Shown here: in pieces, positions 1 to 31,224 of the stretch
Position numbering within the stretch: position 1 is the first letter of the stretch
How the letters are laid out: the number at the start of each line of letters is the position of its first letter
Source of the DNA: Candidatus Thorarchaeota archaeon
GTDB taxonomy: Archaea > Asgardarchaeota > Thorarchaeia > Thorarchaeales > Thorarchaeaceae
Assembly: GCA_048882325.1 (NCBI GenBank)
Contig: JBHLRS010000035.1
Location: forward strand, 1 to 31,224
DNA length: 31,224 bases
Direction: 5' to 3'
Position numbers and translations under genes: made by a program
The notes under the pieces: model-generated
Told to the model about the DNA's origin: nothing
What the model saw: the letters and a program-made list of their open reading frames with translations, nothing else
Databases searched by the model: none

Positions 1-108
1 TTCTCTGAGATAGATGCTGCTCAGGGGGCACTTCACACCATCAGAGGAATAGATGTCATGCCAATGCTTCTTGGATACTCCGGGTATATTGAGAAGTTTG
101 GAGCGTAG
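1..108 (+). CDS. apgM: 3' end of archaeal 2,3-bisphosphoglycerate-independent phosphoglycerate mutase (partial)
   Basis: My translation of frame 1 is FSEIDAAQGALHTIRGIDVMPMLLGYSGYIEKFGA*. It matches the typical ApgM C-terminus (F.E..A..G.L..IRG.D.MP.LL...KFGA). Not in the ORF track because it is truncated. Confidence 0.8.
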   Translation, partial: FSEIDAAQGALHTIRGIDVMPMLLGYSGYIEKFGA

Positions 109-134
109 CAACAAGGTTCTGTTGTAAGACCTGG

Positions 135-1478
135 CTATTTCCTGAGTCCCGCCTTCCCCACTGCTCGATATTCGAACCCATGAGAAATTACTTTGCCCTC
201 TTCGAACAAGTTGCGACCATCCACTAGAGTGCGTGTTCTCATAACCTCTCCTATCTTCGTAAAGTCAATATCCTTGTAGTCTATATGCCTCGTCACCAGA
301 GCTAGACAGTCAGAGTCCTTTGCAGCCTTGTAGATGTCTCTCTCAATTTCATGCGGTCCGAGGTCCCAGTCCTGTACATAGGGGTCATGCAAAACCACCT
401 TTGCTCCTTTTGCTTCTAGTGTGTTAATGAGGGCCAGAGCTGGTGTATTCCTCGTATCATCTGCATTCTCGAGGTACGCAATTCCAAGTATCGTCACAGT
501 TGCGTCTTGGATCTTAGTGCCCTTCTTCTCAAGGGCATCCTCAATGAGGAACGTCATATGGACTGGCATGTAGTTATTAATTTCCCTCGCCAGGGAGATG
601 AATCGTGGCTCCACTTTCTGAGAACCATACTCATTGAGACCGTATCGCAGCAGCCATGTGTCCTTTGGCAGACAGTGACCACCAACACCAGCCCCAGGTA
701 TGTGCATCATCCTGCTGGGTAGCTCATTCACTAGCTCAATTATCTCATAGACATTAACACCAAGACTCTCACATACCAATGCCATCTCGTTTGCAAAGGC
801 TATGTTCACGTCTCTGTAAGCGTTCTCAATAGTCTTAGAAACCTCTGCTGTGAGTACATCTGTCTGATGTACTTCAGCCTTCACTATCTTCGAATAGAGG
901 TCTACAGCTTTCTTGGCACCCTCCGGAGTTATTCCACCGACAATCCTAGGTAGGTGGACAATGTTTCGGATTAGCTTTCCAGGCATCACTCGTTCATATG
1001 CGAAGGCAAGGTCGAAGTCCACTCCGCCTTTCATTCCTGAATGCTCCTCGATGATCTTCTGGACAATGTTCTGCGTTGTTCCTGGAGCAACTGTGGACTC
1101 TACAATGACAAGGGCACCTTTCTTTATTCGCTCTCCAATCTGTTTGCTCACTTCTCGCAGCGAGGCATATTGTGGGACGTGGTTTTCATCTGTAGGTGTC
1201 TGAACATCAATGAGGATCACGTCTGAGTTCTTCAGGACATCAATATCATCTGTTACTTTGAAACAACCCTGTCCTACAACTTTTGCAATAAGTTCATCCA
1301 GACCCGGTTCATCACCCTCAAAAGGTGACTTTCCCGCATTGAGATGCTCTATTTTCCATCCAGAGCGCTTAGACCGCCTTTGAAGGCCAGTAACAAGAAA
1401 CCCTGGTACGTCTGCAAGAAGAGCTGCACATGGGATTCCGACGTATCCCATCCCGATGACAGTGATTCTAGTAACCAT
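135..1478 (-). CDS. Nucleotide-sugar 6-dehydrogenase (UDP-ManNAc/UDP-GlcNAc dehydrogenase, WecC/WbpA-like)
   Basis: GMGYVG Rossmann motif, ESTVAPGTT, ERVMPG, KTIENAYRDVNIAFANE, catalytic GVGGHCLPKD, DDTRNTP. Confidence 0.92.
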   Translation of the reverse strand: MVTRITVIGMGYVGIPCAALLADVPGFLVTGLQRRSKRSGWKIEHLNAGKSPFEGDEPGLDELIAKVVGQGCFKVTDDIDVLKNSDVILIDVQTPTDENHVPQYASLREVSKQIGERIKKGALVIVESTVAPGTTQNIVQKIIEEHSGMKGGVDFDLAFAYERVMPGKLIRNIVHLPRIVGGITPEGAKKAVDLYSKIVKAEVHQTDVLTAEVSKTIENAYRDVNIAFANEMALVCESLGVNVYEIIELVNELPSRMMHIPGAGVGGHCLPKDTWLLRYGLNEYGSQKVEPRFISLAREINNYMPVHMTFLIEDALEKKGTKIQDATVTILGIAYLENADDTRNTPALALINTLEAKGAKVVLHDPYVQDWDLGPHEIERDIYKAAKDSDCLALVTRHIDYKDIDFTKIGEVMRTRTLVDGRNLFEEGKVISHGFEYRAVGKAGLRK

Positions 1479-1561
1479 CTTTCTTTCCTCGTTGAAATCT
1501 CAAACCCATCGGTGATTGGTCTATTGGCAAAATGTTTGGTTGAAAAAGGTTACCTCGTCAC

Positions 1562-2776
1562 TCAATCCAGTAGAACTACTTCTATATCCTCACCTTCTTC
1601 AATGACATCCAAATTGACTGGTAGCATAACATAACCATCTGCTTGAGCCATACTTGTGATAGCACCTGAATGTTTGAAGACTGGCGTTGCCACTCCATCC
1701 TCAATCCGTACTGTCAGGAATTGTTTTCGCCCAGATGACGACACTATGCGTTTCCCCATCTTAGCTCTCACAATCCGTTCTGCGCCGCTTGGCAGTCTGG
1801 CCATCTTCCTAATTGCAGGTACCAAGAAGACATGTGCATTACTCAAACATGAGGTTGGGAATCCCGGCATTCCAAAGATGGGTTTTCCTTGAATTGTCCC
1901 GAACAGGGTCGGTTTTCCTGGTTTTATCTGGACTCCATGAAAGACAACTTTACCCATTTCTTCAAGGATTCCCGCAAGTAGGTCTTTCTCCCCTACCGAA
2001 CTACCTCCTGAGAGGACCACCATATCGGACTCTAGAGCTTTCTCAATTCCCTGTCTGAGTAACTGAGGATCATCAGATATGATTGGCTGCCTATGAACAA
2101 TGGCTCCGTTCTTCTTAAGAATCGCTTCGAGTGTGAAAGAGTTCACATCATAGATTTGACCTGGCTTGAGTTGTTGTCCCGGCTGAACTATTTCTGTTCC
2201 TGTTGGAATCACACTGACTTTTGGTCTTTCGTACACTTCAACATGGGTCTTTCCCAGAGCTGATATTGTGCCCACTTTTGCAGGAGTCAGATGAAGGCCC
2301 TTCTTCAGAACGACATCCCCCTCTTCAATATCCTCTCCCATTTTGGATATGTTTGCTCCTGGGTACACTGGCTTTGTGATTAGGATCTTACTCCCTCTCT
2401 TCTCTGTAAACTCGACCATTACAACGGCATCTGCACCAGCAGGTTTCGGGGATCCCGTGGCTATCTGAATACAATGTCCACGACTGACCTCAATCTCAGA
2501 AACTTCTCCAGCGTGAATAACTCCATCGACCTCCAGAAGGACTTCCTCATGTCCTGCATTGAAGGTATCTTCAGCGACCACGGCATAGCCATCCATGGCG
2601 GACCTGTCAAATGGTGGTACAGACCTATCAGCAGTGATGTCCTCTGCAAGCACTCGTCCAATGGCATCACTAACAACTATAGTTTCTACACGGTCTATCT
2701 CTCCAGCATTTGATAGAATATGTTCTAGAGCCTCCTCATGTGAAACAAGAAGACTGAATGGTTCCATTCCTTTCAT
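1562..2776 (-). CDS. moeA: Molybdopterin molybdo/tungstotransferase MoeA
   Basis: PPFDRSAMDGYA, IATGSP.P.GADAV.MVE, TGTE, SGGSSVGEKD, KPGKP, GMPGFP motifs; located in the moa cluster. Confidence 0.96.
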   Translation of the reverse strand: MKGMEPFSLLVSHEEALEHILSNAGEIDRVETIVVSDAIGRVLAEDITADRSVPPFDRSAMDGYAVVAEDTFNAGHEEVLLEVDGVIHAGEVSEIEVSRGHCIQIATGSPKPAGADAVVMVEFTEKRGSKILITKPVYPGANISKMGEDIEEGDVVLKKGLHLTPAKVGTISALGKTHVEVYERPKVSVIPTGTEIVQPGQQLKPGQIYDVNSFTLEAILKKNGAIVHRQPIISDDPQLLRQGIEKALESDMVVLSGGSSVGEKDLLAGILEEMGKVVFHGVQIKPGKPTLFGTIQGKPIFGMPGFPTSCLSNAHVFLVPAIRKMARLPSGAERIVRAKMGKRIVSSSGRKQFLTVRIEDGVATPVFKHSGAITSMAQADGYVMLPVNLDVIEEGEDIEVVLLD

Positions 2777-3273
2777 CTATCTACCTCCCAGAGTAGGTGT
2801 CCAATCCCTGGTAAGATTATCTTAGTGAGTGCTGTTTTGACTGCATTCTTTGACCCAGGTAGGCAGAATGTGACTTTTTTACCAATCAATCCTGCTGTAG
2901 AACGACTAAATATCCCAGCCACTCCAATCTCCTCATGACTAATTCTGCGAAAGTGTTCGCCAAAACCTGGAAGAACCTCATCAAACATCTTCGAAACAGT
3001 CGTCACCGTGAGGTCTTTACTGCTTACTCCAGTCCCACCACTGGTCAGAATTACTCTAATCTCGGGATTATCCAAGTACACTTTGATTGCATCTTCGATC
3101 TCTTGAGCGTCATTCTTTACTATATCATACGCCAGTACTTTGTGATCTTCAGCCTCGAGCAACTCAATCGCTATTTTGCCTGACTTGTCTGTATCTTTGG
3201 TTCTACTATCACTAACAATCAATACTGCAATACCTGTACTAATCTTCTGATCACGTCTATGCTCGTCAATCAT
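2773..3273 (-). CDS. moaB: Molybdopterin adenylyltransferase MoaB/MogA family
   Basis: VSDSR...D.SG, TSGGTG...D.T, PGFGE.FR, SR..AG, FCLPGS. Confidence 0.93.
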   Translation of the reverse strand: MIDEHRRDQKISTGIAVLIVSDSRTKDTDKSGKIAIELLEAEDHKVLAYDIVKNDAQEIEDAIKVYLDNPEIRVILTSGGTGVSSKDLTVTTVSKMFDEVLPGFGEHFRRISHEEIGVAGIFSRSTAGLIGKKVTFCLPGSKNAVKTALTKIILPGIGHLLWEVDR

Positions 3274-3276
3274 TCG

Positions 3277-3729
3277 CTACCCCTTCCTCTTAGTTGTCAC
3301 TCTTATATTCCCAAGCCTAGCATGAGGATACTGCCCCTCAGAGTCCTTCTCAAGATACTTTACCATGTCCCAGATTGAGAGCAATGCTGTTGTCACGCCT
3401 ACTAGCGCTTCCATCTCAACACCGGTCACGTAAATTGCTGAAACACCGCAAATAGCGTGGATTCCAGTATCATTGAACTCAAACTTCACCTCAACCGAAG
3501 TCAATGGGATTTGGTGACAAAGAGGGATTATTTCAGAGGTTTTCTTTGCCGCTAGTATCCCTGCAGTTTCAGCTACTGCAAGGACATTACCCTTCTTTGT
3601 CGTTCCAGCTCGAATCTTTTTTGATGTTTCAGACTGAAGGATTATGTCCCCAACAGCTTCAGCGTAGCGTTTCACCATTTTCTTTCCTGAGACATCCACC
3701 ATCTTGATAGACTGCTCTCTATCTACCAT
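3277..3729 (-). CDS. moaC: Cyclic pyranopterin monophosphate synthase MoaC
   Basis: MVDVSGK, KKGNVL, AAKKTS.IIPLCH, TGVEMEAL, IWDMVKYLEKD (archaeal-type ending). Confidence 0.96.
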   Translation of the reverse strand: MVDREQSIKMVDVSGKKMVKRYAEAVGDIILQSETSKKIRAGTTKKGNVLAVAETAGILAAKKTSEIIPLCHQIPLTSVEVKFEFNDTGIHAICGVSAIYVTGVEMEALVGVTTALLSIWDMVKYLEKDSEGQYPHARLGNIRVTTKRKG

Positions 3730-3732
3730 AGG

Positions 3733-4140
3733 CTATTCACCCACCCAATACTCACCCTCACTAGTGAACTCCTTCTTCCAAATGTGCACGAACTCTTTCA
3801 GCCGCTCAATCACAAAACGACAACCAGCAAATGCCTCTGGTCTGTGTCCTGCTCCGACAACAATGAGGACTATATTGTCTTCCACCTCGAGTGTACCAAT
3901 CCTGTGAACTATGGAAACATCAGTCACTCCGTATTTCTCAATAGCTTCCTCGCGGATCTGTTCAAGCTGCGTAATGGCTTCAGCTTCATCAGATTCGAAA
4001 TGAAGCCGATGCACAGTTTTTCCATCGGTCATATCTCTGACAGTTCCTAAGAACATCACAATACAACCCATTGATGGTTTTCTGGTCTTTGCTACAACTT
4101 GATCTATTTGAAAATCCCTCTCTGTAACATCAATCACCAT
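3733..4140 (-). CDS. moaE: Molybdopterin synthase catalytic subunit MoaE
   Basis: G.IV.F.GTVRD, HRIG.L, HR.EAF.GC...IE.LK...IWKKE..W. Start moved to ATG 4140 (MVIDV), which overlaps the moaA stop; the ORF-track start at 4200 lies inside moaA. Confidence 0.93.
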   Translation of the reverse strand: MVIDVTERDFQIDQVVAKTRKPSMGCIVMFLGTVRDMTDGKTVHRLHFESDEAEAITQLEQIREEAIEKYGVTDVSIVHRIGTLEVEDNIVLIVVGAGHRPEAFAGCRFVIERLKEFVHIWKKEFTSEGEYWVGE

Positions 4141-5113
4141 CGGCTTTGTCTCTCCAATAGGGTTCTCTCTTCGCAATAGCCTGTTCGAAGGCTTGTTCAA
4201 TTGTTAGTTCCCCTTCCGAAGAGCGCTCCACGACATTGTCCAATCTGTACAAGCAGGGTTTCAACCTTCCATCTGATGTCACACGCAAACGTGTGCATCC
4301 GTCACAGAATGCTGAGTTATGATTAGGTCTGACGATTTCCACAACCACACTTCGCTGAGAGTCAAGGTCAATTGTGTATTGATAACGGCTCTGCATACTA
4401 CGTCGTTCAGTCTTTACTGCTCGTTCCCTAAGACTCTCCTCTAAAGGTCCTAAGTCCACCCACAGATTCTCGAGATTTGTTGAATCATCATCCACAATCA
4501 GTTGAAGCTCAATGATTTGTAGGACGGCTCCAACCTCGGATGCAAAGTCCATCAAACCTTCGATGCTTCCCTCGTTGTATCCTCTCAGAATCGTCATGTT
4601 CAACTTGATAGGTGAAAGACCTACAGCGACCGCTTGCCGCACACCACGTTTCACTCTCTCTAAATCGCCAGAGCCAGTCATCATTTGATAGGTCTTTGGA
4701 TCCATTGTATGGATGCTGACGTTGACTCTCGTGAGTCCAGCCTCCTTTAGGTCACTTGCCATTTCTTCAAGTAGTAACCCATTCGTCGTCATAGAAAGGT
4801 CTGACACGTAGGGCGAAACCAATCTGATGATGTCGAGAATGTCTTCTCGCAGAAGAGGCTCACCCCCAGTGAGTTTCACATTGTCTATCCCATACCTACT
4901 TGCATGTTTGACAATCCGCTCAATCTCAGCTGCAGTAATTTCATCCTCTGCATTGACTTCACCCTCCTGATGACAGAAGAAGCAGGAGAAACTGCACTTC
5001 TGAGTCACGGATATCCTTAGATTATCTATACGCCGTCCAAAGCTATCGATGTAAGATTGTTTCTTTGAATCGTAATCCTCTGAATCAGGTGTCACATGGT
5101 TGCGGATGGACAT
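4130..5113 (-). CDS. moaA: GTP 3',8-cyclase MoaA (radical SAM)
   Basis: DSFGR...LRISVTQKCSFSCFFCH.EG, TGGEPLLR, second cluster motif CDGC.RLR.T.DG.LKPCL, archaeal REPYW ending. Confidence 0.96.
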   Translation of the reverse strand: MSIRNHVTPDSEDYDSKKQSYIDSFGRRIDNLRISVTQKCSFSCFFCHQEGEVNAEDEITAAEIERIVKHASRYGIDNVKLTGGEPLLREDILDIIRLVSPYVSDLSMTTNGLLLEEMASDLKEAGLTRVNVSIHTMDPKTYQMMTGSGDLERVKRGVRQAVAVGLSPIKLNMTILRGYNEGSIEGLMDFASEVGAVLQIIELQLIVDDDSTNLENLWVDLGPLEESLRERAVKTERRSMQSRYQYTIDLDSQRSVVVEIVRPNHNSAFCDGCTRLRVTSDGRLKPCLYRLDNVVERSSEGELTIEQAFEQAIAKREPYWRDKADGD

Positions 5114-5146
5114 TTCGAAATCGAAAGTTCGTGCGATGATAATAAG

Positions 5147-5170
5147 TGTTATGTTGGGTCGTGCATATCG
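5147..5170. promoter_or_regulatory. Degenerate ModE-type operator immediately upstream of the moaA TATA-like box
   Basis: TGTTATGTT-GGGTCG-TGCATATCG has the same 9-6-9 geometry as the perfect tupA box. A minus-strand TATA-like CTTATTAT lies at 5139-5146, about 26 nt before the moaA ATG. Confidence 0.55.
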
Positions 5171-5182
5171 AACTGGATTTCC

Positions 5183-6265
5183 TTAGAATACTCTTACAGA
5201 TGAAGCTTTGAAAGTGACATAGACCTCATCATCAACAGAGATGTTGAGCCGGGTCTGAGATGTATGCGTTATTTGAACCATCAAGTCAACCCCAATGTCC
5301 ACAGTCAGTAGCGCAGTGGATTCTCTGGAATCTATTTTCACAACTTTGCCCAAGAGGGAGTTCCTTGCACTTGAAAGAACGATATCTCGTGATACAATGA
5401 TGTCTTGAGGTGGAATATATATGGTCACTTCTCCAGTTTCCCTGCCAAGCGCTTCGAGTGTGACTCCGTTGTCTAGTTCTATAGTCACAAGCCTTTTTCC
5501 TTGCTCTGTATCACCATTAGATCTTGCTATACCTGAGAATGTGTTGCTCTTGTATTCATCTTGCATAAGACCTTCAAGTTCAGATCTGAATATCTCACTA
5601 ACAGTTCCTACTTTCGATATTTTCCCATGTTGAAGTATGGCAGCTCTATTTGCAAGGACTTCCGCCTGCAAGAAATTGTGAGTGATCATCACGATTGTTG
5701 TAGTTCTCTCTGAGTTCAACCGTTTCAAAGTGGTTTCGATAATCTCCGCACTCTCATTGTCCAAGTACGCGGTTGGTTCATCAACTAGTAAGAGTTCTGT
5801 GTCGAGAGCTATTGCCATAGCTAGTGAGGCTCTTCTTTGTTCTCCGCCTGAAAGGGTTCGTGCCAATCTGTCCTGAAGCTCAGTCAATTGAACCAACTCT
5901 AGTGTTTCAAGAACAGTTCTTTCAACCTGCTTCTCAGCATATCCTCTGATCCTGAGCCCATATGCGACGTTTTTGAATACGGTTGTGTTGAACAGGGTCG
6001 GTTTTTGGAATACCATTGGTGCCTGTCTTCGGAGATCCTGTCTATTCTCTTCTATGATTGGATTCCCATGAAACAATAGACTACCTTCTGAAGGCTTTAG
6101 CAGTCCTGCAATCACTCTTAAAGCGGTGGTTTTGCCAGCACCATTGGGACCGATGATGGAGAACATCTCTCCTTCATTTATGGAGAAGGTAACTCTGTCA
6201 AGTGCCTTGACTGACCCATATGACACACTCACGTTCTCCAACTGGATTATTCCCATAACCACCAC
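5183..6265 (-). CDS. tupC: Tungstate ABC transporter ATPase with C-terminal TOBE domain
   Basis: Walker A GPNGAGKT, LSGGEQ signature, LLLVDEP, H-loop, TOBE motifs SARN.L.GKV and V.FKASSV; follows tupAB. Confidence 0.9.
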   Translation of the reverse strand: MVVMGIIQLENVSVSYGSVKALDRVTFSINEGEMFSIIGPNGAGKTTALRVIAGLLKPSEGSLLFHGNPIIEENRQDLRRQAPMVFQKPTLFNTTVFKNVAYGLRIRGYAEKQVERTVLETLELVQLTELQDRLARTLSGGEQRRASLAMAIALDTELLLVDEPTAYLDNESAEIIETTLKRLNSERTTTIVMITHNFLQAEVLANRAAILQHGKISKVGTVSEIFRSELEGLMQDEYKSNTFSGIARSNGDTEQGKRLVTIELDNGVTLEALGRETGEVTIYIPPQDIIVSRDIVLSSARNSLLGKVVKIDSRESTALLTVDIGVDLMVQITHTSQTRLNISVDDEVYVTFKASSVRVF

Positions 6266-6909
6266 TGAACCTTTTTTCGTAACGCACCAAGCCCTGCGTT
6301 CACAACGAGTATGAGTGTCAGCAGAATCAGTGTGAGTCCTAGACCAAGTGCTATCTCTCCTCTTGTTGTTTCAAGTGCGATTGAAGTTGTTAGCACTCGC
6401 GTCAGACCTCTAATGTTTCCACCAATCATTAGAGCAACTCCAAGTTCAGCAATTGCTCTACTAAAACTAGCTGAACTTGCTAGTAGAATCCCTCCAAATG
6501 ACTCGCGAACAACCGAAAATGCCGCTGCTTTTCCATCTGCTCCGAGAGTCAATGCTAAGTCTCTGATTGACTCGTCCACACTAGTTATTGTTTCTGTTGT
6601 TATACTCACCATTATCGGTGATATCAAAATTGTTTGACCGACAACGATTCCTGTCGGAGTATAGAGAAGGTCCAAGAAACCAAGAGGTCCTGCGTTAGAA
6701 AATGCTAGGTAGAGGACAAGGCCAAGAGCAACAGTAGGTAGGCCCATTAGGGAATTGAATCCTCCTACAACTATCGACCTTCCCTTGAACTTCTTCAGAC
6801 CAAGGACAAGTCCAGTGGGTAATCCGACTGCAGTAGCTAACAGGGCTGCAGACCCAGATATGAATAGACTTTGCAAAGTTATCTGTATGAGATCGCTCTC
6901 GACTGTCAT
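6247..6909 (-). CDS. tupB: Tungstate ABC transporter permease
   Basis: MGLPTV..GL, GPLG...LLYT, SRAIAELG...IGGNI...TR.LTT.I.LET..G. Confidence 0.92.
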   Translation of the reverse strand: MTVESDLIQITLQSLFISGSAALLATAVGLPTGLVLGLKKFKGRSIVVGGFNSLMGLPTVALGLVLYLAFSNAGPLGFLDLLYTPTGIVVGQTILISPIMVSITTETITSVDESIRDLALTLGADGKAAAFSVVRESFGGILLASSASFSRAIAELGVALMIGGNIRGLTRVLTTSIALETTRGEIALGLGLTLILLTLILVVNAGLGALRKKVQWWLWE

Positions 6910-6948
6910 TTCCTGTCTTATCCTCCTCTACTTTTCTTTGTCTACTTA

Positions 6949-7947
6949 TTATCCATAAAGTCCATAATCGCCACTCTGCCATTCCGGAGGGCACTCGTAG
7001 AGGGTTCCTCCATCATTGAAAAATGCATAGTCACTTATCCACCCGTAAATTTGAGTTGGTGACTGAGTTTCAATTATATCGACTGCTGGGAAAAAGAGAC
7101 CCTGTCCGTAGTCTGACACACCATAATCCGCTATCAAGTCTTGTACATCGGAACTAACAAGCCATTGAAGGAATTGCATTGATAGGCTGAATTTCACCGA
7201 TGTGACAGTAGTACTGTTCACTGGAATTGCTGAATACACATTCAGAAGGTCTTGTCCTTCTTCGACCAGCTGGTTGAGGGATATCAAGCCATCCTCTCTG
7301 TACTTCAGGTAGGTGCCAATATCAGCCAATGTGTATAATGACTGCTCATTGGCTATATTCAGAGTTGAACCCATGCCCTGACCTGAAGACACAAACCATG
7401 ACAAATCTCTGAGCTCCGTGTAGTTATAACCCGCGGCACTCCACAACGCAATCTCCTTCGAGTTTGTACCTGAGAGATCATCCCTACTAACCCAGAGGCT
7501 TGTGTTGTGTGCATTTCCATATGCGTATATCGACTGAAGGGCAGCTACGGGGTCTGTTTGGTTTATTCCTGCAACATCACTTGAGGGTCCCACAATTGTG
7601 AAGTAGTTATATGCGAATATCTTCCTATTCACCCCAAAGCTCGCATTCATGAACGCATATTCCTGAGATGGCGAATGAACAAGAATCATGTCTGCGTCTC
7701 CATTCATCGCGTGTGTTATCGCAATTCCTGTTCCAGCTGAAATGAATGCAAGAATCACATTGGGATGATCTTCCTCATATCTTTCCTTTAACAGATCCAA
7801 CAGACCGGTATCATACAAACTGGTTGTTGTTGAGATTGTGAGAGTTTCTTTTCCTTGAGTTTGAAGCCAATAGAAATAGAACCCAGTCCCAGTGAGGGCA
7901 ACAATAACCACTATCGCTACTCCAGCTATTCTTGTTTCTCTACGCAT
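6949..7947 (-). CDS. tupA: Tungstate-binding protein TupA, N-terminally membrane-anchored
   Basis: TTTS motif (STTTSLYDTGLL), GTG.A...GDAD..LVH, SRDD.SGT, GQGMG.TL. ATG at 7947 is preceded by a GAGGT SD-like sequence. Confidence 0.92.
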   Translation of the reverse strand: MRRETRIAGVAIVVIVALTGTGFYFYWLQTQGKETLTISTTTSLYDTGLLDLLKERYEEDHPNVILAFISAGTGIAITHAMNGDADMILVHSPSQEYAFMNASFGVNRKIFAYNYFTIVGPSSDVAGINQTDPVAALQSIYAYGNAHNTSLWVSRDDLSGTNSKEIALWSAAGYNYTELRDLSWFVSSGQGMGSTLNIANEQSLYTLADIGTYLKYREDGLISLNQLVEEGQDLLNVYSAIPVNSTTVTSVKFSLSMQFLQWLVSSDVQDLIADYGVSDYGQGLFFPAVDIIETQSPTQIYGWISDYAFFNDGGTLYECPPEWQSGDYGLYG

Positions 7948-7962
7948 ATGAGAGTACAACCT

Positions 7963-7986
7963 CGATATGTTTCAACAAACATATCG
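7963..7986. promoter_or_regulatory. Perfect palindromic operator (ModE-type) at the tupA promoter
   Basis: CGATATGTTT-CAAC-AAACATATCG has perfect 10-bp arms and spans 24 bp from CG to CG. Minus-strand BRE/TATA-like AAAGAG-TAATATAA at 8020-8007 puts the predicted start site inside the palindrome. Confidence 0.75.
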
Positions 7987-8059
7987 GAGGTAATCGTTGA
8001 GGGGGATTATATTACTCTTTCTGAAGAAGTTCTTGTCACTCGCTGTCTTGGTATCTCTT

Positions 8060-8932
8060 TTATTCTACATCTACCACTGAAGAAACTCTGTCAATTGAGG
8101 TTTCAACAAAGTGCGCGTTGTCGATGGTCATCTTGATTGCATCTTCAGGACAGACTTCCACGCATCTTCCACAACCACGACAGGCATTTGATATGACTGC
8201 TTTATCATCAATGAGAGAAATTGCATCTACAAAGCAGATGTCCTGTGCACAAATTCCACAACCAACACAGGAATCTATTACCTCTAAATGAACTCCTTGC
8301 ATCTTGGTTACTTTCCTGCCAATCTCTGGATTCAAATCAGGCAGGATTTTCCAGAGACAGCAACAGGGGCAACAGTTGCAGACTGTCAACAACTTCTCTC
8401 CAGGTGACACTCCAAGCCATTGCGAGTCAAGCTTGTTACGACCTATCAGATGAACAAGTCCAGCCTCTCGACACTTTCTTGCATATTCGTGTGCCTCCTC
8501 TTTGGAAACGCGTCGACCAAGTTCAGGATTGATTCCTTCTATTGCTTCTCCCATGAACAAACAACCATACTTGATTGGATAATCCTCGCATTTTGAAGCA
8601 TCTCGGCATATACAGAAATTCATAATCCAATGATCTTTCGCCTTCTCAATGAAGTGATGGACAATCTGCGACGGAAGAGGGGTCTCTTCTGGGCGGTCGA
8701 GTTTTTGGTTGATCTGAATGGTCTGCTGAGCAACATTGTCCTTGGGAAGGTACATGATATCGTCTCCCTCAAAGAGGATCTTGTCGACAACTTTACCTAT
8801 TAGGGGAACGTTTGTTGCTTTTGCAATCATAGCCCTGTTCGGGAACGTTTTCTTCAGGAGCCTGACAAACCACAATGGTCGTGCCATAGTGGAGCTGGTT
8901 GCAACGCTATTGATAATCCTATCGAAACCCAT
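8060..8932 (-). CDS. 4Fe-4S binding protein (Cys-rich N-domain plus 2x[4Fe-4S] ferredoxin domain)
   Basis: CICR...C..YP...GC, CNCCPCCC, CVGCGICAQDIC, CRGCGRCVEVCP. Confidence 0.85.
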   Translation of the reverse strand: MGFDRIINSVATSSTMARPLWFVRLLKKTFPNRAMIAKATNVPLIGKVVDKILFEGDDIMYLPKDNVAQQTIQINQKLDRPEETPLPSQIVHHFIEKAKDHWIMNFCICRDASKCEDYPIKYGCLFMGEAIEGINPELGRRVSKEEAHEYARKCREAGLVHLIGRNKLDSQWLGVSPGEKLLTVCNCCPCCCLWKILPDLNPEIGRKVTKMQGVHLEVIDSCVGCGICAQDICFVDAISLIDDKAVISNACRGCGRCVEVCPEDAIKMTIDNAHFVETSIDRVSSVVDVE

Positions 8933-9000
8933 GCCAAGATATCTTAAATCTAAGAGAAACCAGAATGGCTTTGCAAGAACCTCAACAAAAAGTGATTAAG

Positions 9001-9675
9001 ATGGGACGAGGAAAGTCAATGGCCATTTGCTTTGCAGTTTTACTAGCTTCTGCTATCGTTGTTGGTGGTCTCTATGTTTTACTCTCAGCAGAGCCTTTGG
9101 TCGACTATGATGAAACAGTGACACTCTTTGAAACTGATTATGCCAGTGCTGAAAACATCTCAATATACTATGATGTCTGTTTTCATAATGTGACCTTCAA
9201 TGTAGTTGACGACCCCGGTTTCATGATAAAAATCAATTACAAACTCACAGTCTTGGTCGATGGAGCCAAAGGGAAGAACACGAATCTTCAGGTGAACTAC
9301 AATTCATACGGCACACAAGTGACAGTCGAGATCTTGAAGGAAAACCCAGCTGATGTCTGTGCTTTGAACAAAGGTGATGCTAGAGCAACTGTGAACGTTA
9401 CCATCAACAGGGCTTACATTATTGATATCGAGGCGCTGGCAGGTCATGGCAATATCAATCTGACAGCCAGTGGTGCAACTTTTCAGGACATCTACTTCCA
9501 CCATGGTATAAACTGTCCGGGTAACAATGGAATCAACATAACCAACTCAGTTGTCTACGGTGACCTGACATGCCAGGTAACAACAGGTCACTTCTGGGTC
9601 CGGCTTGATACTGTCAATGTCGTGGGTGATACGGTATGCAACCCACTAGACCGTGGAACACTAATAGTAATATGA
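9001..9675 (+). CDS. Membrane-anchored beta-rich surface protein (hypothetical; possibly DUF4097/adhesin-like)
   Basis: N-terminal hydrophobic helix followed by a V/I/N/T-rich beta pattern (GNINL, GDLTC, VVGD) and several N-x-S/T sequons. ATG 9001 preferred as start. Confidence 0.6.
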   Translation: MGRGKSMAICFAVLLASAIVVGGLYVLLSAEPLVDYDETVTLFETDYASAENISIYYDVCFHNVTFNVVDDPGFMIKINYKLTVLVDGAKGKNTNLQVNYNSYGTQVTVEILKENPADVCALNKGDARATVNVTINRAYIIDIEALAGHGNINLTASGATFQDIYFHHGINCPGNNGINITNSVVYGDLTCQVTTGHFWVRLDTVNVVGDTVCNPLDRGTLIVI

Positions 9676-9702
9676 TTCAATTACCTCTCCAAATCTGAAA
9701 CC

Positions 9703-10212
9703 ATGACTGTCCGTGAAATACTACAGCTTGGCAATCCTCAGTTGTACAAGACATCAGAAGAGGTGACAAAGGCCGAGCTAGATGAGATACCACCCATTGT
9801 CCAAGATCTACATGACACCATGATGGACTTCAGAAAGAAGTATGGTGCAGGCAGAGCCATAGCTGCTCCTCAGATCGGAGTCATGAAACGGATAGTCTAC
9901 ATGCACATTACCACTCCGGTAGTCTTCCTTAACCCAACTCTGAAGAATTTGAGTGATGAGATGATTGAGCTCTGGGATGACTGTATGTGTTTTCCAGACC
10001 TTCTTGTTAGAGTCCGTCGACATAAACGTTGTACGATTGAATACAGGGACATGGAATGGAACCTCAAAGCCATGGAACTAGAGGATGACCTGTCAGAATT
10101 GCTGCAACATGAGTATGACCATCTAGAGGGTGTCCTAGCTGTCATGAGGGCTATAGATAGATGGTCCTTCGCCTACAAAAACCAGATAGAACCTCATAGA
10201 CCTCAAACATAA
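9703..10212 (+). CDS. def: Peptide deformylase family protein (variant motifs)
   Basis: ILQLGNP.L, motif 1 GRAIAAPQIG, motif 2 DDCMCFP, motif 3 QHEYDHLEG. Confidence 0.9.
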   Translation: MTVREILQLGNPQLYKTSEEVTKAELDEIPPIVQDLHDTMMDFRKKYGAGRAIAAPQIGVMKRIVYMHITTPVVFLNPTLKNLSDEMIELWDDCMCFPDLLVRVRRHKRCTIEYRDMEWNLKAMELEDDLSELLQHEYDHLEGVLAVMRAIDRWSFAYKNQIEPHRPQT

Positions 10213-10284
10213 AGAGCGTAGAAAACAACATCCTCTTATGCTCTCCATCCCGTGGAGAACCATCAACGAGAGAGGAAACTATCA

Positions 10285-13200
10285 ATGAGGCACCTGCGTA
10301 TTCTGGTCGTTATCATAATCATTGCTACAGTTGGAATCATAGCTGGAGGCGCAGCTTATGGATGGTGGCTAGGTCAAACTATCTACATAGACATGTTCAA
10401 TGCTAAGGCTAATGTTGGATTCTGGGAAACTTGGACCCTACAAAACAACATATTCACAGCATCACTCTTGTTGGCTATCCTGAGCAGCGTATTTACCCTC
10501 TGGACACGCTCGACCTCACTGTCTTTCATCTCTGCTCTTTCACAGACAGGTACTCAACTAAAGAAACTGGATATCCGCACAGGAGTTATCTGGAGAATAC
10601 TCATGATAGGAGGCTTCTTTGTCTATTACGTTTCTACGGGCGGTTATTCAATCACTGGTCAGAATGTAGCATTCTTGATGATGCTCATGGGAGACGGGTC
10701 AATCTCTATAACCCCCGGTGAGGTTGCTACGCTATTCTCCTTGCCCTTTGCCCCTGGCACATCAGCTGATTCAATTCAGAGTCTGATTCCGGCAATGGAG
10801 GCGTATCAACTTTACGTAGGACTCATATCCACAGTACTTGTTGCAACAGCAGCAAGGCTAGTTCTCAGTATCGTCACAGACCTCATGCTACAGCGACGCG
10901 ACATCTTCGTTGTGATATCAAAGGGATTGATTGTAGTTTCACTAGCATTGATTCTTGAGATCCTCAGTGTACCCACCTGGACTGTCAATGCAGGTACATG
11001 GATGACATACCTTGCCCTGATAATTGCCCTTTGTGCAAGTATTGTGGGCTCAGTTGTCTTCATGGCTGTACGAGTACGGTCAGGTGACGCTCGCCAACGA
11101 TTAAGGAGTAAGATAGCTTCTCTCGAGGGAGATTTGGCTCGACTTCAGGGTGAGCTCCTCTCTCTTAGGCAGGAATACGAGGCAGGAGCAATCAATGCTG
11201 AAGACTATAGAAAGAGAGTAAACATGCTCATGGAAGACCGTGTTAATATTTCCAACGAGCTTCGAAGGCTCAAGATTGAACGGCTGATACCTCTGGGTGG
11301 TTCGCAGAAGTCTTTTGCTGCAATTTCGGTACTCCTTATTGTAATCGTGGTCATGCTTCCAGTCATCCAAGGTTTTTACTATGGGATCCAGATGGAGGGT
11401 GACAAGTTTATTGATTGGAAGTTCAATCTAGAAACAAACAAGGAGATTGAGATTACAACGTGGGCTGCTGGACTGAGTGATTTTGAAGTAAAGTCGCTTG
11501 ACGATCTGGTGGTTAATGCTACGCCTGAAAGTGAGGTTGAAACGCTCACAACTGTTCGACAGTGGGACCAAACGGCGAGTTACTTGCGGATGCGGAACCA
11601 GATAGGGACGAACTGGATGCAATTAGCGGACTCGGACATAGTCCTGTTGAATAATCACGAGTACTGGATTGCACCGCTGACATTTGATACTGGGGCGACC
11701 TGGACCAGCTTCATCAACCAACACATTCTCTACACTCACACGGAGGGAATCCTTGTTCTGGATGCCTTTAGTGGTGAACTGATTCAAGGGGACAACCTTG
11801 TTGCGCTCTTCAACAGAAGTCAAGATGTCAACTTCTATTATGGTGAGGGAAGAGGATTCAGTGACGTTGTGTTTGTCAACGTTCCCAATTTTGAGGAAGT
11901 TGGAAATGCAACCTTTGGCGGCACCCCTGACTATACGCTTTCAGGGTTTGAGTCATTCTTCTACATTCTAACAATGGGTCCGAATGCTTGGTCATATATC
12001 GGAAGGGACATGGACATGCTGGTGGAGCGGAACGTCCTATCTCGGGTTAATTCAGTAATGCTTCAAGGACTTACAGTTGACAATGACCCCTACATTGTGG
12101 TTGATTCTGAGGGAGGGCTCTACTACGCTGTTTCAATCTACATAGACTACCATCTATCGACTGGCTATGCTCATGAAAACTACATGCGTTTCATGGGTGT
12201 ATGTCTTGTGGATATTGAATCAGGTGGAATGGGATTCTACTCTGCACCCAATGCTGGTGAGGGTCTCTTTCTTGATAACACTTACAGAAACTATTACGAT
12301 TGGCAGGAGATGCCTGATTGGCTCCAGTCACAATTGAAATGGCCTGAAGACCTCTATGAACGCCAGCTTGAAGTTGCATACATCTATCATGTGACCGAAG
12401 GTGAGCAATGGAGTACAGGAGTTGACTTTCATCAGAGCCCTGAGGACTCTGACACACGTTACGTGATCATGACCATCGAGGGTGTAGAACGGTTCGTGGC
12501 TTATCACAACAGTGAGTTCCTGCAAACTACAGCACACAACCTTGCAGGTATCTACATAATGGGATGCGGTGACACAGACTTTGGACGGTTCACATTCTAC
12601 AAGGCTGGAGAGGATGGGTTCTCTGATTGGTTGGGCCCCAATGCAGCAGTTCAAGCGTTCGAAACGAATGATATTGTTAGGACACAACTACAACTCTGGG
12701 GTGAGCATCGATATGGAAACCGTCTGCTCTATCATCTAGGCGGAGATCTTTTCTTCGTGATCCCAGTCTTCCTTGAAGTTGAAACTTCCATCAACCGAGT
12801 CATCCAGAAACTGGGTGGTGTTGGTCTTGTCGATGTACAGACCGGAGACCGTGTAGAACTGGGTGAGAGTGTTGTTGAGGCGTACTACAAGATGTTTGGA
12901 CTCCTCAACCAGACAATTGTTGAATCCGGTGAGATTGGTTTCGAGAGTATTAGCTTCAATCCAGTCACTATTGACTCTGGAGAGTTTACGAGTCTGACTG
13001 CATTGATGAGGAATAATGACAATACCACACAACATCTCTACATGGACATAGTTCTCCTCTCATCGTTGGCCAACTTCTCAGTGATGTGGCGCGGTTCTGA
13101 AGTCACTCCTACAATCTCAAGTACAAATGAGACATTCACTTTAGACATCGGCCTAGTTGGAGCTGGAGACTTGTATGGCACTACACCCTTGGTGACAGCA

Positions 13201-13305
13201 TATCTACCTGAAGGTATAGTGCTGGCACAATACCTGGTGATGATTATCCTACGAACTGATGATGGGGTGGTGGATCAGATCAATCTGCTCTTGACGGTTA
13301 CCTAA
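10285..13305 (+). CDS. UPF0182-like multi-pass membrane protein with a large extracytoplasmic domain
   Basis: N-terminal TM helices, then T..A.GL, VR.WD, NQHILYTH..G, YYGE, DNDPY.V, NYMR, PEDLY..Q....Y.YHV, GP. ATG 10285 follows a GAGAGG SD-like sequence. Confidence 0.8.
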   Translation: MRHLRILVVIIIIATVGIIAGGAAYGWWLGQTIYIDMFNAKANVGFWETWTLQNNIFTASLLLAILSSVFTLWTRSTSLSFISALSQTGTQLKKLDIRTGVIWRILMIGGFFVYYVSTGGYSITGQNVAFLMMLMGDGSISITPGEVATLFSLPFAPGTSADSIQSLIPAMEAYQLYVGLISTVLVATAARLVLSIVTDLMLQRRDIFVVISKGLIVVSLALILEILSVPTWTVNAGTWMTYLALIIALCASIVGSVVFMAVRVRSGDARQRLRSKIASLEGDLARLQGELLSLRQEYEAGAINAEDYRKRVNMLMEDRVNISNELRRLKIERLIPLGGSQKSFAAISVLLIVIVVMLPVIQGFYYGIQMEGDKFIDWKFNLETNKEIEITTWAAGLSDFEVKSLDDLVVNATPESEVETLTTVRQWDQTASYLRMRNQIGTNWMQLADSDIVLLNNHEYWIAPLTFDTGATWTSFINQHILYTHTEGILVLDAFSGELIQGDNLVALFNRSQDVNFYYGEGRGFSDVVFVNVPNFEEVGNATFGGTPDYTLSGFESFFYILTMGPNAWSYIGRDMDMLVERNVLSRVNSVMLQGLTVDNDPYIVVDSEGGLYYAVSIYIDYHLSTGYAHENYMRFMGVCLVDIESGGMGFYSAPNAGEGLFLDNTYRNYYDWQEMPDWLQSQLKWPEDLYERQLEVAYIYHVTEGEQWSTGVDFHQSPEDSDTRYVIMTIEGVERFVAYHNSEFLQTTAHNLAGIYIMGCGDTDFGRFTFYKAGEDGFSDWLGPNAAVQAFETNDIVRTQLQLWGEHRYGNRLLYHLGGDLFFVIPVFLEVETSINRVIQKLGGVGLVDVQTGDRVELGESVVEAYYKMFGLLNQTIVESGEIGFESISFNPVTIDSGEFTSLTALMRNNDNTTQHLYMDIVLLSSLANFSVMWRGSEVTPTISSTNETFTLDIGLVGAGDLYGTTPLVTAYLPEGIVLAQYLVMIILRTDDGVVDQINLLLTVT

Positions 13306-15331
13306 TCCTGAACCAGGAGATGGTGCGGTCAAGACCAGACTTGAATAGGACCTTCGGAGAGAATCCTAGAACCTTGGATGTTCTCTCCATACTCCCGACG
13401 CTGTCCTTGACATCCCCTTCACGGGCATCTATATGGACTATCTTCGAGGTTGACGTGGGGATACGCTCCTTGATGAAATTCGCCAGCTCTAGAATACTGA
13501 TTGAGTTGGTCCCAGAGAGGTTCAGGATTTCATTTGATCTACTCTCAAGAAGCCCACCTAGGTAAGTCGCTCGAACAACATCCTCAACATTGATGAAGCT
13601 CCTAGTCTGCTCTCCATCCCCTTCTATCGTGATGTCCTCATTTCGAATTCCCTGATTAATGAAGATTGGAATAACTCCACTATACTCCGAGTGTTCTTGA
13701 CGTGTGCCGTATACATTGAAGTATCGAAAGATGGTCGGAACTAGTCCGTAGAGTGATTCGAATGATAGGCACTCCATTTCTGCAGCGACCTTTGATTCCG
13801 CGTATGGACTCAAAGGATTGAGTGGGCTGTCTTCACGTACCGGAAGTGAAGTTGGATTGCCATAGACTGCTGCACTCGAACTGAAGACAAACCTCTTTGC
13901 ATTGCATGTCCTAGCAAGTTCCAGCATATTTCTCGTGCCCTTGACATTGACCCTATTCACCTCATCGGGATTTTCGATAGAAAACTTGACTGAAGATATC
14001 GCAGCAAGATGAAACACAATGTCGACAGGTCTCTTTACGATTTCTATGAGATTCTCATCACAGATGTCAAAATTCGCAAATTCGAAGTTACTATTTTTCA
14101 GTGCGTTAGAAAGGTTCTCCATTTTTCCTGTTCTGAGATTGTCTATTCCCACAACATAGAATTCTTCAGTCAGCAACAAATCGACTAGGTGACTCCCAAC
14201 AAATCCCGCAGCACCAGAAACAACCACAGTTCTTTTCATCTCTACAGTGGCTGATTCTGGTTTTACTGTTATTTCTTCCTCCTCGACCCTATCCCGATTT
14301 GATATCCAACTTCTAAACACCTGGGCAATAGCTAGCATGAATAGAGCTGGTCCTGCAAAAATCATAGCTAGATAGATGAACACAGCAACCCTCGAAAATA
14401 ATTCAGCGAGTAGGCAAACCACTAGAGTTGACACTATTAGGGTAACAAATAGGGTTCGTACAGTACGGATGTTGAAAGGTTTGATCTGAGGATATCTTAC
14501 CTCTGGCGCTCTTGGACTCAACCAAAGCAGGAATACGACAACGCTATAGAATCCTACTGTAAGTAGCATGGTTTCTAATGACGGTATGCGCTCAGGAACC
14601 AAACCAATGAACAGTACAATATTCAAGAGAAGAAGGTAGCCAAAATTCACAGTAAGACCAGTCCGACCAAGCTTCAGTAAATTTATGCTGACGTTGCCCT
14701 CCCTCTTTGTAGCAATCGCTTGAAAGGCTCCAAAAATAACGAATAGGTTTGTCAATAACAAAAACATGACAATTACCAGATTGAAACCAAAAGAGTTGGA
14801 CAAGAAGATCGCCCCTACAAAGAAGACAATCAGGTATATCGTAAGATTTTGTTTTCTATTCTTCATCAAAGTACTACCAATAATTGGCTTCACATGCTTG
14901 CCAACAGAGGCAGCTACCATCTGAAAGACCATGATTGGAATAATGAATGAGAACACAGCGTGCCAGAAAAGCGCAATCACCATGAACTCCCCCACTGCAA
15001 ATCCCAAATAGGAACCAAACTGGGGTCCCGGTTCACTCAGATATCCTGCCCAGATCACTTTCGTTATCCATGATTCATAGAGTCCAAAAATGACTCCCCA
15101 AAGGTAGAGTTGTGTCAAAGATGTTCGATGATACCGAATGGCTAAATTGAGAAGGAAGAGTGCGTGAGCCCAATAGAGTGGAAAAACAATAACGAGCCCC
15201 CATGCTTCAACGAACCATGTTGGATCAGATCCCGATAGCACCTCTGCGAAGAAAAGAGAAAGTAAACCAAATAGAATGAGGACTAGGGGTCTTGACTTTT
15301 GGAGTTGGTCATTCGAGTCCTCCTCCATCAT
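13298..15331 (-). CDS. Fusion of a ~345-aa polytopic membrane domain with an NAD-dependent NDP-sugar epimerase/dehydratase (extended SDR)
   Basis: N-terminal half has about 9-10 hydrophobic segments. From Met365 (nt 14239) come VVVSGAAGFVGSHL, HLAA, SSSAAVYG, YAESK, RYFNVYG, GDGEQTRSF, R.GDV. Confidence 0.85.
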   Translation of the reverse strand: MMEEDSNDQLQKSRPLVLILFGLLSLFFAEVLSGSDPTWFVEAWGLVIVFPLYWAHALFLLNLAIRYHRTSLTQLYLWGVIFGLYESWITKVIWAGYLSEPGPQFGSYLGFAVGEFMVIALFWHAVFSFIIPIMVFQMVAASVGKHVKPIIGSTLMKNRKQNLTIYLIVFFVGAIFLSNSFGFNLVIVMFLLLTNLFVIFGAFQAIATKREGNVSINLLKLGRTGLTVNFGYLLLLNIVLFIGLVPERIPSLETMLLTVGFYSVVVFLLWLSPRAPEVRYPQIKPFNIRTVRTLFVTLIVSTLVVCLLAELFSRVAVFIYLAMIFAGPALFMLAIAQVFRSWISNRDRVEEEEITVKPESATVEMKRTVVVSGAAGFVGSHLVDLLLTEEFYVVGIDNLRTGKMENLSNALKNSNFEFANFDICDENLIEIVKRPVDIVFHLAAISSVKFSIENPDEVNRVNVKGTRNMLELARTCNAKRFVFSSSAAVYGNPTSLPVREDSPLNPLSPYAESKVAAEMECLSFESLYGLVPTIFRYFNVYGTRQEHSEYSGVIPIFINQGIRNEDITIEGDGEQTRSFINVEDVVRATYLGGLLESRSNEILNLSGTNSISILELANFIKERIPTSTSKIVHIDAREGDVKDSVGSMERTSKVLGFSPKVLFKSGLDRTISWFRIR

Positions 15332-15413
15332 GTTGCACAGTCAGACGCACTAACTGATAAAATGTACTGCAAAGGCCTATATCGCGTATAAAGAGTCAAG
15401 ATGGTGGTTGTCA

Positions 15414-15701
15414 ATGTACTTCGTCTACATAATCGAAACAGAAGACGGTACCTATTACACAGGAATGACCAATGATGTTGTACGGCGATTCCAAGAACAT
15501 CTCTCAAGAAACTCACGATCTGCTGCATATCTAAAGATGCACAAAGCTGCCTATGTTGTCTACATGACAGAATGCAAGACACGTGGTGCTGCGATGAAGC
15601 TTGAACGAAGACTAAAGAAAGACTACAAGTTCAAGATGGAGTGTATCGGTCCCCGCCGTGACATCAGAGAGGTCATTGAATCCGAACTGAGTTATCGCTG
15701 A
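15414..15701 (+). CDS. Small GIY-YIG nuclease family protein (UPF0213-like)
   Basis: YFVYI...DGTYYTG.T.D..RR..EH and A.KLE..LK; ATG at 15414. Confidence 0.88.
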   Translation: MYFVYIIETEDGTYYTGMTNDVVRRFQEHLSRNSRSAAYLKMHKAAYVVYMTECKTRGAAMKLERRLKKDYKFKMECIGPRRDIREVIESELSYR

Positions 15702-15711
15702 TTTTTTTCTT
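15702..15711 (+). terminator. Oligo-T archaeal-type terminator candidate
   Basis: TTTTTTTCTT directly after the GIY-YIG stop codon. Confidence 0.45.
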
Positions 15712-15765
15712 GAATCTCGAAGCCTTCTTATCGAGGATTATGTTTTGGCTTTAAGAGTGACCCTG

Positions 15766-17286
15766 ATGACGGAGATTGTACTCGCGATTGATTCTGGAAC
15801 CACTGGAGTCAGGTCCATGTTCTTTGACAAATCTGGCAATGTGATTGGTCAGGCTTATTCAGAGTTTGAGAGTTATTTTCCCAGTCCTTCGTGGGTAGAG
15901 CAGGATGCAGAGGACTGGTGGACCAAGTCCTGTGAAACCATCAAACATTCTCTATCTGAAACTGGACTAGACCCAGAGCGAGTCATTGGCATTAGCGTGA
16001 CTAATCAGAGAGAAACGATTGTCCCCATCGATGACAACGGAGATCCTCTCAGAAGAGCGATTGTCTGGCAAGACCGAAGAACAGTACCTCAATGCAATTG
16101 GATTGAGAAGGAGGTCTCTCAGGATGCTGTCTATGCAACTACAGGACTCACAGTAGATCCATACTTTTCAGCACCCAAGATTCTGTGGATAAAAGAGCAT
16201 GAGGAGTCGACCTTCAAGAAGACACACAAATTCCTACTTGTTCATGACTTTCTAATTCATAGGCTATCAGATGAGTATGTGACAGACTTCTCCAATGCCA
16301 GCAGAACAATGCTGTTCGACATACGACAAGCAATATGGTCTGATAGAATTCTTGATGCGTTTGGGATTCCCAAGGAGAAGCTCCCTGAAACCGTTGAGTC
16401 TGGCACAAAGATTGGAGAACTCACCTCAAAGGCCTCTAAGGAAACGAGTCTCAAGGAGGGAACACCCATTGTTGCGGGAGGCGGTGACCAACAATGTGCT
16501 GCACTAGGTGTTGGTGTCGTCAAGGAAGGGAGACTGAAGTCCACAACAGGAACAGGCACATTTTTGCTAGCTCATTCAAAGACTGTCCGTCTAGATCCGG
16601 GTCTTCGGGTGTTATGCAGCCGACATGTCGTGCCCAATGCCTTTGTTGTTGAGGCAAGTATGTTCACGACTGGCTCCGCATTGAAGTGGTTCCGGGACAA
16701 TCTTGGTAGTGAAGAGCGCTCATTGGCAGATAATCGTGGTGTTGATCCGTATGAGGTCATAACTGAGGAAGCAGAGAGAATACCGCCTGGTTCTGAGGGA
16801 GTCGTTCACATCCCTCACTTTGTTGGTGCTGGAGCTCCGAACTGGAATCCTCACGCTCGAGGAATTTTTGCAGGTCTTGCATTAGGTCATACTCGAGCTC
16901 ACATCATTCGAGCCATATTGGAAGGAGTTTCCTATGAGATTCGTACAAATGTTGAGGTCATGAGAGAGCTTGGGTTGCCGTCTCAGGAGATTCGCGTCAC
17001 TGGGGGCGCAGCAAGAAGTGATCCCTGGATGCAGATTCAATCTAATATCCTTCGGATACCGGTCATACGGACTCAGATGGAAGAAGCAACTGCTGTCGGT
17101 GCTGCTATTCTTGCATGCAAGGGAATTGGTGTCTTCAAGTCAGTTGCTCAGGCGTCTGAAGAAATGGTCAAAACACTTCCTCCACTATCCCCGACGAAAG
17201 AAACACTTGAAGTCTATCAGAAAGGATACCAAAAGTTCAAGGAGCTATACACTGCAATCTCTAGCTTAAGACTAGATGATAGTTAG
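15766..17286 (+). CDS. FGGY-family carbohydrate kinase (glycerol kinase/xylulokinase-like)
   Basis: IDSGTTG, WVEQD, TNQRET, AIVWQDRRT, DPYFSAPK, TD.SNASRT.LF, GDQQ, GTG, TGGAARS; ATG at 15766. Confidence 0.92.
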   Translation: MTEIVLAIDSGTTGVRSMFFDKSGNVIGQAYSEFESYFPSPSWVEQDAEDWWTKSCETIKHSLSETGLDPERVIGISVTNQRETIVPIDDNGDPLRRAIVWQDRRTVPQCNWIEKEVSQDAVYATTGLTVDPYFSAPKILWIKEHEESTFKKTHKFLLVHDFLIHRLSDEYVTDFSNASRTMLFDIRQAIWSDRILDAFGIPKEKLPETVESGTKIGELTSKASKETSLKEGTPIVAGGGDQQCAALGVGVVKEGRLKSTTGTGTFLLAHSKTVRLDPGLRVLCSRHVVPNAFVVEASMFTTGSALKWFRDNLGSEERSLADNRGVDPYEVITEEAERIPPGSEGVVHIPHFVGAGAPNWNPHARGIFAGLALGHTRAHIIRAILEGVSYEIRTNVEVMRELGLPSQEIRVTGGAARSDPWMQIQSNILRIPVIRTQMEEATAVGAAILACKGIGVFKSVAQASEEMVKTLPPLSPTKETLEVYQKGYQKFKELYTAISSLRLDDS

Positions 17287-18569
17287 TCTGAATAGACTGC
17301 AATCTTGTTTCCCTTGTCGAGGATGAGAATCTTCACACCCGAATCCTCTTTGATCCACTCATCAATGACCGTCTGCGGGTTGTCCACAGCTTCAAGATGT
17401 GCCGCTTCGACCGTTTCTTTATCAAGTTCCGAATATAGTCGAACCCGGGGAACTCGTTTCAAGAGCTCTGCAAACTTGTACGCTTTGTGTTCATAGAGGT
17501 GATACTCTCCACTGATTGAGCTGATTACTTCATCAAGAGGTGCTGTGAGTTTGTCGTAGAAGTTCTCAATAGCTTTCTCAGGCGCAACACCATCCCTACA
17601 CTCTGCGAGAAACAGTATTTGTCCACCATCTTTCACTGCGCTCTTTGTGAGTTCAATCGCTCGTTGTGCATGATACAGACTTTTGTCTTGCGGATATCCT
17701 CCTGGTGAAACAACTATACGTGTCTGAGGTTCCACCGTGAAACTTGAGGTCTCATCCAGTAGTTCCATTCCCCGAGCCGAGACTGGTTCAGGATGTCCCG
17801 CATCCGCCCAAACGAGTTTTCTGTCACTCGTTACAATTGCGACAAGGAATATTTTTGCCTCACCAGCGATTATGCCCATTGCCTCTCTCATATCATCTGC
17901 CAATGGATTGTCTTTTCTGGATACATCAGGATGAAAGGGATGTACTCCGAAAGTTGAGCGTGGATTTAGAGCAAGCGAGTGATTTGCTTCAATGGTTTTG
18001 AAACCGCATACACCTGGAAGGAAGTTTTTTACAACATTGGAATAGCCTGCAAAGTAATGTGCCTTCATATCTGTCAGACTAACGTAAACATCATGACCGA
18101 TAGCTCTGGAATTGACAATGAGTGGAGTGCCTCTACTGGTTTTTCCCACGTTCGTCATCTCAGTTGATTGACAATCATGAATTATGACATCATAGTTGGT
18201 GAGTTTGGAGTCTTCAGCCACACGTTTGATCATTTCTACAATCTCATGATTCCCTGGATGGTCAACCACGTGAGAGCCCGTGGTGACGATGAACTGGACT
18301 CGATTAGCATCTGTTAGTCTCGGAACGACAGCTGAAACCATCGCCCAGTGAGGTGCATCCCGAGTATGGTCTTCCACAAACACGCAAACACTCTTGCTTT
18401 TTGAGATGTCTCTGAGAAGTGGACCATGTGGATTGTCTAACACACTCTCAATTCCAGTTTGAACATCTGATTTTGTCTTAGCGGGTTTAGGTTCAATGAT
18501 ACCTGCTAAATTCTCGTCTGGAATCTTGAGTTTTATAGTTCCTTCACCGTATGATACGTCAATCTCCAA
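17283..18569 (-). CDS. LarA-family (nickel-pincer nucleotide-dependent) 2-hydroxyacid racemase/epimerase homolog
   Basis: DHTR, TGSH, HD, G.TSRGTP, HYFAGYS...K..LPG, NH, GGYP.D..LY, GG.I...AEC.DG; TTG start with a GATGAGG SD-like sequence. Confidence 0.85.
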   Translation of the reverse strand: MEIDVSYGEGTIKLKIPDENLAGIIEPKPAKTKSDVQTGIESVLDNPHGPLLRDISKSKSVCVFVEDHTRDAPHWAMVSAVVPRLTDANRVQFIVTTGSHVVDHPGNHEIVEMIKRVAEDSKLTNYDVIIHDCQSTEMTNVGKTSRGTPLIVNSRAIGHDVYVSLTDMKAHYFAGYSNVVKNFLPGVCGFKTIEANHSLALNPRSTFGVHPFHPDVSRKDNPLADDMREAMGIIAGEAKIFLVAIVTSDRKLVWADAGHPEPVSARGMELLDETSSFTVEPQTRIVVSPGGYPQDKSLYHAQRAIELTKSAVKDGGQILFLAECRDGVAPEKAIENFYDKLTAPLDEVISSISGEYHLYEHKAYKFAELLKRVPRVRLYSELDKETVEAAHLEAVDNPQTVIDEWIKEDSGVKILILDKGNKIAVYSD

Positions 18570-18590
18570 TGTGTTGCCTCATCCTAACGT

Positions 18591-18617
18591 GTGAATATGT
18601 CTCACAAAAATATTCAC
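18591..18617. promoter_or_regulatory. Inverted repeat in a divergent intergenic region (candidate operator)
   Basis: GTGAATAT-N11-ATATTCAC, perfect 8-bp arms. Confidence 0.45.
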
Positions 18618-18668
18618 CATACTGCACTCCACCAAAACAGATATTGCATATGAAGCAGGTGAAGGCTC

Positions 18669-19022
18669 ATGAGCGAGTCAGGAATTAGACAACAACGACC
18701 CGATGAAGGTATGACCAATATGGGTCGATGGCTCGCGGTGGCTTCTGAGCTACCTTGCGCCGTAATTGCGTTTCTTCTAGTTGGGCAGATAGTCGGTGGC
18801 TCTATCGCTGGTCCATCTGGTGCAACTGCAGGTGCACTCCTCGGAGCGCTCTTTGGTTTCTTTTTTGGTGTATACAGTGTTTTCGTAACAATCAGGTACT
18901 TTGATCAGCTTGAAACCCAAAAGATGCGATTCTCTGGATATATGCCTCCCATGGAAGAGATACTTGAAGATGTGACTTTCGACCTAGATTCAACTACCAC
19001 TGATGAACCAGCAGATGAGTGA
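18669..19022 (+). CDS. Small 2-TM protein resembling the AtpZ/ATPase_gene1 family
   Basis: Pattern ..A.ELP..V..F.L.G..VG...G.L.G...G...GVY.V followed by an acidic tail; GGTGA SD-like sequence; close to the ATPase genes. Confidence 0.55.
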   Translation: MSESGIRQQRPDEGMTNMGRWLAVASELPCAVIAFLLVGQIVGGSIAGPSGATAGALLGALFGFFFGVYSVFVTIRYFDQLETQKMRFSGYMPPMEEILEDVTFDLDSTTTDEPADE

Positions 19023-19028
19023 CAAGAT

Positions 19029-19589
19029 CTATTCGAGAAACTCTGAGTCGTCTGCATCAAGGACTTCAATGATAACACTTGATGCGTACCTTCCAACACC
19101 AGCAATAATTATCTGAATCAGTAAGGAGATGAAGAACGCTCCAAGTCCGTATCCAAAGATTCTGAGCAGGACCGATGTGCCAGCCCAAGGTCCAAGATAG
19201 TATAGATCGATGAGATACCAGATGTAGATTCCTGTTATTGCCATAAGAAGAACCAGAACTGCAAAGACTGATACCACCAACCTGACCCTAGGTGTACTCA
19301 TCTTTACCTCTTCGACTCCAGGTCCAACGACGGCATCTCCAATCCGTCTTGAGAATCTGATGAACACACTCATGGCAGCCAGAAAAACCAGCAATGAAAG
19401 GATGCTGGTGACTAGAAGAACTAAGATCTTCAACTCATTATTCAATTGGAGGAACTCATCAGCAATGTAGTAGGCTGAAAACGAACCGATCATCACAATC
19501 ACAGAAACAATCTGTATGACGAAGGTGATGGTGGCAGAGCTTCTGAAGAGACTTCCAAGATTGATGTAATCCTCTCGAGGCGCCGTCAT
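19029..19589 (-). CDS. Hypothetical 4-TM membrane protein
   Basis: Four hydrophobic segments arranged as two similar hairpins. ATG 19589 is preferred because the longer ORF-track extension runs through the divergent promoter region. Confidence 0.7.
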   Translation of the reverse strand: MTAPREDYINLGSLFRSSATITFVIQIVSVIVMIGSFSAYYIADEFLQLNNELKILVLLVTSILSLLVFLAAMSVFIRFSRRIGDAVVGPGVEEVKMSTPRVRLVVSVFAVLVLLMAITGIYIWYLIDLYYLGPWAGTSVLLRIFGYGLGAFFISLLIQIIIAGVGRYASSVIIEVLDADDSEFLE

Positions 19590-19732
19590 ATTGACCAACA
19601 AACCGAGGTAGAATGCAAGTCTTTTGAATTCTTCTACTGAGAAAATAGGATGTGTAGCGCCTTCGTCAAGCTTATATCGGGCATACATTCCCCTTCGGTA
19701 GTCCTCATCAGATTGTGAGGAGTAGAAAATCT

Positions 19733-20797
19733 ATGATGGCGTCCAAATCTGCCAATGAATATGGCTTTGTCAATGCAAGGATACGTGGCATGAAGTCTCG
19801 TTTCCTTACAGTTGGCAATTATGAAAGCCTATTATCAAGCAGTAGTTATGAGGACTTCATCAAGATACTCTCTGGGACCTACTATGGTCAAATCATCAGC
19901 AGAGACTCATCAACCGGTAGACCAAGTCCTGAGGAATTGGCTCTAGTTCTTTCACGCGACTTTGCTACTGTGAGCAATAATCTGTCACGTTCACTCACAG
20001 GGAAGGTTCGCGAATTCACGAACACGTACCTTGAGATGTTCATGGCAGAGAGCGTGAAGTCGATTATCCGAGGTATTCATGTTGGTCTTGATAGGGATGA
20101 GATTCTGCGTTTTGCTGTTCCACAGGATCCAGAACAGGCAACTCTCTTCGAGTCACTTGTGGATGCGGGTTCGATTAGCAAGTTGATTGACCTACTTTCC
20201 CAGTGGGACCTTAGGGTGGCGCTCTTGACCAAACTTCCGAGCTATGAAGAGTTCAACTCACCAGCTCCACTAGAGGTAGCAATTGAAGAATGGTATCTCA
20301 AACGGGTCTTAGAAGCACTCAAAGAGTTCTCCACTGAAGAACAGAAACGAGTGCTTGATATCCTAGAAGCTAGGGTGATTCTTAGAAACGCACTGACTGC
20401 CATGCGAGCAGTCGCGCTTCAACTAGAGTCACGTGCTCTAGAACAGTCACTGGTGAGATTTGCCAAAGCACGTGAGTTCACTGACTCGCTTAAGACAGCG
20501 AACACATGGCGAGACGTAATCACGAAGCTGGATTCAACACGTTTTGGTGATTTTGGTGGAAGACTTGCTCGGCTCTACGAGGAAACTGAAGATCTCTCAG
20601 ATGTAGAGCTAGCTATTGAGGACTTTATTGCTCAGAGAGTGAAACAACAGCTGACAGCTTTTCCTTTCCACCTAGGCACAATCATCGGATTCTTCAACCT
20701 CAAATTCTATGAGGTTCGAAACATCCGCTCGATTGCTGTTGGAGTTGAACGAGGCCAGTCGGCAGAAAACATTAGAAAGATGATAACAATCTGGTGA
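19733..20797 (+). CDS. atpC: A/V-type ATPase subunit C (V0 d / AC39 family)
   Basis: YGFVNARIRGMKSRFL, GTYYG, F...K.YEVRNIRSIA.G; ATG 19733 follows a GAGGAG SD-like sequence. Confidence 0.92.
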   Translation: MMASKSANEYGFVNARIRGMKSRFLTVGNYESLLSSSSYEDFIKILSGTYYGQIISRDSSTGRPSPEELALVLSRDFATVSNNLSRSLTGKVREFTNTYLEMFMAESVKSIIRGIHVGLDRDEILRFAVPQDPEQATLFESLVDAGSISKLIDLLSQWDLRVALLTKLPSYEEFNSPAPLEVAIEEWYLKRVLEALKEFSTEEQKRVLDILEARVILRNALTAMRAVALQLESRALEQSLVRFAKAREFTDSLKTANTWRDVITKLDSTRFGDFGGRLARLYEETEDLSDVELAIEDFIAQRVKQQLTAFPFHLGTIIGFFNLKFYEVRNIRSIAVGVERGQSAENIRKMITIW

Positions 20798-20817
20798 GAT
20801 GTGGAGGAAATGATCAC

Positions 20818-21222
20818 ATGAAAATCGACAATCGAATCAAGTTCATGGCCATGATGATGATGGGTATAGTCCTGATGACTCTTGCAGTATTTGCGATTTC
20901 AATGGCCGAAGCTTCTACGGTTCTGAGAGCGCTTGGTGTACCAGTTGATCCCGGGTTCACACCCGCTCAACTAGCTGATGGAGACGGTTTTGCAATTCTA
21001 GGTATTGGAATTGGTGCAGGTCTTGCTCTAGGTCTAGCTGGAATTGGTGCAGGTATGGGAATGGGTACAGCTTCTGCAGCGGCGCTCGGAGCCATCACTG
21101 AAAAACCTGAAACCTTTGGGAAAAGTATTCTTTACGTAGTATTTATCGAAGCTGTGGCTATCTACGGTTTCGTCATTGCTTTCCTACTTGTGGGATACAT
21201 ACCAACAATTCTGCATGCTTAA
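20818..21222 (+). CDS. atpK: A/V-type ATPase proteolipid subunit K (c), single hairpin plus N-terminal hydrophobic segment
   Basis: GAGLALGLAGIGAG.G.G, AITEKPE.FGK, ion-binding E in FIEAVAIYG; GGAGGA SD-like sequence before ATG 20818. Confidence 0.95.
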   Translation: MKIDNRIKFMAMMMMGIVLMTLAVFAISMAEASTVLRALGVPVDPGFTPAQLADGDGFAILGIGIGAGLALGLAGIGAGMGMGTASAAALGAITEKPETFGKSILYVVFIEAVAIYGFVIAFLLVGYIPTILHA

Positions 21223-21261
21223 GAAGACACAGAGAAACTAGTAGAGGTGATCTTCCTCCCT

Positions 21262-21891
21262 CTACTCTTTCTTTTCTCCAGAACCAAAAAGGATGGATGA
21301 GACTGTGTCCCGTATGTCACCCTCCAGACGTTCAAGCCTTGCCTCGAAGGTGTTGTCTACCCACATTGTACCTTCCTTATTTCGGACAATCACGCCCCCA
21401 GTTGCACGAACATCCTCCTTGGAGATACTCAATTTTCTCTTCTTGCCTGTTGCTTTTGTCACAGACGCCTCGACAGCTTTCAGATCTATTTTTGATGAAT
21501 GATTCTTGGGTGTGATGATCTCAAGATCAGTATCTTCAAGAGCTGTGGCTGCATCTACAATCAGCGTTTCGAGTGTCTTGCTGTAGGCTGCTTTCTTCAC
21601 AAGGTCTTCAAGATGTTTCCTTGCTGATGACATGACTTCTTCAATTAGTGCTTCTTTTGCCTCTAGAAGTTTGTACTTTGATTGTAACTTAGCGCTAGCC
21701 TCGTATCTGGAAACCTCTGCATTTGATTCAATCTCAGCCTTACCAGTGATGGCAGCAGTGACTTCTTTGGCTTTTTCACGGGCATCTTTAAGCTTCTGTA
21801 CTTTGTGAGTTTCAGCCTCAGAAAGAATCTCTTTCTCCTTCTCAGCAGTCTTGGAGTTGATGATTTCAATTATGTTTGTCATTCCACTCAT
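21262..21891 (-). CDS. atpE: A/V-type ATPase peripheral stalk subunit E
   Basis: N-terminal coiled coil; C-terminal GGVIV...G...VDNTFEARL...ILF. Confidence 0.92.
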   Translation of the reverse strand: MSGMTNIIEIINSKTAEKEKEILSEAETHKVQKLKDAREKAKEVTAAITGKAEIESNAEVSRYEASAKLQSKYKLLEAKEALIEEVMSSARKHLEDLVKKAAYSKTLETLIVDAATALEDTDLEIITPKNHSSKIDLKAVEASVTKATGKKRKLSISKEDVRATGGVIVRNKEGTMWVDNTFEARLERLEGDIRDTVSSILFGSGEKKE

Positions 21892-21895
21892 GATA

Positions 21896-22219
21896 TCATG
21901 CCTCCTCCAACAGGATCTTTACAACTGCTTTGTAGGCATCATCCTTCTTCTTTTGGGCTGATTCCTGCATCTTTTTAATCGTCTTCTCTGTTTCTTTGAA
22001 AACCGACGATTCAATCTCTACTTTTCTACTTTCGATTTCACTGAGCATCTTTGTGGCAGTATCTTTCGCTTTTCTTTCAGCAACTTCGATAATCTTCTTT
22101 GCCTCTTCATCGGCATCCTCATGGATCTTACGCGCCTTCTTCTGAGCATCTTCGATTCTCTGCTTGGCTGCCATCTCAGTCTCGTGAATCTGGTCGATTT
22201 CATCGTGTGCCGCACACAT
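21896..22219 (-). CDS. atpH: A/V-type ATPase peripheral stalk subunit H (G-like)
   Basis: About 107-aa E/K/A-rich coiled coil (I.E.E..A...IEDA.KKA..I...A.EEA..II..A) directly upstream of subunit E. Confidence 0.8.
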   Translation of the reverse strand: MCAAHDEIDQIHETEMAAKQRIEDAQKKARKIHEDADEEAKKIIEVAERKAKDTATKMLSEIESRKVEIESSVFKETEKTIKKMQESAQKKKDDAYKAVVKILLEEA

Positions 22220-22390
22220 GTCTATTCCTCATAGTACACGATATGATTCCACCACGAATATCTCCCCCCTTTAAAGATTGACCTCTGTAGTAAAGGTTAT
22301 TTGGAGCATGGGAAGCAACCCGTACTTACACAGCTCACTATGCTGACCTATTAGCGGGCATTTTCGGGTTGTATACACGGTGATGACAGA

Positions 22391-24553
22391 ATGGGTCTAA
22401 TGAGTCCAAAGAATATGATAGTCGCCAAAGTAGTGTCTCACAAGGACTTTGAGAGGCAGGTCTTGATGTCGCTAGAGGAGTTCTCACTCTTTGAGTTCAT
22501 TGATGTTCGGCGACAAGCAGGGATTGTAGATGTGAAACGGACTCGTGATGAGGAATCCGTTTATTCAGCCCATGAACGGTTGACAAAGGTTCTCGAGTCA
22601 CTAGAGATCGACCCAACTAGACGTACAGGTACCTATACAGAAGTGGATGACACCACACTTGAAAATTCATTGAAATTGGCATCAGAGGTCATCTCCGCTG
22701 TTGAAGCAGAAGTCCTTGATATCGACTCTAAAGCAACCATCGCCCGTCTTGAGATGGAACGCCAGAGAGGCATCGCTGATGTTGCTGTTTCCCTAAAGCC
22801 TCTAGGAGTCGATCCCAGTCTCATTGGTACCACTGAGTTCACATTCACTACTGCTGGGATTGTCCCCTCAGGTAGAGAGTCAGAGCTAGAGTGGAGCATC
22901 AATGAAGTGACCGAAGGTGCGTTCACAATTGGTACATTGTCTCTGAAGAGAGGCGGTTCAGCTTGTGTCATCACGGTTCCAGTCGAGCTGAAAGACGCTG
23001 TTGAACGAATTCTCTCTGCTATGCAATTCGAAGCTTTTGCAATCCCTGAGGACTCATCAGGCCATCCGGAGCAGATTGTTGAAGATGCTGAGAAACAGAT
23101 TACCGATCTCGAAGAAGAAATCGAACAACTCGAGATGCGGAAGAACCATATTGCAATGGAGTGGGGAACAAGAATCCTCGCTGCTTGGGAAACTCTTGAC
23201 ATAGAGCGAAAAAGGATTGACATCAAGAGCTACATTGTCTACACTGACCAGGCCATCAAGATGTGGGGGTGGATTCCTGAGGGTAGGGAGGAACAGCTGG
23301 AGTCTATTCTTCGTGAGAACGTAGGTCCTGCTCTTGAGGTGACCTTTGACAAACCTGACTTTGCTGAGGTAGAGGCACCAACATACATCTCTAACCCTGG
23401 ATACATGAAGCCAACAGAGGATGTTGTCAAAGCCTTTGGTATTCCCTCTCGTCATGATCTCGATCCAACCAAGCTCATGGCATGGTCATTTCCATTGATT
23501 TTTGGTCTTGTCTTTTCTGATGTTGGGCAGGGATTCTTGATACTACTCATCGGACTAGCAGCCTATCGGGCTAACAAAAAGGGTCAGGATTGGGGCTCAA
23601 TTCTTGGTTATGTTCAGAACGGAGCCCAAGGTCTGATGATGATGGGTATTTTCGCAATGCTAGGTGGTTTTCTCTTTGGAAGCTTCTTTGGTGCAGAAAC
23701 AGTCATTGAACCCTTGTGGCCAGTATTTGCTCATACCGACCCCAACCGGTCGACGCACATGCTCAAACTCTCAATTGAGGTGGGAGTGATTCACATTTCT
23801 TTGGGAATTATCCTCAGTCTGTACAATGAACTAAAGCACAAAAACATGCGAAAAGCATTGATTTCTGCATCCTATCTTTGGATGTATATTGGATTCATAA
23901 TCCTCTTGTTTGGGGTCAGTTACAACAGTATCGGGAACTGGTTCAGTTCAAGTGGCACAGTTTCTCTATGGGTTCCGATTATTGGTATTGGATATGGAAC
24001 TGGGACTCACAATCCCTTCTATCCAGTTCTTCCCATTGCTCCAATGACATTCTCACTCTTGATGTTCATTGTGCCTCTAGTTATCATGCTGATTTCATCA
24101 CTCATAGGTAAAATGGACGGCGTGGTACATCTTCTAGAATCAGTCATAGGAATGATTAGCCACACTGTCAGTTACGCGCGTATCTTTGCATTAAACACCG
24201 TTCACATCATTCTAAGCAGTGTCTTCATATCATTACCTGCAATTATCACAATCACATTCAATCCAGTTTCGATTTTTGGAGTTGAGATAATCCCTCATGA
24301 GGTCTACTACCACGCAACAGAGGAGATGGGTGCACCCTCGCTACCTCTGCTTGGTGCGTTCATTGGCACCCTAATAGTGGGAATCCTAGAAGGCTTGCTT
24401 GGGTTCATGCACACACTCAGGCTACACTTTGTAGAGTGGTTCAGCAAGTTCTATCATGCTGGTGGAATTGAGTTCCAACCATTCTGTATGAAACGTCTAC
24501 ACACTATGGCGGTTGGTCCAGAAGCTATTGCATCAAATATCCCGGCGTCGTGA
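22391..24553 (+). CDS. atpI: A/V-type ATPase subunit I (a)
   Basis: P..M, GWIP, PT...NP, P...LDPT, FG..F.DVGQG, G..FGSFFG, SHTVSYARIFAL (essential Arg), EGL...HTLRLHFVEWFSKFY..GG..F.PF. Confidence 0.96.
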   Translation: MGLMSPKNMIVAKVVSHKDFERQVLMSLEEFSLFEFIDVRRQAGIVDVKRTRDEESVYSAHERLTKVLESLEIDPTRRTGTYTEVDDTTLENSLKLASEVISAVEAEVLDIDSKATIARLEMERQRGIADVAVSLKPLGVDPSLIGTTEFTFTTAGIVPSGRESELEWSINEVTEGAFTIGTLSLKRGGSACVITVPVELKDAVERILSAMQFEAFAIPEDSSGHPEQIVEDAEKQITDLEEEIEQLEMRKNHIAMEWGTRILAAWETLDIERKRIDIKSYIVYTDQAIKMWGWIPEGREEQLESILRENVGPALEVTFDKPDFAEVEAPTYISNPGYMKPTEDVVKAFGIPSRHDLDPTKLMAWSFPLIFGLVFSDVGQGFLILLIGLAAYRANKKGQDWGSILGYVQNGAQGLMMMGIFAMLGGFLFGSFFGAETVIEPLWPVFAHTDPNRSTHMLKLSIEVGVIHISLGIILSLYNELKHKNMRKALISASYLWMYIGFIILLFGVSYNSIGNWFSSSGTVSLWVPIIGIGYGTGTHNPFYPVLPIAPMTFSLLMFIVPLVIMLISSLIGKMDGVVHLLESVIGMISHTVSYARIFALNTVHIILSSVFISLPAIITITFNPVSIFGVEIIPHEVYYHATEEMGAPSLPLLGAFIGTLIVGILEGLLGFMHTLRLHFVEWFSKFYHAGGIEFQPFCMKRLHTMAVGPEAIASNIPAS

Positions 24554-24568
24554 TGAGTTAACCACATA

Positions 24569-26920
24569 TCATTGGCCAGCTGAGCCGAGGTAGAGTGCAA
24601 TCAGCTCAGTTTCACCTTTCTGGCTTGGATCCTGGTCTCTCTCAAGTCGTTGCCTGTTGTCCCAGATAGCCCGTGCCAGAAGATCCGTGGTCTTCGCTCG
24701 TCCGTCAACGTTCTGGGCAGCTTGTGCATCTCCCACTTGTTGGAAGACCTGAGCAGCCACAGTGTAATTGCCTACAGCTTCTCGGAGCTGGTCATTTGCA
24801 TCTGAGTAGTATCTCTTCGCTTTGGAACGTTCCCCCTTCAGGAACATATACTCAGCCAAGAAGTCGTTCTTAGCACCAAGGATTCGTGAGAGGTCTCCCT
24901 TGAATTTCAAAACGACACCTTGAAGCTGCTTCACCTGCATCTCAACATTGTTCTTTGCTCGTAACTCATCACCCTTCACGCTGTCAAGCTCGCTCGCAGC
25001 TGATTCAAAAGATGCAACTGTCTGCATTATCCTAGCAATTGCACCATCATGAACCTCGAGTGCATCCTCAATGGGGTCGTCATCATCGAGCTGAGCTAGC
25101 TCATCCGCGAGTCTCCTGAAGGCGTTAACCCGTTCAATCTGTGCTCTGAATGACCACTGCTCTGATTGTCGAGAGTATACCTGAGCTTCTGAAGCGAATG
25201 CTGTGGCAAGAGCAAGTCTTCCCAAGTCGGTCAGTTCATTTGCAGGCTCTTTCTCACCAATCACCTTGTAGTAAGAAGCAGCCTCAGCTGCGTGAAGGTT
25301 CTCTAAGATTCGTGACATGATGAATTTCACACCATGATCTAAGTTTGCACTCAGCTGAAATTGAATCATATACTTCACATTGTTAAGGAGTGCAAGAGTT
25401 CTGTTTCTAAGGGCTCCTACTTCCTCATCTTCAGCCTCAAGACTCAGCAGTATTCCGAGGCTGTTTAAACCCTCACGAATTGAGTCAAGTGCCTCTGCTG
25501 GATCATCCCTCATCTGAGCTTGAGCTTCATCAAGATCCTTACCAACATCCTGAATGAGTCCAGTCTTTCGAAGGTCTTTTGCAAACTCTATCTGGTCAAT
25601 GATACTGCTGATGTCATCTGTCTTCCTCTTCTTTTTCGCAAGAAGGTCTTTAACAAAACTGTAAGTCTTGAGGTCCTCCTTAATGGCGCTTGTGAGTTCT
25701 CTGGTCTTTGCGAGCTTCTCTGCTTTCTGTAATTTCTTGAAAATGTCCTTCAGAACAATGTTGGCCTCTGCTTTGTTGTTCAGTGTAATCAATTCCGATA
25801 ATGTTACAACACTTGCTTCGACACTACAATACAACGACTGAGCCTTTTTTTGTTCCTTATCAAGACGTGACTGCTCAGCATTAGTCTGGAGTGCAAGTAC
25901 TTCCCTAAAGCACTTCTCAGCACGGCCGAAGGCCTCAGATGCAACATGGTACAGCTTTGATGCATCCTCCAAGTTACCTGCTCTCATCTGTGCATCTGCA
26001 ATGTCGGTATAAGTCATTGCTAGATACACCTCACTGAGTCCTGCAGTGTTCTGTTTCCAGGACTTGATCATGGACACTCTATCTTTGTGTTCACGTTTCT
26101 TCCCGAAATGTGGGAGTGCCTCATTATAGAGGTCTGTTGCTTGTTCAAAGATGAACGAGCTGATTATGTCTCTCCATACAAGTTCATCGAAGGGGTTGAA
26201 CGCCTGCCTGAAAGTACTCTCTTGACTGATGAGTTCGTTCAAGAATTCATCATAGAACTCAGCTTCCGCACTCTTGTTCTTTCCAAGAATCGCGGTCAGC
26301 TCGTTGTCATCTTCCTCAAGACTCTCTGTCAGTAGAGTATATGCTTGCATACCTAAAGCCACTCGTCTGAGTTTTTGTGTGCCATCCACTTTGCTTGGGA
26401 CTGCAGAGAATGGCTTTTCCAGCATTGTGTAAACTGCAGCAAGATGTTTCGAAGCGCTCTTTTCTTTATCCTCATGTTCTTCCTCGACAAAAGGTCCACT
26501 TGCAGCTGCTGCCTGATGTAACCATGCCATGACGCGAGCCATCCAAATGTCAGCCAAATTACCCTGTGCTTGTATCCTTAGTTCTTCAAGCGCGTTCTCA
26601 AGTTGGTCCTTGACCTCTCCCTCGCTCTGTGCTGCTCTATTCCTTAGGTATGCAATATCAAAATCGTCAATCATAATCTGTTCATTGAATGTTGCAATGG
26701 CATCATAGAGCTCTGTAAACGAGTCGTGCATCTCGATGCGCTTCTGCTCAAGACCTTCCCGGTCGTCTATGTCATGCAATGAAAACTCCCGCACTGCATC
26801 CTGTGCCTTTATGTTGAGCTCGAAAAGGAGACTGGTAAAGATCGTTGTGTCCTCAACCTCTTTCTCTTTTGACTCCTGTTTGCTTGCCTTCTTCTTCGAG
26901 CTGGGTAGAATGTTACTCAA
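24569..26920 (-). CDS. Large all-alpha hypothetical protein (TPR/SNAP-like solenoid)
   Basis: 783 aa, A/E/L/K-rich, no TM segments, repeated A...Y..A...F patterns; TTG start with a strong GAGGAGGA SD-like sequence. Confidence 0.75.
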   Translation of the reverse strand: MSNILPSSKKKASKQESKEKEVEDTTIFTSLLFELNIKAQDAVREFSLHDIDDREGLEQKRIEMHDSFTELYDAIATFNEQIMIDDFDIAYLRNRAAQSEGEVKDQLENALEELRIQAQGNLADIWMARVMAWLHQAAAASGPFVEEEHEDKEKSASKHLAAVYTMLEKPFSAVPSKVDGTQKLRRVALGMQAYTLLTESLEEDDNELTAILGKNKSAEAEFYDEFLNELISQESTFRQAFNPFDELVWRDIISSFIFEQATDLYNEALPHFGKKREHKDRVSMIKSWKQNTAGLSEVYLAMTYTDIADAQMRAGNLEDASKLYHVASEAFGRAEKCFREVLALQTNAEQSRLDKEQKKAQSLYCSVEASVVTLSELITLNNKAEANIVLKDIFKKLQKAEKLAKTRELTSAIKEDLKTYSFVKDLLAKKKRKTDDISSIIDQIEFAKDLRKTGLIQDVGKDLDEAQAQMRDDPAEALDSIREGLNSLGILLSLEAEDEEVGALRNRTLALLNNVKYMIQFQLSANLDHGVKFIMSRILENLHAAEAASYYKVIGEKEPANELTDLGRLALATAFASEAQVYSRQSEQWSFRAQIERVNAFRRLADELAQLDDDDPIEDALEVHDGAIARIMQTVASFESAASELDSVKGDELRAKNNVEMQVKQLQGVVLKFKGDLSRILGAKNDFLAEYMFLKGERSKAKRYYSDANDQLREAVGNYTVAAQVFQQVGDAQAAQNVDGRAKTTDLLARAIWDNRQRLERDQDPSQKGETELIALYLGSAGQ

Positions 26921-26964
26921 TAGAGCATCCTCCTCTAATGTCGCGCCAAAAGCAGGAACAGCTA

Positions 26965-26980
26965 ACTCTTACTTAAGAGT
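26965..26980. promoter_or_regulatory. Palindrome overlapping a TATA-like element upstream of the 783-aa gene
   Basis: ACTCTTA-CT-TAAGAGT, perfect 7-bp arms. Confidence 0.4.
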
Positions 26981-27057
26981 ACTTACGAGGTGGGGCTATA
27001 CGGCATTTTGACTAATCTACACTAACATTCACCGAATAAAAATAGGCTGATTTGGCG

Positions 27058-27429
27058 CTACTCGTCTACAGTTCTGAACCTGATTTGTCGCCCATCTCGA
27101 AACTTCACGAGATGACCTTCTTCGACAAGCTTGTTTAAGACCTCGCTGGTCCTGGAACGGGACCTTCCCCATTTCTCGGCAAGCTCTGTAGCTGTAAGTC
27201 CCAGATCCTCATTGCTCAGGAGGTTCACTAGTCGGCTCCAACTTACATCACCTTCCAAGGTTCCACCACTGAAGACATTATACTGCCCCCGATCAAAGGG
27301 TGAACCTGCATCAGTCGAGAGTTTCAACCTGCTGGTGAGTTCCACAATGGTGTCTTTCAGAGTATAGACGGTCTCTCTAAGCTCATGGACTTCCTTTCGA
27401 AGTGCTTTCAGTTCCTTTTCTTCTGTCAA
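27058..27429 (-). CDS. Coiled-coil plus winged helix-turn-helix DNA-binding protein
   Basis: N-terminal heptads LRKEVHELRETVYTLKDTIVEL; C-terminal LTATELAEKWGRSRSRTSEVLNKLVEEGHLVKFRDGRQIRF; GGAGGG SD-like sequence before the TTG. Confidence 0.85.
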   Translation of the reverse strand: MTEEKELKALRKEVHELRETVYTLKDTIVELTSRLKLSTDAGSPFDRGQYNVFSGGTLEGDVSWSRLVNLLSNEDLGLTATELAEKWGRSRSRTSEVLNKLVEEGHLVKFRDGRQIRFRTVDE

Positions 27430-27446
27430 GATTACCCCTCCAAATC

Positions 27447-27770
27447 TTAGTCTTCTTCATAATCCGGTCTGAATTCGATGTAATTCCTTCTCTTTTTCTT
27501 CTTCTCCAAGCAGTCTTTGACCTCATCCACCTCAAAGTCCATCTCTTGTGTTGGTTCGTATGATTCCATGTCATCCATGGTTTCTTCCAACATTACTGTG
27601 GCTTGCTGCCGTAGTACATTGGCCTTGATCCGCTTCTTTGGTTTCGCAGAACTAGAGGTTTCGAGTATTTCGTATTCGGATTTTTCCATATGAAGGATAT
27701 CGTCGAGAATTTCCTTTGTTTCCTTCACACAATGGTCTCGTTTATGATGATATGACACAGTGACCGACAA
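27447..27770 (-). CDS. Hypothetical small, highly charged protein
   Basis: 107-aa ORF filling the gap between trmI and the wHTH gene on the same strand; start codon uncertain (TTG). Confidence 0.55.
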   Translation of the reverse strand: MSVTVSYHHKRDHCVKETKEILDDILHMEKSEYEILETSSSAKPKKRIKANVLRQQATVMLEETMDDMESYEPTQEMDFEVDEVKDCLEKKKKRRNYIEFRPDYEED

Positions 27771-27847
27771 CCGTCAACAATAATCAACAATCAACACTTA
27801 TTAAGTAAGTTTGTATATTTAAAGATTTGGCTTCAAATTCTAGACCA

Positions 27848-28630
27848 CTATTTACCATTAATCATAGTTCTAGCGAACGTGATGTAGCCGGTGTGAGCAA
27901 CCATCCAGGTAGTAGGTCGAGTCTTGTTCTCTCGCACCATGATTTCACGTTGCAGGACCTCAAGAGTCTTGATCATACCCCACTTTCCTCCCTCTCCGAG
28001 AGCCTTACATGTCTTCATGGTCTGCTCAATTGTTGGGCTGTAACTAGCAATGTATCGACTGGGTTTCAAAACTCGATGTGCTTCATCTGTGAGTTCCCAG
28101 GGTGTGGCTAAATCAAGGACCACTGCATCGAGGTTCTCCTCCCTTATCCCCTCTAGGATGTCTTGATTGTGCATAGTGATATTCTCAGTCAAGCCATACT
28201 TTTCCAAGTTCTTCCTAGCTCCATTATACATGTCTTCTCTGACTTCGTAAGTATATACATGACCAGAGGAACCGACAGCCCTCGAAAGAATGCCTGTCAG
28301 CGCTCCTGAACCTGTACCAGATTCGACCACTCTCATCCCTGCTCCAATGCCAGCTTCCACGAGGATTGTACCTGCATCCTTCGGATAGACTATTTGCGTG
28401 TTCCTCCCCATGGCAATCTGAATGTCTGTAGGGCTTGGTCTGTGAATCTGGAATATTGTCCCTGAGTGACTCTCAATTCTGATACCGAATGGTTTGCCAA
28501 TGATGTCATTGAATTTGATTATGCCTCTATTAGAGTGGAACTCCTCTCCAGCAACCACCTTCCGAATCCAGTTACGTTTGGCATCTAGGAATATGAAGAC
28601 ATGACTGCCATCTTGAATCTGGTCTTGCAT
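27848..28630 (-). CDS. trmI: tRNA (adenine-N1)-methyltransferase TrmI (m1A57/58)
   Basis: R.TQIVYPKD, ESGTGSGALT, YEVRED, LDLATPW, YSPTIEQ, TRP...M.AHTGYI.FAR. Confidence 0.96.
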   Translation of the reverse strand: MQDQIQDGSHVFIFLDAKRNWIRKVVAGEEFHSNRGIIKFNDIIGKPFGIRIESHSGTIFQIHRPSPTDIQIAMGRNTQIVYPKDAGTILVEAGIGAGMRVVESGTGSGALTGILSRAVGSSGHVYTYEVREDMYNGARKNLEKYGLTENITMHNQDILEGIREENLDAVVLDLATPWELTDEAHRVLKPSRYIASYSPTIEQTMKTCKALGEGGKWGMIKTLEVLQREIMVRENKTRPTTWMVAHTGYITFARTMINGK

Positions 28631-28754
28631 AGAGTGTCACTGCTTAGCTTATGTTTTGAGTGTTGCTGACCATTGATTCTCGCGATTAATGGAATCGCGC
28701 GGAGCTACAAAGCTTTATCCGACGTCAAAAAGGAGTCGTAAGGAGGTTGCCCAC

Positions 28755-30929
28755 TTGAGAAAACCATCCACGCCAGATGAAGATGCTAGTCTAGTAGACA
28801 GACCAGTGGAGCTTCTACCAAAGTCCGCGCTTCCCTACCACCCACGGGTAGGTGACCCATTAGACCTGCTAGTTGACCTCAGCGTTGGGGTTGTGATGGG
28901 CCGTTCAGAGTCATTTCATAGGAAGTACCACACAGGAGGACTAGGAACCATTGGAGGTGTTTCAGAGTCCTCTGATGACATTCTCACCTCATTGATGGGA
29001 ATGCCTGTCAACCTAGATCTGATGAGCCCACATGTGATGTTTGTCGCTGGAAAGAGAGGGTCTGGAAAGAGCTATACACTGGGAATAATCACTGAGGAAC
29101 TTGCGCTTGCTATGGAACGCAGGGAGATCGAGGTAGCAGCTGTTGTTGTGGACACTGTAGATGTGTTCCGGCAGATGGTCGAACCCAATGAAGATCAGAG
29201 TGATCTGCTGAAGAAGTGGGATCTTGAGGCTAAGGGGTTCCAAGTGGCAGTCTACATCCCACGCAGGACCTATATCGGACTCCCAGATGAGGTCAAGAAG
29301 AAGGCCAGACTGTATCCATTGTCTATAGGTCCCCGTGAGCTCACGGTATCAGACTGGGGTTATGTTCTCGAGAAGGGAGGGTCCCTCAGCACGACCATGG
29401 AGAACCTCATAAGTGAGACTCTAGAGAGCGTTCGAAAGGGCTACACCTTGGACTCTGGTGAGAAGGTCACACTCAAGCGTGACTTCAGTATCAAGGACAT
29501 GATCAGATGCATCGAGACCAGCCCATCAATTGACGAGCTCTACAAACCCTCCACTCGAACAGCCCTTATCCAGCGCTTGAAACGAGCTGACAGACTAGGC
29601 GTGTTCAATCCTGGAGGGACGAGTGCTCAGGACCTCGCAGTGGCTGGACAGATCACGGTCATTGATGTTGCGCCTCTTGGTTCTGACGCGGAATCTGTCC
29701 TAGCTATATTGACGAACATGCTCTGCCGCCAAGTCCTGACCTACCGCATGGCTTGGACTGATGAAGGGACAAGTGCCAGAGAGGAATTGCCTCCCACATG
29801 GCTCATTATTGATGAGGCACACACATTGGTTCCTCGTTCGGGACATACACCTGCAAAGGATGCCATCATCGGATATGCAAAACTAGGACGCAGGTTTGGT
29901 TGTAGTCTTGTCCTCTGCACTCAACAACCATCAGCAGTATCAGATGATGCGATATCACAGGCTGACATTATTCTCTCCCATTCACTCTCACATGACAATG
30001 ACATCAAAGCTCTCCAACAGCGAGCTCCTGCAGTGATGCCTGAGCAGTTCCGTGACAAGGTATTCATCAGTAGTCTCCCACGCGGAGTTGCTCTCGCCTT
30101 TGACCAGAGCACAGAGAACAAACGTGGATTCATCATGCAAGTGCGACCACGCTTATCACAGCACGGTGGCACCGACAGACTCTCGGGACTGTTCGAGGCC
30201 GTGCGTCTGCTCATCCCTGAGGATATCGAAGAGGAAGAATTCGAACCAGAAGTGGTGGAAGAAGAACCAGAAGTCGTCATTGAAGAGCTAGAGGAGAAAC
30301 TTGTTGAGGATTCTCCAGATATTCCGCGACCTCCGTTGAAGCTCAGTAAAGAGGACTGGAAGGTTCTGGATGGCTGGATGAAGGACTATATCAAGACTCT
30401 GTTTGACCAACAGAAACAGGAGTATGACATCACAGATGAGCCTGCGCCTCGGGTTGAGGAACCACCACCGACACCGAAGTCGACGGATATGGAGTGGGAG
30501 CTTGAGCGAGTTCCTATCACTGAACTCGAAGTTGACCAGATCCGTATTCGGCGGTTTGGCCCGTTGTCAGCACTACTACTTGGGAAAGCTATGACCCGAC
30601 AGGTCCTCTACAGCCGGGCATCTCATGAGTTTCTTTTCAACTCGGAGAAAGACGTACGAGAGACCCTCTTGGTTGAGAGAGAGAACGTGGAACCACTCCA
30701 ACTGATTGAAGATGTGACATCTGCCCTTTTGACGACTGGCATGACACTTGACGAGCTGATCCATGAACATGACTTCACATTTGTTTGTTTCAGACAAGAC
30801 GGGCTCCGTGCTGCATTCACAGTGGGTGTCAGTGAAGACAAGGTTTCTGTCCCAATCGTTGTGATTGGTGGAAACAGAGGTGCTGTCAGTAAACTCGCAG
30901 GCATCATTAAGGCTGCTTTGCCCTCATAA
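28755..30929 (+). CDS. HerA/FtsK-superfamily (DUF87-like) ATPase with an acidic linker and an uncharacterised C-terminal domain
   Basis: Walker A HVMFVAGKRGSGKSYT, Walker B LIIDEAH, GRRFG arginine-finger region, TQQP. TTG 28755 follows an AGGAGGT SD-like sequence (ORF track start: 28689). Confidence 0.88.
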   Translation: MRKPSTPDEDASLVDRPVELLPKSALPYHPRVGDPLDLLVDLSVGVVMGRSESFHRKYHTGGLGTIGGVSESSDDILTSLMGMPVNLDLMSPHVMFVAGKRGSGKSYTLGIITEELALAMERREIEVAAVVVDTVDVFRQMVEPNEDQSDLLKKWDLEAKGFQVAVYIPRRTYIGLPDEVKKKARLYPLSIGPRELTVSDWGYVLEKGGSLSTTMENLISETLESVRKGYTLDSGEKVTLKRDFSIKDMIRCIETSPSIDELYKPSTRTALIQRLKRADRLGVFNPGGTSAQDLAVAGQITVIDVAPLGSDAESVLAILTNMLCRQVLTYRMAWTDEGTSAREELPPTWLIIDEAHTLVPRSGHTPAKDAIIGYAKLGRRFGCSLVLCTQQPSAVSDDAISQADIILSHSLSHDNDIKALQQRAPAVMPEQFRDKVFISSLPRGVALAFDQSTENKRGFIMQVRPRLSQHGGTDRLSGLFEAVRLLIPEDIEEEEFEPEVVEEEPEVVIEELEEKLVEDSPDIPRPPLKLSKEDWKVLDGWMKDYIKTLFDQQKQEYDITDEPAPRVEEPPPTPKSTDMEWELERVPITELEVDQIRIRRFGPLSALLLGKAMTRQVLYSRASHEFLFNSEKDVRETLLVERENVEPLQLIEDVTSALLTTGMTLDELIHEHDFTFVCFRQDGLRAAFTVGVSEDKVSVPIVVIGGNRGAVSKLAGIIKAALPS

Positions 30930-30997
30930 GGGGTGTTTTGCACCTAATGCTTGGGCTTATAAGGCTCTGACCGCAGTCCGGACATCGGTGCATGTAA

Positions 30998-31224
30998 ATG
31001 ACCAGGGAAGATATTCAACCACCCGTTAATCTAAAGATTGCCTCCATGACAGACTTGGCTCGGATGCTTGTGTCATGGTCACAGAGGGACCGACCGGCAA
31101 GCATGCTGTACTTTGAGCACAATGGCAAGCACATCTATGGAACCCTCATCTCAAACCATGGCTACTACCAGTACTATGGGATGCCACTCTGGGTTCATGC
31201 TGAGGGTGATGGCCCACCAGAGGG
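30998..31224 (+). CDS. Conserved archaeal hypothetical protein (partial, runs off the window)
   Basis: Open frame MTREDIQPPVNLKIASMTDLARMLVSWSQRDRPASMLYFEHNGKHIYGTLISNHGYYQYYGMPLWVHAEGDGPPE. The DLAR...YY..YG.P pattern recalls an uncharacterised TACK-type family. TATA-like CTTATAAG at 30956-30963. Confidence 0.7.
   Translation, partial: MTREDIQPPVNLKIASMTDLARMLVSWSQRDRPASMLYFEHNGKHIYGTLISNHGYYQYYGMPLWVHAEGDGPPE

Follow-up and report, generated by a model that had tools for sequence, protein, structure and literature searches.

The 31,224-nt stretch of Thorarchaeota DNA analysed here (the window) carries a ModE-type palindrome in the promoter of its tungstate transporter genes and a degenerate copy in front of its pterin cofactor genes, which raises the question of whether one regulator acts on both, and with which sign. 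To our knowledge, the specific regulation of transcription in Asgard archaea is almost entirely uncharted, and the organisms are not yet genetically tractable. The genes tupA, tupB, tupC, moaA, moaE, moaC, moaB, and moeA are all encoded on the minus strand. The putative tungstate-binding protein gene tupA (positions 6949–7947) belongs to Pfam PBP_like_2 (2.3e-29); the top NCBIfam model for its product is TupA (NF041772), with 164.9 bits, which is below the equivalog cut-off of 400. The adjacent genes encode the permease TupB (6247–6909; Pfam BPD_transp_1, NCBIfam TupB and ModB models) and the ATPase TupC (5183–6265; ABC_tran and TOBE), and together with tupA form a TupABC-like arrangement. TupC keeps conserved SSARN and FKASSV motifs and ends in a TOBE/Mop domain at about residues 285–360, which is the sole PF03459 match identified by profile search in the 3.6-Mb, 93% complete genome. 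The pterin cofactor genes moaA-moaE-moaC-moaB/mog-moeA (1562–5113) begin with moaA (4130–5113; Radical_SAM and Mob_synth_C), and the remaining assignments are based on Pfam MoaE, MoaC, MoCF_biosynth, and MoeA_N/C. This gene order, moaA included, is kept in relatives.

Operator 1, located in the tupA promoter (7963–7986), is a perfect 9-6-9 palindrome with the sequence CGATATGTT-TCAACA-AACATATCG. It is the single perfect site found in a pattern search of the genome and has a weight matrix score of 36.0; each of the 11 tupA-encoding genomes of the genus retains it upstream of the gene. In these orthologues the half-sites are near-invariant, the spacer varies freely, and the box is constantly placed about 20 nt 3′ of a conserved BRE/TATA element and about 13 nt 5′ of the ATG. 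The putative promoter core (8007–8022, minus strand) consists of a purine-rich BRE-like element, AGAAAGAG (8022–8015), which precedes the putative TATA box TAATATAA (8014–8007). In the genus orthologues, the block GAAACAGTAATATAG is conserved at a fixed distance of 20–22 nt 5′ of the box. Operator 1 would overlap the predicted transcription start of tupA, near 7984. We infer the TATA, BRE, and start-site assignments of this study from the sequence.

The tupC-moaA spacer contains operator 2 (5147–5170; TGTTATGTT-GGGTCG-TGCATATCG), which reads CGATATGCA-N6-AACATAACA in the orientation of the gene. Its weight matrix score is 16.7, compared to a control maximum of 15.6. It differs from the perfect palindrome by four mismatches, a degree of divergence shown by 17 genome sites in all; judged by genome matches alone, it would not be convincing. 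We take operator 2 as real because it is conserved: a box is present in the tupC-moaA spacer of all eight relatives with a readable junction, and also beside moaA in a ninth (G011), whose locus is rearranged: there moaA and tupA are oriented divergently, with a pair of boxes 27 bp apart between them. The moaA boxes of the relatives, with scores of 16.6–26.9, match better than operator 2. The putative moaA TATA box CTTATTAT (5139–5146, minus strand) abuts the operator, the proximal half-site of which occupies the BRE position. The TATA box is unchanged in eight of nine tupC-moaA junctions, and is CTTATCTT in the other (L066). Its distance from the ATG is 24–26 nt across the junctions and 25 nt here, so the moaA mRNA is probably leaderless. 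No T-run terminator was found between tupC and moaA, so these genes may be co-transcribed. The positions and sequences given for the two boxes in the original prediction are exact, and the opposite promoter positions it described, 3′ of the TATA box at tupA and directly 5′ of it at moaA, are conserved in relatives.

Sites of the same type were found outside the locus. The pattern of the original prediction, with up to three mismatches allowed, matches the window twice, compared to 0.04 matches expected. The enrichment upstream of tup, moa, and AOR-family tungstoenzyme genes that it proposed to look for was observed across 41 genomes, where sites with at most one mismatch number 15, versus one with a reversed control. 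Besides operator 1, a single site in the genome has two or fewer mismatches; the gene that follows it, at a distance of about 100 nt, belongs to the AOR family. In a scan with a weight matrix trained without this genome's own two AOR sites, tupA, the AOR genes on contigs C2 (AOR-C2, score 18.2) and C49 (AOR-C49, 17.2), and moaA are among the five best matches, each exceeding the maximum of the reversed genome. In 13 of 13 orthologues of AOR-C49 the box is retained between −88 and −92, and most orthologues of AOR-C2 retain the dyad near −105. Only these two of the 12 AOR paralogues carry a box; for the other ten, no site in the 1.2 kb upstream scores above 5. A ferredoxin-AOR operon has a box upstream in two relatives (G001 and G012), and genomes without tupA retain the boxes at their AOR promoters. 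The runner-up match of the genome scan (C18:59321, score 19.9) falls within the coding sequence of an M28 peptidase, 380 nt short of a WD40 gene; we treat it as chance or unrelated. Sites in the relatives L015 and L017 are also located within coding sequence.

The box at AOR-C49, like that at moaA, directly abuts the putative TATA box and has its proximal half-site on the BRE position, while those at AOR-C2 and the ferredoxin-AOR operon are positioned 8–14 nt upstream of the putative TATA/BRE and are clear of both. Relatives share the promoter geometry seen at tupA, moaA, AOR-C49, and the ferredoxin-AOR operon. The inverted repeat CGATATGT-N8-ACATATCG has the fixed spacing of a ModE box when compared with both the Methanosarcina and Escherichia coli consensuses discussed below, and it is found, conserved in relatives, in promoters of molybdenum/tungsten transport, cofactor, and enzyme genes. 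We conclude that the boxes are real, conserved ModE-type sites in a small predicted tungsten regulon.

The genome encodes one ModE-N homologue, P0001, a 113-residue winged-helix protein on contig C26, in agreement with the expectation that a ModE-type winged helix-turn-helix protein would be encoded elsewhere. P0001 matches TIGR00637 with an E-value of 5e-23 and 81 bits, below the NCBIfam cut-off of 98.5, and Pfam HTH_1; it can be aligned to the DNA-binding domain of E. coli ModE (PDB: 1O7L/1B9M) with an E-value of 2.8e-9, and also to 2IJL. It keeps the SYRYAW and GGGGA signatures and carries, at its N-terminus, a ModE-type winged helix-turn-helix. No C-terminal Mop/TOBE domain is present in P0001, which stops after the wing and helix. 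About 70 fetched homologues from Thorarchaeota and other Asgard archaea are all Mop-less, with at most 15 residues after the domain. Eight of nine homologues from Bathyarchaeia/Bathyarchaeota have 42–82 extra residues, which include a Mop domain in L146, the one that was checked. In the locus L146, a box with a score of 22.5 precedes a tupA-tupB-tupC-modE operon, the BRE/TATA-box-ATG layout of tupA recurs, and the ModE of the operon has both HTH and Mop domains; this arrangement links the ModE protein family to the box. The ModE-N gene has a polyferredoxin gene, a SelD-like gene, and an archaeal SelB gene as neighbours, and no tungsten or molybdenum gene is linked to it. Autoregulation was rejected, as the 15 kb around the ModE-N gene contain no box, the highest weight matrix score there being 3.8.

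All the computational checks suggested in the original prediction gave positive results, and its interpretation is supported. It is probable that both boxes serve an archaeal ModE regulon as operators, with P0001 as the likely regulator, the putative dimer of which would most likely bind the CGATATGT-N8-ACATATCG dyad. The tupA box is located 3′ of the TATA box and covers the predicted start, so the bound regulator is expected to obstruct RNA polymerase, thereby repressing tungstate uptake. In archaea, a regulator site upstream of the TATA box usually aids TBP/TFB, so the upstream boxes at moaA, the two AOR genes, and the ferredoxin-AOR operon of the relatives would mediate activation. Cofactor synthesis and selected tungstoenzymes would then rise while uptake falls. 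We give about even chances to this opposite-sign arrangement of repression at tupA and activation at moaA and the AOR genes. The sign at moaA in particular cannot be read from the sequence, the proximal half-site being on the BRE position, a caution that the original prediction had given.

The ModE-N regulator may instead repress everywhere through the same operators, by blocking polymerase at tupA and occluding BRE/TFB at moaA and AOR-C49; in that case, the boxed tungstoenzymes would switch together with uptake and pterin synthesis, as a tungsten-cofactor supply regulon and not a see-saw. Sites at the BRE position can repress in other archaeal systems by occluding TFB, and the half-sites that abut the TATA boxes of moaA and AOR-C49 leave no space for a separate BRE. 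The possible co-transcription of tupC and moaA is also compatible with uniform repression, as is the finding that Methanosarcina acetivorans ModE represses at its tested targets, among them transporters and a formylmethanofuran dehydrogenase operon (PMC12327845). However, the two position classes, 3′ of the TATA box at the transporter and 5′ at four kinds of enzyme and cofactor promoters, are kept across genomes and correspond to the pattern of archaeal dual-function regulators. Furthermore, the boxes at AOR-C2 and the ferredoxin-AOR operon are clear of the putative TATA/BRE, and E. coli ModE activates moa. We consider uniform repression the less likely of the two readings.

It is much less likely still that the operators are genuine but bound by another transcription factor, ModE-N having a different role. 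The ModE-N gene is unlinked to tungsten and molybdenum genes, lacks a box of its own, and is present in 26 of the 28 genomes of the genus, versus 11 of 28 for tupA, all of which would suit an unrelated factor. Against this, the core of the motif is identical to that of the proven Methanosarcina ModE box (PMC12327845), the Bathyarchaeia operon ties the ModE family to the box, and the AOR promoters carry boxes in genomes that lack tupA. The interpretation of the moaA copy as a chance look-alike, or of the palindromes as RNA hairpins of a terminator or attenuator, could draw on the four mismatches of operator 2, its 16 counterparts in the genome, and the 9-bp stem that operator 1 could form in the tupA leader, but is highly improbable and effectively refuted by conservation, as the moaA box occurs in all relatives in better-matched form, the sequence itself, beyond its complementarity, recurs at unlinked promoters, half-site changes are not compensatory, and no T-run follows the boxes. 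No terminator-like element was found at either box, no Rfam family matches the window or the two AOR loci, and the conserved leader of AOR-C2, about 80 nt long, has no conserved structure or covariation.

If P0001 is the regulator, the question of how tungstate reaches it follows. The original prediction of a tungstate- or molybdate-sensing ModE-like protein holds for the ModE-type winged helix, but P0001 itself is probably not a metal sensor because it has no TOBE/Mop domain. For the same reason, the tungstate signal would have to reach it indirectly, through a partner, a cofactor, or its own expression level. A free Mop protein was not found in this genome, of which 93% is covered, and a second regulator or Mop protein could be absent from the assembly. 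The predicted complex of ModE-N with the TOBE domain of TupC received a score of 0.00, compared to a mark of 0.32, which counts neither for nor against binding. A more speculative, and in our view unlikely, extension is that the tungsten regulon of the Thorarchaeota lineage is run by a ModE whose Mop domain has been lost and which receives the tungstate signal in trans, from the oxyanion-binding TOBE domain of TupC or from the finished tungsten cofactor. Such a system would couple the transporter or the cofactor to a transcription switch that works on the TBP/TFB machinery of archaea.

That a ModE box precedes genes for molybdenum/tungsten transport, moa genes, and genes for molybdenum/tungsten enzymes is already well known. 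The Thorarchaeota sites add a candidate regulator-operator pair whose conserved target promoters number at least four and show a clear pattern of position. The pair is suited to in vitro study, since a single small protein and short pieces of DNA suffice, and the boxes may mark the two AOR paralogues, out of 12, that depend on tungsten supply.

The Thermococcales regulators SurR and TrmBL1/Tgr use one motif that is repressive 3′ of the TATA box and activating 5′ of the BRE/TATA. The positions of the Thorarchaeota boxes relative to the conserved TATA-like elements fit those of such dual regulators, provided that the putative TATA, BRE, and start sites are correctly assigned. The likeness is one of positional logic only, as the protein families and signals are unrelated.

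The closest archaeal counterpart is ModE of M. acetivorans, which binds RTTATGT-N8-RCATAAY, as shown by electrophoretic mobility shift assay (EMSA); only repression has been shown for it so far, and it is insensitive to molybdate in vitro (PMC12327845). The TATGT-N8-ACATA core is identical in the two archaea, and ACATAAC, the proximal half of the Thorarchaeota moaA box, fits the Methanosarcina consensus exactly. Both sets of sites are located upstream of molybdenum/tungsten transporters and enzymes. In contrast, the flanks differ (CGA-TATGT in Thorarchaeota, RT-TATGT in Methanosarcina), as do the targets: the Thorarchaeota boxes belong to tup, moa, and AOR genes, those of Methanosarcina to nitrogenases. 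The Methanosarcina protein has one Mop domain and is encoded beside a transporter, whereas the Thorarchaeota protein is Mop-less and unlinked.

The operator consensus of E. coli ModE is ATCGNTATATA-N6-TATATANCGAT (PMC545781). The Thorarchaeota boxes share its outer CG and 9-6-9 layout, the N-domains can be aligned (1O7L/1B9M), and the proposed logic, with uptake repressed and moa activated, would be the same. The differences are the inner triplet, which is GTT here instead of ATA, the TBP/TFB promoters, the missing di-Mop sensor domain, and a tungstate system (Tup) in place of a molybdate system (Mod). Stand-alone ModE N-domains also occur in Desulfovibrio, the ModE proteins of which contain the DNA-binding domain only (PMC545781). 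Their predicted operator, CGGTCACG-N14-CGTGACCG, is unrelated to the boxes described here, and genes for separate Mop-fusion proteins lie close by. So far as the account of Taveirne et al. (2009) in PMC3417520 extends, Cj1507c of Campylobacter jejuni is a ModE-like protein without a metal-binding domain, like P0001, and nevertheless represses tupABC in response to tungstate. According to the same account, Cj1507c is bacterial and has a coiled-coil C-terminal part, whereas the Thorarchaeota protein ends at most about 15 residues past the winged helix. The puzzle of metal sensing by a Mop-less ModE, posed by Campylobacter and Desulfovibrio, is here extended to an entire lineage of archaea.

The two boxes are located on a complete 31.2-kb contig (C35) of a genome of 3.6 Mb (44% G+C, completeness 93%) whose close relatives bear the name Candidatus Thorarchaeota and belong to the Asgard archaea, and all genes surrounding the boxes are carried by the minus strand. 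These encode an Fe-S protein (8932-8060), a binding protein resembling TupA (7947-6949), the permease TupB (6909-6247), the ATPase TupC, which carries a TOBE domain at its C-terminus (6265-5183), and MoaA (5113-4130), followed by moaE, moaC, moaB/mog, and moeA. The perfect palindrome CGATATGTT-N6-AACATATCG (box 1, 7963-7986) is positioned upstream of tupA and its degenerate copy TGTTATGTT-N6-TGCATATCG (box 2, 5147-5170) upstream of moaA, with AT-rich octamers at 8007-8014 and 5139-5146, respectively. The box sequences and coordinates of the original prediction proved exact when checked directly against the window. The 290-aa Fe-S protein is composed of a 200-aa N-terminal part and a C-terminal 2x[4Fe-4S] domain, and its gene adjoins tupA upstream in most genomes of the genus, with 73-86% identity. 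The window also contains a gene for polypeptide deformylase (9703-10212, plus strand, Pfam 1.3e-37), a typically bacterial enzyme, in this archaeal genome.

The predicted pattern with up to three mismatches finds both boxes in the window, versus 0.04 expected. The perfect palindrome is unique across the entire genome, and with up to two mismatches the sole further site is positioned in a divergent intergenic region of contig C2, approximately 100 nt before a tungstoenzyme gene of the AOR family (727 aa). The observation of two ModE-type boxes is confirmed. Because 17 genome sites match the perfect palindrome as closely as the moaA copy does, this copy is unremarkable by itself, and the comparative data therefore decide. 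In 41 related genomes, the pattern with at most one mismatch is enriched, with 15 occurrences versus one for the reversed control; 13 are promoter sites, belonging to tupA, moaA, or a ferredoxin-AOR operon, and the remaining two are within unrelated coding sequence. A tupA of this kind is present in 11 of 28 genus genomes, and all 11 have the box just upstream. Among the tupA boxes, the half-sites hardly vary but the 6-nt spacer is different in almost all genomes, as is characteristic of a dyad bound by protein. The tupC-moaA box was found at every relative's readable junction, with weight matrix scores of 16.6-26.9, and has a characteristic asymmetric form, CGATATGYW-N6-AACATAACA in gene orientation. 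In the rearranged locus of the related genome G011, moaA and tupA are divergent and separated by two boxes 27 bp apart, so each gene retained its box through the rearrangement.

The whole genome was scanned with a weight matrix trained on the relatives' sites and the tupA site of this genome. The sites of tupA (36.0), moaA (16.7), and two AOR-family genes, on contigs C2 (18.2) and C49 (17.2), all exceed the reversed-genome control maximum of 15.6. The second-best match, C18:59321-59344 (L005:3322-3345, score 19.9), lies in the coding sequence of an M28 peptidase, 380 nt ahead of a WD40-repeat gene, and is probably due to chance. Only two of the 12 AOR paralogues, those on C2 and C49, have a box. 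The AOR-C49 orthologues have it at -88 to -92 in all 13 genomes, and most AOR-C2 orthologues have a more degenerate dyad near -105. Directly downstream of AOR-C49 is a 102-aa ThiS/MoaD-family gene (L032:2179-2487, minus strand). The moa cluster in the window includes moaE and lacks moaD, so this gene may encode the MoaD that the cluster lacks and be controlled in the same way.

The promoter geometry was predicted from sequence. At tupA, the conserved block GAAACAGTAATATAG precedes the box by 20-22 nt, and a GGAG-like element and the ATG come after the box. At the usual archaeal spacing, the predicted transcript would start at the first bases of the box, placing the box in a predicted repressor position. 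At moaA, the proximal half-site AACATAACA abuts the putative TATA element CTTATTAT, identical in eight of nine junctions, and the ATG follows 24-26 nt beyond it, so the mRNA is probably leaderless. At AOR-C2 and at the ferredoxin-AOR operon of relatives G001 and G012, 8-14 nt separate the box from the likely TATA downstream. At AOR-C49 (L171, G000:C49:5079-9872; orthologues L172-L183), the box is followed, just upstream of the gene, by a second dyad with a 7-nt spacer (CG-ATATGAA...ACCATATCG), which shares 2 nt with the first and abuts the conserved CATATTAG; therefore, two regulator dimers may bind side by side. The approximately 80 nt from the AOR-C2 dyad to the ATG are strongly conserved, ACGACAAGACTCAAATGTGAG ... 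GGTGATTCTATG (L148:1425-1500; orthologues L149-L170), and may comprise the promoter and leader or an additional binding site; no conserved RNA structure was predicted in this stretch, and it had no Rfam match. The box is thus downstream of TATA at the transporter promoter and upstream at four kinds of enzyme and cofactor promoters, which agrees with the opposite positions originally proposed. Archaeal regulators with position-dependent action are known, and their behaviour fits this two-position layout. The proximal half-site at moaA occupies the predicted BRE position, and such overlap could cause repression. The predicted ModE-type regulon is supported; at moaA and the AOR genes, the bound regulator may activate, as originally predicted for pterin synthesis, or may repress.

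As originally noted, the window contains no regulator gene. The one ModE N-domain homologue of the genome, P0001 (113 aa), is encoded on contig C26. It matches TIGR00637 (E 5e-23; 81 bits, under the 98.5-bit cut-off) and Pfam HTH_1, and can be aligned with the E. coli ModE DNA-binding domain (1O7L/1B9M, E 2.8e-9) and with 2IJL, a stand-alone domain. P0001 lacks a Mop/TOBE domain. TupC carries, at its C-terminus, the sole TOBE domain found in the genome, and this domain keeps SSARN and FKASSV, which we take to be the oxyanion-binding motifs of Mop domains. Of the 28 genus genomes, 26 have a single copy of the ModE-N gene, and all of the approximately 70 Thorarchaeota and Asgard homologues fetched end within 15 residues after the winged helix. 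Most Bathyarchaeia homologues have 42-82 further residues. In a Bathyarchaeia contig (L146), a box scoring 22.5, located 23 nt after TATA and 14 nt before ATG, precedes tupA-tupB-tupC-modE, and the encoded ModE has HTH and Mop domains; this arrangement gives the link between the ModE protein family and this box. The neighbours of the ModE-N gene (L004:4350-9078) encode polyferredoxin-like, AIR-synthase-family (SelD-like), and archaeal SelB-type elongation factor proteins, which are parts of a selenocysteine machinery in this Thorarchaeote. The ModE-N gene of relative G009 (L059/L060, G009:C132) is split by TAA, and the AOR-C2 orthologue of G011 (L157, G011:C152) contains one in-frame TAG; either case may reflect a pseudogene or an assembly error.

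The boxes together with P0001 support a ModE regulon in a Thorarchaeote. The boxes have the outer CG and 9-6-9 layout in common with the E. coli ModE consensus, ATCGNTATATA-N6-TATATANCGAT (PMC545781), and share the core TATGT-N8-ACATA with the Methanosarcina acetivorans box RTTATGT-N8-RCATAAY, which EMSA showed to be required for ModE binding (PMC12327845). The Mop-less form is already known from two bacteria: in Campylobacter jejuni, tungstate-dependent tup repression is still seen (PMC3417520), and for Desulfovibrio it is unclear how sensing works (PMC545781). ModE regulons as such are already known, and the Thorarchaeote example is an added member, of interest for its lineage-wide Mop-less regulator and conserved two-position promoter layout.
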